Shown: in pieces, positions 1-64,000 of the stretch
Position numbering within the stretch: the first letter of the stretch is position 1
Layout of the letters: the number at the start of each line of letters is the position of its first letter
Sequence record: NC_028925.1
Reading direction: 5' to 3' (one strand)
DNA length: 64,000 nt
Origin: Escherichia phage vB_EcoM_VR25
Program-made: the position numbers and the translations under genes
Notes under the pieces: generated by a model
Database searches by the model: none
Told to the model about the DNA's origin: nothing
Seen by the model: only the letters and a program-made list of their open reading frames with translations

Positions 1-418
1 TGCCGAGTACGACAATCTGTTTGAAACTGGCGTATGACATTCCGATAAGCTGTTCAAATTCTGCTTGGAAGTCTTTACTGCTGGCAGATTCATCAAGACG
101 TTCACCGCCACAAGAGATTTCAAAAACATTGGGTTTTTGCCCACGTTTGATATAGTATTCTTTTCCATCATATTCCATCCACAATTCAACGAGCATATCT
201 TTTTTGTTGCTCGAGTTAATCAACTGCCCTTTCTTAACATCACGAAAAGGCTTACCAAACAATGCAAATGTAACGGCTTCAAGGAAGGTTGATTTACCTG
301 CACCGTTCTTACCGGTCACCAGAGTTTTCTGGACCTTATCGAGTTGAACCGTAATTGCTTGCGCTCCAACTGACATGATATTTTTATAGATAACTTTCTT
401 TAGCTTAAAAGTCTTCAT
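1..418 (-). CDS. 46: Recombination endonuclease subunit gp46 (Rad50/SbcC-like ATPase), N-terminal ~139 codons; gene continues beyond window start
   Basis: Minus-strand ATG at 418 then MKTFKLKKVIYKNIMSVGAQAITVQLDKVQKTLVTGKNGAGKST (Walker A); matches the T4 gp46 N-terminus from memory; start overlaps stop of upstream ORF. Confidence 0.9.
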   Translation of the reverse strand, partial: MKTFKLKKVIYKNIMSVGAQAITVQLDKVQKTLVTGKNGAGKSTFLEAVTFALFGKPFRDVKKGQLINSSNKKDMLVELWMEYDGKEYYIKRGQKPNVFEISCGGERLDESASSKDFQAEFEQLIGMSYASFKQIVVLG

Positions 419-668
419 CGTAATAAGCATCCTTGATGCAAGATTCTGCCATATGAATTAATGTCTCTGGTGTATCATCTTCCATTACATTAAAGCTAAA
501 TTCTACAGCCCAATCAGTGACTACATAGACTTTGATAAGTTGACCGGTTTCCCGGTCAGTAATGGCTTCAAACCAATACTTAATAGTATTCGGTTGGTTA
601 TCATCGTCAACCACATCACATTCGCGGATATGTTCAAGACCCGCTTCATTAAAATCATAAAGTCTCAC
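405..668 (-). CDS. Hypothetical protein, 87 aa (T4 46.1/46.2 position)
   Basis: Track ORF; start overlaps gp47 stop and stop overlaps gp46 start (coupled); no recognisable motif. Confidence 0.55.
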   Translation of the reverse strand: MRLYDFNEAGLEHIRECDVVDDDNQPNTIKYWFEAITDRETGQLIKVYVVTDWAVEFSFNVMEDDTPETLIHMAESCIKDAYYDEDF

Positions 669-1684
669 GGTTGCACCTCAAGGTATAATTTGTTGGCCAA
701 TGCTTTAAGAGCTTTTGATTCTTTTTCATTGGCATCAGGTAATGCATCGATATATTCTGCCATCATATCCGTTAAGCGTTTTATGTCTAGCTCTTCATCT
801 GCATCTGTTGTGTCTACACTATTGTCAACCTTATTGACAATACGCAAGTCATGCACGCGCTTTTCTAATTCAGATTCAAACTTGGTCAGTTCTTTATCGA
901 CTTTTTCTACAATAACACGGACTGATAAGTCTTTGAAGTCGTCGTAGTTAATAGTTTCGTTTGGATAGAAAATCTTCCGATGCCAGGTGGTTTCATTCGG
1001 AATAAATTTCATCTCTTCGGTTTCGGTATTAAATTCCCAGAACCCGCGAGGGTCGTTCTCATCGCCTGCTGTTAATGTCCATGGTGTACCGATGTACTTA
1101 ACGTTTGCAGCTTCTGAAATGGTATGGAAGTGTCCAGACCAAACTTGCTTGTACTTCTTAAGGAAATCAGGCTCAAGCCCGTGTGATTTCAATCCTTTAT
1201 AGAAATAAAACCCGGTTAATTCCCAGTGACCGATGCAATATTCAGCGCCAGAGGTTTTGATGTGGTCATGAATAGCTGTCGCGTTCTCATCACACATCCA
1301 TGGAATCATATCAATCTGACAGCCGTCAAAATCAACAGTTGTTGGCTTATCGTAGATTTTAACATGGTCATACTTATTCAGGAGTTCGGTGATAGCGTTA
1401 GGATGAATCTTATTCTTCAGATTCATGTCATGGTTCCCGATTATCGTGTGCAGAGTAATTCCTGCTTCACGAAGGAGTTCCATAATCTCGCGGCTGAATT
1501 CCATTGTCTTATGCGTTACGGCCTTACGGACATCAAAGATATCACCATATTGAATCCAGACTTTAATTCCATTCGCCTTAGAATATGCAATCGCCTGTAA
1601 AATACCATCGCGTTGAATGTTTTGAGCCCATGGGTCGTCAGCTTTGACACCCAAGTGCCAATCACCTAAATTTAAAATTTTCAT
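665..1684 (-). CDS. 47: Recombination endonuclease subunit gp47 (Mre11/SbcD-like nuclease)
   Basis: 339 aa, ATG start; MKILNLGDWHLGVK...GDIFD...GNHD...GHFH phosphoesterase motifs; same length and very similar sequence to T4 gp47. Confidence 0.95.
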   Translation of the reverse strand: MKILNLGDWHLGVKADDPWAQNIQRDGILQAIAYSKANGIKVWIQYGDIFDVRKAVTHKTMEFSREIMELLREAGITLHTIIGNHDMNLKNKIHPNAITELLNKYDHVKIYDKPTTVDFDGCQIDMIPWMCDENATAIHDHIKTSGAEYCIGHWELTGFYFYKGLKSHGLEPDFLKKYKQVWSGHFHTISEAANVKYIGTPWTLTAGDENDPRGFWEFNTETEEMKFIPNETTWHRKIFYPNETINYDDFKDLSVRVIVEKVDKELTKFESELEKRVHDLRIVNKVDNSVDTTDADEELDIKRLTDMMAEYIDALPDANEKESKALKALANKLYLEVQP

Positions 1685-1728
1685 ATACTCTCCTCAGTTG
1701 GTTCATTTTATCATCCCGATTATAAAGC

Positions 1729-1753
1729 AAAAAAGGAAGCACTAGGCTTCCTT
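1729..1753 (-). terminator. Putative rho-independent terminator upstream of gene 47
   Basis: GGAAGC-ACTAG-GCTTCC hairpin followed by a U6 run on the minus-strand transcript. Confidence 0.5.
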
Positions 1754-1915
1754 TCCAATTAATACACCATACAGAGGTTCATGAGAAGACTTGAACTTGA
1801 TGGTTTTATAGGTAATAGTACCTTCATTTTCTGCTTTAATACGAGCGGCTTCAAATTGAAGCATCATCTCATTTTTGTCAGATTTAATCTTATCAAAATC
1901 CGTCGAACTCGTCAT
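1742..1915 (-). CDS. Hypothetical small protein, 57 aa
   Basis: Minus-strand ATG at 1915 preceded by AAGAGGG; MTSSTDFDKIKSDKNEMMLQFEAARIK...; below the track 60-aa cut-off; stop lies in the terminator stem. Confidence 0.35.
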   Translation of the reverse strand: MTSSTDFDKIKSDKNEMMLQFEAARIKAENEGTITYKTIKFKSSHEPLYGVLIGKEA

Positions 1916-2001
1916 TCATACGCCCTCTTAAACCTTTTCGTATTCGTCGTTCAAGCTATTAAAAATCCGGATGTTCGTCATTCATTAACCTTCTCCAAAT
2001 C

Positions 2002-2205
2002 CTACCAGCGTTTCCACCATTTTTTAAGCTGGTGTGAATCAACCCACACCTTCGCTACTGGCTCAATCTGAAAAATACCGTCAGAATACTGGCCAATCAT
2101 TTTGTATTCGGTTTCGGTCTGCTTAATACAGATATTACCATATGAGCGAAGTCTGAAAGCGGCTCCAACAAGAAGCCGTTTAAAAGGTTTATTTACTAAT
2201 GCCAT
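2002..2205 (-). CDS. Hypothetical protein, 67 aa
   Basis: Track ORF in the 47-55 interval where T4 carries alpha-glucosyltransferase; no motif recognised. Confidence 0.4.
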   Translation of the reverse strand: MALVNKPFKRLLVGAAFRLRSYGNICIKQTETEYKMIGQYSDGIFQIEPVAKVWVDSHQLKKWWKRW

Positions 2206-2500
2206 TTACGATTTCCCAAATTTGCTTGCGAGTAGTTTCCCACATCAACTTAATCAGGTCTTCCGTAACTGGTTGGCGGTAAATTCCACGCAGTTTAACT
2301 AAAGCATATTTGTATGCTTCAAAATTGTTTTCCAGCACTGCCCCTTGAGCATGCTTATTCAGTCGTTCAATTTCACGAGCATTCTTTTTCAGAATCTTCG
2401 TGGCTTGGCTGGTAGCTTCGAGTGCGTTCGCTTCTTCGAGACGTTCCTGTGCTTCTTCAATCTGCTTATCGGTCAGTTGAGAAATATCTGGAGCTTGCAT
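2189..2500 (-). CDS. Hypothetical protein, 103 aa, predicted helical
   Basis: Track ORF; charged, coiled-coil-like composition; overlaps neighbours by a few codons. Confidence 0.45.
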   Translation of the reverse strand: MQAPDISQLTDKQIEEAQERLEEANALEATSQATKILKKNAREIERLNKHAQGAVLENNFEAYKYALVKLRGIYRQPVTEDLIKLMWETTRKQIWEIVNGISK

Positions 2501-2501
2501 A

Positions 2502-2753
2502 TTAATCCTTGGGAGTTAACTCAATTGTAAAATATAGATTAGCATTATCCACATGATAACGGTAATCAACGTTATTATCCGGTGAAGTAAATTCCAGATT
2601 CCGGACGTTTAAAGGGTCGATATCAATTGGAAGACCTTTTATGTCTCGCAGATAAAGTTTAATGAAATATGGGAGCGCTGTAAAGTCTTCCTCGATTTTA
2701 TCTAAAAAATCGGTAATATCAAATTGATGTTCCATATAAAAAATCCAAATCAC
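2502..2753 (-). CDS. Hypothetical protein, 83 aa (start may be an internal Met)
   Basis: Track ORF immediately downstream of gene 55; 5-prime end overlaps the gp55 stop. Confidence 0.4.
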
Positions 2754-3276
2754 CTTCTTTATCTTTGGCGCTCTTATCAGACCCTGGCGCTTTAACTAAG
2801 GAGGATTCGTACTGTGTCATTTTGTCATAGATGTCCTGGATAAATGTTTCGTCAGCCAGAGCCACCATATCGTCGTCACGTGAATCATACACGTTATGGA
2901 CGAAGTAGCTATATTTCTTTGCCATTTCTTTACGTTCTTTTTTGATACGCTGAACGAAAGCATTGAAGCAAGCCATTGTTATGTAAGCATGTGGATTATC
3001 GTATTTTGTTTCGTCGAAGTTATGAAGACCTTTTATTGCGGCCTCAATTCCGTCCGCTATCATTTCCTGCTTCCAAGATTGGGTATATCCTGAAAAGTTG
3101 AAACGTTTAGACAGACCTTCGGCTATAAGCATAATTGCCAGACCAATAACATCGTTCTGGCGAATAATTTTATTTGGGTCGGTGTTCGCATTCAGCTTCT
3201 GTTTCCACTCCGAAATAGCTTTCAGAAGCTCTTTATTATTTACATAGTTATTCTTGGTTAATTTAATTTCGTTCAT
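2719..3276 (-). CDS. 55: Late-transcription sigma factor gp55
   Basis: 185 aa, ATG start; ...[35 protein letters not shown]... nearly identical to T4 gp55 over most of its length. Confidence 0.95.
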
Positions 3277-3324
3277 ATCGCCTCACTTAGTATATGAATA
3301 TTATATCATCCTTGATACAAAGCG

Positions 3325-3591
3325 TTAGCGAAGTAAACAGTAAGCCTGGAAGACCTTCTCCATAATTGCCTTAAATTCGTGGATGTCAATATAAGGGATA
3401 ACCTCAGCATCACTAATGAATTCCATCAGCCGGTCATGCTCGTTGCGGTATTGACCTTCATTCAACATGCTGATATGAGATTCCCAGGAGCCATACCCTT
3501 CTGCGTGTGGGAAGAATGTTATTTTCATGAATTCATCCACCCAAAACGTTCCCAGGTCCTGGACGGATATCATTGTATGATTGATGTGCAT
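3325..3591 (-). CDS. Hypothetical protein, 88 aa
   Basis: Track ORF in a compact minus-strand early operon; no motif recognised. Confidence 0.45.
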   Translation of the reverse strand: MHINHTMISVQDLGTFWVDEFMKITFFPHAEGYGSWESHISMLNEGQYRNEHDRLMEFISDAEVIPYIDIHEFKAIMEKVFQAYCLLR

Positions 3592-3857
3592 CAGTGCACC
3601 AATTGGGCAGCTTCTAAAACATCATCAAGCTTATCAAACTGGTCAACATAATCAATCCCACCAACTTCATCTTTGGCATACAACCAATACTGCTTGAATT
3701 CATATTCAATAATAAAGTGGTCGCCTTCAATCTGGAGGACACCAACATCATTAAATTGAACTGCATAACCCGTAAAGCGGATATCATTCAGGAGTTCTTC
3801 TTTCATAGTAATCATTTCCAGGTTTTTCTCATAATGAGAGAGTTTAATTTTAATCAT
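3591..3857 (-). CDS. Hypothetical protein, 88 aa
   Basis: Track ORF; stop/start abutting its neighbours. Confidence 0.45.
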   Translation of the reverse strand: MIKIKLSHYEKNLEMITMKEELLNDIRFTGYAVQFNDVGVLQIEGDHFIIEYEFKQYWLYAKDEVGGIDYVDQFDKLDDVLEAAQLVH

Positions 3858-4198
3858 TTCGCGCCCTTAACAATTTTCAGGTCAACAAAACCTTTCTTGC
3901 GTTGGGAATTCATGCGCTTGATGGCTTTGTCAGAAACTTCTTTGTTTTCACGTGGGAGCGGCAGACCAAACGCTACTACATCAAATTCATTCAGGATATA
4001 CTGGACAAGGCTTTCACGAATACGTGCTTTACCCATTGTCTGACCTTCTGCAATAATCAGTTTCTGTACATCGCCTTCCCATTGGTCCAGAATCTCAGGA
4101 GTAACGAAACCAGATTTCATCAGAGTGTTGACTTTAGCAAATGCGAAATTAGCGATGGTGTTAGTGATAGATGCAGTCATGATATATTCCTCAGTCAA
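3854..4198 (-). CDS. Hypothetical protein, 114 aa
   Basis: Track ORF; overlapping stop-start with the downstream ORF. Confidence 0.45.
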   Translation of the reverse strand: MTEEYIMTASITNTIANFAFAKVNTLMKSGFVTPEILDQWEGDVQKLIIAEGQTMGKARIRESLVQYILNEFDVVAFGLPLPRENKEVSDKAIKRMNSQRKKGFVDLKIVKGAK

Positions 4199-4247
4199 TT
4201 AAAATTTTATTATCCTTGGGGTCATTATACCATGACCCCGTTGGTTT

Positions 4248-4445
4248 TTATTGCGCTTTAGCCGCTTTCCAGCCTTCATACATCATTGCGGCTGATATTA
4301 ATATTGCTCCTGAGCAACTTGAATACTTGTGATTCCAAAACCATTTTAGAAAAACTTCGTCATCAATACCTTGAGCTATCATATTTTCAAAGAACTGACG
4401 ACGAGATTCGGCAACTCGCTGCGATAATTTAGATTCAGGATTCAT
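4248..4445 (-). CDS. Hypothetical protein, 65 aa
   Basis: Track ORF. Confidence 0.4.
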   Translation of the reverse strand: MNPESKLSQRVAESRRQFFENMIAQGIDDEVFLKWFWNHKYSSCSGAILISAAMMYEGWKAAKAQ

Positions 4446-4577
4446 TTAAATTTTCCAATTGCCATTTTCATCAATGAATTTAATCCAGTCATTTACTGAC
4501 CACTTAGTTGTATCACCTTTTGGAGTAACATTTAAAGTGTATAACCCCTGCTTAAAAAACATTCGTTTGATATTCAT
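4446..4577 (-). CDS. Hypothetical small protein, about 43 aa
   Basis: Internal ATG of the track ORF 4446..4670, preceded by GAGGAAA SD; the upstream ORF stop (TGA) sits inside that SD. Confidence 0.35.
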   Translation of the reverse strand: MNIKRMFFKQGLYTLNVTPKGDTTKWSVNDWIKFIDENGNWKI

Positions 4578-4584
4578 ATTTTCC

Positions 4585-4878
4585 TCAGCTATAACGGTAA
4601 CATTCATTTGATTTACGCTTTGCAACACGATGAGAAGTATTATAATCAAAATCATCCTCAACGTACACATCTTTTTTCAACTGGCGAACTTCTTTACGAA
4701 GTTGGCGGTTCATTTCATTCTTAACTTCAGAATCAACACCACGCATACGCTTCCATTTGTCTGAACGGAAGATATTTTCTTCAACTTGTTCCTGACTTAC
4801 ACCATCAGGTGCCTGACGACGCCCTGAATAACAAAAATCTTTTACAGACAATTCTTTACGACGAATAGTTTTACCCAT
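4585..4878 (-). CDS. Hypothetical basic protein, 97 aa
   Basis: Track ORF; Lys/Arg-rich. Confidence 0.45.
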   Translation of the reverse strand: MGKTIRRKELSVKDFCYSGRRQAPDGVSQEQVEENIFRSDKWKRMRGVDSEVKNEMNRQLRKEVRQLKKDVYVEDDFDYNTSHRVAKRKSNECYRYS

Positions 4879-4880
4879 AG

Positions 4881-5135
4881 TTACCTCAGCAGTTTGTATC
4901 CAATAAGATTTTTGATATACTGAATATCTTTGATACCCAAATCCAACTTAAGGTCTTTCAGACGTTCACTCAGGGTCAAAAAGGTTACGTGCTTCCAATT
5001 CTTCACTGGGCAACAATAAGTCTTAGGACCATTTGCAATTTCAATATTCTTATCAGTGACGGTGAGAAAAATTAAGCGTTCATCATCAAGGTTCAGGGTG
5101 ATGACATTTTTCATTGCGTGCAATTTAAGGCTCAT
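4881..5135 (-). CDS. Hypothetical protein, 84 aa
   Basis: Track ORF. Confidence 0.45.
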   Translation of the reverse strand: MSLKLHAMKNVITLNLDDERLIFLTVTDKNIEIANGPKTYCCPVKNWKHVTFLTLSERLKDLKLDLGIKDIQYIKNLIGYKLLR

Positions 5136-5314
5136 AATTTAGGTCCTTTTGCAACTGTATTGAACAAGCTACGGTCACACACCATCAACGGAGCATCAGG
5201 CCATTTCAAAGGACGATACCATACATCTTGGTCAGTCACTTTGGTTACCTGTACAGGATAGCCATTTACCGAATAATACCGGTCAACTTTAATTTCTTTA
5301 TCTTGAACAACCAT
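5132..5314 (-). CDS. Hypothetical protein, 60 aa
   Basis: Track ORF; ATG at 5314 preceded by GAGGAAAACAAA leader of the conserved early-promoter cassette. Confidence 0.45.
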   Translation of the reverse strand: MVVQDKEIKVDRYYSVNGYPVQVTKVTDQDVWYRPLKWPDAPLMVCDRSLFNTVAKGPKL

Positions 5315-5345
5315 TTTGTTTTCCTCATCAGTAGTTGATGGGATA

Positions 5346-5375
5346 ATGATACATCATTCAAAGGGGCTTGTACAC
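5346..5375 (-). promoter_or_regulatory. Early promoter with stem-loop (PeSL-like cassette)
   Basis: Minus strand: GGGG-TGTACAAG-CCCC hairpin carrying a -35-like GTGTAC, 18-nt spacer, -10 TATCAT, then conserved leader TATCCCATCAACTACTGATGAGG. Confidence 0.5.
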
Positions 5376-5381
5376 CCCTTT

Positions 5382-5699
5382 TTAATCTTCAATTAAGTCC
5401 TGGTCATACCCCAGGGATATCAGTTTTGTTTTAAAGGCAGGAATATTGGTCATTTTTTCATCATTGACAAAAATCACCGGGTAACGAATGTTAAGGGTAG
5501 GATATCCAGCACGCTTAGCCAGAGACACGATTAAAGGCCTGTCATAAGCGATTTCAGAGCCTTGTTTGTTAAGGACTGAATAGAATGTATAAGGAAGGTT
5601 TAAGGAGCCCAGAAGGCTCCTGATGTGCATACAACCAGGGCATCGACCGACTTCTTCGGGGATACCATAGATTTCAATCTTAGTCGAGTTTTGGCCCAC
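5382..5699 (-). CDS. nrdH: NrdH-like glutaredoxin/thioredoxin-fold protein (CxxC)
   Basis: 105 aa; KIEIYGIPEEVGRCPGC... redox CxxC near the N-terminus; sits at the T4 nrdH position upstream of nrdG/nrdD. Confidence 0.55.
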   Translation of the reverse strand: MGQNSTKIEIYGIPEEVGRCPGCMHIRSLLGSLNLPYTFYSVLNKQGSEIAYDRPLIVSLAKRAGYPTLNIRYPVIFVNDEKMTNIPAFKTKLISLGYDQDLIED

Positions 5700-5979
5700 A
5701 GGAAATCACTCCTTGGTAGTTCCAGGTTTTAATAACTTCTTCATCGCTGGCGGTTGCATACGGGACATAAACCTGAATAAGGAAACCTGTGTCATCGAAA
5801 GAGAAATAAACCGTCGGTTTGATTCCATGAATCTCAGATAGAGCATAGATATCTTTAAGGTCTTCTTCTTTATCAGCAAAGAATTTCGGGTCCAAGTCAC
5901 AGTCATGGAAGTACCATTCATCACCGAACTTGTCCCACGCGGTCCAATTAGTAGCTACATATTCTTCAAAACGTTTCAT
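5680..5979 (-). CDS. Hypothetical protein, 99 aa
   Basis: Track ORF; acidic. Confidence 0.45.
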   Translation of the reverse strand: MKRFEEYVATNWTAWDKFGDEWYFHDCDLDPKFFADKEEDLKDIYALSEIHGIKPTVYFSFDDTGFLIQVYVPYATASDEEVIKTWNYQGVISCGPKLD

Positions 5980-6191
5980 TCTTTCACCTTCAGCATTTTT
6001 GCAATGGTATTATGAATAGCCTGGATTCTTTTGTTGAATTCAGAGCTTTCGAGGCCAGGATTAGTGCTTAACCAACCGATGATAACAAACAGCAAACCAA
6101 ACGGGATAGCCAGAATAAGCAGACAAACGATGAACAACACAAGCGTTATGTTTGCCAGAATATCTGCTGTAGCATTACGAAATTTATTCAT
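5976..6191 (-). CDS. Small membrane protein, about 71 aa
   Basis: ATG at 6191 preceded by AAGGG; one strongly hydrophobic helix (LANITLVLFIVCLLILAIPFGLLFVIIGWL). Confidence 0.45.
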   Translation of the reverse strand: MNKFRNATADILANITLVLFIVCLLILAIPFGLLFVIIGWLSTNPGLESSEFNKRIQAIHNTIAKMLKVKE

Positions 6192-6305
6192 ATTTACCCT
6201 TAATTGATTAACCAAGCATTGATAAACACTAAACTATACTGCGAATAAAATTCTGGACCAAAATGAAAAATCATATCATTTATAGTATCCATAATATAAT
6301 TCAAT

Positions 6306-6776
6306 TTAATCATGTTTCCACACCCCATCGGTATTTGACCAAAGTCGCTGATTATCCGACCCTCGCCATAGCTTTTTAGTCGGAAGATTTTTCTCATACT
6401 TCCCATCAATAATAACATCAACATATTTAATCATTTCTAGTTGTTTAATATCTTCAAACTTATATCCTGTCCACAGCCAAATGCTTTTATTGGGATAAAG
6501 ATTTTTAATAGTTTGAACCACAGAGTGAATAACATCTCGGTTATCGGGATAGAGAGGGTCTCCTCCAGTTATAGTTAATCCTTCTATATAATCATTATTC
6601 AAACATTCAATTAATTGTTCTAGTGTTTCACCAGTGAATGGAACGCCATTTCTAGCATTCCATGTTGATTTATTATAACACCCTTCGCATTTATGCAAAC
6701 AACCTGTAACGAAAAGAACGGTCCTGCACCCAGGACCATTAATAAAATCGCAAGGATAAATTCTATCATAATTCAT
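6306..6776 (-). CDS. nrdG: Anaerobic ribonucleotide reductase activating protein NrdG (radical SAM)
   Basis: 156 aa, ATG start; CLHKCEGC cysteine cluster; start overlaps the nrdD stop as in T4. Confidence 0.9.
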   Translation of the reverse strand: MNYDRIYPCDFINGPGCRTVLFVTGCLHKCEGCYNKSTWNARNGVPFTGETLEQLIECLNNDYIEGLTITGGDPLYPDNRDVIHSVVQTIKNLYPNKSIWLWTGYKFEDIKQLEMIKYVDVIIDGKYEKNLPTKKLWRGSDNQRLWSNTDGVWKHD

Positions 6777-8590
6777 TGGTGTTTAACCCTATGCATGATT
6801 TCTTTATTTTTGCCGAGATTAAATCCGCGTTCGTTCGGGTTTCCAAGATAGCCGCATGTTCTTCTTATGGTGTTCATCTTTTTGGGGTCAGTTTCTCCAC
6901 AAATAGAACAAACAAATCCGTTTTCAGTAGGAGTCATTTCATGAGTACTTCCACATGTAAAACATTTATCCACTGGCATATTAACACCAAAATAATCTAA
7001 ATGCTGTGCAGCATAATCCCATACGGTCTCAAGACCTTTTAAATTGTTTTTCATGTCAGGTAATTCAACATAAGAAATGTGACCACCTGTCGCAATGAAA
7101 TGATATGGCGCTTCATGAGAAATCTTTTCAAACGGAGTAATATTTTTTTCTACTGAAACATGGAAACTGTTAGTGTACCATCCTTTATCGGTAACATCTT
7201 TTACACTTCCATATTTTTCTGTATCGAGTTTACAGAATCGATAACACAGGTTTTCAGCAGGAGTGGAGTACAGGCTAAAAGCGAATCCGGTTCTTTCAGT
7301 CCATTGTTTAAGACAAGCATTCATTTTAGTCAAAATTTCTTGTCCAATATCACGACCGACAAGAATATTCAATTCGTGAATACCAATGTATCCTAGGGAC
7401 ACTGAACTTCTACCGTTTTTAAATAACTCAATTATATCATCGTCGGGTTTAAGACGAACCCCGAATGCACCTTCTTGGTAAAGAATAGGGGCAACAGTCG
7501 CTTTAACTCCTTTTAAGGAATTAATTCTACACATCAAAGCTTCAAAACACAAATTCATTCGTTCATTGAATAATTCAACAAATTTCTGTTCATTGAATTG
7601 CGTTCCAATATAAGAATCTAATGCAATACGAGGAAGATTCAGTGTTACAACACCAAGATTATTACGTCCATCAAGAATTTCATTACCAGTCGAATCTTTC
7701 CATACGCTCAAGAAACTACGGCAACCCATTGGAGAAACAGGAACAGATGAGCCGGTGATAGCTTTATTGTTCTTAGCTGAAATAATATCAGGATACATCC
7801 TTTTGCTTGCACACTCTAGAGCAAGCTGCTTGATATCATAGTTCGGGTCGTCTTTATAAAGATTAACACCTTCTTCAACAAACATAACAAGCTTAGGGAA
7901 AATAGGAGTTATTCCATCACGACCAAGACCTTTAATACGATTTTTCAGAATTGCTTTCTGAATCATTCGTTCAGTCCAGTCAGTTCCCGTACCAAATGTA
8001 ATTGTCACAAAAGGGGTCTGTCCGTTTGAACTAAAGAGAGTGTTTACTTCATATTCATAAGCTTGGAATGCATCATATACATCTTTTTCTGTTTTAGATT
8101 GGGCATAATTCAACGCATCAGTGATTTGCCATTTTTCTGCATCCTCAATATGTTTTGCATAGGTGCGTTTAACATAAGGAGAAAATACTTTGTCTACATT
8201 AGCAAAAGTCGTTCCGCCATATTGGTGAGAAGCAACTTGTGCAGTAATTTGTGCCATAATTGCAGTAGCAACACCAATTGATTTAGGAGTTTCAATCTGT
8301 GCATTACCGAGCTTAAATCCGTTTTCAAGCATTCCTTTTAAATCTACTAAACAACAATTAGTAAATGGAAGAGCAGGGGAATAATCAATATCATGGAAAT
8401 GAATAATTCCGCTTTCATGTGCTTTCATAATAAAAGACGCGACCATATTTTTGGCAATGTGTTTAGATACAATACCAGCCATAAGGTCCCGTTGAGTTGG
8501 AAAAACACGAGAATCTTTATTAGCATTCTCGTTTAAAAGGTCTTTATTAGTTTTATGAATCAATCCTTCAATTTCTTTTTCAATTGTCAT
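6773..8590 (-). CDS. nrdD: Anaerobic ribonucleoside-triphosphate reductase NrdD, uninterrupted (no intron)
   Basis: 605 aa continuous ORF, ATG start; C-terminal glycyl-radical motif RRTCGYLG and Cys-rich zinc site; same length as spliced T4 NrdD. Confidence 0.95.
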   Translation of the reverse strand: MTIEKEIEGLIHKTNKDLLNENANKDSRVFPTQRDLMAGIVSKHIAKNMVASFIMKAHESGIIHFHDIDYSPALPFTNCCLVDLKGMLENGFKLGNAQIETPKSIGVATAIMAQITAQVASHQYGGTTFANVDKVFSPYVKRTYAKHIEDAEKWQITDALNYAQSKTEKDVYDAFQAYEYEVNTLFSSNGQTPFVTITFGTGTDWTERMIQKAILKNRIKGLGRDGITPIFPKLVMFVEEGVNLYKDDPNYDIKQLALECASKRMYPDIISAKNNKAITGSSVPVSPMGCRSFLSVWKDSTGNEILDGRNNLGVVTLNLPRIALDSYIGTQFNEQKFVELFNERMNLCFEALMCRINSLKGVKATVAPILYQEGAFGVRLKPDDDIIELFKNGRSSVSLGYIGIHELNILVGRDIGQEILTKMNACLKQWTERTGFAFSLYSTPAENLCYRFCKLDTEKYGSVKDVTDKGWYTNSFHVSVEKNITPFEKISHEAPYHFIATGGHISYVELPDMKNNLKGLETVWDYAAQHLDYFGVNMPVDKCFTCGSTHEMTPTENGFVCSICGETDPKKMNTIRRTCGYLGNPNERGFNLGKNKEIMHRVKHQ

Positions 8591-9060
8591 TTTAAACTCT
8601 TTCTAAGCTGCTTCTTAAATGAAGCCATTAATTGTGTTTTGGTGTCCGATTCATTATAAGTCATACCGTTCAAAAGCATTTCCTGAATCATTTCTTCTTT
8701 CCCCCGGCGACCAAACTCTTTGGCTTTGTCTGTCACAAAATTGGGGTGAATATTGTTTTCGGTATAATCAGATTTCAGATAGACAAGCAAACTCTCTAAC
8801 CATTCCAGGTAGTCAACATCGCGACCTTTCAGACCCGAGCGGCTGAACTTATGCTTCATTTGTCCTTCTGTTCCATTGCACAGATTGCATAGTAACCCAC
8901 GAACCTTACCGGCTTTTGGCCCATTCAATTCGTGGTCATGGTCAAGATGGTTGGCCTGAACATCGGAGTCCAAATCACGGTGGCAAATTGGACACTTACC
9001 ATTTTGTGCATCATAAAGTTTTTGTTTTTCTTCTTTGTATAATTTTCCAGTCAACAACAT
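8587..9060 (-). CDS. 49: Endonuclease VII (Holliday junction resolvase) gp49
   Basis: 157 aa, ATG start; MLLTGKLYKEEKQKLYDAQNGKCPICHRDL...HLDHDHELNGPKAGKVRGLLCNLCN; near-identical to T4 endo VII. Confidence 0.95.
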   Translation of the reverse strand: MLLTGKLYKEEKQKLYDAQNGKCPICHRDLDSDVQANHLDHDHELNGPKAGKVRGLLCNLCNGTEGQMKHKFSRSGLKGRDVDYLEWLESLLVYLKSDYTENNIHPNFVTDKAKEFGRRGKEEMIQEMLLNGMTYNESDTKTQLMASFKKQLRKSLK

Positions 9061-9063
9061 AAT

Positions 9064-9098
9064 ATACCCTTACCTGTGTTAGATAAGGGTATTTATTA
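9064..9098 (-). promoter_or_regulatory. RBS-sequestering hairpin of gene 49 with embedded late-promoter-like TAATAAATA
   Basis: 9-bp stem ATACCCTTA/TAAGGGTAT covers the SD and ends 3 nt before the ATG; TAATAAATA overlaps the 5-prime arm on the minus strand. Confidence 0.6.
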
Positions 9099-9272
9099 AA
9101 TATTATAGAACGAGCGATGTAACCGTTTAAATTGACGAATCATCTTTTTGGTAGGACGAGTATACAATCCCACACAGGTGGCCATAAACCGGTCAGTAGG
9201 ACTTCCTTTGATAAGAAGTTTCCAGACCTTACCACCATTTAACTTTTCGGTATAGACTAATACAGTTTTCAT
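9096..9272 (-). CDS. Hypothetical small protein, 58 aa
   Basis: Minus-strand ATG at 9272 overlapping the upstream stop (TAATG); MKTVLVYTEKLNGGKVWKLLIKG...; below the track cut-off. Confidence 0.35.
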   Translation of the reverse strand: MKTVLVYTEKLNGGKVWKLLIKGSPTDRFMATCVGLYTRPTKKMIRQFKRLHRSFYNI

Positions 9273-9544
9273 TAAACAATCCTAAAACAAGGATAATGAC
9301 ATTCAACGTTACCATTATCAATTATCATATACTCTGTGATACAAGTCCATGACCCTTCAATTTCTATGGTATCAAAAAGGTATTCATCTGTTTCAACAAC
9401 GTCCCAAACATTACATTTAACATCAGGGTCAAAACGTTGTCTTAACGCCTGGATAACATCGCCATTTTTAAATCCTGCGTCTTGAAGCTCTTTCATAAAA
9501 CCTGATTGAGCAGCAGCATGAATATTAACAATTTCTAAAAACAT
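9272..9544 (-). CDS. Hypothetical protein, 90 aa
   Basis: Track ORF; Cys/His-containing acidic protein. Confidence 0.45.
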   Translation of the reverse strand: MFLEIVNIHAAAQSGFMKELQDAGFKNGDVIQALRQRFDPDVKCNVWDVVETDEYLFDTIEIEGSWTCITEYMIIDNGNVECHYPCFRIV

Positions 9545-9717
9545 TAAAAGACCTCATCAGAAAAGCGAAGTTGAGCTTCAAGCCAATGAATATAATCTGC
9601 TGCGGCAAAAATTAAAGCAGATTCTTCATCGGGTAACTTACGAGAATCCGACAATTCGTAAAGTGAATGTTCAATTAAACGACCTTTATGTCGACCTACT
9701 TCAATTTTGGTACTCAT
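9544..9717 (-). CDS. Hypothetical small protein, 57 aa
   Basis: Minus-strand ATG at 9717; MSTKIEVGRHKGRLIEHSLYELSDSRK...; stop overlaps the next start (TAATG); below the track cut-off. Confidence 0.3.
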   Translation of the reverse strand: MSTKIEVGRHKGRLIEHSLYELSDSRKLPDEESALIFAAADYIHWLEAQLRFSDEVF

Positions 9718-9834
9718 ATCCAAACTCCATATCGATTAATTCATTGTTTGAAGGTTCATTATACTCTGTTTCGGAACCATTATAAACAGGTTCCTCTGGC
9801 TCGACAGTTTCCCATCGAGCGGTATACCATGGTT

Positions 9835-10155
9835 TTATAACGTAATCCATTCTCTGATAGTTTGGGTTACGACACGTTCTTGGAGCTCAACCAGTTCAAC
9901 AGTCGGGACCATATGGTCCCAGTCAGTATGATAAGAGCCGGTACGAGTTTCGTTTACAGCCACATGCACATTATGTTTTTTGCTGAAATAAATTGCCTGG
10001 CGATATTGGTATTTGCCATTTTGTGTCCATTCGCCTAATTCAACCGGAACCAAGTAGTCCGAAAATTCAAACTCGTATGATTCGGTAAATGCATCATGGT
10101 CTTCAATGATTTCGCTTAAAACAGCATCAACATCTAATTCATTTTCAATAGTCAT
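9835..10155 (-). CDS. Hypothetical acidic protein, 106 aa
   Basis: Track ORF. Confidence 0.45.
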   Translation of the reverse strand: MTIENELDVDAVLSEIIEDHDAFTESYEFEFSDYLVPVELGEWTQNGKYQYRQAIYFSKKHNVHVAVNETRTGSYHTDWDHMVPTVELVELQERVVTQTIREWITL

Positions 10156-10460
10156 TGGTCACTCCAATAGCTTGATACTTCAAAATCAGGCTCGCCGTCG
10201 TCCCAATACCAAGGACCAACCGGATGCCAATCGCCATGCTTATCTTCTTCGTATTCTTCAGATTCAAGTCCAACGTATTGCCATTGGACTTCATAAGCAG
10301 TGCCACCAATTACGACAGTGTTTTCACCATACGGATTAGCCACAGCAAAGTCAATGCCTTCTTCTTTCGCCAGGGCTACCATGTATTCATAGAGTTTATA
10401 TTCCAGGTCGTCTTCGTTACCATCACCCAGATAAATTGTTTGTCCGCTTAATTCACTCAT
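10152..10460 (-). CDS. Hypothetical highly acidic protein, 102 aa
   Basis: Track ORF; many Asp/Glu/Tyr/Trp residues. Confidence 0.45.
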   Translation of the reverse strand: MSELSGQTIYLGDGNEDDLEYKLYEYMVALAKEEGIDFAVANPYGENTVVIGGTAYEVQWQYVGLESEEYEEDKHGDWHPVGPWYWDDGEPDFEVSSYWSDQ

Positions 10461-10482
10461 AATTCCACCATAAATTCGTCAA

Positions 10483-10650
10483 TCATTTAAAGTTCCAGAA
10501 TGAAGCACCAACCAGAAATAAAGGCCAACAAATCATTGACGTCAGCCACCAACAAAAATCACCTGCGCCGAAATCATCCAATTTAGCTAGGGTCTTAGCA
10601 TACCCAATACCAATGATAATATACAAAACACCCAACATTAATTCAATCAT
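10483..10650 (-). CDS. Small membrane protein, 55 aa
   Basis: ATG at 10650 overlapping the nrdC stop (ATGA); two hydrophobic segments MIELMLGVLYIIIGIGYA...WLTSMICWPLFLVGASFW. Confidence 0.35.
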   Translation of the reverse strand: MIELMLGVLYIIIGIGYAKTLAKLDDFGAGDFCWWLTSMICWPLFLVGASFWNFK

Positions 10651-10910
10651 TTGAAATATTCTCGCAGTTCAGTGAATCCGCCAATATGACTTCCGTCAGG
10701 AGCAAACACTTGTGGCATAGTCAAACCAATTTGAGATTCGCGACCAAGTGCAGCCAGGAGTTGAGCAATCTTCTCATCATCAAACACACCTTTTTCTGGC
10801 ATGACGTTGATGAATTCGTAAGGTTGTTTTTTAACATCCAAAAAACGTTTTGCATTATCGCAGAATACACAGCGATGGATAGATGAATCATAACCATATA
10901 CTTTAAACAT
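10647..10910 (-). CDS. nrdC: Thioredoxin/glutaredoxin NrdC
   Basis: 87 aa, ATG start; MFKVYGYDSSIHRCVFCDNAKR... with CxxC; near-identical to T4 NrdC. Confidence 0.92.
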   Translation of the reverse strand: MFKVYGYDSSIHRCVFCDNAKRFLDVKKQPYEFINVMPEKGVFDDEKIAQLLAALGRESQIGLTMPQVFAPDGSHIGGFTELREYFK

Positions 10911-10911
10911 A

Positions 10912-11169
10912 TTATTCCTTAATTCCTAATACTTGTTTGAAGGTCTCAGTATAATCGGAGTATTGACCGGTTTGTTCTTTATGTTTGTCCATAATATCAT
11001 AAACTTCTGAACGCATATTATTATACGAACGGGTTAAAGCGGATTTCAATACTGAATAACTATCCGGAAATTTACCGTGTTCTTTATAATAGGCCAGAGT
11101 TAATTCACGGACCGCCTTATCAGCAGTCTCAAGATATTCTTTACGCTTTGCCATTTTCTTCTCGCTCAA
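10912..11169 (-). CDS. Hypothetical protein, 85 aa
   Basis: Track ORF (nrdC.x-type region). Confidence 0.45.
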
Positions 11170-11443
11170 ATCGGTGTTTACAATGTCTGCATTTATATTG
11201 AAGCGGAGAGCTACGCCAATAAGTCAATTGGACCTGTTCAGTTCCACATTCAGGGCAGTTCGGAACGTTTTTAGAAGCTTGTTCACGTCGTTCGACAATT
11301 TTAATAATTTGGTTCCAATCAGGAATATCTTGACTATAATCATCACAACCGTGAATCTTACCAATCAATTCGGCTCCTTTAATAAAGTTCAATAAACCTG
11401 TATTAGATGCTGAAGCAATGTCTTCTCTTAAACGTTGTTTCAT
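11141..11443 (-). CDS. Hypothetical zinc-ribbon protein, 100 aa
   Basis: Track ORF; CPECG...CRHCKH four-Cys motif. Confidence 0.45.
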
Positions 11444-12432
11444 TTCAGCAGCTCCAGAGCCTGTTCCAGTTTATCCAGACGATTGGTTGATTCTTCCCAA
11501 AGTCGCTTGGCTTTTGTATAATCTTCAGTTGCCTTTTTATTAACAGCAAGAGCTTCATTATACGCTGTTTCCAGGGCAACAATTTCAGGCGCTTTTTGTT
11601 TCACTGGTTCATTATTCAGATTATCAATCAGGTCTTCAAGGGTAGTAACTTCTTGCGGTGCATTCATAATTTCCTCACTTTTCTTTTTATAGATTTCTGC
11701 ATCAGTTGGTTGCTTTGCGCATTTAACTTCGCGTAATGTCACCACAATTTTCCAACCTTTCCAACCATGAGAACTGGTGATAGGGTCAACTTTAATTTTT
11801 TCAACAGTGTGCATATAATTAAGTGCACACTGCAGCTGATGAGTGAGCGTGCATGCAACATCAAGATACTTTTTGATATTTTCAGGTGTAGCCTCTGGAG
11901 TATAGAACTCATGCTTAACTGTAATAATTACCTGATTTTCACCAGAATCTTTAACCTTTACCATGTTCTCAGCCAGATGGTAGATAGTGCGAAAATCACC
12001 GCCCATCAATTTTGTTGCTGATTTTATGATAGACATTTTGTTATTTCTGAATTCACGCGCCCAACTGTTTGCAAATTCAGAAACAGTATAGCCTTGTTTA
12101 TCAAGATAGTATTTTTCAACATCACCAAACCAATGATACCCAATTGTACCTTTACCACGTCTGGATTCAACACCAAACTTATTAAGAAGGTCTTTATTAA
12201 CCAGGTATGCCAGGACTCGGGAACCTTTAAAAGTTTTCTTGATATCAGCATTACCAGCACGACTCGCAATAGTCGCGATGTCTTTCTTAAAACGACCGGA
12301 TGCAACAATCGATGCGTCAATCTGATTTAACCAGAAATTGATAATCGAAAGGATAGCCGATTCACCTATTAATGGTTTTACTTTTGCATCGATAGTGGTG
12401 TTAAAGGCCTGGATATATTCGTTACGTGTCAT
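11440..12432 (-). CDS. Hypothetical protein, 330 aa, C-terminal coiled coil
   Basis: Track ORF, ATG start preceded by GAGGAG and a canonical early promoter; C-terminus ...[14 protein letters not shown]. Confidence 0.6.
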   Translation of the reverse strand: MTRNEYIQAFNTTIDAKVKPLIGESAILSIINFWLNQIDASIVASGRFKKDIATIASRAGNADIKKTFKGSRVLAYLVNKDLLNKFGVESRRGKGTIGYHWFGDVEKYYLDKQGYTVSEFANSWAREFRNNKMSIIKSATKLMGGDFRTIYHLAENMVKVKDSGENQVIITVKHEFYTPEATPENIKKYLDVACTLTHQLQCALNYMHTVEKIKVDPITSSHGWKGWKIVVTLREVKCAKQPTDAEIYKKKSEEIMNAPQEVTTLEDLIDNLNNEPVKQKAPEIVALETAYNEALAVNKKATEDYTKAKRLWEESTNRLDKLEQALELLK

Positions 12433-12459
12433 AGTGTTCTCCTCATAAAGTAGGAATTC

Positions 12460-12489
12460 ATTATACTCCCTCCATCCTTGGAAGTAAAC
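12460..12489 (-). promoter_or_regulatory. Early promoter (sigma70-type, T4 early consensus)
   Basis: Minus strand GTTTAC-18 nt-TATAAT, then leader and GAGGAG SD 6 nt before the ATG at 12432. Confidence 0.6.
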
Positions 12490-12490
12490 A

Positions 12491-13408
12491 TTATTTTAAT
12501 GCTTTGATTGCAGCTTGCAATTTATTGCGTTGCGTTTCCATGTTCTTGATGCGATTCAGGACATCCTGGATACCCTTCTTCTCATCTTCAATCAGACCAT
12601 TTAAGCGGTTGACTGATTCCTTGATAGCATCCGCATGATAGCTCTCAATAGGCTTCATTGTTGGGTTAAAGATTTCAAGAGAGCTGGATGGCTGGACATT
12701 CCATTTGTACATATTTTTAACGTCCAGTGGTGAAATTTTGGTCTGGTCATAAGATTTAAATTGACCTGCAAATGCTGGGCCATATGCCGCAGTAGGGGTA
12801 CGTTCCATTTCTGGTTCCTTTTTCTCTTGATAAGGGGCATAAGACAAAAGATATTCTTTAGTCAATTTAATATCAATTGCTATAGTTTTAAGGAATTTTT
12901 CCGTTTGGTGGATATAATTTGTATCTTCATCAAACGTGTACGATTCAACAGCATGGCGCATATAAAACAGCGCAATACCCATAACCTCTTTAAAGTTATG
13001 ACAAAGAGCAACATCGCCCTTGGTGGTTGGTTTGAACTTAATCTGTACACCATCATTCTTGATATTGATAATCAAGTTATTGGAGTTAAAATTATAGTTC
13101 TTGATGTTAACCGGAGCTTTGCGAATACGAAATCCGCCGGCCAGAATTTCCTTGATACTCTTACGAACCGTGGCACCAAACAAAAACGCTGGGCGGCGGC
13201 AGTAATCATTCAGAGAGTTAATTCTTACAATACGTTGACCATACCCCTGGGTAGCAGAACCTGATTTGATTTTGCCAAAGTTAACCAAAGAATTCATTGC
13301 GATAAGACGAGTCACACGACCGTCATGTGGTTCATAACTACTAGCATATTCAGCGCGAGTTTTAATTTTCATATCATAGTCCAAATAATTTTTCATAAAA
13401 TTTAGCAA
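12491..13408 (-). CDS. Hypothetical protein, 305 aa, C-terminal coiled coil
   Basis: Track ORF; C-terminus ...NMETQRNKLQAAIKALK. Confidence 0.55.
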   Translation of the reverse strand: MLNFMKNYLDYDMKIKTRAEYASSYEPHDGRVTRLIAMNSLVNFGKIKSGSATQGYGQRIVRINSLNDYCRRPAFLFGATVRKSIKEILAGGFRIRKAPVNIKNYNFNSNNLIINIKNDGVQIKFKPTTKGDVALCHNFKEVMGIALFYMRHAVESYTFDEDTNYIHQTEKFLKTIAIDIKLTKEYLLSYAPYQEKKEPEMERTPTAAYGPAFAGQFKSYDQTKISPLDVKNMYKWNVQPSSSLEIFNPTMKPIESYHADAIKESVNRLNGLIEDEKKGIQDVLNRIKNMETQRNKLQAAIKALK

Positions 13409-13589
13409 TAGGCCAAAACACCATCATAATTGCCCAAACAAACCAAAGCAGAGGCCATACTAGTGTAATGAATACTGCATCATAACTTGACTCAATTTCG
13501 ACTGGATTCCAATCACCAGATTTATGAATGATAATGGTCGTCATGAATCCTAGCATAAAGTAAAGGAGAATAAAACCTACAATTTCCAT
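13374..13589 (-). CDS. Small membrane protein, 71 aa
   Basis: Track ORF; two hydrophobic helices (MEIVGFILLYFMLGFMTTIII...LVWPLLWFVWAIMMVFWPI). Confidence 0.45.
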   Translation of the reverse strand: MEIVGFILLYFMLGFMTTIIIHKSGDWNPVEIESSYDAVFITLVWPLLWFVWAIMMVFWPIAKFYEKLFGL

Positions 13590-13657
13590 ATTAACCTACA
13601 ATATTTGAGAATATCAGCCACAGAATACATAACCAAGAACGGCGAGCCATTCCATAA

Positions 13658-14506
13658 TTAATCCTTAAGCAATTTAATAACGTTCATCAGTTTATGACGT
13701 TCAGCTTTTGCTGCATTGTTCAGTCCTGACAGACGGAAAATTTCATCATCTTGTTGCTGGATGGTGATGTTAAGTTCTTCAATCTGTTTAGTGAAAAGCT
13801 CAATTTGCTCTGAATATTTTTCATTGCTTCGCACTGGAACAGGTTCCATTTTAGGAGCTTGCTCTGAAGGACTCTCAACTACAACTCGGTCTTTAATTTG
13901 ACATAGTTTAATACGCTGGACGCCTCCAGTTTTAACATCATAGAAGGTAAGAACCCCATGATGTTCGAGTTCAGACAAAGCCAAACGGAGATGGAATTTC
14001 CAGTTTTCGTATTGACATCCGCTAAAAGAAGAAATACTGTATTCGCCTTCATTTTGACCTTTAATAACATTAAATAGTTTGTAATCTAAAGAATTATTGG
14101 TTTTAAAGGTCATTTGTTTATCTTGACCGCTTGCTAAACGAGCACCTAATGCCAATAAACGGCGTTGGTTAGTATGAAGGTCTTTGACCACTTCATCAAA
14201 TGTCATGGTGCTAATCGCACGACCATAAAGGTCATAACCTTTATTATAATTTTTAAGTAAAATTTTGGCATTAGCACGAGACAACATACCCGAACGTTGA
14301 AGAGATTTCATGACTCGGTCTTCTAATGTAAGCAAGCCCGTTGTTTTATTAAAGATTTTAGTGAATTCAGCAGAATTAGTACAAACATTGAACTTATTCC
14401 ACATCATATATAAAACATTTAAAACCACATCTTTAGTGCTCGGAATACTGTTAAATTTAACAACTTTTTTAACTTCAGAACGAATTTCATTAATTGCTTG
14501 TGACAT
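13658..14506 (-). CDS. Hypothetical protein, 282 aa, C-terminal coiled coil
   Basis: Track ORF; C-terminus ...AERHKLMNVIKLLKD. Confidence 0.55.
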   Translation of the reverse strand: MSQAINEIRSEVKKVVKFNSIPSTKDVVLNVLYMMWNKFNVCTNSAEFTKIFNKTTGLLTLEDRVMKSLQRSGMLSRANAKILLKNYNKGYDLYGRAISTMTFDEVVKDLHTNQRRLLALGARLASGQDKQMTFKTNNSLDYKLFNVIKGQNEGEYSISSFSGCQYENWKFHLRLALSELEHHGVLTFYDVKTGGVQRIKLCQIKDRVVVESPSEQAPKMEPVPVRSNEKYSEQIELFTKQIEELNITIQQQDDEIFRLSGLNNAAKAERHKLMNVIKLLKD

Positions 14507-14543
14507 ATTATTTTCCTCAATAGATTAATCAAAGGTCAGAACC

Positions 14544-14567
14544 ATTATACCATCCTTGGTATAAAGC
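14544..14567 (-). promoter_or_regulatory. Putative middle promoter (MotA-box-like GCTTTA plus -10 TATAAT)
   Basis: Minus strand AAACGCTTTA-12 nt-TATAAT upstream of the ORF starting at 14506. Confidence 0.4.
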
Positions 14568-14569
14568 GT

Positions 14570-15094
14570 TTATGCGAGAACCGTCTTTAAACGCTTTTCA
14601 AACTTCTGAAGGAGTACCTGGCGCTCTGCTCTTTGTTTGGTATAGGTTTCAATACGCTCTGAAGTGAGATTGTATTGTTCATTAACTGATTCCCGCATGA
14701 ATTCAGGAATCTCTTTACATGCTTTGATTTCATTGAACTTATCAAGCACTGCTTGTTGTTCAGCAATCAGACCATCATAATATTGGATATCTGATTTGAT
14801 GTTCTGTACATCAGATTCAGTAGGCATATTTTTCTTTGCTCTTGCCGCCTGGTACTCAGCATTAGTCTCTCTTGACCAGAACAAAGAGCGGTTTTTGTTA
14901 GTGTTTTTATACACATCAATAATACCAACTGAATCAACATTCACAATCCAGTTCCAGGCGTTTTTATAAGTTTGACCACCTGATACTGTAATCTCACCTG
15001 CACAAGCAACATCATTAAAGAACTTGCTTTGTGCTTCTGATTTAAAATTACCATTATTGTAATTAATCAGATTAAAGATTGATTTGGCTTCCAT
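14570..15094 (-). CDS. Hypothetical protein, 174 aa
   Basis: Track ORF, ATG start. Confidence 0.5.
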   Translation of the reverse strand: MEAKSIFNLINYNNGNFKSEAQSKFFNDVACAGEITVSGGQTYKNAWNWIVNVDSVGIIDVYKNTNKNRSLFWSRETNAEYQAARAKKNMPTESDVQNIKSDIQYYDGLIAEQQAVLDKFNEIKACKEIPEFMRESVNEQYNLTSERIETYTKQRAERQVLLQKFEKRLKTVLA

Positions 15095-15132
15095 TTTATT
15101 CTCCCGTTTGTTTGGTAACTCAGTATGGGAAC

Positions 15133-15162
15133 ATTATACGTCTATCCCATACTGATGTACAC
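15133..15162 (-). promoter_or_regulatory. Early promoter cassette with conserved leader
   Basis: Minus strand GTGTAC-18 nt-TATAAT then leader GTTCCCATACTGAGTTACCAAACAAACGGGAGAATAAA before the ATG at 15094. Confidence 0.5.
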
Positions 15163-15164
15163 AT

Positions 15165-15467
15165 TTAATTAAAAGTTCTTTCAGTATTTTCACCACTGAA
15201 CCAGGCGCTCTTAACGGCTTGTTGCGCGCGATGAATCTGTTCAGCCATATAAACACCAAGGGCCTCTGCTTTTCTTGTCCTGTGGGCTTCTGCGGCGACC
15301 ATTTGCAGCTTATCCATCATGATAAGAGCTTTACATTTCTCCTTCAGAGCATAACGTTTCTTCTCTTCTGGAGTTTTGACCATTCCTCTTAACTTGTGCA
15401 TTTTCAACTTAAAATGGTCAGCAGATTTAAGACATGCATCAATCATGTCAATTTCATACTTTTTCAT
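15165..15467 (-). CDS. Hypothetical protein, 100 aa
   Basis: Track ORF. Confidence 0.45.
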   Translation of the reverse strand: MKKYEIDMIDACLKSADHFKLKMHKLRGMVKTPEEKKRYALKEKCKALIMMDKLQMVAAEAHRTRKAEALGVYMAEQIHRAQQAVKSAWFSGENTERTFN

Positions 15468-15473
15468 AATTCC

Positions 15474-15680
15474 TCACTTGCGACGACGTTTTGGTAATGG
15501 TTTAGGGAAGAACATTGCTTTACCTGCAGGGGTCAAAGTCACACGCAAAGCATTACCAATACCAAGGGATGCTTTAACCAGACCTTTGGCTTTTAACTCG
15601 CCAAATGCTTGACGTTGTTCAGGGTCGCGAGTGTTAACCATCAGACCTTTTTCACCAGCAGCTTTGATTAATTCTAACAT
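15474..15680 (-). CDS. Hypothetical basic protein, 68 aa
   Basis: Track ORF, ATG start; C-terminal KPLPKRRRK tail. Confidence 0.45.
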   Translation of the reverse strand: MLELIKAAGEKGLMVNTRDPEQRQAFGELKAKGLVKASLGIGNALRVTLTPAGKAMFFPKPLPKRRRK

Positions 15681-15720
15681 TTTATTCTCCAGTTTTTATT
15701 TGGTAACTCAGTATGGAATC

Positions 15721-15750
15721 ATTATGTCTCATGACCATCTGGTTGTACAC
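15721..15750 (-). promoter_or_regulatory. Early promoter cassette with conserved leader
   Basis: Minus strand GTGTAC-18 nt-CATAAT then leader GATTCCATACTGAGTTACCAAATAAAAACTGGAGAATAAA. Confidence 0.5.
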
Positions 15751-15769
15751 TACTTTTTAAAATAAAAAA

Positions 15770-15791
15770 GGACCCCGAAGGGTCCTTTGTA
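15770..15791 (-). terminator. Rho-independent terminator
   Basis: GGACCC-TTCG-GGGTCC hairpin followed by U6-rich run on the minus-strand transcript, directly after the stop of ORF 15792..16076. Confidence 0.7.
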
Positions 15792-16076
15792 TTATTTCTT
15801 ACAACCAACATATTTTGGCATATGACAGAAAACAGAATCGGTAACTACTCGACCCTTTGCCCATGCTTCCTGTGCTTTACCGTGAGTAGTATTCACATAG
15901 CTGGATTTAATATTCTCGATACCTTGAGAATGTGATGCGTGTGCAGAACCATTAGAAGGACCTGCTGACTGACTTGAACCTTGACCGCCTGGGCCTGATG
16001 TGCCTTCAGTAGCCAGTACACCAAAAGACATAACAGCGGCCAACAGGCCTATAGCCACTTTTAATTTTAATTTCAT
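15792..16076 (-). CDS. Secreted Gly/Ser-rich protein with signal peptide, 94 aa
   Basis: N-terminal MKLKLKVAIGLLAAVMSFGVLA signal-peptide-like segment; mature part Gly/Ser/His-rich with two C-terminal Cys. Confidence 0.5.
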   Translation of the reverse strand: MKLKLKVAIGLLAAVMSFGVLATEGTSGPGGQGSSQSAGPSNGSAHASHSQGIENIKSSYVNTTHGKAQEAWAKGRVVTDSVFCHMPKYVGCKK

Positions 16077-16139
16077 ATTTTCACCTTTTATTAACTCAAC
16101 ATTGAGTATGTTTACTATACTACAAAATCATTGAAGCAC

Positions 16140-16328
16140 TTAAATTGCACTCCAAAAATTATGGAATCTGATATCATCGATAGCCCAGTTAGCAAACTCG
16201 CGGGTTTGCTTGGGAGTTGGTTTACATATGTACTTATTGTTGATTCGTCTGCCAGTTTCCCGACAGACTGCTTCGAGATACCACCGCCGACCTTTATTGG
16301 GTCTTCCATATGATAAGAAGACCTTCAT
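16140..16328 (-). CDS. Hypothetical small basic protein, about 62 aa
   Basis: Internal ATG of track ORF 16140..16382, 5 nt after the upstream stop; MKVFLSYGRPNKGRRWYLEAVCRETGRR... Confidence 0.35.
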   Translation of the reverse strand: MKVFLSYGRPNKGRRWYLEAVCRETGRRINNKYICKPTPKQTREFANWAIDDIRFHNFWSAI

Positions 16329-16335
16329 TTCTTCA

Positions 16336-17346
16336 TTAACGATAATAGGAATTGTGGTTGTCAAGATATACCTCTTCAACAAACTTGTCCCAGAACTTCA
16401 TGTCTACCTTATCGGGCATACCGTTCTTCGCAGCCCAGACGGCATTGGTTTCGACTTCATCGACGATTGCTTCAAGTTCAGCTTGTACATCTTTAAAAGC
16501 GTGTAGGCCTTGTTTGATTTCAAGGATAAATGGAGCCGTACGTAAAGGATATTGGAGATCGCCTGCTTGATAGATTTCCTTTAACTGGTATCCAGCACGA
16601 TAAGCATGGCTCAGAGCTTTCCAGTCAATACCTTCGTTAGCTTCGGCCTTACGGGCGCGTTCGCCATATTCAGCATCAAGTTTATTCAGAGATTGCTTAA
16701 GCTCGATTAATGACAAAGTAGTTTGGTATTTGCGACCGAGAACAGTATAAAACGTTTGAGGTCCAGTTTTCTCATGGTTATGGAATACCCATTCGCAGAA
16801 TTCGTTCTCTGGGAGACGATGCTTAATATCTTCAACTTTAGTGCGACGTTGTTTAGTCGAACCATCTTCTTGGTAGTCAACCCACTGTTCAGGAATCTGG
16901 TTAACAATTGCCAGTACACCACGTAAAGCCGCCAGTCTAGAACCTTTAACACCATATTTTGAAGCTTGCTTACGGACGTACCCCAAATATGCTTTCATGT
17001 TGGTCGTATAGAACCGTGAACGGTTGTCTTGGATAAATTTCCATACATCTGGTAAATCGGATTTGACTACCAGGTTAGCCGGAGTGTGAATCATGTCCAG
17101 AGCAACAGTTTCGCCTTCAGCCGCCAGTTTAAAGAAATATTTCAGGCTATAAAGCTCGTGGTCAACATCGTCTTTTGTGTTTTTGGTAGCCGTGTTATTC
17201 GTGTTCAAGTTGGTATGGTTCATAGCCGTACCTAACAGAATGTCACGTGGGTGTGGAACAAAGATTTCCTTAAAATCGACATCAGATTCTGGAGTACTTG
17301 TTCCGTAAAGATGGCTACCGAAGTAGCCTTTCATAACTGTTCTCAT
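16336..17346 (-). CDS. Pol-beta-superfamily nucleotidyltransferase-domain protein, 336 aa
   Basis: ATG start; N-terminal FGSHLYGTSTPESDVDF fits the NTase-fold G[GS]-x(9-13)-D-x-[DE] signature; rest unrecognised; start overlaps upstream membrane ORF. Confidence 0.55.
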   Translation of the reverse strand: MRTVMKGYFGSHLYGTSTPESDVDFKEIFVPHPRDILLGTAMNHTNLNTNNTATKNTKDDVDHELYSLKYFFKLAAEGETVALDMIHTPANLVVKSDLPDVWKFIQDNRSRFYTTNMKAYLGYVRKQASKYGVKGSRLAALRGVLAIVNQIPEQWVDYQEDGSTKQRRTKVEDIKHRLPENEFCEWVFHNHEKTGPQTFYTVLGRKYQTTLSLIELKQSLNKLDAEYGERARKAEANEGIDWKALSHAYRAGYQLKEIYQAGDLQYPLRTAPFILEIKQGLHAFKDVQAELEAIVDEVETNAVWAAKNGMPDKVDMKFWDKFVEEVYLDNHNSYYR

Positions 17347-17795
17347 TTCTTCGCCTCAAAATGGATTACTGGACATACCTTAGATTTACGAGCTTTAATG
17401 TATTGGACGACAAGGTTTTCTTTAATTTCCTTTCCTTCGCGTTTGGCTTTAATACGTTCCCATTCTTTTTCTTCTTTACGTAAATCATACCAGGCCCAGA
17501 AACTCATTGTACAATACACAACGCCAATGGCTACCGCCAGAATAAGAGCCAGTGTAGCCAGTCCTAAAATAAACCCTAACCCTAAACCAACAGGAGTACT
17601 TAATACAAAGAACTGTTCCAATACACCAGCCCCTGCAACAGTTAAGGCAAAGATTGTACTGCCTGCAAGCACAGAACAAATAAAGCAGACCCATACAATT
17701 TTCCAGAAGTAAGCACACAAAGAGTGTGGTCGAGAATAATGGCCATAAAAACGGTCGTGTAATTTAGTGTGCCAGGCATTTTCATTAATAATCAT
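17343..17795 (-). CDS. Polytopic membrane protein, 150 aa
   Basis: ATG start; about three hydrophobic helices followed by a basic C-terminal tail. Confidence 0.5.
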   Translation of the reverse strand: MIINENAWHTKLHDRFYGHYSRPHSLCAYFWKIVWVCFICSVLAGSTIFALTVAGAGVLEQFFVLSTPVGLGLGFILGLATLALILAVAIGVVYCTMSFWAWYDLRKEEKEWERIKAKREGKEIKENLVVQYIKARKSKVCPVIHFEAKK

Positions 17796-17804
17796 TGTAA
17801 TTCC

Positions 17805-18359
17805 TTATGCGTTCATAGTTGGGATAACAGTGTTCAGGTATTTTACCAGAACTTTTAATTCGTCTTTAGTGAATACTACTTCAGCTTCACCATCGTGGGT
17901 CTGGATGATAGATAACATATCACGACCTTGATATTGGTAGACACTGAATTCAGTATTATAATCGCCTTCTTCATCACCTTCAAAGGTTTCGCTTGAATGC
18001 ATAATCGCATCACACCCAGGGATTTTCCACTCGAGCTCAGGTACACACTCTTCTTGGAAGAGTTTAAAAATTTTCTCTAAAAATTCTGAACGGTTTTTAA
18101 TGGATAAACAAGCCCATTCAGTTTCCAGATTAAAGCCATTTTCACCTCGATACAACCAAGCCGCAACTTCATCGTTAATTTTAAAGACACGATTATGAGT
18201 TCGAATATACTGCTCTGCATCAATAACAGACAACTTGTACAGGTTCTGAATATCTTGAATGGTTAAAACGACTGTATCATCTTCTTGTTTAAGCACGATT
18301 GCATTATCAATTACATCGGCAGTCAGGTCACCAAACAACCCAGATTTTTCAATAATCAT
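17805..18359 (-). CDS. Hypothetical acidic protein, 184 aa
   Basis: Track ORF, ATG start; first gene of the run ending with the NTase ORF. Confidence 0.5.
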   Translation of the reverse strand: MIIEKSGLFGDLTADVIDNAIVLKQEDDTVVLTIQDIQNLYKLSVIDAEQYIRTHNRVFKINDEVAAWLYRGENGFNLETEWACLSIKNRSEFLEKIFKLFQEECVPELEWKIPGCDAIMHSSETFEGDEEGDYNTEFSVYQYQGRDMLSIIQTHDGEAEVVFTKDELKVLVKYLNTVIPTMNA

Positions 18360-18371
18360 TTTAATTTCCTC

Positions 18372-18587
18372 TTAACGGTTATGTTTTAAAATACTATAAA
18401 GAGCTTCTACTTGGCTTGCATCCAGGTAAATAACATCATCATCTTGCTCAATGGAAATCCCACCGGTATTTCCTTCAACGAAATTACATTCACACACTTC
18501 AACGGTACGGTATACATCACCAGTCGGATGCTCAGGCTCCAGAACAATAATACCATTTTCAGAATTACCACTAGGGTCATATAACAT
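18372..18587 (-). CDS. Hypothetical protein, about 71 aa
   Basis: Track ORF 18372..18662 starts at TTG; in-frame ATG at 18587 has a GAGGAA SD at 6 nt spacing. Confidence 0.4.
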   Translation of the reverse strand: MLYDPSGNSENGIIVLEPEHPTGDVYRTVEVCECNFVEGNTGGISIEQDDDVIYLDASQVEALYSILKHNR

Positions 18588-18678
18588 TACAGTTTCCTCG
18601 CTAACCATGAAAAGAATAAACCAATTAAAACAGGCCCTACAGCCATTATTAACCAAGCCCAAGGTTCAAGATAGTAAA

Positions 18679-18936
18679 TCATCTCATGCTCCTATGCCAA
18701 CAGTTGCGTGGCTCACGTTTAAAAACTTTATCATGCATTGATTGACAACCAACACAATATATCACACCTTTAATCGCTTGTCTCCGCGCTTCAGGAATTT
18801 TTTCATCGCAGTCAAAACAGAATTCAGCAGACTCCCTTTCAACTGCAACCTGTGCTCTCGCATGGGTGATAGCGGCTTGTACAACCGCTTCCATCTCTAA
18901 CTGTTCAGCACCATCTTTTGCAAATCCAACAGCCAT
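18679..18936 (-). CDS. DksA/TraR-like C4 zinc-finger protein, 85 aa
   Basis: CFDCDEKIPEARRQAIKGVIYCVGCQ (CxxC-x17-CxxC) typical of the TraR/DksA family. Confidence 0.5.
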   Translation of the reverse strand: MAVGFAKDGAEQLEMEAVVQAAITHARAQVAVERESAEFCFDCDEKIPEARRQAIKGVIYCVGCQSMHDKVFKREPRNCWHRSMR

Positions 18937-19118
18937 TATGCTTTCAACCCATTCAGATATTCAACCAAATTAGCTTTAGAGCTATTCAAATCACGTTTGC
19001 ACTGCTCTATCCCAGAATATGAATATCCTTCGCAATGTTCAACAGCTAGTTCATATGAGTCAATTTCAATATCGCGAGCGAGTTTAATAATTTTTTCAAT
19101 TTGTTCTAAAGTAATCAT
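18936..19118 (-). CDS. Hypothetical protein, 60 aa
   Basis: Track ORF. Confidence 0.4.
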   Translation of the reverse strand: MITLEQIEKIIKLARDIEIDSYELAVEHCEGYSYSGIEQCKRDLNSSKANLVEYLNGLKA

Positions 19119-19121
19119 ATG

Positions 19122-19358
19122 TCACCAGTATTTGTTAATGGTAGAAATTAATTCTTGGACTTGAGTATTTTTCAGTTTACACCCGCAACTTTTTAATGTT
19201 TCTTTAAAAAGCTCAACCTCTTTAAGCTGTTCCTTTTCCAGGCGGATTCTGTACCCCCTGTAATCAGCAAATATACTTCTGTCATCAAATATCTTAATTT
19301 CAAGAATATGATTATTGGTTTCATATTCCAATGAAACCATTGTATTTGTAAGTTTCAT
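19122..19358 (-). CDS. Hypothetical protein, 78 aa
   Basis: Track ORF. Confidence 0.4.
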   Translation of the reverse strand: MKLTNTMVSLEYETNNHILEIKIFDDRSIFADYRGYRIRLEKEQLKEVELFKETLKSCGCKLKNTQVQELISTINKYW

Positions 19359-19561
19359 TATTCCACCACATATGATAATGAGAAAATTGCTGATGAAAGA
19401 TGAGTAGCATCTTCTTCACACAGTTCAAATGGAGCTTTCTGCAAGAGCTCAACCACTTCTTCATCAGTGGCACGGTCCATAAAGATTGCATAATCGTTAA
19501 GATAGATAACAACCTCATCACCAGTATTAACTGCATCAATCTTGATGTTCTTAATTCTCAT
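19358..19561 (-). CDS. Hypothetical protein, about 67 aa
   Basis: In-frame ATG at 19561 preceded by GAGGAG and the conserved promoter/leader cassette. Confidence 0.4.
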   Translation of the reverse strand: MRIKNIKIDAVNTGDEVVIYLNDYAIFMDRATDEEVVELLQKAPFELCEEDATHLSSAIFSLSYVVE

Positions 19562-19589
19562 TGTATTCTCCTCAGTAGTTGATGGGATA

Positions 19590-19619
19590 ATAGTACACCC
19601 TTTTGATGAGGATGTAAAC
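19590..19619 (-). promoter_or_regulatory. Early promoter cassette
   Basis: Minus strand GTTTAC-18 nt-TACTAT followed by leader TATCCCATCAACTACTGAGGAG. Confidence 0.5.
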
Positions 19620-19629
19620 CCCCTAAATG

Positions 19630-19656
19630 AAAAAAGGTCCACCCGAAGGCAGACCT
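19630..19656 (-). terminator. Putative rho-independent terminator
   Basis: Imperfect GC-rich hairpin AGGTCTGCC-TTCG-GGTGGACCT followed by U5 on the minus-strand transcript, right after the stop at 19663. Confidence 0.5.
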
Positions 19657-19662
19657 TTTGAA

Positions 19663-20046
19663 TTACTCTAATGTTAACAGGTACTTGGTTTGAAAGAAAA
19701 CGCCAACGATATCGTCCAGAGTCGATTGAATAGCCTTTGGTACAACTTTATAGACTCTTTCAGAGCTTTTAATCATTTCATCTAAAAACAAAATTGTATC
19801 TTTCGGCAAGTCCGAGGCGGACGGTAATGCAGCTTTGTATTGTTTCCCACTGTAACCTAACCATTGTTCACTGAACTGGTCGAGTGGACCTTGGATTTCT
19901 GTGAAGTAGAAATCATAAGCTTTATGGCGGGCATAACTTTTGGTTTCAAGATGGGCAGATTTAAAATAAGCCAAAGAGACTAATAGCCACCCAATGTATG
20001 AATCCACCTCAGACCCACGACCTGTTACGAAATCATCGAATTTCAT
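19663..20046 (-). CDS. Hypothetical protein, 127 aa
   Basis: Track ORF. Confidence 0.45.
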   Translation of the reverse strand: MKFDDFVTGRGSEVDSYIGWLLVSLAYFKSAHLETKSYARHKAYDFYFTEIQGPLDQFSEQWLGYSGKQYKAALPSASDLPKDTILFLDEMIKSSERVYKVVPKAIQSTLDDIVGVFFQTKYLLTLE

Positions 20047-20377
20047 CTTCCAATTTTACCTTCATTAATTTAGCGTATTCGACTGCAGCAGCCCGGCCAT
20101 CAATTTGACATGTGATTTCATTTACACATTGACTCTTATTGTTCCATTCAGTTTTAATAAAAGCCCAAAATTGTTCGGACTGCTCGACGCTGGGTTCTTT
20201 GAATTGCGAATAGATTTGCATCGCACTATCTGCGTACTGGGTAAATTTACCATCTGTAGCAGAGGACATATTTGGGCCTAAACAGCCCATTAGTAATAGA
20301 CTTAGAGAAAGTCCTCGAATAAGGTCCATAAAGGACTCCTTATTGTTGGTCATGATTACGCTTTGCAGCCTTAACAT
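20033..20377 (-). CDS. Putative lipoprotein/secreted protein, about 100-114 aa
   Basis: Hydrophobic N-terminal segment LSLSLLLMGC with lipobox-like LMGC; lies near tk where T4 carries the rI genes. Confidence 0.4.
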   Translation of the reverse strand: MLRLQSVIMTNNKESFMDLIRGLSLSLLLMGCLGPNMSSATDGKFTQYADSAMQIYSQFKEPSVEQSEQFWAFIKTEWNNKSQCVNEITCQIDGRAAAVEYAKLMKVKLEDEIR

Positions 20378-20403
20378 AGCGGAATACTAGTTAGTAACTG
20401 TAT

Positions 20404-20679
20404 TTATAATCTTTTAAACTTGAAACAATATATTGCAAATAAATCAGAAAAATGTCTATCAACCCATATTCTTTGCACTGGGCTAGTAACAGTCAGCATA
20501 TAATGTGCTTTTTGTAAATTTATTCCATTTTTATTCGGGCATTCTTTATTAACAGAATGGTACGTGCTTGCTACTATTTCAATTTCCCTTTCATATCTCT
20601 CGCTATCTGTTTGTGTGGGGATAAATGCAATTCCAGCAATAACAAAAATAGAGATATACGTCCAAATCTTATATATCAT
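20404..20679 (-). CDS. Membrane-anchored protein, 91 aa
   Basis: N-terminal hydrophobic helix WTYISIFVIAGIAFIP then a soluble Cys-containing domain. Confidence 0.45.
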   Translation of the reverse strand: MIYKIWTYISIFVIAGIAFIPTQTDSERYEREIEIVASTYHSVNKECPNKNGINLQKAHYMLTVTSPVQRIWVDRHFSDLFAIYCFKFKRL

Positions 20680-20686
20680 AAGGACC

Positions 20687-21259
20687 TCAGCTTGTCAATT
20701 CGAGCCAATGTTTCCTGCATAAAGATACGTACGATTCATTCCCACCGACTAACACTTGCTCGCCGTCCTTTACAGCAGCACCGTCGATTACTCGAGCGGT
20801 CATGGTTGCTTTCCGGCCGCAATGGCAGACGCCCTTTAATTCAACCAGTTTATCCGAAATAGCCAGAAGTCTGGCTGAACCGGGAAATAACTGACCCCGA
20901 AAATCTGTTCTTAGCCCGTAACACATAACGGGGATATTGTAATTATCAACCACTCGTGCTAACTGGTCAATTTGCTCTGGTAACAAAAATTGAGCTTCAT
21001 CAACCAGGACACAATGGATATCCTTTTGAGACTCGGCCCATTTATAGAATTCAAACAGGTTCATGTCGGCCGTTACCAGGTTTGCTTCCTGGCTAATACC
21101 AATACGTGATTTAATTTCAGATTCCGAGTCCCGATTATCAATAACAGGTTTTAGCAAAAGCACACTCATTCCACGCTCTTTATAGGAATAAGCTGCAGTC
21201 AGCAATGAAGCTGTTTTGCCTGCATTCATTGCTGCGTAATGATAAATTAAACTCGCCAT
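20687..21259 (-). CDS. tk: Thymidine kinase
   Basis: 190 aa, ATG start; MASLIYHYAAMNAGKTASLL (P-loop) and CHCGRKA zinc motif; very similar to T4 Tk. Confidence 0.95.
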   Translation of the reverse strand: MASLIYHYAAMNAGKTASLLTAAYSYKERGMSVLLLKPVIDNRDSESEIKSRIGISQEANLVTADMNLFEFYKWAESQKDIHCVLVDEAQFLLPEQIDQLARVVDNYNIPVMCYGLRTDFRGQLFPGSARLLAISDKLVELKGVCHCGRKATMTARVIDGAAVKDGEQVLVGGNESYVSLCRKHWLELTS

Positions 21260-21268
21260 ATCACCTTC

Positions 21269-21454
21269 TTATTCTGTAATACTTTCCAGATAATTTTCTA
21301 AATCGTCTGAAGCCTTATTAAGGGCTTCTAGCGCTTTATAATAGTCTTCACGGGAGTAATATTCTGTATGAAGTTCTTCGTCGTATTCGCTTTTAGCATC
21401 AACAACAGTTTCAATCATATCCAGAATTTTATTTTTCTGTTCTTTAGTAATCAT
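21269..21454 (-). CDS. Hypothetical acidic protein, 61 aa
   Basis: Track ORF (tk.x-type). Confidence 0.4.
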   Translation of the reverse strand: MITKEQKNKILDMIETVVDAKSEYDEELHTEYYSREDYYKALEALNKASDDLENYLESITE

Positions 21455-21462
21455 AATATACC

Positions 21463-21666
21463 TTAAAGAGTATTCACATAAGCAATAAGCTCGTTTTCTT
21501 TCTTATCAAACTGTTCGGCGATTTTTTCGTAATCTTCAGCGCTCACAGGACCCCATTCATCGTATGATTGCATTCCAGAATTCTCTTCTAGAAGCTCATG
21601 GATAAGCTCAAACAATCTACTTTTCTGACTAATACTTAAACTCATAACCATTGCACCTTTAAACAA
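21463..21666 (-). CDS. Hypothetical protein, 67 aa
   Basis: Track ORF. Confidence 0.4.
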   Translation of the reverse strand: MFKGAMVMSLSISQKSRLFELIHELLEENSGMQSYDEWGPVSAEDYEKIAEQFDKKENELIAYVNTL

Positions 21667-21860
21667 TATTCATCTACGTGTTGGACACGTTTGTTTTTGT
21701 CAATAAAAGTATATTCAACATACTCGCCGATATACCACTTATCTACGTTGTGAGGACTTTTTATAGGACACTTGGTTATCCGTGTTTCGGACCAGTGTCG
21801 AATAATTGTAGCTTTGTTTTTAGGGTCAAATGGGTGTGGATAATGTGCTTTCATAATCAA
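21642..21860 (-). CDS. Hypothetical protein, 72 aa
   Basis: Track ORF. Confidence 0.4.
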   Translation of the reverse strand: MIMKAHYPHPFDPKNKATIIRHWSETRITKCPIKSPHNVDKWYIGEYVEYTFIDKNKRVQHVDEYCLKVQWL

Positions 21861-22305
21861 CTACCACCAAATCAATATCAGGAGTAAACATATCAATTAA
21901 CCGGGAAACCTTATCCCAATCACCACCTGCAATACCACAGCCAATCCTGGGAATATAAATCACAGGCTTGAACAAAAGGGATTCTGCTTGTCGATTTAAT
22001 TCTATCATGCAATTTACTAAAGCGCCATAATCCAGATTTGGACCCGGTTCATACTGGGTATAAAGGTTATAGCACATACCAAATCCAGTTGGCTTATGTT
22101 TAAAAACGATAGACATATCACCGAGTTTTTCTCGGGAACCGTATTCAGTTGATGTTTTATCCATTTCTAAAATTTTTGGGTAAGCCTTTGCCAGTTGGCC
22201 AGCAACGCCTGACCCCATTGTATGGAAACAATTACAGCCATGAGCTATGATGTTTCCTTCAAGAAAGAGGGCGACAATATCGCCCTTAATATAGTTAACA
22301 ATCAT
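21826..22305 (-). CDS. Macro-domain (ADP-ribose-binding/processing) protein, 159 aa
   Basis: ATG start; KGDIVAL...IIAHGCNCFHTMGSGVAGQLAKAYP and IPRIGCGIAGGDW resemble macro-domain diphosphate-binding loops. Confidence 0.55.
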   Translation of the reverse strand: MIVNYIKGDIVALFLEGNIIAHGCNCFHTMGSGVAGQLAKAYPKILEMDKTSTEYGSREKLGDMSIVFKHKPTGFGMCYNLYTQYEPGPNLDYGALVNCMIELNRQAESLLFKPVIYIPRIGCGIAGGDWDKVSRLIDMFTPDIDLVVVDYESTLSTPI

Positions 22306-22661
22306 TTAGAGTTCAATCCTCTGTTATAGGAATCGACTAACCTGTCAACCATACTGGTGCAGGCCGCTTTATATTTGGCACTCGACAGAATACAATCCAT
22401 TTCAAATAGTTTCTTTTCATATTTGTTGGATAAAATACTCTTTTTCATAAGAGTGTGTTCAACATCATTTTGACCGTCTTTATATGCAGCAGTGAGTTTG
22501 GCACTGAACTGGATTACACAATCCACATTGCTTGATGCGCAATAATCTTTGGCCGTCCTCGTTGCATATTCTATGATGCTATTATTATCATCGCTCTGTA
22601 CTGAAGCTATTCCTCCCGTGCTGAATACTAACCCTATGGCTAAAGTTATGACTCTTACCAT
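22302..22661 (-). CDS. Secreted/periplasmic Cys-containing protein, 119 aa
   Basis: ATG start; N-terminal MVRVITLAIGLVFSTGGIASV signal-peptide-like segment; four Cys in the mature part. Confidence 0.5.
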   Translation of the reverse strand: MVRVITLAIGLVFSTGGIASVQSDDNNSIIEYATRTAKDYCASSNVDCVIQFSAKLTAAYKDGQNDVEHTLMKKSILSNKYEKKLFEMDCILSSAKYKAACTSMVDRLVDSYNRGLNSK

Positions 22662-23204
22662 TTAATCCACCGTTTTTAATAGGCCTCGTGATTTTAAGTA
22701 GTTAGCTTTTTCTAGGACTTGCGAAGCATACGTGTTTCCAGCTTTCACATTCCACCCTGCGTTATATGATGATAGTGTTTTTCTTATGTCCCCCTTGTGA
22801 ATGTTTAACCAGTATGAAAACTCAATATAAGCCCAGCGTGCACTGTTCTCTCTCTTGCTTATCATCTTGATTATTTCTTTATCTGTCATTGTCCACCCAA
22901 CCTGTTTTACGCGCTCGCGCACGGTTGGAAGATAATTTTGGAATATACCATATGCATGATGCTTATCTTTATTTAATCCTGTATTAACACCAGCAGATGA
23001 TTCCTGCCAGGTTAAACCAGCCATGATATATCCCAAACCATTATGTTGGTGCGGATTTTCTTTGTACTTACCATTTTTCTGGAACTGTTCTCCAAACGCA
23101 TAAGCATATTGGAGGTTCTCCATTTGTTCATTACTGAAAGTAGGCTCTACGCTATGGGCAGACATACTAACTGTCAATAGTAAAGTGGCTATTACTTTTT
23201 TCAT
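22662..23204 (-). CDS. Secreted lytic transglycosylase-like (SLT domain) protein, 180 aa
   Basis: ATG start; signal peptide MKKVIATLLLTVSMSAHS; SLT motifs TWQESS (catalytic E-S), HAYGIFQ, SSYNAGWN. Confidence 0.55.
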   Translation of the reverse strand: MKKVIATLLLTVSMSAHSVEPTFSNEQMENLQYAYAFGEQFQKNGKYKENPHQHNGLGYIMAGLTWQESSAGVNTGLNKDKHHAYGIFQNYLPTVRERVKQVGWTMTDKEIIKMISKRENSARWAYIEFSYWLNIHKGDIRKTLSSYNAGWNVKAGNTYASQVLEKANYLKSRGLLKTVD

Positions 23205-23214
23205 GAATTCCCCA

Positions 23215-23673
23215 TTAGATATAAATCACTTTTGTGCTAATTTTTCCTTCCAGACGATTAGAGTTAACAAACGCCATACGACAACACATGGTTGGAGACT
23301 TCCCAGGAAGAGCTGGGTTAACTGTCATTCCTAACCATAAGTTCTTGTCTGTGATTTCCAGACGAAGTGGACGGTAGTTCACATTCGGGTCAATTTGTGC
23401 TTCAACTTCCGGGAGTGGTTTCATCTCCAGGAATTCAACAATTTCTTTTACATGTGGTGTGATTTTTCCAAACAAGTCAAAAACATATTGTTCGTCAATT
23501 TCACGTTGGATTGCACGGTCCAACAGGTGTGGACTGTACTTAATGAAGAATGCTTCAAGGCCTGCTTCTTTACAAGCCTTGTTGATAGCATTATTAATTT
23601 TGAGGAACTCCGTTTCAAAAATACGACGAAGTTTATTGCGGCGAATGTAAACACTTGAATCGATAGTAGTCAT
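23215..23673 (-). CDS. regB: RegB site-specific endoribonuclease
   Basis: ATG at 23673 preceded by AAGGAG; MTTIDSSVYIRRNKLRRIFETEF...SPHLLDRAIQREIDEQYVF... closely matches T4 RegB; track ORF starts further up at GTG. Confidence 0.85.
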   Translation of the reverse strand: MTTIDSSVYIRRNKLRRIFETEFLKINNAINKACKEAGLEAFFIKYSPHLLDRAIQREIDEQYVFDLFGKITPHVKEIVEFLEMKPLPEVEAQIDPNVNYRPLRLEITDKNLWLGMTVNPALPGKSPTMCCRMAFVNSNRLEGKISTKVIYI

Positions 23674-23700
23674 GATTATCTCCTTTTGTTTGATGGGATA

Positions 23701-23730
23701 ATCATAACTCATTTCAACCTGCTTGTACAC
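23701..23730 (-). promoter_or_regulatory. Early promoter cassette upstream of regB
   Basis: Minus strand GTGTAC-18 nt-TATGAT then leader TATCCCATCAAACAAAAGGAG. Confidence 0.5.
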
Positions 23731-24035
23731 TATTCTTTAAAACGAATTAGCTTATTTAATGACTGTGAGACTTCAGCACGAACAGCGTGTAAATTCTTAA
23801 GCTGTTCAAGGCGTTGCTCGTAGTAAGCAATTTCATCTTCTTCAAGACAGTCGTTTGAATCTTCTTTAAGATAGTTCCCGTAGTCCTGAAAGGCCTTACG
23901 AATAACTTCCTGGAAATCATCTAGACTTTGAATTTTTGGCTGTTTCGATGTGAATCCAAACGGATTGGAATCATTTATGCGGCGTTGAGAAGCGGTTGAT
24001 AACTCATAACCAAAACCAGAATTAATCTGCGCCAT
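23730..24035 (-). CDS. Hypothetical protein, about 101 aa
   Basis: Track ORF 23730..24077 starts at GTG; first ATG at 24035 ([16 protein letters not shown]...). Confidence 0.45.
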
Positions 24036-24298
24036 TAGTATTTTTCCTCGGGTCGAAATACTGCACGACATGCCCACATGCTGGCTTCTTTTAGATGTTG
24101 CTTAGCATACTTAAGAGCCTGCACTGCATCCATATCTTCTTTGGTTTGTTGCTCTGTTTCATTTTCTTTCAAGATATATGCTTCTTCAATCAGAGCATCA
24201 AACATCAATCCAAGACGAACTTCTGCATCTTTAATAGCGTTCACTTTACCGATTTTATCGTCGGTATGTGGCTTGTAACCTTTGATATCTTCAATCAT
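24035..24298 (-). CDS. Hypothetical protein, 87 aa (vs.4-position ORF)
   Basis: Track ORF, ATG start; second ORF downstream of regB. Confidence 0.45.
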
Positions 24299-24528
24299 TT
24301 CACTTCCTCGCCAGTTGCGATATCATATTCCACCAAACGAAGGCCGTCGGTCCAACCCTGAACGGAGATATAGGTAGTTGGGTAAACCAGTTCTTTACCG
24401 TTCCATTGACCGCCGTCCCAGACTTCCAGAAAGTCTTGTTCACCTGGACCATTAAACCATTCAACGAATCTTTTCAAGGCTGCATCAGAGCCTTCAATCG
24501 TCAGTTTAGACATATTTTTTCCAGTCAC
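24295..24528 (-). CDS. Hypothetical protein, 72-77 aa
   Basis: Track ORF starts at GTG 24528; alternative ATG at 24513. Confidence 0.4.
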   Translation of the reverse strand: MTGKNMSKLTIEGSDAALKRFVEWFNGPGEQDFLEVWDGGQWNGKELVYPTTYISVQGWTDGLRLVEYDIATGEEVK

Positions 24529-24802
24529 TAATTAATCGCACATCCTGGTCATACGTCAGGAGGCTACGAGTTATAATACCCTTACATGGTCCAGAAATAA
24601 ATTCCAGAGTAAAGTAAGGAACCAACTTCATCAAGCGAATACTCGGAGCAGTGCAACGAAATCTGGACCCAATAAAAGGTCCAGACAAAAACACATACTC
24701 AAAGAAATTTGCTTTATTAAAGATTTCAAAATTCTTTACGAAATCTTCAGACCTAACCTTTGGAATAAAATAGATTTGGTCAAAAAGCTCTTCATGAGTC
24801 AT
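24506..24802 (-). CDS. Hypothetical protein, 98 aa
   Basis: Track ORF, ATG start; every codon checked against the sequence. Confidence 0.5.
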   Translation of the reverse strand: MTHEELFDQIYFIPKVRSEDFVKNFEIFNKANFFEYVFLSGPFIGSRFRCTAPSIRLMKLVPYFTLEFISGPCKGIITRSLLTYDQDVRLISDWKKYV

Positions 24803-25329
24803 TATTGCATTCCTATCACAAAGAATAACGGCAAAGGCTTATCACCTTGACACATAAATTTATTCATCATTACCTGATAAGCTTCATAGAACTTATCCAT
24901 TGCAGGGAGGCGAATAGGTTCTTCAATAATGATTAAAAGACGCGTAAAACGCAATCCACGGTACTTATGGAAATTATCTTCATCAAGGAAACTGCGTACA
25001 GTATCATAGACAACGAATCCAGGTCGTTCAACTTGAAGATGTGGTTGTGCCTTAGAAACCCGCTTTATTATATCACAGATTTCTCGGGAGCGATGTGAAG
25101 AACTCGACATAACAATCACATCATTACCCTTGGAAACCCAATCCGCAGCGAACTGTGCAAGGGCACTTGTTTTACCTGTTTGACGACCACCATCAAGTCG
25201 AAGAGTACCAAACTCTTGCATTCTTGAAGCAGGTTCATACCAGGTGTATTGGTCTGAATCTAAGCGTTCAATGGCGCGTTCAGCGAAGGCGTGCATTAAG
25301 GTTAGATAAATTGGAGTTAAAAATTTCAT
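24802..25329 (-). CDS. P-loop NTPase-like protein, 175 aa
   Basis: Walker A-like GGRQTGKTS and Walker B-like hydrophobic strand LLIIIEEP. Confidence 0.45.
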   Translation of the reverse strand: MKFLTPIYLTLMHAFAERAIERLDSDQYTWYEPASRMQEFGTLRLDGGRQTGKTSALAQFAADWVSKGNDVIVMSSSSHRSREICDIIKRVSKAQPHLQVERPGFVVYDTVRSFLDEDNFHKYRGLRFTRLLIIIEEPIRLPAMDKFYEAYQVMMNKFMCQGDKPLPLFFVIGMQ

Positions 25330-25490
25330 AGTTGTCTCTTAGTTGTAGGGCCATTCCTTGGCACATTAATTCGTCCATGTATCCGAATGTAAACCCCTTA
25401 CCGCACTCGGGCTCGACCTTATTACAGGTAGGGAAGGGTCCATCACTCAGAGGACACGACGTTCATGAGGAGAGGGTCGGTTTGCCTTTA

Positions 25491-25790
25491 TTAAAAAGAA
25501 CCAGAGCCTTTAATTGTGTTCTGGCGACCTTTATTTTCGAATTCAGAATGGTCGATTTCGTATGCTTGTGCTACGCCAAAGGCCTTTTTAACTTTAGATA
25601 AAGAACCTTTAGATGTAACAATATTAAAAGTATTGCCTTTGGTAAAATCAACCAAATCCACTTGCACACCCTGTTTACCGAGGCTTGCTACAATAGCATC
25701 AACATATTGTTGGTCTAAATTGCCTTGAACCCCAATTTGAAATGCTTTAGGAACTTTGGCTTCTGTGATAAATTCTTGATAAGTTAACAT
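25491..25790 (-). CDS. Internal-protein-like protein with N-terminal capsid targeting sequence (CTS), 99 aa
   Basis: Starts MLTYQEFITE, matching the T4 IP capsid targeting sequence MKTYQEFIAE; ATG start. Confidence 0.6.
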   Translation of the reverse strand: MLTYQEFITEAKVPKAFQIGVQGNLDQQYVDAIVASLGKQGVQVDLVDFTKGNTFNIVTSKGSLSKVKKAFGVAQAYEIDHSEFENKGRQNTIKGSGSF

Positions 25791-25819
25791 TATACACTAT
25801 CCCATCATAAAGTAAACAG

Positions 25820-26083
25820 TTACGCTTTACCGCCAGAAACAATACCAAAGGTCTCAAAGTCCCATTCAATATCGTCAACATCAACTTTCTTACCAGCAAC
25901 CACAAATGCGATTTCGCGACGTTTTGCATAGGTAACAATTTCTTTGCCATCGCCGCCAAAGAAAGAATAACCATTGCGCTTCATGGTGCCAAAGTCTTCA
26001 GCATCACCAGCGAAGGCACGGACTTTAAAAGCACCAGTAGGAGCTTTAGCAGATTCAGTAATAAATTCTTGATAAGTTTTCAT
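25820..26083 (-). CDS. Internal-protein-like protein with CTS, 87 aa
   Basis: Starts MKTYQEFITE; ATG start. Confidence 0.65.
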   Translation of the reverse strand: MKTYQEFITESAKAPTGAFKVRAFAGDAEDFGTMKRNGYSFFGGDGKEIVTYAKRREIAFVVAGKKVDVDDIEWDFETFGIVSGGKA

Positions 26084-26096
26084 AATGTCTCTTTAG

Positions 26097-26411
26097 TTAA
26101 GCTTTAGGGAAATCGCGCAAAAACGCATCATAAAGTTTATTACCAATGCGACGGAATGCTTTTGCAGCATGAACGTTATCTGGGTTTGCAATTTTAATCT
26201 GCATTACATGACTACCAGCCCATGATTTAGCTTCGTCATAATAACCTTTAATTTCTTTAATAGTCTTGCGTTTTCCACCAGGACCATCAACAGTAATTTT
26301 CCACGAACCAGTGCTTGTTTCACTTGGTGGGGTTAACTGTTCAATCCAGACATAACCACCTTCAACACGTTGTTGAGTAGATTCAGTAATAAATTCTTGA
26401 TAAGTTTTCAT
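26097..26411 (-). CDS. Internal-protein-like protein with CTS, about 104 aa
   Basis: In-frame MKTYQEFITE at 26411 (track ORF starts 4 codons earlier); preceded by TATAAT and leader. Confidence 0.6.
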   Translation of the reverse strand: MKTYQEFITESTQQRVEGGYVWIEQLTPPSETSTGSWKITVDGPGGKRKTIKEIKGYYDEAKSWAGSHVMQIKIANPDNVHAAKAFRRIGNKLYDAFLRDFPKA

Positions 26412-26458
26412 TTTATATTCCATGTTTGGTTGATAAAATCATTATACAACCTTTTTAG

Positions 26459-26875
26459 TTAAGCGTACACAGCTTTCCCATAGTATTTGTACCAGGTAGG
26501 CTTTTGAGAAATTTTCTCATTCAGTCTGGATTGACTGATTTCAATTGACCAGATTGATGGTTGATAATCATTCTTCCATTCATCAGGAATATCATTTAAA
26601 TCTTGGGTAGAAATATCTTTTATATTAAACCCTCGCTTTAAACATTCAGCAATAAGTTCTTGATGGCGGTTTTTAAGGAACAAAAGCTTATCATAAAAGA
26701 AGGTGACATGACCAGTTCCTAAAAGAAAAGATGATGGGATTTTAAAGTCAGACACCTTTTTACCATTTTGTACATGCTTACGAACAGCCCCAAACACGCG
26801 AGGAAGCTCACGGTATTCAGCCATAAGGTGTTGGTCAGCAAGTTCAGATACCAGGGTTAAATTAATGCGAGTCAT
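26459..26875 (-). CDS. denV: Endonuclease V (pyrimidine-dimer DNA glycosylase) DenV
   Basis: 138 aa, ATG start; [35 protein letters not shown]... near-identical to T4 DenV. Confidence 0.95.
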
Positions 26876-26904
26876 GTTTGTTCCTCCAAGTAGTTGATGG
26901 GATA

Positions 26905-26934
26905 ATAATACATCAATACGAGGAGGTTGTAAAC
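26905..26934 (-). promoter_or_regulatory. Early promoter upstream of denV
   Basis: Minus strand GTTTAC-18 nt-TATTAT then leader TCCCATCAACTACTTGGAGG; -35 overlaps the upstream stop. Confidence 0.55.
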
Positions 26935-27216
26935 TTATTTTGTGGAAGCAGCCGAGATATATTTTTCAAGACGCTGTTTCATCAGCGAGCCGTTCTTAGC
27001 GATTTCTTCCGGTTTATCGCACATACGCAATAGAGCTTCAAGCTTAGTGATATCAGATGTCCGCTCAAATTTGCGAGTATCTACCTTACTAGCAAGTTCG
27101 GAAATACGCGCTAACAGACTTTCGGCTTCTACCAAAGCTGTGCCCAGCTTAGTTGCAAATGCGTCAGTAGCTTCATTAAGAGTGGTCACGGTCAAAAATT
27201 CATTATAGGTTTTCAT
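26935..27216 (-). CDS. Internal-protein-like protein with divergent CTS, 93 aa
   Basis: Starts [10 protein letters not shown]...; ATG start; 3-prime to gene e as ipIII is in T4. Confidence 0.55.
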
Positions 27217-27697
27217 ATACTTTCCAAGTTCCTGTTTTAAATGTTGAGATTACACGTTTCGCTCGATTAGGTGTTTGTTTGTACCATTTGGATTGAGCCA
27301 GGTTAACAGCAGCTTCGTCCCAACGTTTCTGTTGAAGCAACCGAAGGGAGTTAGTAAACCCAGCAACGCCGGCTTCACCCATTTGGAAGACCATATTAAT
27401 CAGGGCACAGCGACGAACTTCGTCAAGACTATCATACACTGGTTTTAATTTAGCATTACGCATAACACTCGCACGTGCTTTTTCCACTGAACGGTTAAAC
27501 AAGGTTTCAGCTTCAACCTGGGTAATCCTACCGTTGCAGACGCGACCCATGAGCTTGTCGAGCTCGGCACGAGCAACATCTTTCGATGGGTTCTTAGTTA
27601 TCAGTTGCCCGATACCGATGGTCCAATATCCTTCGGTATCTTTATACAAATCCAACTTACAACCTTCATCTATGCGTAACATTTCGAATATATTCAT
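27203..27697 (-). CDS. e: Lysozyme (endolysin) gp e
   Basis: 164 aa, ATG start; [12 protein letters not shown]...[13 protein letters not shown]... very similar to T4 lysozyme. Confidence 0.95.
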
Positions 27698-27698
27698 A

Positions 27699-27726
27699 AT
27701 ACCCCCTTATATAGGGGTATTTATTA
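27699..27726 (-). promoter_or_regulatory. RBS-sequestering hairpin of gene e with embedded late-promoter-like TAATAAATA
   Basis: Stem ATACCCC/GGGGTAT encloses the G-rich SD just before the ATG at 27697; TAATAAATA overlaps the 5-prime arm. Confidence 0.6.
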
Positions 27727-28185
27727 TCCGAAAATTTGAGTCAAAACCTTGTACATCGATTTACCCATTACGTATTGCCATTGACTCGGTTTAATCAGAG
27801 CGAAAGCATCAAACTCTGGGACCGAACTACCATCCGGGAAGGTATGATATGCGGAGCATTTACTATGTCTGAATTGCTCATGCTCGACCGGGACCGTGTA
27901 CAAAAACAGGTGAAGGTTTTTGTTATCTGAATAACGGAACTCGCCTAGGTCTTTTAAGAATGCCGGGTCATACCGGGTAAAGCCTGTTTCTTCTTCACAT
28001 TCACGCATAGCTGCTTCAATCGGGGATTCACCGGCTTCAACATGACCCTTAGGGATATCCCATTTATGCGCAGGCATACCCGGTTTGCGAGAACCAGTCA
28101 CACGACCCATGAATAACTCTTTATCTTCAGTCATGAAAATAATGCCAGCAGATAATTCTTTCACCACGTTTTTCTTACTCATCAT
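27724..28185 (-). CDS. nudE: Nudix hydrolase NudE
   Basis: Nudix box GHVEAGESPIEAAMRECEEETGF; first ATG at 28185 gives about 153 aa (T4 NudE about 151 aa); track ORF extends upstream. Confidence 0.85.
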   Translation of the reverse strand: MMSKKNVVKELSAGIIFMTEDKELFMGRVTGSRKPGMPAHKWDIPKGHVEAGESPIEAAMRECEEETGFTRYDPAFLKDLGEFRYSDNKNLHLFLYTVPVEHEQFRHSKCSAYHTFPDGSSVPEFDAFALIKPSQWQYVMGKSMYKVLTQIFG

Positions 28186-28411
28186 CACGTTCCCAAGATT
28201 TTTTAAAGATTTCAGCCATAATAATTTCAATACGTGTTTCTGTTGATGGTGATTCACTATCAGAAGTTTGAACTCTGTAATCGGAAATTGGTCGGAACAT
28301 ATCCAAGTCACTTTCCAAATCTTCTTTTATTTTCTCTTCTGATGTTCCAGTATCATAGGAATACAGATAAGAATCACATGACTCAGATTTAATATAAATT
28401 GCAATACTCAT
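28175..28411 (-). CDS. Hypothetical acidic protein, 78 aa
   Basis: Track ORF; Ser/Asp/Glu-rich. Confidence 0.45.
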   Translation of the reverse strand: MSIAIYIKSESCDSYLYSYDTGTSEEKIKEDLESDLDMFRPISDYRVQTSDSESPSTETRIEIIMAEIFKKSWERDDE

Positions 28412-28995
28412 TTACGGCATTCCTCAATAAAAGAATTTAATGTATTTTTCTTAGCGATATCGTCGTATACCTTTTTAACTTTAGAAATACGAAAAGGTAC
28501 TTCAATAGTCATAGTCCATAAAAATGATGCAATAAGTCCAACAGCAGCAGAAGAAATGCACGCGCCCATTACAGCCACGGGGGCTTCATTTTTACCTGTC
28601 AAGAAAAACAACAGGATTGGTAAAAATAAGATTCCAGACCACGCATAAAACCTGGAACAAATTAACTTATCAAATTCATCTTTCCAGGTACGAAATCCAT
28701 ATTTCTTGCTATAAGAAATTAATGGGTCGGGTGTCTGTTCTTTGAGTGGTTCTGGTTGCCAGCCATTTACGATATAGCCCATTCTGAACTCCTTAATTAA
28801 AAGCTCTTTCATATTATAGTTGCAACCGGACCAATCTACCGTACTAGCTGCAATTCCTTCATCACCATCATCAAGATTCCGCCAGGACTTTTTAATAATC
28901 ATATTCTCACCACTTGGGATAATAATTCCAGCATTTTCTGACCTACGGATGAAGTTTGCATCAATGCCCATACACCCGGGTTCATAAAGGGCCAT
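28408..28995 (-). CDS. Membrane protein, 195 aa, C-terminal FIEECRK motif
   Basis: ATG start; two hydrophobic helices near residues 110-165; C-terminal ...NSFIEECRK resembles the FIKEC family at 32.8-34.1 kb. Confidence 0.5.
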   Translation of the reverse strand: MALYEPGCMGIDANFIRRSENAGIIIPSGENMIIKKSWRNLDDGDEGIAASTVDWSGCNYNMKELLIKEFRMGYIVNGWQPEPLKEQTPDPLISYSKKYGFRTWKDEFDKLICSRFYAWSGILFLPILLFFLTGKNEAPVAVMGACISSAAVGLIASFLWTMTIEVPFRISKVKKVYDDIAKKNTLNSFIEECRK

Positions 28996-29684
28996 TACCA
29001 GCCCTCCATAGGGAATTCCAGATATACTTGAGCGTTAACGCGGATTTCATTTGTAATCTTTTTAACACGGTCGGTATTACGAGACACACGACCAAACCAG
29101 CGCCAACCGTTACCAACTGTTTTCGTTCCAGTGTGCCAGGTCTGCCAGTTGAATTCACACAACGTGCGGTCAGGAGCTTCTTGAACTAAAAGTTCACCTG
29201 CCTTGATTTTTTCCAGAACTTCCTGGTGCCACCGGCGATAGATAAGTTCGCCATCAGGAATCTGACTGAATTCTGAAGTTCCCAGAGCAAAATTAGTAGG
29301 GCAAACAGAAGCGTTAACCAGACCCAGGATGTGTTCAGAATGGTAACGAGGGTTATCATAATCAGGTTGTCCTGCTGTAATAAAATGTTGTCCTGCTGGA
29401 ATATCTGGACGTGGTACATCATCATGGTGGAACCCTGGAATAGCAGGATACCAGCCAGGCATTAACATGTGGACACGGGAATCAAATACAATATCAGGGC
29501 CACATTGCCAATCTTCAGGCAGGTTTTCAATAAAGCTACGAGTAATAGGACCACCGTGTTTATGAGCAAAATAAGCATCGCAATTAAAGAACATAGGCTC
29601 ATTTTTGATTTGGTCATTACTGATATCTTGAGCAAATTGGCCAACTTCACGCATTTTACTATTAAAAGTTTTTGAGCTATTCAT
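28995..29684 (-). CDS. Possible Fe(II)/2-oxoglutarate-dependent oxygenase, 229 aa
   Basis: ATG start; candidate facial triad HHD (in PGFHHDDVP) and a distal His in WHTG about 100 residues later, followed by RVS (possible RxS); motif reading only. Confidence 0.35.
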   Translation of the reverse strand: MNSSKTFNSKMREVGQFAQDISNDQIKNEPMFFNCDAYFAHKHGGPITRSFIENLPEDWQCGPDIVFDSRVHMLMPGWYPAIPGFHHDDVPRPDIPAGQHFITAGQPDYDNPRYHSEHILGLVNASVCPTNFALGTSEFSQIPDGELIYRRWHQEVLEKIKAGELLVQEAPDRTLCEFNWQTWHTGTKTVGNGWRWFGRVSRNTDRVKKITNEIRVNAQVYLEFPMEGW

Positions 29685-29743
29685 AATATTTTCCTCATTG
29701 ATTGTGGGACCATTGTGTCATAGTCCCACTTGGATGTACACAC

Positions 29744-30703
29744 TTATTTTGAAAAAGGTTTAATCAAATGTTGGTTAGCCTTGAAACGTTTAACATAGTC
29801 TTCGCGACCCAGGGTGTTGTACATATTAACCACTTCCTGGTAATGTTCCCAGGCATACTCACGGAACCATCCAGAAGTAATGGAGGTACAGACTTTTTCT
29901 AGTGCAATATGGAAGCTCACGGATGGAGATATATTGAACTCATTAGGAACCTGCGAACGCTCCAGAGCAAGTACACATGCTTCTTCATAAACCCCTGCCA
30001 GTTTAATAACATCAGGAAGTGCTTCAAATTTTTCACGTGAGGTCATGACTTCTGAATCATCCTTCATATAGAACTTATATGCAGGCTTATCAGCAAGCGC
30101 CACGGCCTCGTGGATGGAGTCATGGTCAAGGGTATAGATTGTATCATTAAAGAAAGTTTTCTTGCCCACGTCTAGTTTAGGGTGACTATATGACAGTGTT
30201 TCTGTCTGACGTTGTAACATAATTTTCTGCAGTTCATCATTAAGAACAACACCCTTATTACGAAGGTAATTAATATGGCTCATGGTCTTCAGGAAGAATG
30301 GATTGTTCTTCAGGTAACGATGAGACAATTTAATTGCCAGACAAATATCAGGGGTCGCCCAATAAAAACCAGATAGACGGTCTTTCTGAATATTTGCCTT
30401 CGCATATTTGAGCAGACGATAACTGGAGGTAAAATCTTCCTCTTGTAGCTCATCAGTCAACTCACGAACACTTGTCAGGGCGCGGACGATATATGCTTCA
30501 AAATAGGTTTCTTTACCGTTGTGCATACACTTAAAAGCTTGCACATCTGGGTTATCCACATGAACATGCTGCCCCATCATCTGGGTTTTAAAGCTGTTCC
30601 AGGAACCCTGGTCAGCGATAAAATCCCAATCAGAGTTTTCAATTTTCTTACTTTCAATCAGACCGGCGTTATGTAACGCGCGAGAACCAATAACTAACAT
30701 CAT
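29744..30703 (-). CDS. Hypothetical protein, 319 aa, weak NTase-like N-terminal motif
   Basis: ATG start; N-terminal VIGSRALHNAGLIESKKIENSDWDF (GS ... DxD with a longer-than-usual spacer); family not recognised. Confidence 0.5.
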   Translation of the reverse strand: MMLVIGSRALHNAGLIESKKIENSDWDFIADQGSWNSFKTQMMGQHVHVDNPDVQAFKCMHNGKETYFEAYIVRALTSVRELTDELQEEDFTSSYRLLKYAKANIQKDRLSGFYWATPDICLAIKLSHRYLKNNPFFLKTMSHINYLRNKGVVLNDELQKIMLQRQTETLSYSHPKLDVGKKTFFNDTIYTLDHDSIHEAVALADKPAYKFYMKDDSEVMTSREKFEALPDVIKLAGVYEEACVLALERSQVPNEFNISPSVSFHIALEKVCTSITSGWFREYAWEHYQEVVNMYNTLGREDYVKRFKANQHLIKPFSK

Positions 30704-30724
30704 AATATTTTCCTCAGAATTAAA

Positions 30725-30961
30725 TTAAATGTCCCAGCGGGCGCTATCATATTCATCCCATAGAGCTTCATGGGAGTTACAAACGATAGGAGCAATGACT
30801 CCGTTAATATCTTCGTTGTAAGGGCAGATAGTACAAAATGCATCTTCGAAACGAACATTGTAATCAGACTTCTTATACGCGATGTCAAAAATCTTTTTAA
30901 ACTTTTCACGAGTAATGGTTTTAGCAACCACTTCAGTACCAATACTTTCGTAATAAATCAT
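30725..30961 (-). CDS. Hypothetical Cys-containing protein, 78 aa
   Basis: Track ORF; preferred over the overlapping low-complexity alternative frame 30700..30942. Confidence 0.4.
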   Translation of the reverse strand: MIYYESIGTEVVAKTITREKFKKIFDIAYKKSDYNVRFEDAFCTICPYNEDINGVIAPIVCNSHEALWDEYDSARWDI

Positions 30962-30971
30962 GGTTATCTCC

Positions 30972-31172
30972 TCAGATAGGACCGTAAAGGTATGTCCAAC
31001 GTTTAACGAAAGAAACTACTTCTTCCAAGGTATCGCAAACCTCTGTAGTGCCCGGAACGCCATCGCCACTGATGGTTACTTTAATGCCATCTGAAACTTC
31101 CTGGAGATTAACCTCCAGTTGGTTGGCTTTGGCTTCGTTCAGAACTTTGATTAATTCGTTTGCGATAGACAT
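30972..31172 (-). CDS. Hypothetical acidic protein, 66 aa
   Basis: Track ORF. Confidence 0.4.
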   Translation of the reverse strand: MSIANELIKVLNEAKANQLEVNLQEVSDGIKVTISGDGVPGTTEVCDTLEEVVSFVKRWTYLYGPI

Positions 31173-31236
31173 TTTTATTCTCCTGTTCTGATAACGTGAT
31201 TGTCATCAGTTGATAAGAGAATAGTAACATGGTTTT

Positions 31237-31581
31237 CTAGAGTTGTATACCACTTCTGCAATATTCTAAAAATAATTTATTGTTGTCTACTGTATCCCAC
31301 CGGCGCCAAGATGAATTCCAGACCAAAGCATTATCACCACAATCGTTAAGCTTGAAATGGTCGTAATACATAGCTATACGCTTGGTCTCGTCAGCGGAGA
31401 ATCCTAATATAGACTCGCCATGAGTATGGTACATATGGTGATGCATGGAGAGGTCGCATTTATAAAACGTTTCACGCTTACCGCGGACGAACAAGAATGC
31501 TTGTCCATCCATATAAAATTCTTTATCTGTTTTTAAAAGATATTTGAATACTGAATCTCTGTGCATAGGTCCTCCTATCAC
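31237..31581 (-). CDS. Hypothetical His-rich protein, about 109-114 aa
   Basis: Track ORF; contains HHHMYHTHGE. Confidence 0.4.
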   Translation of the reverse strand: MIGGPMHRDSVFKYLLKTDKEFYMDGQAFLFVRGKRETFYKCDLSMHHHMYHTHGESILGFSADETKRIAMYYDHFKLNDCGDNALVWNSSWRRWDTVDNNKLFLEYCRSGIQL

Positions 31582-31596
31582 ATCCTTGTGATAATT

Positions 31597-31821
31597 TTAG
31601 CAGCTGCTCGGGTACCAGATTTTACCATCCGGGTGAGCAACAAAGGTGCGTCCAGCTTCTTCGCCATAACAAGAGCTATTCAACCAGTCTTCAAGACGAA
31701 CTTCACCATCATAATCGTCGAGCTCAATACCGAAATCTTGAGCAGAAGCCATATCTTTAACTTTCTTATACAACGCAGCCAGTTCAAGAGCTGCTTTTTC
31801 TAATTCATTAATATCAGACAT
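31597..31821 (-). CDS. Small acidic protein, 74 aa, C-terminal ...WYPSSC (family member 1)
   Basis: ATG start; ends in Cys; shares C-terminal W-x-x-SS-Cys pattern with the four ORFs upstream. Confidence 0.5.
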   Translation of the reverse strand: MSDINELEKAALELAALYKKVKDMASAQDFGIELDDYDGEVRLEDWLNSSCYGEEAGRTFVAHPDGKIWYPSSC

Positions 31822-31830
31822 TTTTATTCC

Positions 31831-32058
31831 TTAGCAAGACATAGAGGAGTTAAACCAGAAACCTTTACCTTCTGGGATACCATAATCACCGTGAATCCAG
31901 TCATATTTTTTATATTCTGGGCTGCCCGCAGGAATATATCGCTGAAGACTGTCAGCATATACATGAAAGTATTCACCAGTTTTATCGGCCAGCTGTTCAC
32001 CTTCACAGATTAGTGCACGGATTTGGTCTTCAATTTCTTTAACAGTTTTAGTAGTCAT
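31831..32058 (-). CDS. Small acidic protein, 75 aa, C-terminal ...GFWFNSSMSC (family member 2)
   Basis: ATG start; stop TAA then GGAATAAAA and the next ATG. Confidence 0.5.
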   Translation of the reverse strand: MTTKTVKEIEDQIRALICEGEQLADKTGEYFHVYADSLQRYIPAGSPEYKKYDWIHGDYGIPEGKGFWFNSSMSC

Positions 32059-32066
32059 TTATTTCC

Positions 32067-32264
32067 TTAGCATTCGTAAGAGGAGGACACCCAAGAGGTA
32101 CCGCTAATAGTAATGCATCCATTATAAAGCGTGATATGCCTGTCTAAGTCACGAACACCGCTAATATAGATATCAGCTTCTTCACGTTCTTCTTTACAAA
32201 TCTGGATAACATTTTCAATAGCCGCTTTAGCGGTACGGATTGCACAATCTAATTCACGAGACAT
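32067..32264 (-). CDS. Small acidic protein, 65 aa, C-terminal ...SWVSSSYEC (family member 3)
   Basis: ATG start; stop TAA then GGAAATAA and the next ATG. Confidence 0.5.
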   Translation of the reverse strand: MSRELDCAIRTAKAAIENVIQICKEEREEADIYISGVRDLDRHITLYNGCITISGTSWVSSSYEC

Positions 32265-32273
32265 AATATTTCC

Positions 32274-32555
32274 TTAACATTCAGCAGAAGAGGACACCCA
32301 ACCACCTTCTGCAAGGTCTGTGGTGTAGTCATGTTGGTTAACAATAGCATATTGGGCTTCACCGTAGTTTTCCCAATGTTCAAGGTCAGCTTTCAGGGCG
32401 CCAGGAGAATAATAGTCACCGCCCATACCGCGAGCAGGGTATATATTAAAATGAGTCTCATATTTGTCTGCAATTTCCTCAGCGCGACGAATAGCTTCAT
32501 GGATTTCTTTTACTGCGGCCAGAAGCTCTGGTTGGTTATGGTTATCATTCATCAT
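32274..32555 (-). CDS. Small acidic protein, about 93 aa, C-terminal ...GGWVSSSAEC (family member 4)
   Basis: ATG at 32555 (MMNDNHNQ...) just after the upstream stop; track ORF extends further at an alternative start. Confidence 0.5.
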   Translation of the reverse strand: MMNDNHNQPELLAAVKEIHEAIRRAEEIADKYETHFNIYPARGMGGDYYSPGALKADLEHWENYGEAQYAIVNQHDYTTDLAEGGWVSSSAEC

Positions 32556-32556
32556 A

Positions 32557-32847
32557 TTAACACATCTCAGAAGAGGAGACCCAAGCACCAACGGTAACAA
32601 CCCCATTTTCAACTTTTCCACCGTTGGCTTCAATATGATGGGTAAACCATTCAGAGCATTCATAACCGACTGGGTGGTATGTACGACCTGTGCCGTAATC
32701 GCCGGTGCTGAATTCAATGCCATATTCATCAGCGATTTCTTCACAATGTGTTTCAATTTCAGAGGTCTTATTTAGAAGAGAATAGATAGCTTTTTCTGCA
32801 GATTTCTCATCATAATACTTAGGGATAGCGATTTCAATTTTATTCAT
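32557..32847 (-). CDS. Small acidic protein, 96 aa, C-terminal ...GAWVSSSEMC (family member 5)
   Basis: ATG start; same C-terminal motif. Confidence 0.5.
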   Translation of the reverse strand: MNKIEIAIPKYYDEKSAEKAIYSLLNKTSEIETHCEEIADEYGIEFSTGDYGTGRTYHPVGYECSEWFTHHIEANGGKVENGVVTVGAWVSSSEMC

Positions 32848-33290
32848 GATTTACATTCCTTAATAAAGGTTTCAAGGTCATTACGTTTTGTTTTGTTCAG
32901 GAACTTATTATACTCAGCCATTGCCAAAGCGTATCTCTTACGGATGGGAGCATTCAAGGCGTTTGTGTAACAGATATCATACACAACCGGGATAAAATAG
33001 GCCACAACAGCCGGAGCAATTATCATAAAGAAGCCCATCTCAATAGGCATGACTCCCTCGATTGCAGCCATAACCGTTGTCATTACCAGGCCAACCAGGC
33101 CACCGAGCATAGCGGTGGCAATCCCTAATAATAAATTGGCACCAATATCATATTCAGCCAATTGATAAACATGTGATGCAAGACTAGGCCGTTCCATTAC
33201 GAACCTCCTTGATAAATTCTTCTGCACATTTAATTTTGTGCTCTTTTTGTAGGGAAACGCATTTTTGTTCCCACTCTTTAACTCGACCAC
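32844..33290 (-). CDS. Membrane protein, up to 148 aa, C-terminal ...ETFIKECKS
   Basis: Two hydrophobic helices; real start probably the internal Met near 33197 (MERPSLASH...). Confidence 0.45.
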   Translation of the reverse strand: MVELKSGNKNAFPYKKSTKLNVQKNLSRRFVMERPSLASHVYQLAEYDIGANLLLGIATAMLGGLVGLVMTTVMAAIEGVMPIEMGFFMIIAPAVVAYFIPVVYDICYTNALNAPIRKRYALAMAEYNKFLNKTKRNDLETFIKECKS

Positions 33291-33567
33291 GATATCCTTT
33301 ATTCATATGATTTTGATGCCACACATTTATCAATATCATACTCAGGACTGTAATAAAAGGAGCTGCAATTATTAGTGCCCAGGCGACTCCAACACTAATG
33401 ATATTCATATCCCCACAAAGCACCATCATTATAACCCCAACGATGCACATGGACAGAGCTCCAAATGGAGGCATAAGGTCTTTATCAATCTTGTCTGCGT
33501 ACACAAATTTTTCTGGTTTACCTGGCAGATATAACGTTCGCATTTTGAACCCCTTTAGCGTATTCAC
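33184..33567 (-). CDS. Membrane protein, up to 127 aa, C-terminal ...EEFIKEVRNGTA
   Basis: Two hydrophobic helices; start may be the internal Met MRTLYLPGKPEK. Confidence 0.45.
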   Translation of the reverse strand: MNTLKGFKMRTLYLPGKPEKFVYADKIDKDLMPPFGALSMCIVGVIMMVLCGDMNIISVGVAWALIIAAPFITVLSMILINVWHQNHMNKGYRGRVKEWEQKCVSLQKEHKIKCAEEFIKEVRNGTA

Positions 33568-34072
33568 GGCATTCTTTAATAAAACGATTAAGCTTACGCT
33601 GCTGTTTACGACTTTCTAATGTATATTCGTCGGCCAAAATAGTAAGCTCATCTTTATCGTAATTTTTAATATCAGAGTAAGATGGTCTACGGTCAACCAT
33701 TCCAAATACATCGCCATTTTCTAGCGCTACATAACATACTAAATGGTAATCATCATCTGCTATATTAAGAAGCACACAATCATCGCTCTCGTTTAACGCA
33801 TACACAGAATAGCGTAATCCAGCGAATTCCACTCGTTGAATACCCAGATTTACATCAATAATTTCCAAGGCATCTGCGAAAGAAAGGTCTTCAGCTAAAG
33901 CAAAAATAAAAGGCAATTTTGTAGTATCGCCACGGCTAGTTGTTCTTCTTAAGAAATCATTGGAATAACCCAAGTCACCGCGGATTCTGTAAAGAACTGT
34001 ATTAGTTTCAGTAGCAAGGCCACTACCGCCAAACCAGTCTACATTTGATATAAGGTCAGTATATAAGCTCAT
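33518..34072 (-). CDS. Hypothetical protein, about 184 aa, C-terminal ...NRFIKECREYAKG...
   Basis: ATG at 34072 (MSLYTDLISN...) preceded by GGGAGAGGAG SD just after a hairpin; acidic, no hydrophobic helix. Confidence 0.45.
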   Translation of the reverse strand: MSLYTDLISNVDWFGGSGLATETNTVLYRIRGDLGYSNDFLRRTTSRGDTTKLPFIFALAEDLSFADALEIIDVNLGIQRVEFAGLRYSVYALNESDDCVLLNIADDDYHLVCYVALENGDVFGMVDRRPSYSDIKNYDKDELTILADEYTLESRKQQRKLNRFIKECREYAKGVQNANVISAR

Positions 34073-34092
34073 AATTTTCTCCTCTCCCAATT

Positions 34093-34109
34093 AGGGGGCA
34101 AAGCCCCCT
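34093..34109 (-). promoter_or_regulatory. Intercistronic GC hairpin between the PspA-like gene and the next ORF
   Basis: AGGGGGC-AAA-GCCCCCT between the stop at 34115 and the SD of the ORF starting at 34072; U-run is on the plus-strand side. Confidence 0.4.
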
Positions 34110-34114
34110 TTATC

Positions 34115-34708
34115 TTACTTAAGTGAATTGATGTATTCTTCAATGTCAGCGGATGTGGTATCCACACCAACCTGTGGACCTTTGAAGGTTTCAACACGCA
34201 TCAGAGTGTCTTCAATATCAATCTTAGTCAATGCAGCGATTTCAACAACATCATCTGCGGTTGCAATACCTAGGGCAGACACCTTACGGGTTTCGCGGAT
34301 GTATTCCAGTTTAACAGCTAGTTCCTGACGAGAGTCATCCAGCTCTTTAACTTTCAATTTAATTTCATTACGCATTTCAACATAATCATCTGCCTTCTTA
34401 CGAAGTTGTTTAGCAGTGCGACGATACAGGAGACCCAGTTTAGCATGGACCTGGACATCAGCACCATCAGCAATCAGTTTACGAATTTCACGCTCTTTTG
34501 AAGCGGCGAGCTGGTCTTTTTCATTCGCTAACTCGCGGATGCGTTTTTCTTCATTAACAGACTTAACGTGGGCAGTCTGGAGCTCAGTAATCTTGTCAAT
34601 CAGGGTAGAAGCCGCTTTAGTATATTGGTCTTCAATAGACAGGTTTTGTGCCATTGCAGTACCCAGTTTGGAGCGGATGAATTCAACAAGTTTCTTTAAA
34701 GTATTCAT
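34115..34708 (-). CDS. PspA/IM30-like coiled-coil protein, 197 aa (tentative)
   Basis: ATG start; long heptad-like helical sequence of PspA-like length; assignment from composition, not a verified match. Confidence 0.35.
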
Positions 34709-34784
34709 GGTATTTCCTTCAGTTGGTTAATGTTTTATTATCCAGGGAACATACTATCATGTTCCCGTTAAAGCGTACACTGAT

Positions 34785-35090
34785 TTAGATTTTATTTTCC
34801 TGCACACCATAGTAAAGTTCATCAGACACGATATTCAGGATGCGGCGAACATATTCATCATGGTAACGACATTCAAAATCAAATTCAACTGTAGTTTCTG
34901 CTTCACGAGTAAACTTAACAACCACATTCAGGTGGTTAACAACTTTAGTAAAGCTGTCAGTAAAGAATTCTTTTGCTACTGCTTGTTGTACTTGTACTTT
35001 GAACTTAGTGTTGCGAATCATGTTTTCAGCTGATGCGAAATTACCAGTTTTATCAAAGTCAACAAGCGCCAGGTTGATGATGAATTTCAT
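34785..35090 (-). CDS. Hypothetical protein, 101 aa
   Basis: Track ORF, ATG start preceded by the conserved leader. Confidence 0.45.
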   Translation of the reverse strand: MKFIINLALVDFDKTGNFASAENMIRNTKFKVQVQQAVAKEFFTDSFTKVVNHLNVVVKFTREAETTVEFDFECRYHDEYVRRILNIVSDELYYGVQENKI

Positions 35091-35129
35091 TTTATTCTCC
35101 AGTTTTATTTGGTAACTCAGTATGGAATC

Positions 35130-35159
35130 ATTATGCCTTAAAGCAGGGGGCTTGTATAC
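35130..35159 (-). promoter_or_regulatory. Early promoter with stem-loop (PeSL-like cassette)
   Basis: Minus strand GGGGG-TATACAAG-CCCCC hairpin carrying GTATAC, 18-nt spacer, CATAAT, then leader GATTCCATACTGAGTTACCAAATAAAACTGGAGAATAAA. Confidence 0.5.
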
Positions 35160-35171
35160 CCCCTTTTTGAA

Positions 35172-35615
35172 TTAAATTTCAAATTCTTTGCGGAAGTTGG
35201 AAGCATAAGATTGAACAGATGCTTTGTTGAATCCAAACTCACGCACAATCATATCAATAACAGCTCTGCGAGCAGCACCATTAGACATATTAACAGTTTT
35301 GAACATATCATAGCATAAATCTTTGTTGCTCATACCGGAGCGTTTAGGTGCCTTACGCTCAGCTTTTGGTTCAGCTTTAGGAGTAGGTTTAACTTCTGGT
35401 TTAACCTGCCCATCATTCAGACCTTTAAAAATTTTACCTGCCAGAGTTGCCAGTTTAGCAGCTTCACCACGAGTGATACCAAATACTGCCGGGTTAAATG
35501 AAATACCTTCAGCTGTCAGACGTTTGAAGAACATACGCGCTGCGGATTGCGCTTCAGCTTCAGAAGAGTTGTTTAATGCCAGTTTAACGTACTTAACCAG
35601 TTTTGAAGTTTTCAT
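35172..35615 (-). CDS. Hypothetical protein, 147 aa, C-terminal ...VQSYASNFRKEFEI
   Basis: Track ORF; C-terminal 35 residues paralogous to ORF 36068..36493. Confidence 0.5.
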   Translation of the reverse strand: MKTSKLVKYVKLALNNSSEAEAQSAARMFFKRLTAEGISFNPAVFGITRGEAAKLATLAGKIFKGLNDGQVKPEVKPTPKAEPKAERKAPKRSGMSNKDLCYDMFKTVNMSNGAARRAVIDMIVREFGFNKASVQSYASNFRKEFEI

Positions 35616-35656
35616 TTTATTATCCCGTTTGTTTATTTGGTAACTCAGTATGGAAT

Positions 35657-35686
35657 CATTATGCCTTAGTTAAATTCCAAAGTACA
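35657..35686 (-). promoter_or_regulatory. Early promoter cassette
   Basis: Minus strand GTGTAC-18 nt-CATAAT then the same conserved leader. Confidence 0.5.
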
Positions 35687-35688
35687 CA

Positions 35689-35985
35689 TTAATTTTCAGA
35701 AGTTGGGAAATAAACTTCAAAGTCATACATGTTTACTACTGCAGATGCAATTGCTTGATACTGCATACCCAAGAAAGTTTTCTTGTTCTTGCGCCATAAG
35801 TTAACCATTTCTGTTTTGATGCATGCCAGAGAATAGTTGGATGCAGGATACTGTTTGATGATTGCAACAACTTCTTCAGAAGCAGTTTCGCACAATTCAT
35901 TCAGTTGAGCTTCAATTTTAGCAGAAATGATTGCTTTGTTTTCTTCTTGAGCTTGTGTAGCGTGCCATGCAGGTGCGTTAAACAT
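35689..35985 (-). CDS. Hypothetical protein, 98 aa
   Basis: Track ORF. Confidence 0.45.
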   Translation of the reverse strand: MFNAPAWHATQAQEENKAIISAKIEAQLNELCETASEEVVAIIKQYPASNYSLACIKTEMVNLWRKNKKTFLGMQYQAIASAVVNMYDFEVYFPTSEN

Positions 35986-36026
35986 TTTATTCTCCAGTGT
36001 TTTATTTGGTAACTCAGTATGGGATA

Positions 36027-36055
36027 ATTATACACTATCCCACCTGGAAGTAAAA
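36027..36055 (-). promoter_or_regulatory. Early promoter cassette
   Basis: Minus strand TTTTAC-17 nt-TATAAT then conserved leader. Confidence 0.5.
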
Positions 36056-36067
36056 CACTTTTCTCAA

Positions 36068-36493
36068 TTATTTTTGAGCTTTGCGGAAGTTGGAAGCATA
36101 AGACTGAACAACAGTCTTTTTGATATCATGGGTGGTAACCAGAACATCAATCAGAGCGCGGCGTGCTGCATTATCATTCATATCAATTTCTGCAAATGCC
36201 TGGAAGCAAATGTCACGGGCGTTACCAGATTTGGACTGGATTTTTTCTTCTTTAACTTCTTCAATTGGGAATTCAATCATTTCAGCTTGGATTAATTCAA
36301 TGATGGATTCTTTTGACTGTTTGGTGTTTACCTTCAGTTCAGAATTAAGGGACTTAGCGATGGCAACAATCTGGGTTGAAGTCAGATGGATAAGTGCATC
36401 TTCACGAATACAGATTTCACATACTTCGTCGGCAACCATTTTGTTAGTGATGCGGGTAACAGAGAATGCAGAGGTCAGGGTCAGAAAGTTCAT
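36068..36493 (-). CDS. Hypothetical protein, about 141 aa, C-terminal ...VQSYASNFRKAQK
   Basis: Internal Met (MNFLTLTSAF...) consistent with the promoter cassette at 36544-36574; paralogous C-terminus to 35172..35615. Confidence 0.45.
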   Translation of the reverse strand: MNFLTLTSAFSVTRITNKMVADEVCEICIREDALIHLTSTQIVAIAKSLNSELKVNTKQSKESIIELIQAEMIEFPIEEVKEEKIQSKSGNARDICFQAFAEIDMNDNAARRALIDVLVTTHDIKKTVVQSYASNFRKAQK

Positions 36494-36543
36494 TTTATTT
36501 CTCCAAAGTTTTGTTTGATTCAGTGTGTAACTCAGTATGGAAT

Positions 36544-36574
36544 CATTATGCACCCGGTCAATTCGGATGTACAC
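36544..36574 (-). promoter_or_regulatory. Early promoter cassette
   Basis: Minus strand GTGTAC-18 nt-CATAAT then leader GATTCCATACTGAGTTACACACTGAATC. Confidence 0.5.
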
Positions 36575-36610
36575 TACTTTTTGAAGAAAATTTCAAATTT
36601 ATTCGGGGTA

Positions 36611-36640
36611 TAAAAAAGCCCCAACCTTTCGGAAGGGGCT
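36611..36640 (-). terminator. Rho-independent terminator downstream of the tRNA/small-RNA region
   Basis: AGCCCC...GGGGCT stem (6 GC-rich bp, 12-nt loop) followed by U6 on the minus-strand transcript. Confidence 0.55.
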
Positions 36641-36689
36641 AAGCCTTGCGGCAACCTTGTCGGGGTTCCACCTGCTAGGCAAGTGTTTG

Positions 36690-36770
36690 TACGAAACGCC
36701 GGGATTTGAACCCGGTTATCAAGTAGTTGACGCTACTCAATATTTTTAAAAGGCCATATCTCGACCATAT
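36690..36770 (-). ncRNA. tRNA-like structured RNA candidate (non-canonical)
   Basis: Perfect T-arm-like CCGGG-TTCAAAT-CCCGG and a second 6-bp hairpin, but no acceptor stem or 7-nt anticodon loop could be folded; in an ORF-free 300-nt stretch. Confidence 0.25.
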
Positions 36771-36957
36771 CCGAACGTTCCGTCAAAAACGCCACTCGGC
36801 TTACGGCAAAGATATTTCCTCGAATCGTTAATTAGGTGCGCCGTTTCAGCTGTGAAATAAGGGACTTTAAGAGGTCAACTCATGTACGCCTTAAAATCGG
36901 GTCTTATTCAGGGAACTTCAGTCCGACGACTTACCGGTAGCGACCCGGCTTCTTGTT

Positions 36958-37033
36958 TGGTCGAGACAGTAGGGATCGAACCTACGACCTAGGACTTAGA
37001 AGGTCCTTGCTCTTCCTTCTGAGCTATGCCTCG
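36958..37033 (-). tRNA. tRNA-Arg (anticodon UCU), CCA encoded
   Basis: Hand-folded cloverleaf: acceptor CGAGGCA/TGTCTCG, D-stem GCTC/GAGC, anticodon stem AGGAC/GTCCT with loop CTTCTAA, T-arm GTAGG-TTCGATC-CCTAC, discriminator A. Confidence 0.85.
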
Positions 37034-37167
37034 TGTTTGTTCATAGCGGGGTGGACTCGAACCACCAATATTAAGTCACTCATGCTCCAAGCATGCTAGG
37101 GCACTTACCCCGGACGGAATCGAACCGCATCTACAATACCTATCGCCATGATAATTTAAAATAAGTT
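37034..37167 (-). ncRNA. tRNA-like structured RNA region between the two tRNAs (non-canonical)
   Basis: Two T-arm-like motifs (GCGG-TTCGATT-CCGT and GGTGG-TTCGAGT-CCACC) and an anticodon-like hairpin CATG-CTTGGAG-CATG, but no consistent 7-bp acceptor stem. Confidence 0.25.
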
Positions 37168-37241
37168 TGGTGGCCCTGGGTGGAATCGAACCACCATCCA
37201 GCGATTATGAGTCGCTCGCTTGACCGTCCAGCTACAGGGCC
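37168..37241 (-). tRNA. tRNA with CAU anticodon (Met, or Ile if C34 is modified), CCA encoded
   Basis: Hand-folded cloverleaf: acceptor GGCCCTG/CAGGGCC, anticodon stem AGCGA/TCGCT with loop CTCATAA, T-arm GGTGG-TTCGATT-CCACC, discriminator A. Confidence 0.8.
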
Positions 37242-37319
37242 TTAATTCTATTATGAAAGGCTCTTTGAGGGAAGAACCTTTGGTAATAGAGGGTACTTAT
37301 TAATAATAACGCGTTTTTA

Positions 37320-37805
37320 TTAAAGCATATCAAGTGCTTTAACGTTCGGAATTTGGATTTCTTCTTCGATGATGTATAATTTTACCCACGAAACTACGCG
37401 CATAAAATCGCTATCATATTCCACTGGCTCGCCCAGTAATTCCTGGAGAGAATATAATAATTCAAATTCCTGGTCATTGTCACCTTCAACCAGGTTTTCC
37501 AGATTTTCAATACAAAGTGTTTTGTTAATGAATTCAGAAGTTAATTGACCAGATTTTACACCAGATTCAATGTGTGCGATAACCAAGTCTTTAACTACGT
37601 CCCATTCCGAATTGCCACATTTATCTGGATAGTTACAATGAGAACCTTGAAAAAGTTCCAGGATATATTTGTACTGCTGGATTTCTTGTTCTTCTACACC
37701 AAATATTGTCTGGGTTTTATAGTTGTCACCATCATTTTCCCAGGTTTCAATTTCAATCACATAACCTTTAGGGATGGTCTGACCAAATTTAATATTCATA
37801 ATCAA
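37320..37805 (-). CDS. Hypothetical acidic protein, 161 aa
   Basis: Track ORF. Confidence 0.5.
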   Translation of the reverse strand: MIMNIKFGQTIPKGYVIEIETWENDGDNYKTQTIFGVEEQEIQQYKYILELFQGSHCNYPDKCGNSEWDVVKDLVIAHIESGVKSGQLTSEFINKTLCIENLENLVEGDNDQEFELLYSLQELLGEPVEYDSDFMRVVSWVKLYIIEEEIQIPNVKALDML

Positions 37806-38185
37806 CCTTCATCAACAATAGTATGGGTATTGGCATTAACAATCTGCCACCAGTCAAAACGGTTAGAACCATAACATGGTTTATTCTCGTTTTCTTTAAT
37901 GATATCACGCAGTTCATCTTCAGTCGCAGCTTTTGCGATTAGGTCTGCATAACCGCCACGGGGATAATAGCTATCGCCAGCAAACAGTAAAAAGTTTGTT
38001 TTGATATTCTTGAATTCTTCAAGAGTAATAACCGTTCCAGATGGTTGTTGAACAATATCTACGTAACTATACCCCAATTGCTGGGCTTTATCTACCGCTT
38101 CAAGCAGGGTGTCATGTGCCCACCCAATTTGACATTCTGGTTTGTCAGATGGGTTTGCCTGATAATCCGCATACACTTTATACAT
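37802..38185 (-). CDS. Hypothetical protein, about 127 aa
   Basis: Track ORF 37802..38233 starts at TTG; first ATG at 38185 (MYKVYADYQ...) abuts the upstream stop. Confidence 0.45.
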   Translation of the reverse strand: MYKVYADYQANPSDKPECQIGWAHDTLLEAVDKAQQLGYSYVDIVQQPSGTVITLEEFKNIKTNFLLFAGDSYYPRGGYADLIAKAATEDELRDIIKENENKPCYGSNRFDWWQIVNANTHTIVDEG

Positions 38186-38186
38186 T

Positions 38187-38372
38187 TTACTCACCTTTAG
38201 ACATTTTATCCATAACGAAAGAGATTGAACCAATTAAGAATGCAACTACTAAAGAGATTATATTCTCAGAAGTTGAAAGCATATTCAACATAAAGCCAGC
38301 AAACATGCTAAAACCAAAAGCGGTAACAGCAACAAGGGCAGTAACATTTCTAATTAATTCACAACGTTTCAT
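38187..38372 (-). CDS. Small membrane protein, 61 aa
   Basis: ATG preceded by GAGGAG and promoter cassette; two hydrophobic segments. Confidence 0.45.
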   Translation of the reverse strand: MKRCELIRNVTALVAVTAFGFSMFAGFMLNMLSTSENIISLVVAFLIGSISFVMDKMSKGE

Positions 38373-38400
38373 TTTATTCTCCTCATTAGTTGATGGGATA

Positions 38401-38431
38401 ATTATACACTATCCCATATCTAAAAGTACAC
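38401..38431 (-). promoter_or_regulatory. Early promoter cassette
   Basis: Minus strand GTGTAC-19 nt-TATAAT then leader TATCCCATCAACTAATGAGGAG. Confidence 0.5.
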
Positions 38432-38665
38432 TTATTTTTTACGGAAAATTGATTTATACTTGTTAGCCCATTTCTCGATAACTTCTGCCGGACCCTGGAT
38501 AACAAAATAGTCCCCAAACTCTTCACCGCCGAGCTGACCGTAATTATCTAAGGCGTCGCGGAGAGTTCCATAAGGCATTTCGCCCATTTTATCTTTCTTG
38601 CCGGTGTAAATGAATTGCACTTTAACATCAGCAGTTTCATTAATAAATTCTTGATAAGTTTTCAT
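38432..38665 (-). CDS. Internal-protein-like protein with CTS, 77 aa
   Basis: Starts MKTYQEFINE; ATG start. Confidence 0.65.
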   Translation of the reverse strand: MKTYQEFINETADVKVQFIYTGKKDKMGEMPYGTLRDALDNYGQLGGEEFGDYFVIQGPAEVIEKWANKYKSIFRKK

Positions 38666-38690
38666 GTTGTCTCCAGTAGTTGATGGGATA

Positions 38691-38722
38691 ATTATACTGC
38701 ATTTATCCCATCGTGTACATTA
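38691..38722 (-). promoter_or_regulatory. Early promoter cassette
   Basis: Minus strand -10 TATAAT with weaker -35 (ATGTAC), then leader TATCCCATCAACTACTGGAGAC. Confidence 0.4.
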
Positions 38723-39019
38723 CATTTTTGAACCGCGAATTACACCATAAGCGGCGAAGTCGTCAGTGATATTTTTAGGGGTGTTCTTACCAGTTTCAAT
38801 ATATGCAATGCTGGATTTCTGACTAAATGAGGTAATTTTATTATAGTTAGAGTCAAGGAAGGTATAACCATTTTTACGCAGCTGGTCAAAGTCTTCAGCG
38901 TCGCCTTTACCTTTGAAGTCAACCCATTTGTATGTGTTTTTCTTCTGAAGGCCCAGAGGCCAAGTTTTTGCTTCTGCCAGGTAATTATTTTCTACCAAAA
39001 ATTCGTGGAACGTTTGCAT
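38720..39019 (-). CDS. Internal-protein-like protein with CTS, 99 aa
   Basis: Starts MQTFHEFLVE; ATG start. Confidence 0.6.
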   Translation of the reverse strand: MQTFHEFLVENNYLAEAKTWPLGLQKKNTYKWVDFKGKGDAEDFDQLRKNGYTFLDSNYNKITSFSQKSSIAYIETGKNTPKNITDDFAAYGVIRGSKM

Positions 39020-39027
39020 TTGAAATC

Positions 39028-39300
39028 CTATTTTAGATAAATTGCGTATTTTTTATAACCAGCTGTCTCATGGCGGAGACCCTTGTCATTGGCAAAACGC
39101 TCAATGTTGTTGATTTGGTTCTGGTCAAGTTCAGAGATGTCAAACGCGAAAAAGTTGCGTTTGTTACCAATTGTTATATGGTCAGTCAAGTCAATGCTGT
39201 ACAGGTGATTGATATTGTCAATCATAGCTTTGACTGCTTTACTAATTTTTACTTCTTCATTCAGTTGGGACTCGTTGAAAAGTTCATTAAAAGTTTTCAT
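39028..39300 (-). CDS. Internal-protein-like protein with CTS, 90 aa
   Basis: Starts MKTFNELFNE; ATG start. Confidence 0.6.
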   Translation of the reverse strand: MKTFNELFNESQLNEEVKISKAVKAMIDNINHLYSIDLTDHITIGNKRNFFAFDISELDQNQINNIERFANDKGLRHETAGYKKYAIYLK

Positions 39301-39308
39301 AAGAAACC

Positions 39309-39641
39309 TTATTTATACAGTTTAGCTAGTTCTTTACGTCCGCGAGCAGACATAATGAATTGTTCATCACCAATTTTGAAATAAGCCATACCGCCGTCAA
39401 CAGCGATGCCAATTTCTTTAGTACCTTCTTTGCCTTTCCACTTGCCACCAGATTTCAGGACAGCTTCAACTGCAGCTTTGGAATATTTGGACGTTTGAAA
39501 ACGTTCATTACCAATCTGAAAGAAAACACCATCTGCATTTTTGGATAAACCAAATTTCAGAGAGCCTTCACTATCATCAATTGATTTGGTTTCATTGATG
39601 GCGGATTCGGCTAAAAACTCGTTATAAGTCTTGATGTTCAT
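39309..39641 (-). CDS. Internal-protein-like protein with CTS, about 110 aa
   Basis: In-frame MNIKTYNEFLAE at 39641 preceded by GGAG; track ORF begins 11 codons upstream. Confidence 0.6.
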   Translation of the reverse strand: MNIKTYNEFLAESAINETKSIDDSEGSLKFGLSKNADGVFFQIGNERFQTSKYSKAAVEAVLKSGGKWKGKEGTKEIGIAVDGGMAYFKIGDEQFIMSARGRKELAKLYK

Positions 39642-39701
39642 TTTAACTCCGTTTGTTCGTGGGTGTAGGAACATAATACTGTGCCTACACTCATTTGTAC
39701 A

Positions 39702-40386
<685 letters not shown>

Positions 40387-40387
<1 letters not shown>

Positions 40388-41064
40388 TATATTACCTTAT
40401 TAATTTTATCAAAAAGTTCTTCGAGTGTGCCATCGTTTTTAATAACAATGTCACTAGCTAGTGGTGGAAGTCCAGCTTCCGTAATGTGTGTATCAGTAGA
40501 ATGATTTGCTTCATCGCGTTCTACAAAGATTATTGTAGCACCCATCGCCCGAAGCGAATCAAGTTCGTTCTTTTGGCGAACATCTGGGACAACGTAATAT
40601 TTATATCCAGAATAGAGGTTGTCAAGATAATCGCATGCAAAAGTTTTAATCCAAAACATGCTGTCGAACTCTGTACAAACGATGTCAGTTCCAAGGGTCT
40701 GCATGAAACGTCTAACTGTCCAGGGCTCAACATTATTTAGTGTGTGAAATTCAATGATTTTACGAACCATATCTGGATTCGGAAGGTCAAGATTATATTG
40801 CTGTTTCAACCATTCAAGAGCGTCAACCAGAAGAATATGAGCTTCAGTGTTGTTCATTATCAAGGTTTTTTCACGGTCATAACCTTGTCCATCAAAATTT
40901 TCCAGGGTCAAATTGTGTGGCAGGTCTTGACGAACCCACGCTTTATAAAGCGCTTCTTTAATTGGACCAGCAAGTTGCCACTTTGTTCCGTTTTGACTAA
41001 TAACATAATCAGCAGTCGTATCTTTACCACTGCGTTTTTTACCCACAATCGCAATTAATTTCAT
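40387..41064 (-). CDS. 1: Deoxynucleoside monophosphate kinase gp1
   Basis: 225 aa, ATG start; MKLIAIVGKKRSGKDTTADY P-loop; very similar to T4 gp1. Confidence 0.9.
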
Positions 41065-41660
41065 ACGTTTCTCATAGATGGATGCATTGACTTAGACCTG
41101 ATTTCCTGTTGCATTGCTGCATTACTATCAATCTGTGGTCTACCTTCTATTATTATACCATCAATTTCTACAGCAAAAGACTTAAAGTTAAAAGTTGCTG
41201 TTGCATTGATAGCAGGGTCAGAATCTTCTTTATATGAATACTGAATCTCTGACAGGTCGGACGGCCATGCTCCATAGTAATGGATTGACATGACAATTTT
41301 GTCCTTGTTATTATCTAAGATATGAAGCGTGACCGCTTCGGGACGACCCTTTGGATGCCATGCTTTTGATTCGTGTGTGATGTAATTGTTAAGCGAGAGC
41401 ATCCATTTATAGATATCAAGCCATGCCCTTAGGTCTTTGTCACACAGAAAGTTAACAATCAGCGGGTCGAATTCTATTGTACTACCAGGAAGACTGGAGC
41501 GATTTATACCTTGCGTTCCGCCGGGGACATCTGTAACAGGGATGTGAACCCCTGGGAGGGTAACGTCTTGAACGTTGAGTTTAAAAGTCTGTGTGAGGTT
41601 TGAATCGCTTACCTCTAATATAAAGTTAGTCGTGTTAGTTTGATTATATAAACCTGACAT
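41061..41660 (-). CDS. 3: Tail completion/sheath stabiliser protein gp3
   Basis: 199 aa, ATG start; ...DSNLTQTFKLNVQDVTLPG...IHYYGAWPS... matches T4 gp3. Confidence 0.85.
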   Translation of the reverse strand: MSGLYNQTNTTNFILEVSDSNLTQTFKLNVQDVTLPGVHIPVTDVPGGTQGINRSSLPGSTIEFDPLIVNFLCDKDLRAWLDIYKWMLSLNNYITHESKAWHPKGRPEAVTLHILDNNKDKIVMSIHYYGAWPSDLSEIQYSYKEDSDPAINATATFNFKSFAVEIDGIIIEGRPQIDSNAAMQQEIRSKSMHPSMRNV

Positions 41661-41745
41661 AGTGCACCTTGTTTGCTTTAAACCAATCAGTGTTATAATG
41701 GTTCTAGACCTTTTGTCCTTACCAATAACACTGACCGATAATAGA

Positions 41746-42420
41746 TTATTTTATTAATGTGTTAAGTCTTAGCTTAGTCATAAACGGATAACGTTCCAAC
41801 ATTGGCTTTACCCAGTATCGAGGATGCAATTCCTTTTTATATGCTAGGACCAACTCTCGAGCTTGCTCGACGGTATCAACTCCGAAGTTTTTACACATTT
41901 CTTGCCTATCTTTTTCCCACCGGCGCTTTCTCAATTCATCCTGAATCTCTTTATTTTTAAAATGTCCATTATTGCGAGAATGTTTTGTGCCCTTGGTTGG
42001 ACTGTAATGTCTTCCTTTGACAAACCCATCCGGAACATCTTCCCATGGAAATAGTTTTATCGATTTGACACCATTAGTAAAGTAAACTTTACCGGTTTGA
42101 CTTTTAGAAATATTGTCAGCGTGTCTACGTCTTAACCAGCCAAATAATTTATTATTACGTTTCAAATACTTGCTTGACTGACTCATAGATGTGGCGGCAA
42201 AACTTAAACCTGGATTTGTAGGATATATTTTAACCAATAGTTGATGGGCTACATAATGTTCCTCGGGAGTCAAATCGACTAGGTTATCAGGAGCATTTGA
42301 ACCACCCATACATTTCGGAATGATGTGATGAGATTCTTTATATGAAATCAGGACCCTGTTACGGGCCCTTTCAATTAACGATGAATATATAAACTGATAA
42401 TTCAAAGTGAATTTCTCCAT
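41746..42420 (-). CDS. Free-standing HNH homing endonuclease, 224 aa
   Basis: ATG start; HNH motif [30 protein letters not shown]; inserted between genes 2 and 3; start overlaps the last 19 nt of gene 2. Confidence 0.8.
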
Positions 42421-43238
42421 ACTTTCTGTGAAGAAAATCTTTTGCCTTTTGAAAAAAACTGCTGAAGGGGAAGTAATACCACATTTGCCCAGTCGCTGGG
42501 CTTGATTTCAGTGATAGTACCTTTTATATTACCAGGTATATATGCTTTAATCATCTGGTCAGCCCCTTTAAATCCCTTCACCTTTGACCAATCAATCTTC
42601 AGATGAGTCTTGTTCGTAATCGTAGGAGTATTAGCATATTGCTTAAGAAGTTCCTCAAGGAACTCTTGACGCGCCTTCGGTGGAATATAGTGCAAGTTCA
42701 AACCATACATCAAATTGTGTTTGCCTAACCCAAGATAAATGATTAACGGATATTTGTCCCAGTATGGAAGAGTATCCTTATGCTTTGCATCATAGATATA
42801 AGCATAAATCTTACCTGGTTGAGGTTTAGCCGTTACGTGTCCTCTGACAGCTTTCTTAATTGTCTCTGCGAACCATCTGGCAGATTTGGTGTTGCTTGCA
42901 GCGCCTTCGTTAGCAATCTTATCTCTTATACTCTTTCTAAAGCTATTCACCATTATCAGTTGGCGTTCAGTCTTCGTAAGTTTACCAGCAGGTTTCTTTT
43001 TGAGTTTGGATACTTTATAAGCAGTCTGAATTCTCGAATGATATCTTGACATGCTTTTGGTAAAGGTTGAATAGTTGATTCCTTTCTCTTCAGCAAACTT
43101 TTTCGAGGTCATTCCCTTTTCTTTTGCTGTATAAAATTCAACCCCTATCTCAACCCATTGTTGTTCGGATTTACTGGGTTTTGGACCTGGTTTATCTGCA
43201 GATTCATTGATAAATGTAAAAATACTCATCCTTTCCAT
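42402..43238 (-). CDS. 2: DNA end protector protein gp2
   Basis: 278 aa, ATG start; order and length match T4 gp2 (274 aa). Confidence 0.8.
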
Positions 43239-43675
43239 CCTAATTTTTTCAGTGAGTTTTCAGTGATTATCCTGAACGTTATACCCATTTTATCTGCCGT
43301 AGATTGTGCAGCTTTCCATTTGTCCGAGTTAACAGCCCAGGTATACATCTCGTTAATAAATCTCTTTTTGCTCGCAGCGGTATTATTAACAGGTTTGGTT
43401 GGTGGTCTTGTTTCTTTTAATGGCTTAACTTCGAAAAAGAACTGTTGTCCTGTATCAAACTTAACCCAGAAATCCATATAATACCTGCGCTTTTTACCAT
43501 CGGCATTGCTAAAGTAAGGGATGATAACAGTCTCAGAACCCCATTGAACAACGTTCGGATGGTTGTCGAGCCATCTCATAAGCCATGCCTCCCAGCTTGA
43601 CCTGTATTGTATTTTCTTCCAGTCGCCCTTATATTTTTCTATATTAGTGGGCTTAAATTTCCCGGAGTATGCCAT
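43226..43675 (-). CDS. 4: Head completion protein gp4
   Basis: 149 aa, ATG start; length and composition match T4 gp4 (150 aa). Confidence 0.85.
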
Positions 43676-43685
43676 ATAGCCTCCT

Positions 43686-43693
43686 AATAAATA
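43686..43693 (+). promoter_or_regulatory. Putative late promoter variant (AATAAATA) for gene 53
   Basis: AATAAATA on the plus strand about 30 nt upstream of the gene 53 ATG; a closer TATAAATG would start transcription downstream of the SD. Confidence 0.3.
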
Positions 43694-43703
43694 TTGATAT
43701 ACT

Positions 43704-43711
43704 TATTTATA
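43704..43711 (-). promoter_or_regulatory. Late promoter (TATAAATA) for gene 4 and downstream late genes
   Basis: Exact TATAAATA on the minus strand about 28 nt upstream of the gene 4 ATG, followed by TAGGAGG SD. Confidence 0.6.
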
Positions 43712-43723
43712 AATGGAGGCTTT

Positions 43724-44326
43724 ATGCTTTTTTCATTTTTTAACCCAATTGATTATGATGCTAAAACAATCAGAAAAAACCCTGCATCATTGACGAAAGA
43801 AGATGTCTTAAGCATTCCAATGACAGACATCTTCAGAAATTATCGTGCTTACTTTGATAAGGTCGCGGTCAATTATACACCAAAAACCTATTACATCGCC
43901 GGAGCTCCGAGACCTGAAGAATTATCATATCAGCTTTACGGTAACACGCAGCTATATTGGGTTCTCCTTATGCTCAATGATATCTATGACCCTTATTATG
44001 GTTGGCTTTGTACCCAAGAAGCATCGTATCAAGCATCAATTCAGAAATATTCGAATGTCGGGGGTAATCAGGTCCTTTATCATGTGAATGAAGATGGTGA
44101 AAAGTTCTGGAACCTTGTTTCTTATCCTGATAATCCATACACATGGTACGATAAAGGTGACAAGAACAAATTATATCCACAATACGAAGGTCCATTAGCT
44201 GCAGTGGATATCTATGAAGATGCTATCCGTAAAAATGAATACAAACGCGAAATAAAAATAATCGACCCGGAAGATATTGAGTCATTTATTTCCGCACTTA
44301 TCCGTGAAATGGAGAAGGCGCTATGA
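43724..44326 (+). CDS. 53: Baseplate wedge protein gp53
   Basis: ATG at 43724 after GGAGG (track ORF starts at an upstream TTG); MLFSFFNPIDYDAKT...MTDIFRNY... matches T4 gp53. Confidence 0.9.
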   Translation: MLFSFFNPIDYDAKTIRKNPASLTKEDVLSIPMTDIFRNYRAYFDKVAVNYTPKTYYIAGAPRPEELSYQLYGNTQLYWVLLMLNDIYDPYYGWLCTQEASYQASIQKYSNVGGNQVLYHVNEDGEKFWNLVSYPDNPYTWYDKGDKNKLYPQYEGPLAAVDIYEDAIRKNEYKREIKIIDPEDIESFISALIREMEKAL

Positions 44327-46053
44327 TTAATATGTCAGATAGTGTAAGTTGGTTCGTCGGTGTAGTTGAAGACCGAATGGACCCGCTTCAGCAAGGCCGT
44401 GTGCGCGTTCGCGTGTGGGGTATGCATCCATATGAGAAAGCACAAGGTCCTGTGAAAGGTATCAGAACCGAAGACCTCCCTTGGATGTCTGTATTGATGC
44501 CAACATCATCTGCGTCGGTTTCTGGAATTCAAACCGCAATGACTGGTATGGTACCAGGGACTCAGGTATATGGTCACTTTTTGGACAAGTGGAAGCTCAA
44601 CGGTCTTGTCATTGGTACATATGGTTCAGCCTCAAGACAAAAAGCAAATCCTAACGAAGGCTTCTCTGACCCCACGGGACAATATCCACTTTATGTCGGT
44701 AATGATGCTGCAGCGCTTAACCGTGGGGGTGAAGTTGGTTATGATGCTACTTCGAACGTAATCCAGGATGCAAACCTTGACCTTGGTATTAACCCTGATG
44801 GCCTTGATTTAAGCCAGGTTAAGCCAGATGATAATCCCAATTTCACAATTGAAAATATGCTTCACCGCGATGAAGGTCTTCGTTTGAAAGTATATTGGGA
44901 CTCCGAAGGATATCCGACTGTCGGGATTGGTCACCTTATTACCCCGCAAAAAATTCGTAATATGGAACAAATCAACTTGATATTATCAAAGCAAGTTGAC
45001 CGTGAAGTTAAAGGAAACCCAGGCACAATATCCATGGATGAAGCTTCGAAGTTATTCCAGGAAGACCTTAAGAAAGTACAAAAAGATATTGGCAGTACAA
45101 ATGCGCTTTTATCCCAGGTTTATAACCAAGAAAACAGGTCAAGACAAATGGCCCTGGAAAACATGGCATTCCAAATGGGTGTAGGTGGACTGGCTAAGTT
45201 TCGTAGCATGCTAGGCAATATGCTTGTTAAAGATTATAAAGCCGCTTTCGATAACGCAAGGGATTCGGTTTGGTTCCAACAGACAAAAGGCCGGGCATCA
45301 AGGGTATCGATGATTATCTTGACTGGCAACATGGAGTCATATGGCATCATGGCTCCAAAAGAAGGTGGACGTGCTCGCATGACTACTTTTGCCGAACCAA
45401 GAGAAGCCGACCCGGCTGACCCGTGGACTCCAGAAGATACAAGGATTCTGTTTAAAGAACCAGAATCAAGTTACAAAGGCGAATATCCTTACATACAGAC
45501 AATGCAAACCGAAGGCGGTCACATTCAGGAATTCGATAACACTCCTGGACAAGAACGTTATCGACTGATTCACCCGACTGGCTCCTATGAGGAAGTTGCT
45601 CCGGATGGTCGTAAGACTTCAAAGACAGTAGCCGATGGTTATTATATGACCCAGGGCGATTCGAGCACTTATGTTGGCGGTAATAATAAAGTCAACGTCG
45701 GCGGCGATGAAACCTATTACAATATGGCTAACGTTCGCAGACAAACCGATGGAAACGAAAGCATTCATATCAGAGGGAATGAAACCAAAACTATCGAAGG
45801 TGACGGTACAATTATTGTCAAAGGTAATGTAAGTATTCTGGTCGAAGGTAATGCTGAAATAACTGTTAAAGGTGATGCAAAAACTCTTGTCGAAGGTAAC
45901 CATGATTATACAGTAAATGGTAATGTCAAATGGTCCGTTAATGGAAACGTTGATATGACTGTAGCTGGCAACTGGTCCGAGACTATGGCTTCAATGAGTT
46001 CTATTGCATCCGGACAATATACTATTGATGGTTCGAGGATTGACATTGGCTAA
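44323..46053 (+). CDS. 5: Baseplate hub and tail lysozyme gp5
   Basis: 576 aa, ATG start; central T4-lysozyme-like domain and C-terminal repetitive VxGxxxxxV beta-helix; matches T4 gp5. Confidence 0.95.
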   Translation: MINMSDSVSWFVGVVEDRMDPLQQGRVRVRVWGMHPYEKAQGPVKGIRTEDLPWMSVLMPTSSASVSGIQTAMTGMVPGTQVYGHFLDKWKLNGLVIGTYGSASRQKANPNEGFSDPTGQYPLYVGNDAAALNRGGEVGYDATSNVIQDANLDLGINPDGLDLSQVKPDDNPNFTIENMLHRDEGLRLKVYWDSEGYPTVGIGHLITPQKIRNMEQINLILSKQVDREVKGNPGTISMDEASKLFQEDLKKVQKDIGSTNALLSQVYNQENRSRQMALENMAFQMGVGGLAKFRSMLGNMLVKDYKAAFDNARDSVWFQQTKGRASRVSMIILTGNMESYGIMAPKEGGRARMTTFAEPREADPADPWTPEDTRILFKEPESSYKGEYPYIQTMQTEGGHIQEFDNTPGQERYRLIHPTGSYEEVAPDGRKTSKTVADGYYMTQGDSSTYVGGNNKVNVGGDETYYNMANVRRQTDGNESIHIRGNETKTIEGDGTIIVKGNVSILVEGNAEITVKGDAKTLVEGNHDYTVNGNVKWSVNGNVDMTVAGNWSETMASMSSIASGQYTIDGSRIDIG

Positions 46054-46063
46054 TATCCTACCA

Positions 46064-46585
46064 ATGAGCGCTGATTTAGGAGACTCCATGGAAGGAGCCT
46101 CAATCGATGTTACGTTTACAGCTCAATTAGAAACAAACGAAACATTAGTCGAAATAAATATAACTGAATATGAGGCCACCCCTGGCGTTAATGTTGAGGG
46201 CAATCATCTTTATGGTGTTTATGAATCCGTGTTCGGATTTGCAGATGATGCGCTTAAATATCGGCTTAACGATGAATTTAAAACTGCTGGTTCATGGGAA
46301 GACCTTCCTGCGGATAAGAGTACTCAATTGTATCTCTGGAGGGCCCCAGCGAGCCTCCAGAAGGTCTTTTCATACACAGTAACCCTAACCTATGACTTTC
46401 AAGAAGAGAGCTCTGGTGGAGACACAGGGAACTCTGGTGGCAGTAATAGTCGTGCAGGTAATGAGACTAACCCACCGCCAGCTCCAGTAAGGAAGACAAT
46501 GACAAAAGTTTACACAAAAACTATCGTCGGTAACTGGAGCCGGTGGGCAGATAAATTGCGTTCATACGTATACGCGAGGGATTAA
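46064..46585 (+). CDS. Hypothetical protein between genes 5 and 5.4 (gp5.1-like), about 173 aa
   Basis: Track ORF starts at TTG inside gene 5; first ATG after the gene 5 stop is 46064 (no SD seen; start uncertain). Confidence 0.45.
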
Positions 46586-46878
46586 TGGCTGGATTAAGTT
46601 TTAATCAATGTGTTACAGCAGGTCACGAAGCATGGCCGCCGACTGTAATCAATGCAACTCAAGGTAAAGTATTCACCGGGGGAATTCCTGTGTTAGTTGC
46701 CGGGGACCCTATTACCGAGCATACCGAAATTAAAAAACCATATGAAACCCACGGTGGAGTAACACAACCAAGAACTCCGAAGGTATTTGTTACCGGTAAG
46801 AAAGCTGTTCAAATGGCGGACCCGATTTCATGTGGTGATACTGTGGCTCAAGCCTCATCAAAAGTCTTTATAAAATAG
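46585..46878 (+). CDS. 5.4: Baseplate spike tip PAAR-repeat protein gp5.4
   Basis: 97 aa as T4 gp5.4; ATGGCTGG start overlapping the upstream stop; position between genes 5 and 6. Confidence 0.8.
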
Positions 46879-46886
46879 GAAATAAA

Positions 46887-48845
46887 ATGGCTACTCCTAC
46901 GAATTACCAATTAACAAGAACCGTTAACGCTATCCCAAAAGTATTTGTGGGAGCTACGTTTGAAGAAATTAAAAAGAACATCATCGACTGGTTATCAAGC
47001 CAGGATGAATTTAAGGATTATGATTTCGTAGGTTCGCGAATGAACATCCTGATTGATATGCTTGCATATAATACATTGTATATGCAGCAGTTTGCTAATA
47101 CAGCGGTTTATGAAACATTCATCGGAACTGCAAACTTAAGGTCTTCGGTTGTTCAGGCTGCACAGGATAATGGTTATCTACCATCTTCACGTTCGGCTGC
47201 AAAGACTTCGGTTATGTTGACATGTTCTCACGCTCTGCAACCATCGAATATTGAAATTCCGCGCGGGACTAAGTTCCTGGCTTATGCTCGTGATACATCA
47301 GCTGACCCTTATATGTTTGTCACAACGGATAATGTAATCGCGGTAAAAGACATTAACAACCAATATCTGCCGATTGTATCCCTTGCACAAGGTCGTATTA
47401 TTCGTACTGAACTTTTGTATGACCCGAAACAACCTATTCTTATTCGTGACCCGGATATTGACCGAAAAGAAGTTAAGCTTTTCGTGAACGGTATCGAGTG
47501 GACAGACTGGACAAACAAATCAATGGTTCATGCTGGCTCAACGTCCACTATTTTCTATATGCGCGAAACTGTTGATGGTAATACCGAATTCTTCTTTGGT
47601 GAAGGTGAAGCATCGAAATCTGTTGCCGGGGGTGTCATGGAAGCCAACTATATTGGTGGTCTGAAACCTGTACAAGACTCGACCATTGTTATCGAATATC
47701 TTCGCACTTCAGGAGCCGATGCAAACGGCGCAGTTGATTTCAGCTATGCAGACTCCTTGACTTATATCACAGTTGACAAGATTACAGAAAACTACAATAA
47801 TGACCCAGATTATGTTGGTGCTGATGGTGGCGGTGACCCGGAAGATATTGAACGAATTCGTGAACTGGCTGTAGTTAAACGTGAAGCGCAAATGCGTGCA
47901 GTCACCGGGACCGATTATGATACCTTCGTATCAGAAAGATTCGGCTCAATCGTGCAAGCCGTACAGACGTTTACGGACGCGAATAAGCCTGGGTATGCGT
48001 TTATATCAGTTAAACCTAAATCGGGCTTGTATCTCACCGCAGTGCAGCGTGAGGACATCAAAAACTACCTTAGTGAGTTCAACGTATCGACAATTACACC
48101 ATCGGTAATTTCTCCCGATTATTTGTTCCTTAAACACAATATCAAAGTGTCTTATGCGCTGAATAAATTACAGGAATCTGAACAGTGGTTACAAGCACAA
48201 ATCATTAACCAGATTGACCGTTATTATATTGATGAAGTTGAATTGTTTAACCACAGCTTTGCCAAATCGAAAATGCTCACTTATGTGGATAATACTGACC
48301 ATAGTATTTTGGGTTCGTCTGCAACAGTGACAATGGTTCGTGAAGTCTTGAACTTCTTTAAGACTCCGGAATCCGGCATTAAATATTATAATCAATATAC
48401 TAATAGGTCTGTGGAATCAAGCGAATTCGAATTTGTTCCAACTAACCAAAGTGATACCGTTACCTCCTATAATGTTCGTATTGTAGCGACTGACCGTAAC
48501 TCATCTGGTGATGGTAAAATGGTCATTGGCCCATTCCGTGTGGGTGATGTGCAGCTTAATGCGAATATTCAACCTTATACAGGTACTGACTTTAATAAGA
48601 TGGCTGCTCCGGCTGACCAGACTCAATACTTTGTAATCGGCGAAATCGATTATTGGTCTGATTATATTTTCTGGGACATTGCTGCAATTGGTTTATCTTC
48701 TGAACGTTTTGAAGTGCAATCAATCGAATTGTATGCAGGCCCCGACCAGGACAACATCTATACAAAAGACGGTTCGCTTATCGTATTCGAAAATGACCTT
48801 CGTCCACAGTATACGACTATTAATTTAGAACCAATTACATTATAA
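46887..48845 (+). CDS. 6: Baseplate wedge protein gp6
   Basis: 652 aa, ATG start; MATPTNYQLTRTVNAIP... matches T4 gp6. Confidence 0.95.
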   Translation: MATPTNYQLTRTVNAIPKVFVGATFEEIKKNIIDWLSSQDEFKDYDFVGSRMNILIDMLAYNTLYMQQFANTAVYETFIGTANLRSSVVQAAQDNGYLPSSRSAAKTSVMLTCSHALQPSNIEIPRGTKFLAYARDTSADPYMFVTTDNVIAVKDINNQYLPIVSLAQGRIIRTELLYDPKQPILIRDPDIDRKEVKLFVNGIEWTDWTNKSMVHAGSTSTIFYMRETVDGNTEFFFGEGEASKSVAGGVMEANYIGGLKPVQDSTIVIEYLRTSGADANGAVDFSYADSLTYITVDKITENYNNDPDYVGADGGGDPEDIERIRELAVVKREAQMRAVTGTDYDTFVSERFGSIVQAVQTFTDANKPGYAFISVKPKSGLYLTAVQREDIKNYLSEFNVSTITPSVISPDYLFLKHNIKVSYALNKLQESEQWLQAQIINQIDRYYIDEVELFNHSFAKSKMLTYVDNTDHSILGSSATVTMVREVLNFFKTPESGIKYYNQYTNRSVESSEFEFVPTNQSDTVTSYNVRIVATDRNSSGDGKMVIGPFRVGDVQLNANIQPYTGTDFNKMAAPADQTQYFVIGEIDYWSDYIFWDIAAIGLSSERFEVQSIELYAGPDQDNIYTKDGSLIVFENDLRPQYTTINLEPITL

Positions 48846-48873
48846 GCCTCTCCGGAGGCTTTAAGGAATCTTA

Positions 48874-51800
48874 ATGACCGTTAAAGCCCCTTCTGTTACT
48901 AGCTTGCGGATTGATAAACTATCTGCCAACCAGGTTAGTATTAAATGGGATGATGTAGGCTCCAACTTTTACTATTTTGTGGAGATTGCGCAAATCACAG
49001 AAAATGGAGTACACATCCCAACTAGAGATTTAATTTGGCGTGACCTTGGTTATACCGCAGACAATGAATGGTTCGAGCAGGAATATATTCGTCCGTTAAC
49101 AAGTTATCAGATGCGTGTGTCTGTTGCGGCAATGGGCTTCGAACAGTCTGATTGGGAATACACCGAAGAATTTGAAACCTTTGCAACAAACGCATATACT
49201 TTTGAACATATGCGCGAATTTAGTTTGGCCAATAAATTCATTGAAGAAAAATTCACCAATAACAATCAGAGATATATCAACTTTAACAATGATGCTATTA
49301 TGGCCTCATTGATGTCCGAAGACTTTACATGGACCTCTGCATATTCTCATTTGTCTTCAATCTCGAACTATGTTTTACAAGAAGACCAATATCACGAAAT
49401 CCAGGGACCGATTCAAGCAGTTTGTGTTGACCAAAACCGCACGATGCTTGCTGAACTCGGTGGAGTTCTTTATTTGTTCGAACGCTTCCAGCCGATGGTT
49501 AAAGTCTCCAATGACAAAGGTCAGAACTGGTATTACATAAGACTCTTTAACGAGCGTATCGGTAACCCTGTATCAAGAACTGTGTATTACCAGACTGATA
49601 CCACAACTTACGTTTTGGGGTATGACCGTATATTCTATGGTCGCCAATCAAGTGACATAAGATGGTCTGCAGATGATGTTCGATTCAGTTCTGAAGATAT
49701 TACATTTGCTAAAGTCGGTTCGGATATTAACCTTGGATTTGATATTGAAATCTTCGGTAACTATGCAAGACTTCCGGCCTATATTTCGCAAATAGCAGAA
49801 GCTATTACGGTTTCGGATGAGTTCATTTATGTCGCGGCTCGTGGTCGTGTATATAAAGCAAAAACCTCTGATGCGCCGATTGATACAACCCCAGGGTCTC
49901 CGACCTTTGGTGAAAAACTATTTGAAACTGGTTACAGTACAATTACGGCGAACCCTAAAGCAGTTTGCTATAAAATGGATTCGGTTCAAGGTCATACGTT
50001 TGCATTAATTACGGGCGAAGTTAAAGAAGAAAGACAAGACCCAACTAAACCTGAAAACGTTGTTGACTCTCTGGATAAAGGTGTTTATAAATTAGACCCT
50101 GTTACTGATACATGGACGAGAGTTTTTGGTAATACAGAAGAAGAACGTCGTCGAATCGAACATGGTTATGCGAGCATGTCAACTGATGGCATCGAAGTGT
50201 TCTTTAGCTCCAGCAACTTCAAATATTCGGTTGAGCCTGATACTGAACTCCCTCTTAAATATCCTGATGAAGTTAACGAAGCAGTCAAATACGTTTACGA
50301 TGAACAATGGATACATGATAAGCATTACCTGATGATGAGCTTCAGAGCTGGTGAAGATTCTGGCTTCGAAGAGTTCAAACCTGGGCGTATGACTTACTAT
50401 GCAGAGCCGTTCTTTAACTGGTCAAGACGTGACGATACTCGTTGTTGGATTACAACTTCTGACCGAGCAATGGTCGTATATAACGATGTCCTTTATCAGT
50501 ACATCATCGATACATTTGGTGGAACTTCCCCAGAACGTATTGTACATGAATACTGGAACAAAGGTCAAGTAACGATTACTGCACCTAACATCGAATTCAA
50601 TAGCTTTAAAAAATATGCCTCCGGGATTATGCTTCATAAAAATACCGGGGAATTAATTGGCTATTTTGAGTTTGACTATCGCGTGCGTGATGAAGTGCGT
50701 ATCATCTGGAAGCCAAAAGAAATTATGCTTATGGCTGAACTGCAAAACCAGGAACACGATATTCCATGGACTCCGGAAAATGAGAACAAGGAAAAAGACC
50801 CTGACTTACAGCCACTGTTAACGAAGATGGTCCCGGATAGTTATCTTTTACAGGATAGCAAATTTGAAAAATTCTGTGAATACTATTTGCAGTTCATCAG
50901 TGATGGCTCCGGTACATACTATAACAACCTGTTGAATCTTATTCGCAACCAATATCCGCGAGAGGAAGATGCATGGGAATATCTCTGGAGCGAAATGTAC
51001 AAACGCAACATTTATCTCTCCAAGGAAAAACGTGACGAAGCTGTTCGATTCTTCCAAGCCAGACAATCTGATTTTTGGGCAACAAAAGGCACAGAAGCGT
51101 CTTATAAGTTCCTGTTCAAATTGTTATATAATGAAGATGTTGAAATTGACATCGAATCCAAGAACGGAACCGAGTATGATATCGTAGTTGAATCTGATAA
51201 TATCAGTGAAGACATTGTAGGCCAAACCATTTATACCGCTACCGGGCGCAGTAATGTGACTTATATGGAGCGCGATTATAAAGATGGTAAATTAAGATGG
51301 CGCATCACGATTCATAACCTCCTGGGCCGTTTTATTGCTGGACAAGAAATTAAATCAGAAAGAACCTCATTCGAGGGGATGATTGTACAAGGTGTTCGTG
51401 GTAAAGAGTTGTTGAGTAACAACATCGATTATATTAACCGTAATCGCTCTTATTACGTAATGACAATTAAGTCAAACCTTCCGACCTCCCGTTATCGTAA
51501 TGACGTTTTAAGATTCGTTCACCCGGTTGGATTTGGATTCATCGGTATTACGTTGCTGACAATGTTTGTTAACGTTGGTTTGACTCTTAAACACACCGAG
51601 ACAATCATTAATAAATTAAGTAACTATAGATGGTCTTCTGGTATTCCGTCCGAATGGAATGACCGAGTTGCGGTGATTGGTGTTGATGGTACTATTGAGA
51701 AAAACCCTACCACAGGCGAAGCAATATATAACATCGCTCCTAATGCTGGTCAACCTTTCCCGTTACCTGCGGATTATGATGCTGAGAATGATTTCTCCAT

Positions 51801-51969
51801 GTTCTATGGGTTGTTACCGTCACAACGTCGTGGAAAATATAGTCCACTGTTTGACCAGTCTGCTGTTACATTCTCGAATTGGAGAGCATTAGTTGACCAA
51901 CGTCTTAAAGATGATATTGGTAATCCAAGAGACCCGGTTAATCCTACACAGGTAAATGTAAATGAATAA
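48874..51969 (+). CDS. 7: Baseplate wedge initiator gp7
   Basis: 1031 aa (T4 gp7 1032 aa), ATG start; conserved order. Confidence 0.95.
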   Translation: MTVKAPSVTSLRIDKLSANQVSIKWDDVGSNFYYFVEIAQITENGVHIPTRDLIWRDLGYTADNEWFEQEYIRPLTSYQMRVSVAAMGFEQSDWEYTEEFETFATNAYTFEHMREFSLANKFIEEKFTNNNQRYINFNNDAIMASLMSEDFTWTSAYSHLSSISNYVLQEDQYHEIQGPIQAVCVDQNRTMLAELGGVLYLFERFQPMVKVSNDKGQNWYYIRLFNERIGNPVSRTVYYQTDTTTYVLGYDRIFYGRQSSDIRWSADDVRFSSEDITFAKVGSDINLGFDIEIFGNYARLPAYISQIAEAITVSDEFIYVAARGRVYKAKTSDAPIDTTPGSPTFGEKLFETGYSTITANPKAVCYKMDSVQGHTFALITGEVKEERQDPTKPENVVDSLDKGVYKLDPVTDTWTRVFGNTEEERRRIEHGYASMSTDGIEVFFSSSNFKYSVEPDTELPLKYPDEVNEAVKYVYDEQWIHDKHYLMMSFRAGEDSGFEEFKPGRMTYYAEPFFNWSRRDDTRCWITTSDRAMVVYNDVLYQYIIDTFGGTSPERIVHEYWNKGQVTITAPNIEFNSFKKYASGIMLHKNTGELIGYFEFDYRVRDEVRIIWKPKEIMLMAELQNQEHDIPWTPENENKEKDPDLQPLLTKMVPDSYLLQDSKFEKFCEYYLQFISDGSGTYYNNLLNLIRNQYPREEDAWEYLWSEMYKRNIYLSKEKRDEAVRFFQARQSDFWATKGTEASYKFLFKLLYNEDVEIDIESKNGTEYDIVVESDNISEDIVGQTIYTATGRSNVTYMERDYKDGKLRWRITIHNLLGRFIAGQEIKSERTSFEGMIVQGVRGKELLSNNIDYINRNRSYYVMTIKSNLPTSRYRNDVLRFVHPVGFGFIGITLLTMFVNVGLTLKHTETIINKLSNYRWSSGIPSEWNDRVAVIGVDGTIEKNPTTGEAIYNIAPNAGQPFPLPADYDAENDFSMFYGLLPSQRRGKYSPLFDQSAVTFSNWRALVDQRLKDDIGNPRDPVNPTQVNVNE

Positions 51970-52966
51970 CTCTACCATAGTTTACCGTTCGATTGTTACA
52001 TCAAAATTCAGAACGGAAAAAATGTATAACTTTTACGGCGCTATCGGGGATAGCGCCACTGAAAATACAATGTATGTCACGTTCGGTCGTGCAGAACCAT
52101 GGGCTGCAAACGAGAACGACCCAGGGTTTGCTCCACCTTATCCGGTTGATGATGCTCAAGGCGTTGAAGATGTTTGGACTAATATGATGGGGGCAGTCAA
52201 GGTGTATAAATCTATGCTTGACTGTGTAGTTCCTCGTAAAGATTGGGGTGATGTTCGTTATCCTAACCCGTTGAACTTCCAGATTGGTGAAATTGTTGTA
52301 AGTAATACCGCGCCATATAACCGAACTGATGTTGGTAAAGGTTGGATGGTTTATCGTTGTGTGGATGTTCCTGAATCTGGTACATGTTCGATTTATTCCA
52401 TCACCAATAAGCAAGAATGTCTTAAGCTTGGTGGCAAATGGACATCAGACTATGCTTCCAGCCGTGCTCCATCTGGGACCGGTGACACCGAAGGTCGTGT
52501 TGATATGGGTGATGGCTATCTCTGGGAATATCTCTATGAGATTCCGCCTGACGTATCCATTAACCGCTGTACAAACGAATATATCGTTGTTCCATGGCCA
52601 GAAGAAATTGCAGAAGACCCAGAACGTTGGGGGTACAAAGATAACCTGACATGGCAGCAAGATGATTATGGTTTAATCTATCGTATCAAGGGTAATACAA
52701 TTCGATTCAAGGCTTTCATGGATTCGATTTATTTCCCCCAGTTCAGTCTTCCAGGTAACAAAGGATTTAGACAGATTTCAATTGTCGCCAACCCTCTGGA
52801 AATTAAAGCTGCACCTAATGACCCGAACATCAAAGCAACAAAAGAATATTACGATGCTATTGATTTGAGTCGACATTCTGGTGAAATGATTTACATGGAA
52901 AACAGACCACCTGTTTATCGTGCAATGGACCAAACCGAAGAAGTAAATATTATTTTTGAATTCTAA
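51962..52966 (+). CDS. 8: Baseplate wedge protein gp8
   Basis: 334 aa as T4 gp8; start overlaps the gp7 stop. Confidence 0.95.
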   Translation: MNNSTIVYRSIVTSKFRTEKMYNFYGAIGDSATENTMYVTFGRAEPWAANENDPGFAPPYPVDDAQGVEDVWTNMMGAVKVYKSMLDCVVPRKDWGDVRYPNPLNFQIGEIVVSNTAPYNRTDVGKGWMVYRCVDVPESGTCSIYSITNKQECLKLGGKWTSDYASSRAPSGTGDTEGRVDMGDGYLWEYLYEIPPDVSINRCTNEYIVVPWPEEIAEDPERWGYKDNLTWQQDDYGLIYRIKGNTIRFKAFMDSIYFPQFSLPGNKGFRQISIVANPLEIKAAPNDPNIKATKEYYDAIDLSRHSGEMIYMENRPPVYRAMDQTEEVNIIFEF

Positions 52967-52969
52967 CTA

Positions 52970-52991
52970 GGGACCTTCGGGTCCCTTTTTT
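52970..52991 (+). terminator. Rho-independent terminator after gene 8
   Basis: GGGACC-TTCG-GGTCCC hairpin followed by T6. Confidence 0.8.
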
Positions 52992-52995
52992 ATTT

Positions 52996-53003
52996 TATAA
53001 ATA
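52996..53003 (+). promoter_or_regulatory. Late promoter (TATAAATA) for gene 9
   Basis: Exact TATAAATA about 28 nt upstream of the gene 9 ATG at 53031. Confidence 0.75.
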
Positions 53004-53030
53004 TAGCTATATCAATAATGAGGCTTACCT

Positions 53031-53900
53031 ATGATTAATCAAACCCCAAAACTTTTAATAGATGTCGGCGAAATTGGTAACGCCAGCACCGGCGATATCT
53101 TATATGATGGTGGTCGTAAAATTAACGAAGATTTTGATAACGTCTACAATACCTTCGGTGACCAACGTCTTTATTCAATCGATAACGGTCAGAACTCCCA
53201 AGTCTTGCATGCTACTGGTTATTATCAAAAAGCAACAAACATAATCGAATGGAACACTCCTGTTGCACTCGGTTCTCTCCGTGACGTTGATACCTCCAAG
53301 GGTGTTGTTACTGCCAGGATTGCCCGCGGTAAAATGGGTGAAGGTATTATCTTCATTAACTCTAACGGGACTTTATCACCGACTCAATCTCTGGAAATCG
53401 AACTACAAGGCACAGATACTTTCGTTTCGGCTCCGACCAACAAAATTCGCTTCACCAGCCCTTACACAAAGATTACTCTTTGGTGTATCGATGATGCAAA
53501 CGGCGTCGGTACCTGGGATTATTCAATCGAAAATATGTTTGGTGTAAAACACATTCCTTTGGACCGAACTTATAATATTGGCCTGAACGCAAGAGATATT
53601 CCGATTGCATTGCGCGGTGATTTCAAAACAATGAAACTTTTGTTAACCGCTATATCTACTGATGAAACTAAATACAAAGCATCAGAGGTCATGCTCTTTG
53701 TAGACACTCAAGCTAACCAAGTGTATAGCACAGAATACGGTGTATTGCGTCGTGGTCACGTGAATGACGATGATGAGTTATATACCATTAACTTTAAAAT
53801 AGGCGCTGACAACTTCGTTACGGCGACCGTAAGCGCACCAGTCTCCATGAAGCTCGCCTTTAAGGTAGCCGAGACACAAACCATTGGGGTAGCAATCTAA
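53031..53900 (+). CDS. 9: Baseplate wedge tail-fibre connector gp9
   Basis: 289 aa (T4 gp9 288 aa), ATG start. Confidence 0.95.
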   Translation: MINQTPKLLIDVGEIGNASTGDILYDGGRKINEDFDNVYNTFGDQRLYSIDNGQNSQVLHATGYYQKATNIIEWNTPVALGSLRDVDTSKGVVTARIARGKMGEGIIFINSNGTLSPTQSLEIELQGTDTFVSAPTNKIRFTSPYTKITLWCIDDANGVGTWDYSIENMFGVKHIPLDRTYNIGLNARDIPIALRGDFKTMKLLLTAISTDETKYKASEVMLFVDTQANQVYSTEYGVLRRGHVNDDDELYTINFKIGADNFVTATVSAPVSMKLAFKVAETQTIGVAI

Positions 53901-55711
53901 TGAAACAAAATTTAAAAATAGGCGTGATGGTCGATGATGGCACCGGCGATTATCTTCGTCTCGGCGGCCAAAAAATTAATAATAACTTTGATGACCTTTA
54001 CTACCAGCTCGGTGATGGGGAAAATCCTCATGCTGCTGGCGCATGGAAAACATGGTCAGTAGCTGATGGTACAACCCTGGAAGCTGTTATGGGTCGTAGC
54101 TATGCAGTGAATACCTCAAATGGTATGATTACTGTTAAACTCCCTAAAGGAACTCCAGCCGAATATAATTACGTTATTCGTTTGCGTGATGTATTTGCAA
54201 CATGGCAAGTCTCCCCGGTGACGATTGTTCCGGCTGTCGGTGACACAATGAAAGGTTCTCCTGACCCTGTTATTATCCGTCGCAACCTGGCAGATATCGA
54301 ACTGGTTTATTGCTCTCCGGGTCGTTGGGAATATATTGACAACAAACAAATTGACAAGATTTCGAATAACGATGTAGCAACCGTTGAGACCCAGCAATTC
54401 ATTGCAACAGAAGGCCAAACGGACTTCCTGGATGTGTTTAATGGTCGTCCTTATAACATTGCTAGCCTCGAAGTTAAACATCGTGGTAACGACCTGTTTT
54501 ATGGTAAAGATGATATTTTCGACCCGGTTAATGCTGAATTCGGTTCCCCTGGGGCATCACCTGGTGAAATTGTAACCCTTGATGGTCGCAATATTCGTTT
54601 ACGTATGCCTTGTGCTGCCGGTGATACAGTCATTGTTAGAACATTCAACGATGGTATTGCCCAGTATCGTAGTTCTTATAACCGCCGTGATGTTCAAATT
54701 CGTGATTCGAAATTTACCCTTGAAACCCCGGTTGAAGGTTCTTTGGTTGTAGCTGATTTATCTACTAAACATCTTTTTATGGTTACTGAACTGGCGGTAT
54801 CTCCAAGCAGTCCGATTAACCCGAATGCATGCGAAGTTTATATCAACAGCATATTGCAGCACGAAGCCGGGACTGCAAACTATCCAGCTTATACATGCGA
54901 AGGTGCTGATGGTGAAACTGCAGAAGAGTGTACAGATAATGGTGGTCAATGGTCTAAATCAAAAGAAGACTATATAACAGCCTTTGATGAAGACAACCGT
55001 ATTGAATCTTTTGAGTTTGCTCGCACATTTGAAGATGGTGATATTCTGTCTATCGTTTGGTATAATAACGATATCGGCACCACAATGACTCTTGACGAAA
55101 TTACAGATGAAACAAATAACATCTATGTTTCCCAGGGTCCAGAAGTTTCAATCACCGGCGATATAAGAATTACGGATTACGATAATCCATTTGCTCCTAA
55201 CCTGGAACCGGTTGACCCGAGCGAAATTAAACCATCTGCTGTTTCGATTCTCTTTAATATGTTCCACCCAATTGGCACAATTTATGAGAATACGACTAAC
55301 CCAAATAACCCTGCAACATATATGGGTATGGGAACATGGAAGCGCCTTGAAGAGCGTGTTTTGATTGGTTGGTCTGCTGACCCTGCCTCGAACTTCCATA
55401 CGAACAATAACGACCTAGATTCTTCTGGTGTTCCACAGGCAACTGCAGGCGGAACTGGTGGTGATGTGCAGATTCATATTAAACCGGCCAATATTCCTAA
55501 AATTCAGACCGATGAAAAAGTATTGGTAGCTGATGCAACTGGCCCAATTATTGTTGGTGGTTGTCAGATTGACCCGGATGCGCAAGGTCCTGCTTATACA
55601 AACTATCGTGAAGACAAAGCAACCATTAACGAAGCTCTTGACCCACTGGCCCAGCCAATAGCTACGCTTCCTCCATATTTGATTGTTTACCGTTGGGTAA
55701 GGATTGCATAA
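53900..55711 (+). CDS. 10: Baseplate wedge subunit and tail pin gp10
   Basis: 603 aa (T4 gp10 602 aa); start overlaps the gp9 stop (TAATG). Confidence 0.95.
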   Translation: MKQNLKIGVMVDDGTGDYLRLGGQKINNNFDDLYYQLGDGENPHAAGAWKTWSVADGTTLEAVMGRSYAVNTSNGMITVKLPKGTPAEYNYVIRLRDVFATWQVSPVTIVPAVGDTMKGSPDPVIIRRNLADIELVYCSPGRWEYIDNKQIDKISNNDVATVETQQFIATEGQTDFLDVFNGRPYNIASLEVKHRGNDLFYGKDDIFDPVNAEFGSPGASPGEIVTLDGRNIRLRMPCAAGDTVIVRTFNDGIAQYRSSYNRRDVQIRDSKFTLETPVEGSLVVADLSTKHLFMVTELAVSPSSPINPNACEVYINSILQHEAGTANYPAYTCEGADGETAEECTDNGGQWSKSKEDYITAFDEDNRIESFEFARTFEDGDILSIVWYNNDIGTTMTLDEITDETNNIYVSQGPEVSITGDIRITDYDNPFAPNLEPVDPSEIKPSAVSILFNMFHPIGTIYENTTNPNNPATYMGMGTWKRLEERVLIGWSADPASNFHTNNNDLDSSGVPQATAGGTGGDVQIHIKPANIPKIQTDEKVLVADATGPIIVGGCQIDPDAQGPAYTNYREDKATINEALDPLAQPIATLPPYLIVYRWVRIA

Positions 55712-56376
55712 TGACTACGTTGACAAATAAAAAGGCGAGTGTAATATCTCGCCAGGCTGGTTACCTCCAGTTTGATTATACAACTACTGATTCCACTGCT
55801 GTAGCGGGTAACCGCTATATCGGTGGCCCGTCTGCTAACCAGACAAATGATGGTGTGTTCTATCCAACAGTCCAAAGTGCAATTGATGATATTGCATTTC
55901 GTGCAGAACTCCCTGTTGGTTCGATAATTACTCGTCATGAGAATACCGCCCCTGGATTTATTAGTCAGTCTGATAAAATTAAGTTCACTGGGTCTATTTC
56001 CGGTGAAACTCTTGGCGCAACCGTGCTTATTAAAGTATTCGGTTTCCCGGTAGAAGTTATTGTTGGTGACTCAAGCGTGCTGGTTGCATCGAAGGTCAAT
56101 GATGTTCTTTTGACTGCAATTTCACAAGGTCTTATTCTTGCGGAAACAGCAATTGATGCACTGGACCAGTCTATATTAAATATTACATATAACGACTATC
56201 AGAATCATATCTTTGAATCCAAATCCCAATATGGTTGCGTTATGGAACAAACTATTGTTCAACAACCACGTGCTGGGTATGGACAATGGGAATATCTTGG
56301 TGCACAAGATGTAACCTTGCAAGGTGGTTCGGTTAATGGTCCAACATCTCTTTACTACTATAAGCGAGTCTACTAA
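55711..56376 (+). CDS. 11: Baseplate wedge/short-tail-fibre attachment protein gp11
   Basis: ATG at 55711 overlapping the gp10 stop (TAATG); about 221 aa; track ORF starts at an upstream TTG. Confidence 0.9.
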   Translation: MTTLTNKKASVISRQAGYLQFDYTTTDSTAVAGNRYIGGPSANQTNDGVFYPTVQSAIDDIAFRAELPVGSIITRHENTAPGFISQSDKIKFTGSISGETLGATVLIKVFGFPVEVIVGDSSVLVASKVNDVLLTAISQGLILAETAIDALDQSILNITYNDYQNHIFESKSQYGCVMEQTIVQQPRAGYGQWEYLGAQDVTLQGGSVNGPTSLYYYKRVY

Positions 56377-57911
56377 TGACAACGACTAACACGCTAAAAC
56401 ATATTAGCGATAAATCCGAATATAAAACATTTGACCCGACGGGAACTTCATTTCCTCCGTCAGTAACAAATGTTCAGGAAGCATTGGGGGCTTTGGCTCC
56501 TATTGCTATTGATGGATTTATCCCAGAATCTACGGTTGCGGTACCAGGTATTATTCGCCTGGCGACTGAACAAGAAGTTATTGATGGCATAGGCAATAAC
56601 ACAGCAGTAACCCCCGAAACTCTTAAAGCTCGTTTGAATATTCCAACCCAGGCCACAGAGACTGTTGTCGGAATTACCCGTTACGCAACCAATGCAGAAG
56701 CTATTGATGGCACAGTAACCGATGCAGCTATTGTCCCATCAAGCCTTAAAGCTTCTATTGATAATACATTTAATACCCGCACTTCTACAGAAGACCGTAA
56801 TGGTGTAATTAAGATTTCGACCCAAGCCGCTGCTCTGGCAGGAACGGATGATACAACGGCCATGACTCCTTTGAAGGTTTCATTGGCCATCGGTGCAGCA
56901 ACTGCAGCTCTTCCAACTTATAGCACAGCAACAACCACTATACAAGGGATTGTTAAAATTGCAACCCCAGCCGAGGTTCAAGCTGGTGCAATGAATAACG
57001 GTGTGGCAGTTTCTCCACTTGGGCTTATTTCATTGACTGCAAATGCCTCCCGCAGAGGGTTGGTCCAATTGGCTTCCAGTGCTGAAGCAATTACAGGTAC
57101 GGATGCAACAAAAGCAATTACTCCACAAGCTCTTCAGGCAAAAACTGGTAATACCGGGCGACTTGGCATTGTCAAACTGACAACTACCGTTGGTTCAGGG
57201 GATGGTAACACTGCTCTTGCATATAATGCAAACGTAATTTCAACCACTGGCGGTACAATTAATGGAACTCTTAACGTTAATGGAACTTTACGCAGAAATG
57301 GTCAGGATGTTGTAACCCGTAACGAACTAAAAGATAGTGTGCCAATCGGAACTATTATTATGTGGGGCGGTCAAACTGGTAATATTCCTTCTGGTTGGGA
57401 AATTTGTGACGGCGGTAATGTCGGTGATGCTGGTTTCCGAAATGTCGTTGGTAGTAAATGGGGCGCAACTGGTAATAAGCCAGATTTTCGTGGATTGTTT
57501 CCCCGTGGTTCCAACAGCTCTAACGATGGTGCTATGAAGGAATGGGAAACAAACATTAATATAAGAAACGCCAAGGGAAATGATTCCAAACAAAAACCTA
57601 AATTGGGCCAAGGTGTTGGTTCATATGGTCACGGTACAGTACAGGCACAACAACTCCGTTTCCACAAGCACGCCGGTGGTTTTGGTGAACATGATAATTC
57701 GGGTGCATTTGGTAACACAGTTCGTTCAAACTATGCAGGCACCCGTAAAGGTTTGGACTGGGATAACCGTTCTTATTTTACGAACGAAGGTTATGAAATC
57801 GATGGCGCTGGTAGCCGTGATTCTCGAACTACATTAAACAGCGAAGGTCTGATAGGTAATGAAAGCCGCCCATGGTCCATGTCCATTCTTTTTATTATTA
57901 AGGTCAGATAA
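56376..57911 (+). CDS. 12: Short tail fibre protein gp12
   Basis: 511 aa, ATG start; C-terminal ...FHKHAGGFGEHDNSGAFGNT...RSYFTNEGYEID... matches the T4 gp12 receptor-binding region. Confidence 0.95.
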   Translation: MTTTNTLKHISDKSEYKTFDPTGTSFPPSVTNVQEALGALAPIAIDGFIPESTVAVPGIIRLATEQEVIDGIGNNTAVTPETLKARLNIPTQATETVVGITRYATNAEAIDGTVTDAAIVPSSLKASIDNTFNTRTSTEDRNGVIKISTQAAALAGTDDTTAMTPLKVSLAIGAATAALPTYSTATTTIQGIVKIATPAEVQAGAMNNGVAVSPLGLISLTANASRRGLVQLASSAEAITGTDATKAITPQALQAKTGNTGRLGIVKLTTTVGSGDGNTALAYNANVISTTGGTINGTLNVNGTLRRNGQDVVTRNELKDSVPIGTIIMWGGQTGNIPSGWEICDGGNVGDAGFRNVVGSKWGATGNKPDFRGLFPRGSNSSNDGAMKEWETNINIRNAKGNDSKQKPKLGQGVGSYGHGTVQAQQLRFHKHAGGFGEHDNSGAFGNTVRSNYAGTRKGLDWDNRSYFTNEGYEIDGAGSRDSRTTLNSEGLIGNESRPWSMSILFIIKVR

Positions 57912-57920
57912 GGAATAAAA

Positions 57921-59507
57921 ATGATTAACAAATTAGAATTAGCGAATCTTCCGTTTGTCGATGGTGTACCAGAAGCTGACCAGAAACGAATTGAATGGAT
58001 TCGCAACGGTGATTGCTTAACTGCAGCCACTACCAAATACGGGCACGATGGTGCCCTTAATGCTGCAGCTTTGGGTGTGCAGACCAACGTTGAAACTCTG
58101 GAAAAGAATGACACGACCACTAAAGACAAAGTAAACGAAATTGTCGATAGCGTTAACCAGATTAAAGAAGCTCTGGATATTTCTACAGATGCAAGCGTTA
58201 TTCAACAGATTGAAACCAACCGTATTAATATTGTAAGCCTCCAGACAGGATTAGCTGAAACTGATATTGCTTTACTTGATACCAGTACAAATCTCGGTGA
58301 ATTACAGGAAGATGTTGGTTATTATAACCCACTGGAAGATGGACCATATTTGACCGTGCGCGCCAATATTAATCGTATTAAGCGCGAAATGGGCCATTAT
58401 GCGAACCAAGATATCAACGGTGACCCATTGCCTGAAGGTGAAACCAATGATGCCACCGGGATGAAACGTATTATCATCGATAACAGTACGGCAATTGCAA
58501 CCACGCAACGTCGTCTTACTATTCTCGAAGATAATTATAATGATTCGGATGTTGGTGGCCTCACGATTAAATTAAATGAGATGCGCGAAGAACTTGGTCC
58601 TCGCACTGAAGGTATTGGTAAATCTCCTGTTTATACTCGTTTGACTGCAGTCGAAGCTAAAGCGGAAACTAATGAAACTGATGTAAGCAATATCAAAGCC
58701 GCAATTGGTTTTGACCAAGGACAAAGTATTGCAAACCGTGTTGGGACTCTGGAAACCAAGGCAACAAATTTAGAAAATACCACATCTGGTATGAATACAA
58801 GATTGTCAACGGTTGAAACTGATATTGGCACTGATGCCGAACCTACTTCAATTAATGGTCGTCTAAAAACGTTGCGTGACGATATGACAGGTGTTCGTGT
58901 TGTTATCGGGGAAAATACAAGCAGTGGTTTGCAAGGACAAGTTGTTGCCCTTAACGTTGCAGTAGGTATTAGCGATAGCCCGGCGCCAACTTCCTTGATT
59001 CCGCGTATGCGTGAAGTCGAAACTTCTAGTCGCGCAAATACCGCGGCTATTCAGGATATTCAGGCTGAAATTGGTAACAATCAGTCAGGCATCAAAGGTT
59101 CTATCCTGACGATTAAATCACAAATCGACGGGACTAACCCAAACGGTTCTACGGTTGCTGAAAAAGGTATTCTTCCGACTGTTGAAACTCTTAACAACGA
59201 AATGCCTACCAAAATTAGTGATGCTCCATCTGATACGAAGATATATGGTCGCCGTGATGCAGCATGGGTAGAAATCGCTACAGGCGGTGATGTATCTGCT
59301 CTGACATTGCGTGTGGATGGTATCGAAACGCGCACCGGTGAAGCCGAGACGAAGATAACTGAACTAGAAGGTAAAGTATCAGCCCTAGAAACAGAGCTCT
59401 CCAAAAGGCCTCCTGTCGCCCCTGCGGCTGATGGTCTTCCTTATGTACTTGTTGATAATGCATGGGTTCTTTTGTCTACATTCGTGACATTAAATCCAGC
59501 GCCATAA
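57921..59507 (+). CDS. wac: Fibritin (whisker antigen control) Wac
   Basis: 528 aa coiled-coil protein, ATG start; C-terminal foldon-like ...GLPYVLVDNAWVLLSTFV. Confidence 0.92.
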   Translation: MINKLELANLPFVDGVPEADQKRIEWIRNGDCLTAATTKYGHDGALNAAALGVQTNVETLEKNDTTTKDKVNEIVDSVNQIKEALDISTDASVIQQIETNRINIVSLQTGLAETDIALLDTSTNLGELQEDVGYYNPLEDGPYLTVRANINRIKREMGHYANQDINGDPLPEGETNDATGMKRIIIDNSTAIATTQRRLTILEDNYNDSDVGGLTIKLNEMREELGPRTEGIGKSPVYTRLTAVEAKAETNETDVSNIKAAIGFDQGQSIANRVGTLETKATNLENTTSGMNTRLSTVETDIGTDAEPTSINGRLKTLRDDMTGVRVVIGENTSSGLQGQVVALNVAVGISDSPAPTSLIPRMREVETSSRANTAAIQDIQAEIGNNQSGIKGSILTIKSQIDGTNPNGSTVAEKGILPTVETLNNEMPTKISDAPSDTKIYGRRDAAWVEIATGGDVSALTLRVDGIETRTGEAETKITELEGKVSALETELSKRPPVAPAADGLPYVLVDNAWVLLSTFVTLNPAP

Positions 59508-59513
59508 CAAAAA

Positions 59514-59531
59514 GGGCTTCGGCCCTTTTTT
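59514..59531 (+). terminator. Rho-independent terminator after wac
   Basis: GGGC-TTCG-GCCC hairpin followed by T6. Confidence 0.75.
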
Positions 59532-59533
59532 CG

Positions 59534-59541
59534 TATAAATA
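59534..59541 (+). promoter_or_regulatory. Late promoter (TATAAATA) for gene 13
   Basis: Exact TATAAATA about 19 nt upstream of the gene 13 ATG, followed by AAGAGGAAAA SD. Confidence 0.75.
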
Positions 59542-59559
59542 CAGTAAAGAGGAAAACAT

Positions 59560-60498
59560 ATGGCAACTGAATCATACAACCCGAAACAATTAAAAGATGC
59601 AATCCTTCGTCGTCTTGGTGCACCAATCACGAATATCGAAGTTACGACCGAACAGGTTTATGATTGTATCCAGCGTGCATTAGAATTATATGGCGAATAT
59701 CATTATAATGGTTACAACAAAGGCTATCAGGCTTTTTATATTGGTCATGATGAAGTTTCACAACAGAAATTCCGTGATGGTGTTTTCGATTTAAAAGGTC
59801 GTAATATTTTTGCAGTAACACAAATTATTCGTACTAACGTCGGTTCATTAACTTCAATGGATGGCCAGGCAACATATCCATGGTTTACAGATTTCGTTCT
59901 GGGACTTGCCGGGATTAACGGTGGGATGGGTAGCTCGTGTAATAGCTTTGGGCCAAATGCCTTTGGTGCAGACCTTGGTTATTTTACACAGCTTATGCAA
60001 TATCGTTCGATGATGCAAGACCTGATGGTTCCACTGCCAGATTACTGGTATAATGACGATACTGAACAACTTAAAATTATGGGCAACTTCCGCCAGGGAG
60101 ATGTGATTGTAATTGAAGTTTACACCAAATCCTTTAATGGCGTTGATGCAATGGCCAGCAATACGGCAGGTTATGGTTATGCTTCTGGTGATTGTTCAAA
60201 TCCATGGAACACTGGTGCGCAGTGGGATAACCCTGCACGCAGAATAAGCGGCATGAGAGCTGGTGAGGACCTTGGACTTCAAGATGGCGCATACAACAAC
60301 CGTTGGGTGAAAGACTATGCCACGGCGCTTGTTAAGGAAGTTAACGGCAACGTATTGGCAAAGCACCAGGGAATGATGATGCCAGGTGGAGTTACGGTTG
60401 ATGGTGTTCGTTTAATTGAAGAAGCTCGTATGGAAAAAGAACGTCTCCGCGAAGAACTTGACCTGCTGGATGCACCGACTCCTATATTGGTGGGCTAA
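59560..60498 (+). CDS. 13: Neck protein gp13
   Basis: 312 aa (T4 gp13 309 aa), ATG start. Confidence 0.95.
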
Positions 60499-61283
60499 TG
60501 ACTACATACGACGCAAGATTATTCGCCCGGCTCGAAGACGGGACCGGGTATGACAATACCAATGCTACAGAGATATTGAACCCTTATGTAAACTTTATGC
60601 ATCATGAAAATACCCAGACTTTAGCCGATGCTATTGTTGCTGAAAGTATTCAGATGCGCGGGATGTCTCTCTATTACATCCCAAGACAATTCGTTAAACC
60701 AGATTTGTTATTCGGTGAAGACCTCCAGAGTAAATTTGATAAAGCATGGAAATTTGCTGGTTATCTGGATACGTTCGATGCTTATCAGGGTGATGGTTCC
60801 ATCTTCAGTAAATTTGGTATGACTGTGAATGATGAAATCACAGTGTCGATTAACCCTAATCTGTTTAAACATCAATGCAACGGCACCGAACCTATTGCAG
60901 GGGATTTGATTTATTTCCCTCTTGATAACAGTCTGTTCGAAATAACCTGGGTGCAACCTTATGACCCGTTCTATCAGGTAGGTCAAAACGCCATCCGTAA
61001 AATCACCGCGAGCAAATACATTTACTCCGGAGAAGAGCTTAAACCTGAATTGCAACGAAATGAAGGTATTAATATTCCAGAATTCAGTGAGCTCGATTTG
61101 CAACCAATCCACAATATCGATGGCCTTACAGATATCAGTGATATCCCTTATGCTGAATCCGATGAGATTAACGCAGAAGCAGCTGAATATGTTAAACCAT
61201 ATTTTGTGCAGAATGGCCGTGGACTTGAGTCACCGCCTAAGGCAAAACAGGATAGCTTTGACGATAGTTTCTTTGATGAATAA
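60498..61283 (+). CDS. 14: Neck protein gp14
   Basis: 261 aa (T4 gp14 256 aa); start overlaps the gp13 stop. Confidence 0.95.
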
Positions 61284-61297
61284 ATACATTTATTAAT

Positions 61298-61314
61298 GCG
61301 CCCGAACTGGGCGC
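61298..61314 (+). promoter_or_regulatory. GC hairpin immediately upstream of the gene 15 SD
   Basis: GCGCCC-GAACT-GGGCGC hairpin followed by CTGGAGG SD and a TTG start; no U-run, so not a typical terminator. Confidence 0.4.
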
Positions 61315-61326
61315 CTGGAGGTTACT

Positions 61327-62198
61327 TTGTTTGGGCATTTTTATAATTCGTCTCTGCGTCGCTATATCGTTTTAATGGGCGATTTATTTTCCCATGTACA
61401 AGTGGCCAGAACCAGAGAAGACACTGGACTTAAATATATTAAGGTCCCTATTTCCTATGCATCAAAAGAAAAATTCATGATGCAGCTTGGAAAATGGACC
61501 GCAATTCAGAATACACCGACTCCTGACATGTCACCACAAGAACGTGCTGCTCAGAAGGCTAAAATCGAGACCGTACTGCCCCGTATGAACTTACATCTTG
61601 TTGACTTGATGTATAACGGGCAATATAAAACGGCTCTCCAGAATCACACACAGGCGCGATTTGCTAATAACGACCCTCGCAAGCAGATATCTCAATATTC
61701 TCCGGTGCCGGTCAAAATGATTTTTGAGCTTGGAATATATACAAGGCATCAAGATGATATGTTCCAGATTATCGAACAAATCATGCCTTACTTCCAGCCA
61801 CATTTTAATACAACTATCACCGAACTTTACACGAATGAAATTACATTCGAACGTGATATACGAATCGTGCTTCAGTCCATTGCTATGGATGAGCAAATTG
61901 AAGGTGATGCAATGACTCGTCGTAGACTCGAATGGTCCATTATGTTCGAAGTCAACGGTTGGTTATATCCACCGGTTAAAGAAGTGGCCGGAGAAATCCG
62001 TACTATCTATCTTGACTTCTTTGCAAATTCCAGAGAGCTTGCGCCGGAAGGTAATTTCGAATCTGTTGACTCGGAAGCCGTTCCGCGAGATGTCGACCAA
62101 GAAGACTGGCAAGGTGAATCCGTTCAAACATACTCGCAGGATATTCCTGTACCGGTTGACCCAGCGCCTCCAGCACCAAGAAAAAATAGGGTACCATT

Positions 62199-62202
<4 letters not shown>
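61327..62202 (+). CDS. 15: Tail sheath stabiliser/tail terminator gp15
   Basis: 291 aa; N-terminus [13 protein letters not shown] matches T4 gp15 MFGYFYNSS; start codon appears to be TTG, 7 nt after GGAGG. Confidence 0.9.

Positions 62203-64000
<1,798 letters not shown>

Follow-up and report, generated by a model that had tools for sequence, protein, structure and literature searches.

Within the 64,000-nucleotide stretch of Escherichia phage vB_EcoM_VR25 analyzed here (NC_028925.1; hereafter the window), the gene for a 336-aa protein carrying a Pol-beta nucleotidyltransferase (NTase) signature overlaps the gene for a 150-aa membrane protein. Do the two products work together, or are their genes neighbors by position alone? 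A sequence-only reading of this DNA had likened the pair to signaling NTase/effector modules or to NTase toxin–antitoxin systems. The four open reading frames (ORFs) on which it was based are all present on the minus strand where it had placed them, one product acidic and one small and basic as described, and they lie among the following features:

15767–15788, minus strand: intrinsic-terminator-like hairpin closing the transcription unit (9-bp stem with 5 G-C pairs, T-rich tail)
16140–16328, minus strand: 62-aa basic protein (pI 10.2; DUF7279, PHROG 8921), directly downstream of nrdC.11
16336–17346, minus strand: nrdC.11 ortholog, a 336-aa Pol-beta NTase assigned by sequence to the RlaP family (PF10127)
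16336–16638, minus strand: its C-terminal helical domain, aa 237–336, with a conserved DWKA-x-SHA-x-R motif, and the stop codon
16639–16944, minus strand: insert of about 100 residues, aa 135–236, relative to canonical RlaP (beta strands at about 154–208 in the model)
16945–17346, minus strand: NTase catalytic domain, aa 1–134 (Pfam stretch 8–134, invariant columns, alpha/beta secondary structure in the model)
17095–17097, minus strand: third carboxylate, D84
17275–17319, minus strand: G10-S11 and D22-x-D24 motif
17343–17795, minus strand: 150-aa membrane protein, a predicted two-helix hairpin and syntenic upstream neighbor (PHROG 944; hydrophobic core)
17805–18359, minus strand: 184-aa acidic protein (pI 4.4), mobD.1/y05I-like syntenic neighbor (Pfam T4_y05I_N, E=3.9e-31; T4_y05I_C, E=1.3e-20)
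19632–19659, minus strand: intrinsic-terminator-like hairpin that precedes the unit and follows the rI.-1/mobD.7 gene (12-bp stem and T run)

At 100% identity, the 336-aa protein matches the VR25 protein annotated “nucleotidyltransferase”, and alignment with T4 NrdC.11 (NP_049709, also a “nucleotidyltransferase”) gives 81% identity across all 336 residues. The gene keeps its position in the tk-nrdC region as well: the VR7 and T4 annotations and a locus survey place mobD.1 upstream and nrdC.9/8/6 downstream on the same strand. Given this identity and the conserved synteny, the protein is the ortholog of phage T4 NrdC.11, an assignment that the sequence-only reading had held to be impossible. 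Homologs with 80–99% identity were found by tblastn in hundreds of T-even records; “thioredoxin” is a widespread mis-annotation of NrdC.11 orthologs.

Residues 8–134 match the Pfam family PF10127 (RlaP) at 42 bits against a gathering cut-off of 23 (E=1.1e-10), and the protein matches PHROG 388 with E=1.6e-131, while NTP_transf_2 (E=0.084) falls under its Pfam cut-off. On these profile matches the protein can be placed in RlaP, a family of RNA-repair nucleotidyltransferases described before this work, and T4 NrdC.11 was itself named an RlaP in a 2025 preprint (PMC12776372). The earlier reading had said that a clear match to an already characterized T4 nrdC.x product would speak against it; the T4 nrdC.x match is indeed clear, but the biochemistry comes from the RlaP family (PMC12776372) and not from the T4 protein. 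Sequence searches of the PDB, with the single protein and with a profile of 92 sequences, returned nothing relevant.

The NTase signature noted earlier is genuine, taking the form G10-S11-x10-D22-x-D24, with G10, S11, D22 and D24 invariant in an alignment of 92 homologs. D84 supplies a third carboxylate conserved in the same alignment (E in some members, such as Vibrio phage D479), so that the catalytic triad is intact. An AlphaFold2 model (pLDDT 89) predicts a Pol-beta NTase fold, which we accept, followed by a C-terminal helical domain with helices at 242–335. The PF10127 and PHROG 388 matches, together with the modeled fold, show that the GS/DxD motif is no chance match. Between the two domains lies the insert: with it deleted in silico, the RlaP score climbs from 42 to 55.9 bits and the match runs on to position 183 of the 249-position profile, and Pfam matches of NrdC.11-type proteins without it extend to positions 183–198. 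A 232-aa Krischvirus homolog naturally lacks these ~100 residues. NrdC.11 is thus an RlaP core enlarged by some 100 inserted residues, a divergent long form that is new in this analysis. Comparison of NrdC.11-type and canonical (~255 aa) RlaP profiles by hhalign gave a probability of 75% (E=2.4e-5) over just 86 columns of the NTase core.

Two strong minus-strand terminators (19659–19632 and 15788–15767) mark out a unit of some ten genes, about 3.9 kb long, the four ORFs included. The designation “early operon” given to this arrangement was not confirmed: sigma-70-like sites are no more frequent than expected from shuffled sequence (25 versus 22.8), and with the scan at chance level we claim no early promoter. 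The 184-aa gene carries the mobD.1 annotation in VR7 and T4. At the other end, the NTase stop is separated from the ATG of the small basic ORF by 7 nt rather than the 5 nt first reported; this DUF7279 protein occurs in 210 phage records, and at each of the 14 loci that yielded it, its gene lies directly 3' of the NTase gene. RNA-repair genes were not found in the ~13.5–21.3 kb part of the window, and in VR7 pseT and rnlA are about 86–90 kb distant from nrdC.11, a separation that leaves the gene with no operon link to repair genes in this phage lineage. T4 NrdC.10, whose gene is absent from the window, has weak, sub-threshold similarity to P-loop NTPases.

The stop codon of the membrane ORF overlaps the NTase start as ATGA, as had been described. 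Its product had been credited with about three helices; the AlphaFold2 model (pLDDT 89.1) predicts instead a hairpin of two long helices, 26–62 and 68–120. The protein's family in phages is large and unnamed, with at least 1144 cluster representatives at 50% identity, motifs SWHY...SLCxYFW and KAKKxKxCPxIEF and invariant Cys and Tyr residues; Pfam, NCBIfam and PADLOC have no model for it. A search with the model found no PDB fold match, HalA included (best E about 9). A Pfam “Oleosin” match (24.1 bits, cut-off 25) was rejected as hydrophobic-hairpin composition because other members of the family match unrelated transmembrane families at random.

What the NTase might do is best approached through its characterized relatives. 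Pseudomonas RlaPs extend RNA at its 3'-OH by one or two NMPs in an Mn2+-dependent reaction. They discriminate little among NTPs and accept rRNA, single-stranded RNA and full-length tRNA; given a mimic of cleaved tRNA, they favor the end at the broken anticodon loop. DNA and protein are left unmodified (PMC12776372). The PfRlaP crystal structure comprises an N-terminal NTase domain and C-terminal helices, the last of which packs back on the NTase domain (PMC12776372). Beside bacterial and archaeal homologs of the long form, canonical RlaP, Pnkp, Hen1 or RtcB is encoded in 31 of 78 loci, placing these homologs in an RNA-repair context. Bacterial long-form RlaP is often the tandem partner of a canonical RlaP within operons for Pnkp/Hen1 or RtcB, suggesting that the two NTases are non-redundant and divide the labor between them.

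We therefore favor, with a probability of about 0.62, the interpretation that the nrdC.11 product is a long-form RlaP that adds NMPs to RNA 3' ends for tRNA repair and that its neighbors are merely syntenic. By analogy with the family, we infer RNA 3'-end addition and this role in vivo as most likely, in which case the RNA/tRNA modification that stood among the options first offered would have been the right one. The G10-S11/D22-x-D24/D84 metal site would be used to transfer NMPs from NTPs to the 3'-OH of a broken RNA, probably a tRNA half. The one or few NMPs added would replace nucleotides lost to anticodon nucleases that, like RloC, excise nucleotides, and the phage's own Pnk and RNA ligase 1, whose genes lie elsewhere in the genome, would then reseal a functional tRNA. 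Arguing against repair, the activity assayed is that of RlaP cluster 1a, whereas the preprint's clustering places NrdC.11 in cluster 5 (PMC12776372), a different subfamily; as profile similarity to canonical RlaP is limited to the NTase core, substrate specificity could differ. The usual placement of the bacterial long form beside a canonical RlaP, with the non-redundancy it suggests, weighs the same way. The phage gene also has no operon link to repair genes, and viable T4 mutants lacking nrdC.11–mobD.3 have been isolated in the laboratory (PMC9825161).

The alternative raised at the outset is a two-gene module of the CBASS, Hailong HalB/HalA or NTase toxin–antitoxin type, in which the NTase would make a nucleotide or oligonucleotide signal, or serve as regulator or antitoxin, controlling a membrane effector. 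The genes abut here and in VR20, but the distribution of the pair largely refutes this model. When the arrangement was checked in related phages, the membrane gene abutted the NTase gene in just 13 of 85 loci, with one to three unrelated genes between them elsewhere; T4 lacks the membrane gene altogether, and in VR26 an HNH endonuclease gene is interposed. Among loci below 58% identity, the membrane gene lies within 5 kb of the NTase in only 5 of 43. Conversely, for the membrane family, searched for with a hand-made degenerate DNA pattern, an RlaP-like NTase lies nearby in just 12 of 95 viral loci (4 of 37 under strict counting), so that most of the family occurs without the enzyme, and the membrane family appears at none of the 78 cellular loci of long-form homologs. 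The membrane protein also diverges far faster than the NTase (28% versus 82% identity in phage Kha5h, 77% versus 99% in VR20). With PADLOC matching none of the proteins, no fold resembling HalA and only 13% identity to HalB, we regard such a module as very improbable. The pairing is lineage-restricted and breakable, and the membrane gene is a syntenic neighbor, on the evidence here neither subunit nor effector of the NTase; like mobD.1 and the small basic ORF, it sits beside nrdC.11 through synteny in the plastic tk-nrdC region of T-even genomes. Scarcely credible is a counter-defense or exclusion device mechanistically related to Hailong, in which the NTase, instead of or in addition to repairing RNA, would make short oligonucleotides (e.g., on an RNA or protein primer) that either hold host HalA-type channels shut or gate the phage's own co-translated two-helix protein; the latter would then be a phage-encoded channel in those T-even lineages where both genes are coupled.

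Two further explanations concern purpose and acceptor. The enzyme might extend RNA 3' ends without serving the repair of nuclease damage, for example by tailing host or phage transcripts or tRNAs to affect their stability or function, or by mending tRNA 3' ends. The broad RNA substrates of the characterized RlaPs, the distance of phage nrdC.11 from repair genes and its separate, insert-bearing subfamily are consistent with this, but the company kept by cellular long-form homologs is specifically Pnkp/Hen1, RtcB and canonical RlaP, and the preference of assayed RlaPs is for the broken anticodon loop, which together make it unlikely, though worth keeping in view. Alternatively, the nucleotide might pass to a non-RNA acceptor: a small molecule, as with ANT/KNTase and LinB; a host protein, AMPylated as by an MNT antitoxin acting on a HEPN toxin; or DNA or the enzyme's own tyrosine, a HalB-like case (poly-dA synthesis) that might amount to counter-defense. 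Fold neighbors of the model do include HalB, KNTase, LinB and HEPN-associated NTases, HEPN-like helical bundles match it too, and similarity to canonical RlaP is weak outside the NTase core. Every one of these fold matches is nevertheless remote (10–13% identity, Foldseek E≥0.01), and the sequence family is RlaP rather than ANT, MNT or HalB, with NTP_transf_2 sub-threshold; since characterized RlaPs spare DNA and protein and cellular homologs sit among RNA-repair genes, we consider a non-RNA acceptor doubtful.

As it stands, nrdC.11 matters little: it is a recognized accessory gene of the T4 family, an activity has by now been published for its protein family, and the finding is essentially ordinary. 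Under the favored tRNA-repair interpretation, it becomes a candidate through which T-even Pnk/Rnl1 tRNA repair would gain a nucleotide-restoring step directed, if true, against RloC-type “smart” anticodon nucleases. Of specialist interest are the insert of long-form RlaP and its tandem pairing in bacteria, the large membrane family for which there is no curated model, and the “thioredoxin” mis-annotation.

Comparison with known systems places the locus closest to T4 and to RlaP. For CD-NTase (SMODS/cGAS-like), CBASS and MNT systems there is no Pfam or PADLOC match and no conserved adjacent effector; Pfam and PADLOC likewise detected no HEPN or antitoxin families among the neighbors of the NTase, and NCBIfam and PADLOC gave nothing meaningful for all four proteins (the sole match listed, from NCBIfam, scored 15.8 bits against a 495-bit cut-off). 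In Hailong, according to Tan et al. 2025 as cited in PMC13434031, HalB is a tetramer of about 217 aa that makes tyrosine-primed poly-dA, and HalA is a tetrameric transmembrane channel encoded with it in a two-gene operon; the 150-aa hairpin is structurally unlike HalA, and the pairing here is not conserved. ANT(4') kanamycin nucleotidyltransferase and LinB use small-molecule acceptors and share no sequence family with the 336-aa protein, and nothing in its genomic context points to antibiotic modification. Canonical RlaP differs in lacking the insert at aa 135–236 and in clustering apart from NrdC.11, and the RNA ligase/repair neighborhood from which the family takes its name is absent from the ~13.5–21.3 kb around the phage locus, with no adjoining ligase. 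In common with the RlaPs of P. fluorescens and P. aeruginosa (PMC12776372), NrdC.11 has a Pol-beta core with GS, DxD and a third Asp and, in the model, an N-terminal NTase domain and C-terminal helices; it scores above the PF10127 gathering threshold and has cellular relatives in RNA-repair operons. The T4 locus differs on both sides: the position directly upstream, taken here by the 150-aa membrane gene, is occupied there by mobD, which encodes an HNH homing endonuclease, and nrdC.10 lies downstream in place of the DUF7279 gene and a gene for a 94-aa signal-peptide protein. It agrees in having a full-length NrdC.11 with its RlaP Pfam match at residues 7–134, encoded as here downstream of mobD.1 and upstream of nrdC.9/8/6.

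The four ORFs that the sequence-only reading had singled out are all present on the minus strand, where they lie in the following arrangement.

Genes and terminator-like hairpins around nrdC.11 (window positions)
19659-19632, minus strand: strong, GC-rich terminator-like hairpin with a T run; upstream limit of the unit
17805-18359, minus strand: mobD.1, 184-aa acidic protein, pI 4.4; Pfam T4_y05I_N and T4_y05I_C
17343-17795, minus strand: 150-aa membrane protein with a long hydrophobic core
16336-17346, minus strand: nrdC.11, 336-aa nucleotidyltransferase (NTase); N terminus MRTVMKGYFGSHLYGTSTPESDVDF
16140-16328, minus strand: 62-aa basic protein, pI 10.2; DUF7279
15792-16076, minus strand: 94-aa signal-peptide protein; PHROG 2243
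15788-15767, minus strand: strong, GC-rich hairpin with a T run, terminator-like on both strands; downstream limit

The NTase signature described earlier is borne out at the N terminus of the 336-aa protein, where MRTVMKGYFGSHLYGTSTPESDVDF supplies G10-S11-x10-D22-x-D24, and so is the overlap with the membrane protein ORF, whose TGA shares ATGA with the NTase ATG; the small ORF begins 7 nt past the NTase stop rather than 5. In the direction of transcription the order is tk, rI, rI.-1/mobD.7, small mobD.x genes, a DksA-like zinc-finger protein, a DUF7189 protein, mobD.1, the membrane protein, nrdC.11, the DUF7279 protein, the 94-aa protein, nrdC.9, nrdC.8 and nrdC.6. Since the two minus-strand hairpins bracket ~3.9 kb and roughly ten genes, including all four ORFs, the operon half of the proposed "early operon" is plausible. 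The early half found no backing, as sigma-70-like promoter matches between 13.5 and 21.5 kb (25) showed no excess over the shuffled expectation (22.8 ± 5.2). At 16114-16138 (minus strand), between the 62-aa ORF and the 94-aa protein gene, stands a motif resembling a T4 middle promoter (MotA box TGCTTCA, 12-nt spacer, TATAGT); the window contains six matches to this pattern, where chance predicts 1.66.

Orthologue assignment, which had been thought impossible from sequence alone, is straightforward from identities, annotation and gene order. The region is 92-95% identical in DNA to Escherichia phages VR7, ESCO10 and VR26, the protein is 100% identical to the vB_EcoM_VR25 "nucleotidyltransferase" and 81% identical to T4 NrdC.11, and the gene is labelled nrdC.11 in VR7 and JS98. 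It matches PHROG 388 (E=1.6e-131) and, over residues 8-134, Pfam PF10127 (RlaP; 42 bits against a gathering cut-off of 23, E=1.1e-10). The protein is thus almost certainly an NrdC.11 orthologue and a PF10127 member. Many GenBank, UniRef and JGI records label such orthologues 'thioredoxin', a name that probably spread from the gene symbol nrdC; others read 'HNH homing endonuclease', 'polynucleotide kinase' or 'ArsR family regulator'.

Two Pseudomonas RlaPs are the subject of a preprint from December 2025 (PMC12776372). These enzymes extend RNA 3'-OH ends by one or two NMPs (or dNMPs), show a preference for Mn2+ and, within a cleaved-tRNA mimic, for the broken end, and do not use DNA or protein as substrates; with them, a repaired tRNA that had been one nucleotide short partly regained aminoacylation (PMC12776372). 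In the preprint's sequence-similarity network T4 NrdC.11 falls within RlaP cluster 5, and its authors propose RlaP as the antidote to "smart" ribotoxins, RloC among them, that excise a nucleotide once they have cut (PMC12776372), a prediction made earlier in a comparative study of jumbo phages (PMC7824862).

An alignment of 92 NTase homologues was built, followed by an AlphaFold2 model (pLDDT 88.9, pTM 0.75) comprising an alpha/beta NTase domain (residues ~1-130), several beta strands (~154-208) and a helical C-terminal domain (213-335). No sequence-level relatives were found among the PDB chains searched, and Foldseek matches of the model to the PDB were weak (E≥0.01), nearly all the top ones being Pol-beta NTases. 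G10, S11, D22 and D24 are invariant across the alignment, position 84 is D or E, and the basic or aromatic residues Y131, K134, R137, R230, K243, H247, R250 and K278 are invariant or nearly so. Residues 135-236 form an insertion-like block relative to canonical RlaP: with them deleted in silico, the Pfam score climbs to 55.9 bits and the alignment reaches position 183 of the 249 in the profile, and a 232-aa homologue from the Krischvirus Escherichia phage Aragogtheria (L007:4001-4699) naturally lacks the block and matches RlaP to position 198. When the NrdC.11-type profile was compared with a profile built from 18 canonical RlaPs, the NTase core alone aligned (86 columns, probability 75%, E=2.4e-5), making NrdC.11 a divergent subfamily that may not share the precise specificity of the characterised enzymes.

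Among prokaryotes, sampled at one genome per species, a scan picked up 132 cellular relatives; loci were retrieved for the 80 best, which are 31-50% identical and align from residue 1 to ~325, so the insert is present in them. Clustering of neighbouring ORFs, with the main clusters verified by Pfam, revealed full-length canonical RlaP (262 bits; usually directly adjoining), Pnkp with kinase, phosphatase and PNKP-ligase domains, Hen1 (Hen1_L plus methyltransferase) and RtcB. The NTase ORF was recovered in 78 loci, 31 of which contain one or more of these genes (canonical RlaP 24, Pnkp 9, Hen1 9, RtcB 6); of the 48 loci flanked by 3 kb or more on each side, 21 do. These neighbours link the long-form subfamily with RNA repair on evidence separate from that of the Pseudomonas enzymes, and the tandem arrangement suggests that long-form and canonical NTases are non-redundant. 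A 255-aa canonical RlaP often abuts the long form in these bacterial and archaeal loci (L192-L271; for example L230, L241 and L264); the long form also occurs in operons that run Hen1-Pnkp-NrdC.11-like-RlaP, or near RtcB, and one RNA-repair operon can hold two different RlaP-type NTases.

The membrane protein had been read as the NTase's possible partner in a signalling/effector or toxin-antitoxin module. Among 85 phage loci with an NrdC.11 homologue (41-99% identity, with Vibrio phage D479 at 29% in addition), a membrane-family gene lies no more than 5 kb upstream, in the same orientation, in 45, namely 40/42 at NTase identity of at least 58% and 5/43 below it. The two genes directly adjoin in 13/85, with one to three unrelated genes between them elsewhere. 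Conversely, a degenerate-pattern scan of IMG/VR gave 95 membrane-family loci on very diverse contigs, with an RlaP-like NTase at 12 (4/37 where at least 2.5 kb was available on each side), most of them close relatives of the window; the family is absent from all 78 cellular loci. The membrane protein has changed far more quickly than the NTase (28% vs 82% identity in phage Kha5h, 77% vs 99% in VR20), indicating independent evolution and recombination between the genes. Overlapping junctions are common, making up about one-third of those across the corresponding 9 kb of VR7, and PADLOC returned zero matches. Taken together with the lack of a HalA match, these results lead us to conclude that the juxtaposition reflects Tevenvirinae synteny and no functional module; a true module is very improbable.

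In T4 the membrane gene is absent from the region and its slot is filled by the HNH endonuclease gene mobD (L002:14430-15209), whose insertion site is listed in PMC2988022; in VR26 a 267-aa HNH endonuclease gene (L009:4198-5001) separates the membrane gene from nrdC.11. The two configurations suggest that the upstream junction of nrdC.11 is a recurrent insertion site for HNH homing endonuclease genes.

The membrane family itself comprises at least 1144 representatives of 50%-identity clusters (E≤1e-3), and lacks a curated model; the 150-aa protein has no match in Pfam, NCBIfam or PADLOC. The AF2 model of this protein (pLDDT 89.1) shows two long helices folded as a hairpin; to one side of it the conserved N- and C-terminal motifs together make up a small domain, possibly a Cys/His site. 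Comparison with the PDB found no fold match, and no likeness to HalA of the Hailong anti-phage system. C27, Y29 and C141 are invariant and S7, W8, H9 and P142 nearly so (consensus SWHY...P-x-SLC-x-YFW towards the N terminus and PN...Y-x-KAKK-x-K-x-CP-x-IEF at the C-terminal end); versions of 200-390 aa have longer hydrophobic cores.

Downstream, the DUF7279 protein lies directly 3' of nrdC.11 wherever detected (14/85 loci), a linkage tighter than that of the membrane gene, yet in few lineages; it is commonest in Klebsiella T4-like phages (137/210 records). The 94-aa protein has a signal-peptide-like N-terminal segment and a Gly/Ser/Gln-rich low-complexity region, no Pfam match, and a place beside nrdC.11 in just 2/85 loci.

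We favour the reading that VR25 NrdC.11 adds nucleotides onto RNA 3'-OH ends (probability roughly 0.6). An acceptor other than RNA would fit a divergent specificity and is improbable beside the substrate range of the Pseudomonas enzymes. Tailing of RNA for a purpose other than repair would share the same chemistry; given the repair-type neighbours of the cellular long forms, we regard it as unlikely, if less so than another acceptor. As to what RNA 3'-OH extension by NrdC.11 might serve, we tentatively suggest, at somewhat less than even odds, that an RloC-type nuclease would remove a nucleotide, NrdC.11 would refill the RNA 3'-OH end, and Pnk and Rnl1 would then ligate. Such repair partners are present in the phage lineage at a distance from nrdC.11: VR7 has pseT (Pnk) and rnlA (Rnl1) ~86-90 kb away, encoding enzymes whose 5'-P/3'-OH chemistry fits an RlaP product. 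T4 mutants lacking nrdC.11-mobD.3 were recovered as viable phage (PMC9825161), consistent with a conditional accessory function.

The identification itself was already known, an identical protein having been deposited and annotated as a nucleotidyltransferase and the T4 orthologue named RlaP in the literature. Modestly new are the delimitation of the insert, the link of the long form to RNA-repair genes with its tandem pairing to canonical RlaP, and the description of a large unnamed membrane family.

Follow-up and report, generated by a model that had tools for sequence, protein, structure and literature searches.

A tk.4/adfM orthologue in a VR7/VR26-type coliphage encodes a Gln-type macrodomain related to the DNA ADP-ribosyl hydrolase SCO6735

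Introduction

The product of gene tk.4 of bacteriophage T4 is a macrodomain protein whose role as an anti-DarTG2 factor is already known. In a transposon-insertion sequencing screen of T4 (HIDEN-SEQ), tk.4 was the single gene depleted on a DarTG2 host (bioRxiv 10.1101/2025.11.20.689424). Clean deletion of tk.4 sensitised T4 to DarTG2, and the gene was named adfM, for anti-DarT factor, Macrodomain (bioRxiv 10.1101/2025.11.20.689424, November 2025). The same study found tk.4 to be dispensable on E. coli K-12 in both rich and minimal medium and important only in the presence of DarTG2; its data are genetic only, and it words the enzymatic removal of ADP-ribose from DNA as something that 'seems likely'. 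T4 without AdfA and AdfN remains DarTG2-resistant (PMC11257639), which is explained by the DarTG2 phenotype of tk.4. In phage T2, the Tk.4 protein was found in infected-cell proteomes, and RIL-seq captured pairing of the tk.4 transcript with the host sRNA ArcZ, the Tk.4 level being unchanged in ΔarcZ (bioRxiv 10.64898/2026.06.19.733364); this report mislabels tk.4 as a 'putative thymidine kinase'.

Two further proteins are relevant to the comparison. PhiKZ gp104, likewise named 'AdfM' in a Cell Rep 2026 paper, can strip a TNTC oligonucleotide of DarT2-made ADP-ribose in vitro, an activity that the N23A mutation reduces (PMC13309987). SCO6735 of Streptomyces coelicolor acts on thymidine-linked ADP-ribosyl-ssDNA, which it hydrolyses at a higher rate than do DarG and TARG1. 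It also provides rescue from the toxicity of DarT, and is inactive as either Q85A or Q85E; the mechanism proposed for it dispenses with a catalytic lysine and proceeds through an oxocarbenium intermediate with the help of an activated water (PMC9411070).

Here, we analysed a 64,000-nt stretch of phage DNA (the window) that carries a tk.4 gene, and establish the fold of the encoded protein, its orthology with T4 Tk.4, and its residue equivalences with characterised macrodomains. An initial annotation had suggested that a phage macrodomain at this locus could reverse or degrade ADP-ribose marks and might rescue the phage from DarTG-type defence. Our analysis supports this interpretation, and the rescue idea is right by the T4 tk.4 genetics, though already published.

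Results

Gene and genomic setting

The features of the locus are collected in Table 1. The initial annotation had described a 159-aa ORF within the tk–regB interval, without giving its strand. Its coordinates proved exact and the strand is minus, and the two motifs that it quoted are present in the translation (GDIVAL...IIAHGCNCFHTMGSGVAGQLAKAYP as residues 8–43 and IPRIGCGIAGGDW as residues 118–130). The placement was borne out by the minus-strand gene order tk, tk.1, tk.2, tk.3, tk.4, vs, vs.1, regB, which matches T4 and in which each gene has a T4 counterpart; the ORFs flanking tk.4 share 71% (tk.3) and 45% (vs) identity with those of T4.

Table 1 Coordinates of the tk.4/adfM features in the window.
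Feature	Position	Strand	Description
tk.4/adfM CDS	21826..22305 (including stop codon)	(-)	159-aa single-domain macrodomain protein, ATG start
Start region	22302..22322	(-)	GAGG Shine-Dalgarno 22318..22321; ATG 22303..22305
Residues 22–36, HGCNCFHTMGSGVAG	22198..22242	(-)	β-strand end and predicted first (phosphate-binding) loop with invariant N25, C26, G33, A35 and near-invariant H22
Residues 80–84, NLYTQ	22054..22068	(-)	Family signature with invariant Gln84; hhalign and hmmsearch alignments
Residues 119–130, PRIGCGIAGGDW	21916..21951	(-)	Predicted second (substrate/diphosphate-binding) loop; alignments to TARG1, BT1257, SCO6735
tk.4 3' end/tk.3 start overlap, 29 nt	21826..21854	(-)	tk.3 ATG 21852..21854

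The tk.4 start codon shares the sequence ATGA with the vs stop codon, and the GAGG lies 12 nt upstream of the ATG. This overlap implies co-transcription, and makes translational coupling with vs possible. At the other end of the gene, the overlap with tk.3 is also annotated in phage VR26 at the same length. A scan of positions 20500–25500 returned 16 promoter-like sites (13.7 in shuffled sequence) and 5 terminator-like sites (3.6 in shuffled sequence), in neither case an excess, and the scan is thus uninformative on transcription units. One site flagged as terminator-like, a perfect 8-bp-stem hairpin (AGGGCGATATTGTCGCCCT) with a T-rich tail at 22268..22286 (-), lies within tk.4 codons 7–13; sites of this kind were not above the shuffled controls (5 vs 3.6).

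Relatives among T4-like phages

In Escherichia phage vB_EcoM_VR26, an annotated CDS (YP_009213949) encodes a protein with 100% identity to the tk.4 product and is described as 'phosphatase; similar to bacteriophage T4 Tk.4'. The 3.2-kb stretch around tk.4 is 99% identical to VR26 and VR7, and 92–97% identical to SP18, UPEC01 and the TH-series phages, with 94.6% over the full length for PSD2001. VR26 is classified in Straboviridae, Tevenvirinae, Gaprivervirus, and the window is from a VR7/VR26-type T4-like coliphage of this genus. The identity in VR26, the Pfam and PHROG matches described below, and the spread among phages establish that the gene is not a chance ORF.

Against T4 Tk.4 (NP_049723, 155 aa), the window protein showed 59% identity (E 2e-71), gapless over 155 residues. 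T4 tk.4 is annotated as 'phosphatase; contains A1pp phosphatase motif' and is flanked by tk.3 and vs. The window gene is therefore a syntenic, full-length orthologue of T4 tk.4; the 59% identity and the shared tk.3–tk.4–vs order resolve the initial uncertainty over this homology.

Elsewhere, the window departs from VR26 at several points. A 61-aa tk.1-like ORF at 21269..21454 (-), with 40% identity to T4 Tk.1, lies on a segment of about 190 bp (21272–21461) that is missing in the otherwise collinear, 97–99% identical VR26; the window thus has the full T4 set of tk.1, tk.2 and tk.3, and VR26 has tk.2 and tk.3 only. Positions 27351..30716 are 83–87% identical to VR26 (L002 26590..30593), whereas nearly all other aligned segments are at 92–99%. 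The window lacks a counterpart of the VR26 gp129 'restriction endonuclease' (L002 28968..29615), and its gp128 homologue (28995..29684) is directly followed by a gp130 homologue (29744..30703).

Several other genes of the window relate to nucleotides or ADP-ribose. Among them are the nrdC.11 nucleotidyltransferase gene (~16339..17346 (-)) and a homologue of the anti-CBASS protein 57B/Acb1 (~39705..40157 (-)) that is 100% identical to its VR26 counterpart; the RefSeq label 'RNA ligase' for the latter is probably a misnomer. The Nudix hydrolase gene nudE (~27727..28182 (-)) is 98% identical to that of VR26, and, speculatively, NudE might act on ADP-ribose freed by Tk.4.

Macro fold and class

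The resemblance to macrodomains that had been noticed by eye was confirmed by profile and by structure prediction. The Pfam Macro family (PF01661) matched the window protein at E 1.5e-8, with 35 bits against a gathering cut-off of 22, over profile positions 2–117 of 118, and PHROG 335 matched at E 1e-70. An AlphaFold2 model, built on an alignment of 54 homologues (down to ~40% identity), had a mean pLDDT of 93.3 and a pTM of 0.88, and displayed the three-layer α/β/α macro fold, one of the outcomes on which the initial annotation had made its proposal depend. In a Foldseek search against the PDB, the top matches were TARG1, Poa1p, BT1257 and DarG macrodomains (E 7.5e-10 to 3e-7, TM 0.7–0.83), which places the window protein in the ALC1-like macrodomain class. 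By structure and sequence together, its nearest neighbours are in this class, not among the MacroD, PARG or viral types.

Active-site residues

Conservation was assessed in three sets: 54 homologues, 120 homologues from a word-indexed search, and another 139 representatives with less than 50% mutual identity. Across the 120 and 139 sequences (259 homologues), no substitution occurs at Gln84, Asn25 or Tyr82, and His22 is nearly invariant. P119, G122, G124 and W130 are likewise invariant or nearly so, and the family signature reads HGCNC ... NxYTQ ... P-IG-G. Both glycine-rich loops, which are predicted to bind ADP-ribose, are conserved across the 54, 120 and 139 sequences. These loops correspond to the two motifs first noticed in the ORF, and it is here that the family is most conserved.

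In profile alignments, Gln84 shares a column with K80 of Taq DarG and K84 of TARG1, both catalytic lysines, and with Gln85 of SCO6735; Bacteroides BT1257 likewise has Gln. The Ala126 column corresponds to the catalytic Asp125 of TARG1, the sequence of which was checked against the PDB. With Q84 and A126 at these positions, a TARG1-type Lys/Asp dyad is ruled out. The residues that define Gln-type membership, Gln at the Lys position together with the His and Asn of HxCN, are all present in the window protein.

We then compared the family with its characterised relatives. The window protein and SCO6735 share 26% identity (E 3e-14), with H22, N25, N80 and Q84 equivalent to H24, N27, N81 and Q85, respectively; the SCO6735 sequence was taken from the PDB alignment, and its numbering was checked against PMC9411070. 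The family profile (hhalign) matched SCO6735 at 98.8% (E 1.4e-16), higher than Taq DarG (97.4%, E 9e-12) and PhiKZ AdfM (96.4%, E 1.3e-9). By profile match, the closest characterised relative of the Tk.4 family is SCO6735.

Tk.4 could instead be a small-molecule hydrolase. The 'phosphatase' label carried by T4 and VR26 would make it a Poa1p-like ADP-ribose-1''-phosphate phosphatase; it might also deacetylate O-acetyl-ADP-ribose or degrade ADPR-derived immune signals such as Thoeris gcADPR. H22 aligns with Poa1p H23 and T29 with S30, the residues mutated in deposited Poa1p structures, the T29 position being variable within the family (T, V, L, Q, A or S). The Poa1p match is weaker than those to BT1257 and SCO6735, and HMMER leaves the central region unaligned to Poa1p. 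The label itself goes back to homology transfer and not to an assay, and SCO6735, a relative of the Gln type, hydrolyses ADP-ribosyl-DNA. Furthermore, the T4 tk.4 phenotype is specific to DarTG2, with none outside DarTG2 in the tested conditions, and Thoeris is absent from E. coli K-12. We consider a small-molecule substrate very improbable on this evidence, and favour DNA-linked ADP-ribose as the target.

Comparison with DarG and the AdfM name

The NCBIfam DarG equivalog (NF048014, cut-off 250 bits) scored the window protein at 30.7 bits and T4 Tk.4 at 30.3 bits, against 137.8 bits for PhiKZ gp104, and the window match covers model positions 2–147 of 338 only. Scores with the PADLOC DarG model were similarly divided (29.7 bits for the window protein, 36 bits for T4 Tk.4 and 132.9 bits for gp104). 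We rejected an orphan DarG antitoxin as the identity of the window protein, based on the score of ~30 bits (133–138 bits for gp104), the missing catalytic Lys, the missing DarT-binding domain, and no DarT nearby.

PhiKZ gp104 retains the FPTK motif, and its match to M. tuberculosis DarG has an E of 9e-25. Its BLASTP alignment with the window protein reached 23 bits over 31 residues, and this, together with a profile match weaker than that to SCO6735, rules out a common family for the two phage proteins. The name AdfM was coined independently for two clades: T4 Tk.4, which is Gln-type and SCO6735-like, and PhiKZ gp104, which is Lys-type and DarG-like. This is a name collision, and findings on one AdfM should not be passed to the other without testing.

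Distribution and gene neighbourhoods

Relatives were found by tblastn in 2,780 of 50,697 phage records, including T4-like phages of many hosts; judged from phage names, the others include Ackermannviridae (CBA120, Vi01), Felix-O1-like, PAK_P1/PaP1-like Pseudomonas, Vibrio and Campylobacter phages. A BFVD search also indicated a wide viral distribution, and an exhaustive profile search, which covered 1.84 billion cluster representatives, returned 1,176 hits with E<=1e-30 and 9,570 with E<=1e-10. Approximately 14% of the family representatives (19/139) exceed 200 aa through N- or C-terminal extensions (including P0137, P0140, P0143, P0158 and P0228, and BFVD entries Q6J2P1, G0YPT3 and A0A481YV05); such long members include tk.4 of Acinetobacter phage 133 (245 aa) and a 302-aa protein of Marseillevirus labelled 'SNF2 subfamily protein'.

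We investigated 80 bacterial chromosomal loci with relatives at 33–43% identity (Ruegeria, Desulfobacter, Hyphomicrobiaceae, Verrucomicrobia and others). A tblastn search with P. aeruginosa DarT2 as the single query found no significant DarT2 within 5 kb of these 80 relatives (best E 0.83); the limited sensitivity of one query means that this missing DarT pairing is absence of evidence only. Neighbour clustering revealed no conserved partner gene, the largest cluster being rpoC in 7 of 64 loci, all of one lineage. As far as one DarT query can tell, the Gln-type clade appears to be standalone, like SCO6735. The description 'orphan antitoxin' would then suit T4-type AdfM less well than that of a standalone hydrolase recruited by the phage; PhiKZ gp104, in contrast, is DarG-derived.

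These neighbourhoods bear on whether Tk.4 might protect without catalysis, mainly binding and inhibiting DarT2 stoichiometrically in the manner of AdfA, AdfB and the DarG C-terminal domain, with no hydrolysis of ADP-ribosyl-DNA. Catalytically dead SCO6735 Q85A is a stronger inhibitor of DarT in vitro than the inactive forms of DarG and TARG1 (PMC9411070), so that protection could occur without hydrolysis, and the T4 tk.4 data are genetic only. Against inhibition alone, H22, N25, Y82, Q84 and both loops are kept in hundreds of distant homologues, including the bacterial ones with no DarT detected within 5 kb. Such conservation indicates that selection acts on catalysis rather than on a surface for toxin binding. 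In addition, the protein is a 159-aa single domain that lacks the DarT-binding domain of DarG. Stoichiometric inhibition as the main activity is accordingly very unlikely in our view, and enzymatic hydrolysis of ADP-ribosyl-DNA remains the preferred reading.

Gene neighbours of another kind were observed in a few cases. On a Cocleimonas MAG contig (L014 2592..4937), the macrodomain gene lies beside genes for a putative ribose-phosphate pyrophosphokinase and a nicotinamide phosphoribosyltransferase, as judged from translations, and in three Vibrio phage matches (H66, H73, H74) the gene adjoining the macrodomain is annotated as ribose-phosphate pyrophosphokinase. These NAD+/PRPP salvage neighbours hint that, in those phages, the macrodomain may be linked to NAD+ reconstitution modules.

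Discussion

We consider it highly probable that the Gaprivervirus tk.4/adfM orthologue hydrolyses DarT2-made ADP-ribosyl-thymidine on phage ssDNA, in a Gln84-dependent and lysine-independent manner, and so restores replication. In the proposed sequence of events, tk.4 would be expressed together with the neighbouring pre-replicative genes. Infection causes host DarTG2 to release the toxin DarT2, which ADP-ribosylates thymidines in ssDNA TNTC motifs and thereby prevents the phage DNA from being replicated. Binding of the ADP-ribose by Tk.4 most likely involves its two conserved loops, and the protein would then cleave the ribose–thymine bond, leaving replicable DNA again. The chemistry is probably SCO6735-like, with Gln84 positioning the substrate for attack by an activated water through an oxocarbenium intermediate, whereas DarG and TARG1 use a lysine. 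The window orthologue presumably shares the anti-DarTG2 role of T4 Tk.4, and protection by any Tk.4 protein would proceed through enzymatic removal of ADP-ribose from DNA.

T4-type phages themselves encode Alt, ModA and ModB, the genes for which lie outside the window, and Tk.4 might conceivably serve to reverse ADP-ribosylation of protein or RNA, be it these phage marks, as the initial annotation had suggested, or those of host defences such as the mRNA-modifying CmdT. Alt and Mod modify arginine, however, and cleavage of that linkage is not known for ALC1-like macrodomains. Both SCO6735 and TARG1 also remove Glu/Asp-linked protein ADP-ribose, which is in favour of such a role, but SCO6735 strongly prefers DNA over protein substrate (PMC9411070), and tk.4 is dispensable on E. 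coli K-12 except under DarTG2. Reversal of protein or RNA marks is, taken together, most improbable, and we retain ADP-ribosyl-DNA as the expected substrate.

The size of the family (9,570 representatives at the looser threshold) and the fact that no DarT was detected beside its bacterial members in the single-query search indicate that DarT2 marks need not be the sole or original substrate. A bolder proposal, which we regard as rather doubtful at present, is that the Tk.4 clade represents an independent phage recruitment of a widespread, standalone Gln-type DNA ADP-ribosyl hydrolase, convergent with the DarG-derived PhiKZ AdfM, and with substrates beyond DarT2 marks (e.g. other base-linked or Glu/Asp-linked ADP-ribose). 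If this wider substrate range is true, a single small gene would be enough against several defences that rely on ADP-ribosyltransferases.

For annotation, tk.4/adfM can be assigned with confidence, replacing 'phosphatase' or 'hypothetical protein'. The NxYTQ signature, together with Q84, N25 and H22, provides mutagenesis targets for the enzymatic step of T4-type AdfM, which in the T4 study is an inference.

The window protein can be set against each of the known systems in turn. Yeast Poa1p (6LFQ) is distinguished by a large central insertion and a reported substrate of ADPr-1''-phosphate, and human TARG1 (C6orf130; 4J5S) by its K84/D125 dyad, replaced by Q84/A126 in the window protein. Relative to the DarG macrodomain (T. 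aquaticus 5M31/5M3E, M. tuberculosis 5M3I), the FPTK motif is changed to LYTQ, with Gln in place of Lys80; DarG moreover has a C-terminal DarT-binding domain and an adjacent darT, whereas the window protein is without both and has vs and tk.3 as neighbours. PhiKZ gp104 is, like the window protein, a phage single macrodomain countering DarTG2, with its active-site Asn N23 equivalent to N25, but it belongs to the true DarG-type subfamily, has enzymatic activity shown in vitro, and is imported into the phage nucleus.

Closer in type are S. coelicolor SCO6735 (PDB 5E3B) and Bacteroides BT1257 (2FG1/2AFC), both standalone Gln-type ALC1-like proteins at 26–29% identity. SCO6735 is a chromosomal DNA-damage-regulated gene, whereas tk.4 in the window is phage-encoded. 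The DNA-positioning lysines K34 and K89 of SCO6735 and its long mobile loop are absent from the window protein in the family alignments: Lys34 (GKG), important for DNA activity, is replaced by Ser32, and by Ala/Ser/Gly across the Tk.4 family (MG[AS]G), and in place of the mobile loop with K89/K93, Gln84 is followed by a loop with 5 fewer residues and no Lys. With these substitutions, DNA binding must differ from that of SCO6735.

T4 Tk.4 remains the nearest system of all. It differs from the window protein in 41% of residues, the window protein being longer by 4 aa at the C-terminus; its second loop reads IGAGIGKGNW (IGCGIAGGDW in the window protein), its tk.4/tk.3 overlap is 4 nt (29 nt in the window), and the anti-DarTG2 phenotype has been demonstrated in T4 only. 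The two genes nevertheless agree in their position between tk.3 and vs, in the 4-nt ATGA overlap with vs, and in their assignment to PHROG 335, and the two proteins have every family-invariant residue in common.

Follow-up and report, generated by a model that had tools for sequence, protein, structure and literature searches.

Two back-to-back open reading frames (ORFs) on the minus strand of Escherichia phage vB_EcoM_VR25, 22662-23204 followed by 22302-22661, are, as sequence comparison shows, orthologous to T4 vs.1 and vs, respectively; the phage itself is T4-like and belongs to the VR7/VR26 group. The two ORFs occupy positions 22302-23204 of the 64,000-nucleotide stretch of DNA analysed here, which we refer to as the window. 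We are confident that the identity of the two genes and the fold, the active site and the export of Vs.1 are jointly assigned correctly. Beyond this assignment, we infer actual export and cleavage, the activity of the enzyme and its product, the presence of disulfides, an interaction between Vs.1 and Vs and their biological role. The architecture of Vs, together with the linkage of its gene to vs.1, suggests a periplasmic Vs.1/Vs module.

The vs.1-vs locus and its conservation

The DNA matches that of two T4-like phages, Escherichia phage vB_EcoM_VR26 (99.7%) and VR7 (99.5%), in which the corresponding genes are annotated as tk.4, vs, vs.1 and regB. A preliminary description of this DNA, made from the letters of the sequence, had reported the two ORFs, and both were found on the minus strand at the positions it gave, along with every string that it had quoted from them. 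It had also proposed a comparison with T4 vs and vs.1, and this comparison identified the pair. The product of ORF 22662-23204 is 65% identical to T4 Vs.1 (NP_049725, UniProt P13311) over its full length, and the product of ORF 22302-22661 is 45% identical to T4 Vs (NP_049724, UniProt P13310). In PHROG, the 119-aa protein matches phrog_1256, 'valyl tRNA synthetase modifier' (E 1.3e-32), and the 180-aa protein matches phrog_600, 'unknown function'. Homologs of Vs bear PF26829, and an NCBIfam search gave no meaningful match for either protein. ORF 22302-22661, whose product had been described as the second of two secreted proteins, bears the annotation of a cytoplasmic 'valyl-tRNA synthetase modifier'.

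The positions of the genes, the motifs and the predicted signals are collected in Table 1. Between the regB stop and the vs.1 start there is a gap of 10 nt, with a GGGGA Shine-Dalgarno sequence before vs.1, and the vs stop TGA overlaps the tk.4 start ATG (ATGA). A scan for promoters and terminators upstream of vs.1 gave nothing specific, with counts near the shuffled expectation. The regB-tk block of the window is syntenic with T4 and transcribed as in T4. Multi-omics tables of T4 class both genes, vs and vs.1, as 'early-RNA_middle-Protein' (PMC9697503 supplement), which agrees with the earlier placement of the two ORFs among early-strand genes.

Table 1. Positions in the window of the two genes, their neighbours, predicted functional elements and the other lysozymes
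Feature	Position	Strand	Remarks
vs.1 ortholog	22662..23204	-	180-aa precursor; predicted single-domain SLT/GH23-type lytic transglycosylase; sequence begins MKKVIATLLLTVSMSAHSVEP
vs ortholog ('valyl-tRNA synthetase modifier')	22302..22661	-	119-aa precursor; small four-helix protein with four Cys, predicted exported; begins MVRVITLAIGLVFSTGGIASVQ
regB (endoribonuclease), upstream neighbour	23215..23730	-	same transcription unit; Pfam REGB_T4, E 5.7e-72
tk.4 (macro domain), downstream neighbour	21826..22305	-	Pfam Macro, E 1.5e-8
vs.1 stop TAA abutting vs start ATG	22659..22664	-	predicted translational coupling; sequence GATTAAATG
Vs.1 predicted Sec signal peptide, aa 1-18	23151..23204	-	MKKVIATLLLTVSMSAHS; site between AHS and VEP; heuristic
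Vs predicted signal peptide, aa 1-20	22602..22661	-	MVRVITLAIGLVFSTGGIAS, followed by VQ; heuristic
Vs.1 Glu68-Ser69 codons (E-S motif)	22998..23003	-	predicted catalytic acid; E68 in 81/81 relatives
Vs.1 Gly86-Ile-Phe-Gln89 codons	22938..22949	-	counterpart of GLMQ; G86 and Q89 in 81/81 relatives
Vs.1 Ser146-Tyr-Asn-Ala-Gly150 codons	22755..22769	-	counterpart of AYNxG; Y147, N148 and G150 in 81/81, A149 in 76/81
endolysin e	27206-27697	-	unrelated to Vs.1
gp5 lysozyme domain	44848-45342	+	unrelated to Vs.1

The conservation of this arrangement was assessed in 54 T4-like loci with a Vs.1 at about 40% identity or more. In all but one of them (53/54) the start of a Vs-family ORF falls in the interval from -8 to +7 nt relative to the stop of vs.1, whereas regB is detectable in 49 and tk.4 in 43, so that the vs.1-vs junction is the most conserved link of the neighbourhood. 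Of 26 Vs loci that were found independently in IMG/VR, every one has Vs.1 directly upstream on its contig. A 154-kb metagenomic phage with a Vs.1 at 41% identity keeps the pair, with a 1-nt overlap; regB was not detected in this phage. RB16/Lw1-type phages carry one gene between vs.1 and vs. In Ackermannviridae, the ORF that comes after the Vs.1-like gene, for example in Salmonella phage Mutine, is an unrelated one of 212 aa, and Vs was not detected in the members of this family that have Vs.1-like genes. Tight packing and stop/start overlaps occur generally in the early regions of T4, so that the coupling by itself is weak evidence of a partnership.

Vs.1 as a predicted lytic transglycosylase

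SLT signatures had already been pointed out in ORF 22662-23204, and the residues that define them turned out to be invariant. The motifs TWQESS (with E68), HAYGIFQ (with G86 and Q89) and SSYNAGWN (with Y147-G150) are present, and their codon positions were checked. In a set of 81 relatives taken from IMG/VR and reaching down to about 30% identity, E68, G86, Q89, E128, W132, Y147, N148, G150 and Y159 never vary. Vs.1 matches the lysozyme-like, alpha-helical GH23 fold, and its predicted helix 58-75 includes E68-S69, an E-S motif placed where the catalytic helix ends. In profile alignments made with hhalign, E68-S69 falls on E64-S65 of MltE and GIFQ on GLMQ, and Slt70 aligns in the same register (QES, GLMQ); these alignments to the E. 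coli proteins, for which the templates were single sequences, are weak (E 0.1-0.2).

With 13.2 bits (E 0.067), the match of the window protein to Pfam SLT (PF01464) stays below the gathering threshold of 21.3 bits. T4 Vs.1 (25.1 bits) and five other relatives tested (25-32 bits) lie above this cut-off, and at E<=1 the model is matched by 37 of 38 relatives, with a best E of 1.3e-7. A search of PDB chains with the Vs.1 sequence found nothing, and a 38-member Vs.1 profile run against PDB sequences returned noise (for example metacaspase and amylin) and zero transglycosylases. Since the window protein falls below the Pfam cut-off, the PDB searches came back empty and the hhalign alignments are weak, the SLT assignment rests on the fold, the motifs and the family as a whole. 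The SLT/GH23 check that the preliminary description had called for thus has a divided outcome: the GH23 fold was found and the motifs are intact, but the Pfam SLT score of the window protein itself remains under the threshold. When homologs were searched for again with the Vs.1 profile, the best 120 matches were all phage proteins.

A protein of this kind might also be a hydrolytic goose-type lysozyme (muramidase), which we regard as very unlikely. The E-S, GxxQ and YNAG motifs of Vs.1 form a set that we take to be that of the family-1 transglycosylases in the classification of Blackburn and Clarke. Most of the top matches listed for Vs.1, which include PDB 4hjy (the inactive mutant E64Q of MltE), are bacterial transglycosylases. 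Additionally, the Vs.1 alignment lacks an invariant Asp or Glu in the segment that follows E68, which in g-type lysozymes carries the second acidic residues; the sole other invariant acidic residue after E68 is E128, which lies far downstream. This lack of a conserved acidic residue after E68 favours transglycosylase chemistry over that of a hydrolase, and Vs.1 is probably a transglycosylase.

The similarity of vs.1 to SLT was published by Nolan et al. in 2006 (PMC1524935), and that paper also cites earlier PSI-BLAST matches for T4. In UniRef and in several GenBank records, relatives of Vs.1 are named 'Transglycosylase SLT domain-containing protein' or 'lytic transglycosylase'. The SLT enzyme that had been presented as unexpected is therefore no discovery, and the SLT-like character of vs.1 is a correct rediscovery of what was already known. 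Our literature search found no paper on the function of Vs.1 or on the export of Vs. The roles suggested beforehand for an early muralytic enzyme, in superinfection exclusion, cell-wall remodelling or lysis timing, are conjectural.

In T4, e mutants lyse only if spackle is mutated as well, and Vs.1 alone is for this reason not a lysis enzyme. The behaviour of these mutants is consistent with an activity of Vs.1 that is low or restrained. As had been stated beforehand, Vs.1 is separate from endolysin e and from the gp5 lysozyme; both are encoded in the window and neither is related to it. A recent paper counts only two lysozyme genes in T4, e and 5 (PMC7650644). Vs.1 can be regarded as a conserved candidate for a third muralytic gene of T4-like phages, which is also found in Ackermannviridae where Vs is not detectable.

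Export signals and the annotation of Vs

Both ORFs had been described as having signal-peptide-like N-termini, and an export heuristic points the same way. To pass it, a protein needs an n-region that is basic and free of acidic residues, a core without charges that begins no later than position 11 and spans at least 10 residues, and an AXA-type site, and it must have no later membrane segment. The window has 189 ORFs that begin with ATG and are 60 aa or longer; five of them pass, vs.1 and vs included. All 38 Vs.1 relatives that were aligned share the three-part signal architecture, though the residues vary, as do 27 of 28 Vs relatives, the exception being one N-terminally truncated sequence. 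The N-terminus of T4 Vs reads MTKILVLCIGLISFSASASA, followed by D. In the clade of Enterobacter phage CC31, Vs carries a lipobox, LSGC, in place of the signal peptide (MKKLFVLLVVFALSGC). On this heuristic basis, Vs.1 and Vs both bear a conserved signal-peptide architecture. In the rows covered of the SignalP table of the Nolan 2006 supplement, the entries are numbered novel ORFs only, and vs.1 was not found in this table.

The heuristic is blind to the difference between cleaved and uncleaved signals, and Gly, Ser, Thr and Ala abound in the h-regions of the two proteins (VITLAIGLVFSTGGIAS; ILVLCIGLISFSASASA), a bias that SAR domains share. The N-termini could accordingly be uncleaved signal anchors, or SAR-type sequences like that of T4 RI, that would tether both proteins to the outer face of the inner membrane. 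This seems unlikely to us, as nearly all members have AXA-type sites at the expected distance, the h-regions are short (11-20 residues), and the lipobox variants imply processing by signal peptidase II. Cleavable signal peptides are the reading that we retain for both proteins.

Vs contains exactly four Cys (41, 48, 90 and 101), the number that had been counted in the preliminary description, and these are kept in all of the 48 distinct Vs-family proteins. An AlphaFold (AF2) model of Vs (pLDDT 74.7) shows the mature part as a four-helix bundle, with helices at 24-40, 46-66, 71-90 and 95-116. In this model, Cys41 and Cys48 flank the first helix-helix turn, and Cys90 and Cys101 flank the third. 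The modelled arrangement suits disulfide staples that would be formed in the periplasm.

Homology offers few further clues to the function of Vs. A HMMER search with the Vs profile against 1.84 billion representatives gave 8 matches, all of them phage Vs fragments or relatives bar one, a repetitive protein of 3694 aa that is spurious. Consequently, there are no bacterial relatives of Vs in these matches that could lend it a function, and the family is very small and confined to phages. Weak noise was all that the Vs profile returned from PDB sequences, and a fold search found generic helical bundles and nothing specific. A Spackle-like origin of Vs was considered and rejected, as hhalign gave no similarity to T4 Spackle.

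As read from the sequence, the exported-protein architecture of Vs conflicts with its annotation as a cytoplasmic modifier of valyl-tRNA synthetase (ValRS). Vs may nevertheless be what its name says, a cytoplasmic 10-kDa protein that binds and modifies ValRS; the N-terminus would then be a non-working export signal or one that permits partial export, and the adjacency to vs.1 would be mere packing. We consider this possible but doubtful. The 'valyl-tRNA synthetase modifier' label is common to T4 Vs and many of its relatives, and genes in this region usually overlap or abut, as they do at the vs/tk.4 junction. A thermolabile host ValRS is reportedly rescued in vivo by T4 infection; if so, this speaks for a factor that acts in the cytoplasm. 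Together with the classical biochemistry, this rescue is the chief argument against a periplasmic Vs. The ValRS-modifying factor that Muller and Marchin purified in 1977 is reportedly about 10 kDa in size, a value that is nearer to the calculated mass of mature T4 Vs (11.05 kDa) than to that of the precursor (13.06 kDa) and in this respect speaks against an unprocessed cytoplasmic protein. The work of Muller and Marchin is also cited, in a later paper, for the binding of Vs to ValRS and the resulting change in ValRS properties (PMC8076793). The same paper describes full-length Vs with an N-terminal His tag as insoluble (PMC8076793), which likewise argues against a cytoplasmic role. The conserved signal architecture, the LSGC lipobox of the CC31 clade and the four invariant Cys are hard to reconcile with such a role.

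These sequence features make it possible, though in our view less likely than not, that Vs is primarily a periplasmic partner of Vs.1 and not a modifier of ValRS. It would be stabilised by disulfides, would be a lipoprotein in CC31-type phages, and could serve as an inhibitor, a regulator or a targeting factor. If this is true, the 'vs' assignment, now 50 years old, would be either an ORF mis-assignment or the reflection of a secondary or post-lysis association.

Possible mechanism and comparison with known systems

Assuming that the two proteins work together, the following sequence of events can be envisaged. Vs.1 would be produced from the early transcription unit regB-vs.1-vs-tk.4 and would leave the cytoplasm by way of a cleavable Sec signal peptide. 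The exported protein would be a single domain of about 18.7 kDa with a goose-lysozyme/SLT (GH23) fold, in which the E-S motif closes the catalytic helix and its Glu68 may serve as the only general acid/base. The enzyme would cut the MurNAc-beta-1,4-GlcNAc bond of peptidoglycan and leave 1,6-anhydroMurNAc, as in lytic transglycosylase chemistry, and it might act on the host peptidoglycan locally and non-lethally from early infection. Vs would be translated from the start codon that abuts the vs.1 stop and co-exported with Vs.1. Its mature form, about 11 kDa in mass, would consist of four helices, and the two members of either Cys pair would sit on the two sides of a helix-helix turn. In the periplasm Vs could join Vs.1 as a regulator, an inhibitor or a targeting partner, and might in this way restrain a wall-cutting enzyme that is made early, so that its action stays local and does not kill the cell.

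The sequence of Vs bears every hallmark of export, and its gene stays joined to vs.1 in different genera. Should the export of Vs be confirmed, the textbook annotation of T4 would need revision, and Vs.1 and Vs would make up a new periplasmic pair of an enzyme and its partner. T4-like phages would then possess a third muralytic system, one that is regulated and active from early infection.

The closest comparison is with T4 Vs.1 and its orthologs in T4-like phages, which resemble the window protein in size, type of signal peptide, position between regB and vs, and invariant motifs. Nothing of substance differs in the T4 protein, apart from its higher Pfam SLT score (25.1 vs 13.2 bits). In contrast, the identity of Vs.1 to family-1 lytic transglycosylases (Slt70, MltE/EmtA, MltC and MltD of E. 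coli; Slt and MltF of P. aeruginosa) is only 11-19%. Unlike these enzymes, Vs.1 has a conserved N-terminal helix and hairpin outside the Pfam domain (aa 23-57, FSxxQxxNLxYAYxFGEQ), lacks a lipid anchor and accessory domains, and is encoded by a phage early gene. The small specialised transglycosylases of secretion systems, EtgA of the type III secretion system (T3SS) and those of the VirB1/IpgF type, resemble Vs.1 in architecture. Vs.1 differs from the secretion-system transglycosylases in having no known secretion machine, and its partner, if there is any, would be Vs and not a rod or needle protein.

For a restraining role of Vs, a precedent exists in the same phage. T4 Spackle (gp61.3), which binds and inhibits the gp5 lysozyme, is small, helical, made early and periplasmic; its signal peptide is cleaved off, and it contains a disulfide (PMC7650644). 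Vs might restrain Vs.1 in a comparable way, although Spackle and Vs are unrelated in sequence. T4 Vs itself is like the window protein in length class, in its four Cys, in the C-terminal SMVDRLVDSYNRGL motif and in position. No structural difference separates the two, and T4 Vs, too, has exported-protein features that clash with the function for which it was named.

Muralytic-type genes and the surroundings of vs.1

The protein Vs.1 is an SLT/GH23-type product predicted to be exported. With an endolysin e ortholog and the lysozyme domain of gp5 both present, the window of phage vB_EcoM_VR25 carries, as judged from sequence, three muralytic-type genes (vs.1, e and the gene for gp5). Downstream of vs, the neighbour of vs.1, lies the ortholog of tk.4, whose start (22305 end, minus strand) overlaps the vs stop. 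In addition to its macro domain, the tk.4 product showed a sub-threshold NCBIfam match to the DarG antitoxin ADP-ribosyl glycohydrolase (E 1.9e-7; 30.7 bits, with a cut-off of 250).

Across the whole window there are 23 occurrences of a MotA-box-like pattern, WWTGCTTYA, where 8.9 were expected from shuffles, and this count was reached by 0 of 100 shuffles. Such an excess would fit the presence of many middle promoters of the T4 type. In the same whole-window scan, no occurrence of the pattern was found just upstream of vs.1.

Features of the window discussed in the text
Feature	Position	Strand	Characteristics
74-aa ORF	4446-4670	-	N-terminal segment strongly hydrophobic: MILIIILLIVL
94-aa ORF	15792-16076	-	N-terminus signal-peptide-like: MKLKLKVAIGLLAAVMSFGVLA
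91-aa ORF	20404-20679	-	hydrophobic segment at N-terminus; immediately downstream of tk
tk.4 ortholog	21826-22305	-	macro domain, Pfam E 1.5e-8
endolysin e ortholog	27206-27697	-	74% identity to T4 lysozyme
gp5 lysozyme domain	44848-45342	+	40% identity

Other ORFs with hydrophobic or signal-peptide-like N-termini

In the PHROG search, the 74-, 94- and 91-aa ORFs matched phrog_24953, phrog_2243 and phrog_6298, respectively, all of them families without a named function. Behind its N-terminal segment, the 94-aa ORF has a low-complexity body rich in Gly, Ser and Gln. The 91-aa ORF occupies the position of T4 rI.1/rI, and its product could therefore be a membrane or periplasmic protein related to lysis inhibition.

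Vs and its possible replacement in other phages

One match to the profile of the Vs family, P0117 from the representative-protein library, is a protein of 3694 aa with ~17 near-identical repeats. Profile positions 18-55 were matched in several stretches (E 4e-11), which appears to be weak repeat matches added together rather than homology to Vs.

In the Enterobacter phage CC31 clade (loci L032-L034, L036 and L051), the type I signal peptide of Vs is replaced by a lipobox, LSGC, and these orthologs are thus predicted lipoproteins. They are nonetheless recorded as valyl-tRNA synthetase modifier. In Ackermannviridae (L062-L068 and L071-L083, e.g. Salmonella phage Mutine), the Vs.1-like SLT protein of ~205 aa has all catalytic motifs and a predicted signal peptide. 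In place of Vs, these phages carry a conserved ORF of 210-212 aa that overlaps the end of the Vs.1-like gene by 1 nt and may encode a different partner of the Vs.1-like protein.

Follow-up and report, generated by a model that had tools for sequence, protein, structure and literature searches.

Four short open reading frames surround the denV gene on the minus strand of the 64,000-nt DNA stretch analysed here (the window), and the question raised by this locus is what their products, which share an N-terminal leader and little else, do for the phage. Along the direction of transcription, the genes are arranged as e, D, denV, C, B, A and a vs.8 homolog (24802–25329, minus strand): The lysozyme gene e (27203–27697, minus strand; Pfam PF00959), first gene of the presumed late unit that feeds the array, overlaps with its end the start of D by 14 nt (26935–27216, minus strand; 93 aa; Ip5/RB69 ORF127c family; phrog_3499, E = 6e-46); denV (26459–26875, minus strand; endonuclease V; Pfam PF03013 Pyr_excise, 1e-15; phrog_1183) is itself not an internal protein (IP) gene and divides two IP slots, the second of which holds C (26097–26411; 104 aa; Ip10 family; phrog_3966), B (25820–26083; 87 aa; RB69 ORF125c family) and A (25491–25790; 99 aa; Ip7 family; ORF call, phrog_2667, E = 2e-41), all on the minus strand. 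In the case of C, the ORF lister runs to an upstream ATG at 26423; the 104-aa form was used, as annotated in relatives. The limits and N-termini that a first-pass annotation had given for the four frames agreed exactly with the ORF list, and the gene order bears out its statement that three IP genes lie 3' of denV and one between denV and e. The 161-nt spacer between A and the vs.8 homolog (25330–25490) was considered as an RNA element and dropped (no match in Rfam; fold z-score of −0.84).

We assign a probability of roughly 70% to the following reading: The four genes are cassettes of the polymorphic e-denV-vs.8 IP locus in a VR20-like Gaprivervirus; their products would be packaged into the head, injected with the DNA and directed against host defences, and the composition of the locus changes by cassette shuffling. 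The affiliation is given by the close relatives. The 2.5-kb region was 95.6% identical at the nucleotide level, over its full length, to Escherichia phage vB_EcoM_VR20 (Gaprivervirus, Tevenvirinae), in which the gene order is the same (ip7/internal head protein/ip10/denV/ip5/e), and it found an at least partial match in 410 phage records. Protein A was 99% and 96% identical to ip7 of VR7 and VR20, respectively, C 100% and 99% to ip10 of the same phages, and D 99% to VR20 ip5; B was 98% identical to VR7 gp127 (VR7ORF127c) and VR20 gp119, both annotated as "internal head protein", which is also the PHROGs label for A, B and D. When the bodies (the proteins less their leaders) were searched by tblastn against 50,697 phage records, those of A, B, C and D were recovered from 282, 204, 188 and 495 records, respectively, overwhelmingly of T4-like phages of enterobacteria; the Ip7, ORF125c, Ip10 and Ip5 families are thus common among the Tevenvirinae, with 188–495 sequenced genomes each.

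The feature that unites the four proteins is the capsid targeting sequence (CTS). A loose CTS pattern had 8 matches in the six-frame translation of the window versus a mean of 0.20 in 200 shuffles, and the strict pattern TY[QNE]EF[IL] had 6 versus 0.015 in shuffles; the motif count is far above chance. All matches to the pattern were N-termini of minus-strand ORFs of 77–110 aa, with four of the eight CTS ORFs around denV and four in a second array. In T4 IPIII, the first 10 residues are enough for packaging, residues 4 and 7 of the CTS determine targeting and residues 8 and 10 processing, and the gp21 protease cuts after L/I-X-E (PMC9026906). The targeting determinants Y4 and F7 (PMC9026906) are present in all four leaders. 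In A (MLTYQEFITE), B and C (both MKTYQEFITE) they are accompanied by I8 and E10, so that the gp21 motif reads ITE10; the K2L exchange of A is common to VR7, while VR20 ip7 starts with MKTYQEF. The leader of D contains Y4, F7 and L8 but V10, and its first L/I-X-E is LNE15; D is therefore predicted to be cleavable at LNE15 only and not at position 10. Since the LNE|ATD junction is kept in RB69 ORF127c despite differing residues 5–12, a leader of 15 residues is likely for D. The predicted mature products comprise 89 aa in A (9.55 kDa, pI 9.3), 77 aa in B (8.30 kDa, pI 6.2, i.e. not basic), 94 aa in C (10.54 kDa, pI 9.6) and 78 aa in D (8.60 kDa, pI 8.8), in agreement with the bodies of about 75–95 residues expected beforehand. 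The earlier identification of the four proteins as CTS-bearing IPs is likewise upheld by the T4 IPIII determinants, the PHROGs label and the annotation of ip7, ip10 and ip5 in sister phages. By analogy with T4 IPIII, the CTS with Y4 and F7 would dock the pre-proteins on the gp22 scaffolding core of the prohead; gp21 would then cut after ITE10 (A, B, C) or LNE15 (D), and products of 8.3–10.5 kDa would remain in the head beside the DNA. VR20, the closest relative, encodes gp21, gp22, gp67, gp68 and alt; these loci fall outside the 64-kb window.

For late expression, the arrangement of sites points to read-through from e. Inside the array, a canonical late promoter TATAAATA was sought and not found, and a late promoter of the array's own was dropped as a candidate; the sole site that could serve it is the late-promoter-like AATAAATA upstream of e (27718–27725, minus strand), with 7 of 8 matches to TATAAATA. 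Terminator-like sites were not found on the gene strand within the array, and in T4 the e-ipIII-ipII-denV locus has TATAAATA at two places only, both immediately upstream of e. The position of this single late-like site, the overlap of D with e, the lack of a terminator and the T4 parallel make read-through from e the likely route of late expression for the IP genes of both the window and T4: T4 ipII and ipIII are also without a late promoter of their own and apparently rely on the e promoters for late expression. As a first step, minus-strand transcription of the array would thus start late in infection at the promoter in front of e, and possibly also early at sigma-70 promoters of the PeSL type.

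PeSL elements are promoter-early stem-loop cassettes (Arbiol 2010, PMC2839356; Comeau 2014, PMC4122927), and their T-even promoter consensus is TTTACW-N17-TAYWAT (PMC4122927). The promoter scan revealed one cassette of this type upstream of denV (26876–26934, minus strand), with TTTACA-17-TATTAT at 26933–26905, TTATCCCATCAACT and GGAGG, and a truncated one in the 29-nt spacer from B to A (25789–25819, minus strand), with TTTACT-16-TATAAT at 25816–25789; an early-promoter consensus with an adjacent stem-loop is thus repeated within the locus. TTATCCCATCAACT occurs in the window as five exact minus-strand copies and three near-copies (8 matches at up to 2 mismatches versus 0.55 expected), and all five exact copies and one variant copy sit between a promoter-like pair and a GGAG-ATG. 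The spacer from B to A measures 29 nt in the window and VR7; in VR20, CJ20, ECML-359 and phage 212 it is 56–57 nt long and includes a hairpin and GGAG. In the window, the predicted −10 box of this cassette overlaps the ATG of A. As A is here without a Shine-Dalgarno sequence and carries Leu at position 2, its expression may be reduced.

The early-type promoters (TTTACW-N17-TAYWAT) upstream of denV and A, an array interior without a canonical late promoter and the fact that CTS DNA clearly serves as recombination homology (see below) would also agree with a different interpretation, according to which the CTS-like N-termini are inherited recombination scars, and A–D are ordinary accessory proteins that are made early, stay in the cytoplasm and are left out of the head. 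We regard this as highly improbable: Y4, F7, I/L8 and a following L/I-x-E are kept despite divergence of the DNA (D matches B and C at 22 of 30 nt and still keeps the motif), the first 10 residues suffice for packaging in T4 (PMC9026906), and T4 ipII and ipIII, too, do without a late promoter of their own.

In contrast to the leaders, the bodies of the four proteins are dissimilar. Pairwise BLASTP among the leader-less bodies of the six window IPs first found and T4 IPI, IPII and IPIII gave a best E of 0.08, the bodies of A–D showed no resemblance to those of the three T4 proteins (best E of 0.15 or worse), and the T4 IP bodies had no tblastn match in the window. A profile-profile alignment (hhalign) of the A and B families covered 15 leader columns only. 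The claims of the first-pass annotation that the bodies are unrelated and that the cargo differs from T4 ipII/ipIII therefore hold, the former within the array. Joint PHROG membership of A and B, and of C and the second-array ORF 39309–39641, was considered as a sign of homology and rejected, as BLASTP was blank for both pairs; for A and B, homology was also rejected on the hhalign result. Given shared membership without similarity of the bodies, these PHROGs appear to be composites held together by the CTS. The CTS is the sole feature common to the body families, which argues for selection on the leader itself.

With the sequences of the four proteins as queries, Pfam, NCBIfam and PDB returned nothing meaningful (the PDB matches were noise), and in large protein databases there were no CTS-less homologs that would hint at a function, only narrow families of T4-like phages (15, 5, 2 and 4 clusters for the four proteins); in a 5.8-billion-protein collection, the four families were also narrow and without a Pfam domain. 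The AF2 model of A (pLDDT 73.7) has the generic fold b-a-b-b-a-b-a, and the structural search gave no lead; the model of B reached a pLDDT of 57. The fold of IPI* consists of two beta-sheets flanked by N- and C-terminal helices. With family, PDB and structural searches yielding no lead, the functional assignment rests on class membership.

Proteins of this kind could be packaged and yet have a purely physical role, i.e. charge neutralisation or spacing of the packed DNA or help in its ejection, with no specific inhibition of a defence. They are small, all mature products except that of B are basic (pI 8.8–9.6), their bodies resemble no known inhibitor and, by analogy with T4, where about 1000 IP molecules lie within the DNA (PMC3012670), they would be abundant. 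This explanation appears improbable to us, as it accounts neither for unrelated bodies and their presence or absence among near-identical genomes nor for the non-basic B (pI 6.2), and all three T4 IPs have specific targets (PMC12373910).

The presence or absence of single cassettes was followed through nine Gaprivervirus loci whose flanks are more than 90% identical. The slot between e and denV contains D in the window and VR20, an IPII-like gene in CJ20 and MN01, a new IP of 89 aa in phage 212 and no IP in VR7, ECML-359, UPEC01 and YenM_P8. Between denV and vs.8, C, B and A are found in the window, VR20, VR7 and CJ20, B and A in ECML-359 and phage 212, C and B in UPEC01, and A alone in MN01 and YenM_P8. 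To judge from these loci, such polymorphism of presence and order within a genus is the pattern that would be expected of arms-race genes. A conserved spacer after denV (26412–26458, minus strand) precedes whichever IP comes first, be it C, B or A; it is 48 nt long and near-identical in all nine loci, with one substitution in MN01 and a length of 47 nt in the window.

The points at which cassettes were joined can be located in the leader DNA. A repeat search detected a CTS-coding repeat in B (26045–26083, minus strand) and C (26373–26411, minus strand) with 95% identity over 39 nt, the first 30–33 coding nucleotides being identical; the CTS DNA of ip6 in the second array is one position off that of B and C. 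In MN01 and YenM_P8, the A gene has C-type CTS DNA (ATGAAAACTTATCAAGAATTTATTACTGAA; ..TTTATTACTGAA) joined to the A body, while A with its own upstream spacer usually reads ...TTTATCACAGAA; the junctions therefore lie inside the CTS codons. As these recombination junctions in relatives show, the array evolves by cassette shuffling, i.e. by loss, gain and reordering; the 30–39-nt CTS-coding repeats and the PeSL promoter cassettes supply homology that travels with the genes and serves recombination, either unequal or between phages. The reversed order of B and C in RB69 and the placement of the Ip5 and Ip7 families in the other IP locus of RB32 point the same way. This shuffling model was reportedly proposed by Repoila et al. 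in 1994. In the passages of PMC12373910 and PMC3012670 that cite Repoila et al. 1994, 10 or more Ips with a common leader are credited to that work.

The array around denV is situated in one of two polymorphic IP loci (beside e/denV or 57B), and the second one is also occupied in the window: Downstream of 57B, in the 57B-tRNA.4 locus (38432–39641, minus strand), there are four further CTS ORFs, namely 39309–39641, ip9 (39028–39300), a paralog of B (38720–39019) and ip6 (38432–38665), all on the minus strand. B and its paralog are 34% identical (tblastn E of 7e-11), with GDAEDF...NGY...IAY...DF..G conserved. In RB32, this other IP locus reads 57B, Ip5, Ip9, Ip7, tRNA.4.

What the cargo might do in the cell can be approached from the T4 proteins. 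IPI* inhibits GmrSD of CT596, and Alt ADP-ribosylates RNA polymerase. To our knowledge, IPs are the only phage counter-defence factors already present as the DNA enters the cell. Each of T4 Ip1, Ip2 and Ip3 blocks a single GmrSD variant and does not cross-protect (Silas 2025, PMC12373910), IPIII is required on ECOR17 (PMC9391042), and all proteins of the two Ip loci have been proposed to target GmrSD variants (Silas 2025, PMC12373910). The Ip loci are an anti-defence hotspot (PMC12373910; PMC3012670; PMC9391042), and the counter-defence idea is explicit for both of them in Rao and Black 2010 (PMC3012670), Srikant 2022 (PMC9391042) and Silas 2025 (PMC12373910); the earlier description of the four genes as candidates for injected counter-defence effectors is, by this analogy, a fair one and already in print. 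By the same analogy, A–D are probably anti-defence cargo injected with the DNA: The mature IPs would enter with it and act in the first moments of infection, and each of them, like T4 Ip1–3, would most probably inhibit, in a stoichiometric manner, a single variant of a host defence that targets DNA.

The DNA chemistry of the phage bears on the identity of these defences. Homologs of gp42 and b-gt were found neither in the window nor in the whole VR20 genome, and a-gt is unannotated in VR20. The genus Gaprivervirus is without the known hmC and glucosylation genes, and an unknown base is suspected (PMC8056088, PMC12115623). VR20 carries dCTPase, alc, denA and denB, so that a DNA modification of another kind, beyond the known hmC/glucosyl pathway, is likely. 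With the hmC and glucosylation genes absent, GmrSD-type targets are not assured for A–D, and the paradigm of glc-hmC-dependent GmrSD may fail to transfer to this phage; the GmrSD test suggested in the first-pass annotation is less obvious here, as gp42, a-gt and b-gt are missing from the closest relative (PMC8056088). In addition, the body families span differing DNA chemistries, i.e. Tequatrovirus, Mosigvirus and T4-like phages of Klebsiella and Enterobacter, with glc-hmC in Tequatrovirus and arabinosyl-5hoC in RB69 (PMC13326640). A–D could be aimed at GmrSD-like enzymes whose specificity is broad or different, or at other defences that act early. Gapriverviruses are without any known hmC, 5hoC or glycosylation gene and yet carry dCTPase, alc, denA and denB, and the phage analysed here encodes eight different CTS proteins. 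As a tentative proposal from these observations, which we hold to be possible rather than probable, some of the four may inhibit defences that recognise a novel DNA modification, or non-GmrSD first-response systems; if so, their partners would reveal new defence/counter-defence pairs.

The missing hmC/glucosyl pathway of Gaprivervirus (PMC8056088, PMC12115623) and the occurrence of the body families across genera of differing DNA chemistry would also suit injected proteins with targets other than restriction enzymes, be it in host take-over (compare Alt) or in the form of retrons, abortive infection systems, BREX or RecBCD. Targets of this kind seem unlikely for bodies of only 77–94 aa that match no enzymatic domain, the more so as all members of the class that have been characterised inhibit GmrSD (PMC12373910). 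The genes (ip7, ip10 and ip5 in sister phages) and the hypothesis are already known, and their presence and arrangement in the window are not new; what is added here is evidence, at the level of junctions, that cassettes are exchanged via the CTS within a single genus, together with the PeSL context and the caveat arising from DNA modification. The A–D families provide short, ready-made candidates for screens like those that solved Ip2 and Ip3.

Compared with known systems, the array is closest to VR7 and VR20, with 96–100% amino acid identity and equal order and flanks; the differences are point differences, the absence of ip5 from VR7 and the longer B-to-A spacer of VR20. RB69 (Mosigvirus; AY-series GenBank accession) resembles the window in having one IP between e and denV and three between denV and vs.8 (e, ORF127c, denV, ORF125c, ORF124c, ORF123c, vs.8); since VR20 has the same one-before, three-after layout, the latter is not peculiar to the genome investigated. 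Three of the RB69 families are common to both (ORF127c = D, 92% identical in the body; ORF125c = B; ORF124c = C), but B and C are reversed in order, the C-terminus of ORF124c is divergent and truncated, and ORF123c is a CTS protein of another family than A.

T4 IPII and IPIII agree with A–D in the CTS leader (MKTYQEFIAE), the L/I-x-E site, the small size and the location beside e/denV. In contrast to the window, both T4 genes lie between e and denV and none after denV, and the bodies of IPI, IPII and IPIII, whose targets are GmrSD (PMC12373910), are dissimilar to those of A–D. The ipI locus of the Tequatrovirus phages RB32, T2 and T6 has the Ip5 and Ip7 families in common with the window (about 52% and 46% identity, respectively; the D body is 52% identical to Ip5 of RB32 and T2); Ip5, Ip9 and Ip7 are there placed in the 57B-tRNA.4 locus, "replacing ipI", whereas the Ip5 and Ip7 families of the window are placed in e-denV-vs.8. 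Finally, the spacers of the window are like PeSL elements in that the cassettes are flanked by TTTACW-N17-TAYWAT with an inverted repeat and in that the motif is found more than once in the window; they differ in that the recombination junctions that can be mapped here lie inside the CTS codons and not in the PeSL itself.

Downstream of 57B (39702-40157), the second array of internal-protein (IP) genes comprised four ORFs, not two, that carry the T4-type capsid targeting sequence (CTS) and occupy positions 38432-39641 on the minus strand: an ORF at 39309-39641 (MNIKTYNEFLAE), ip9 at 39028-39300 (MKTFNELFNESQLNE), a paralog of gene B of the first array at 38720-39019 (MQTFHEFLVENNYLAE) and ip6 at 38432-38665. 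A canonical late promoter (TATAAATA) was located within this array at 39310-39317; the corresponding array of the closest relative, VR20, differed by one more cassette (gp281) that is missing from the window.

Members of both arrays were grouped by phage protein family (PHROG), phrog_2667 including A (25491-25790, Ip7 family), B (25820-26083, RB69 ORF125c family) and the ORF at 38720, and phrog_3966 including C (26097-26411, Ip10 family) and the ORF at 39309. Shared membership as a sign of homologous protein bodies was not supported by the alignments: BLASTP revealed no body similarity between A and B or between C and the 39309 ORF, and according to hhalign the A and B families have only the leader in common. 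Judged from these sequence comparisons, both PHROGs appear to be composites held together by the CTS, and co-membership is therefore no guide to body homology. In RB69, the Ip10 family is represented by ORF124c (4540-4812 of the RB69 locus sequence), which was divergent and ended early (…RFAAESLPSYW), whereas the window protein and P0017 read …RFAARVFRRIGNKLYDAY… instead; this deviating C-terminus suggests an alteration of the RB69 gene by frameshift or truncation.

The 14-mer TTATCCCATCAACT was found repeatedly on the minus strand of the window, in five exact copies (5333, 19577, 26892, 38388 and 38678) and as variants at sites that include 23688 and 42239. Upstream of every exact copy, and of the variant at 23688, lies GT(T/G)TACA-N17-TAYWAT; GGAG and a start codon come after it. 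The variant at 42239 is without this promoter, GGAG and start-codon context. The sites with this context look like mobile early-promoter cassettes of the promoter-early stem-loop (PeSL) type, dispersed across the hyperplastic regions. In the window and in VR7, the spacer between B and A (25789-25819) carries a shared deletion of 27 nt relative to VR20, CJ20, ECML-359 and phage 212. Lost with it were GGAG, half of the PeSL hairpin and the ATG-AAA that was there originally. Gene A (ip7) now starts with ATG-TTA (MLTYQEF) and a TATAAT box overlaps its start codon; as a result of these changes, ip7 translation may be reduced.

On the other side of ip7, a conserved spacer of about 160 nt with higher G+C (25330-25490) separates the gene from vs.8; it yielded neither an Rfam match nor a significant fold. 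It contains a small ORF (38 aa in YenM_P8, annotated there as ORF085 and overlapping the vs.8 start), which appears to be truncated in the window and VR7 by one additional A compared with the other relatives. In UPEC01, which is devoid of ip7, the spacer is reduced to its 3' half. The vs.8 homolog itself (24802-25329, minus strand) exhibited a Walker-A-like GGRQTGKTS and weak profile matches to terminase large subunit and STAND NTPase (E about 2e-3 to 5e-3); its label 'internal head protein (IpIII)' in some GenBank records (UPEC01, YenM_P8) is a mis-annotation of a gene that has no CTS.

For the genus Gaprivervirus, the absence of T4-type DNA-modification genes has been reported and a non-canonical base of unknown kind is suspected (PMC8056088, PMC12115623). 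Neither T4 gp42 (dCMP hydroxymethylase) nor b-gt had a homolog in the whole VR20 genome or the window, and a-gt was not among the annotated genes, despite the presence of gp56 dCTPase, alc, denA and denB. The uvsX-imm interval is occupied by a 167-aa lipoprotein-like ORF, in contrast to segA, b-gt and 42 in T4. Upstream of e (27698-27740, minus strand), the hairpin CCCCTATATAAGGGGG lies directly before the ATG and is itself preceded by AATAAATA. In T4, early e transcripts sequester the ribosome-binding site and late transcripts begin within the hairpin, an arrangement that the AATAAATA element and its hairpin presumably resemble.
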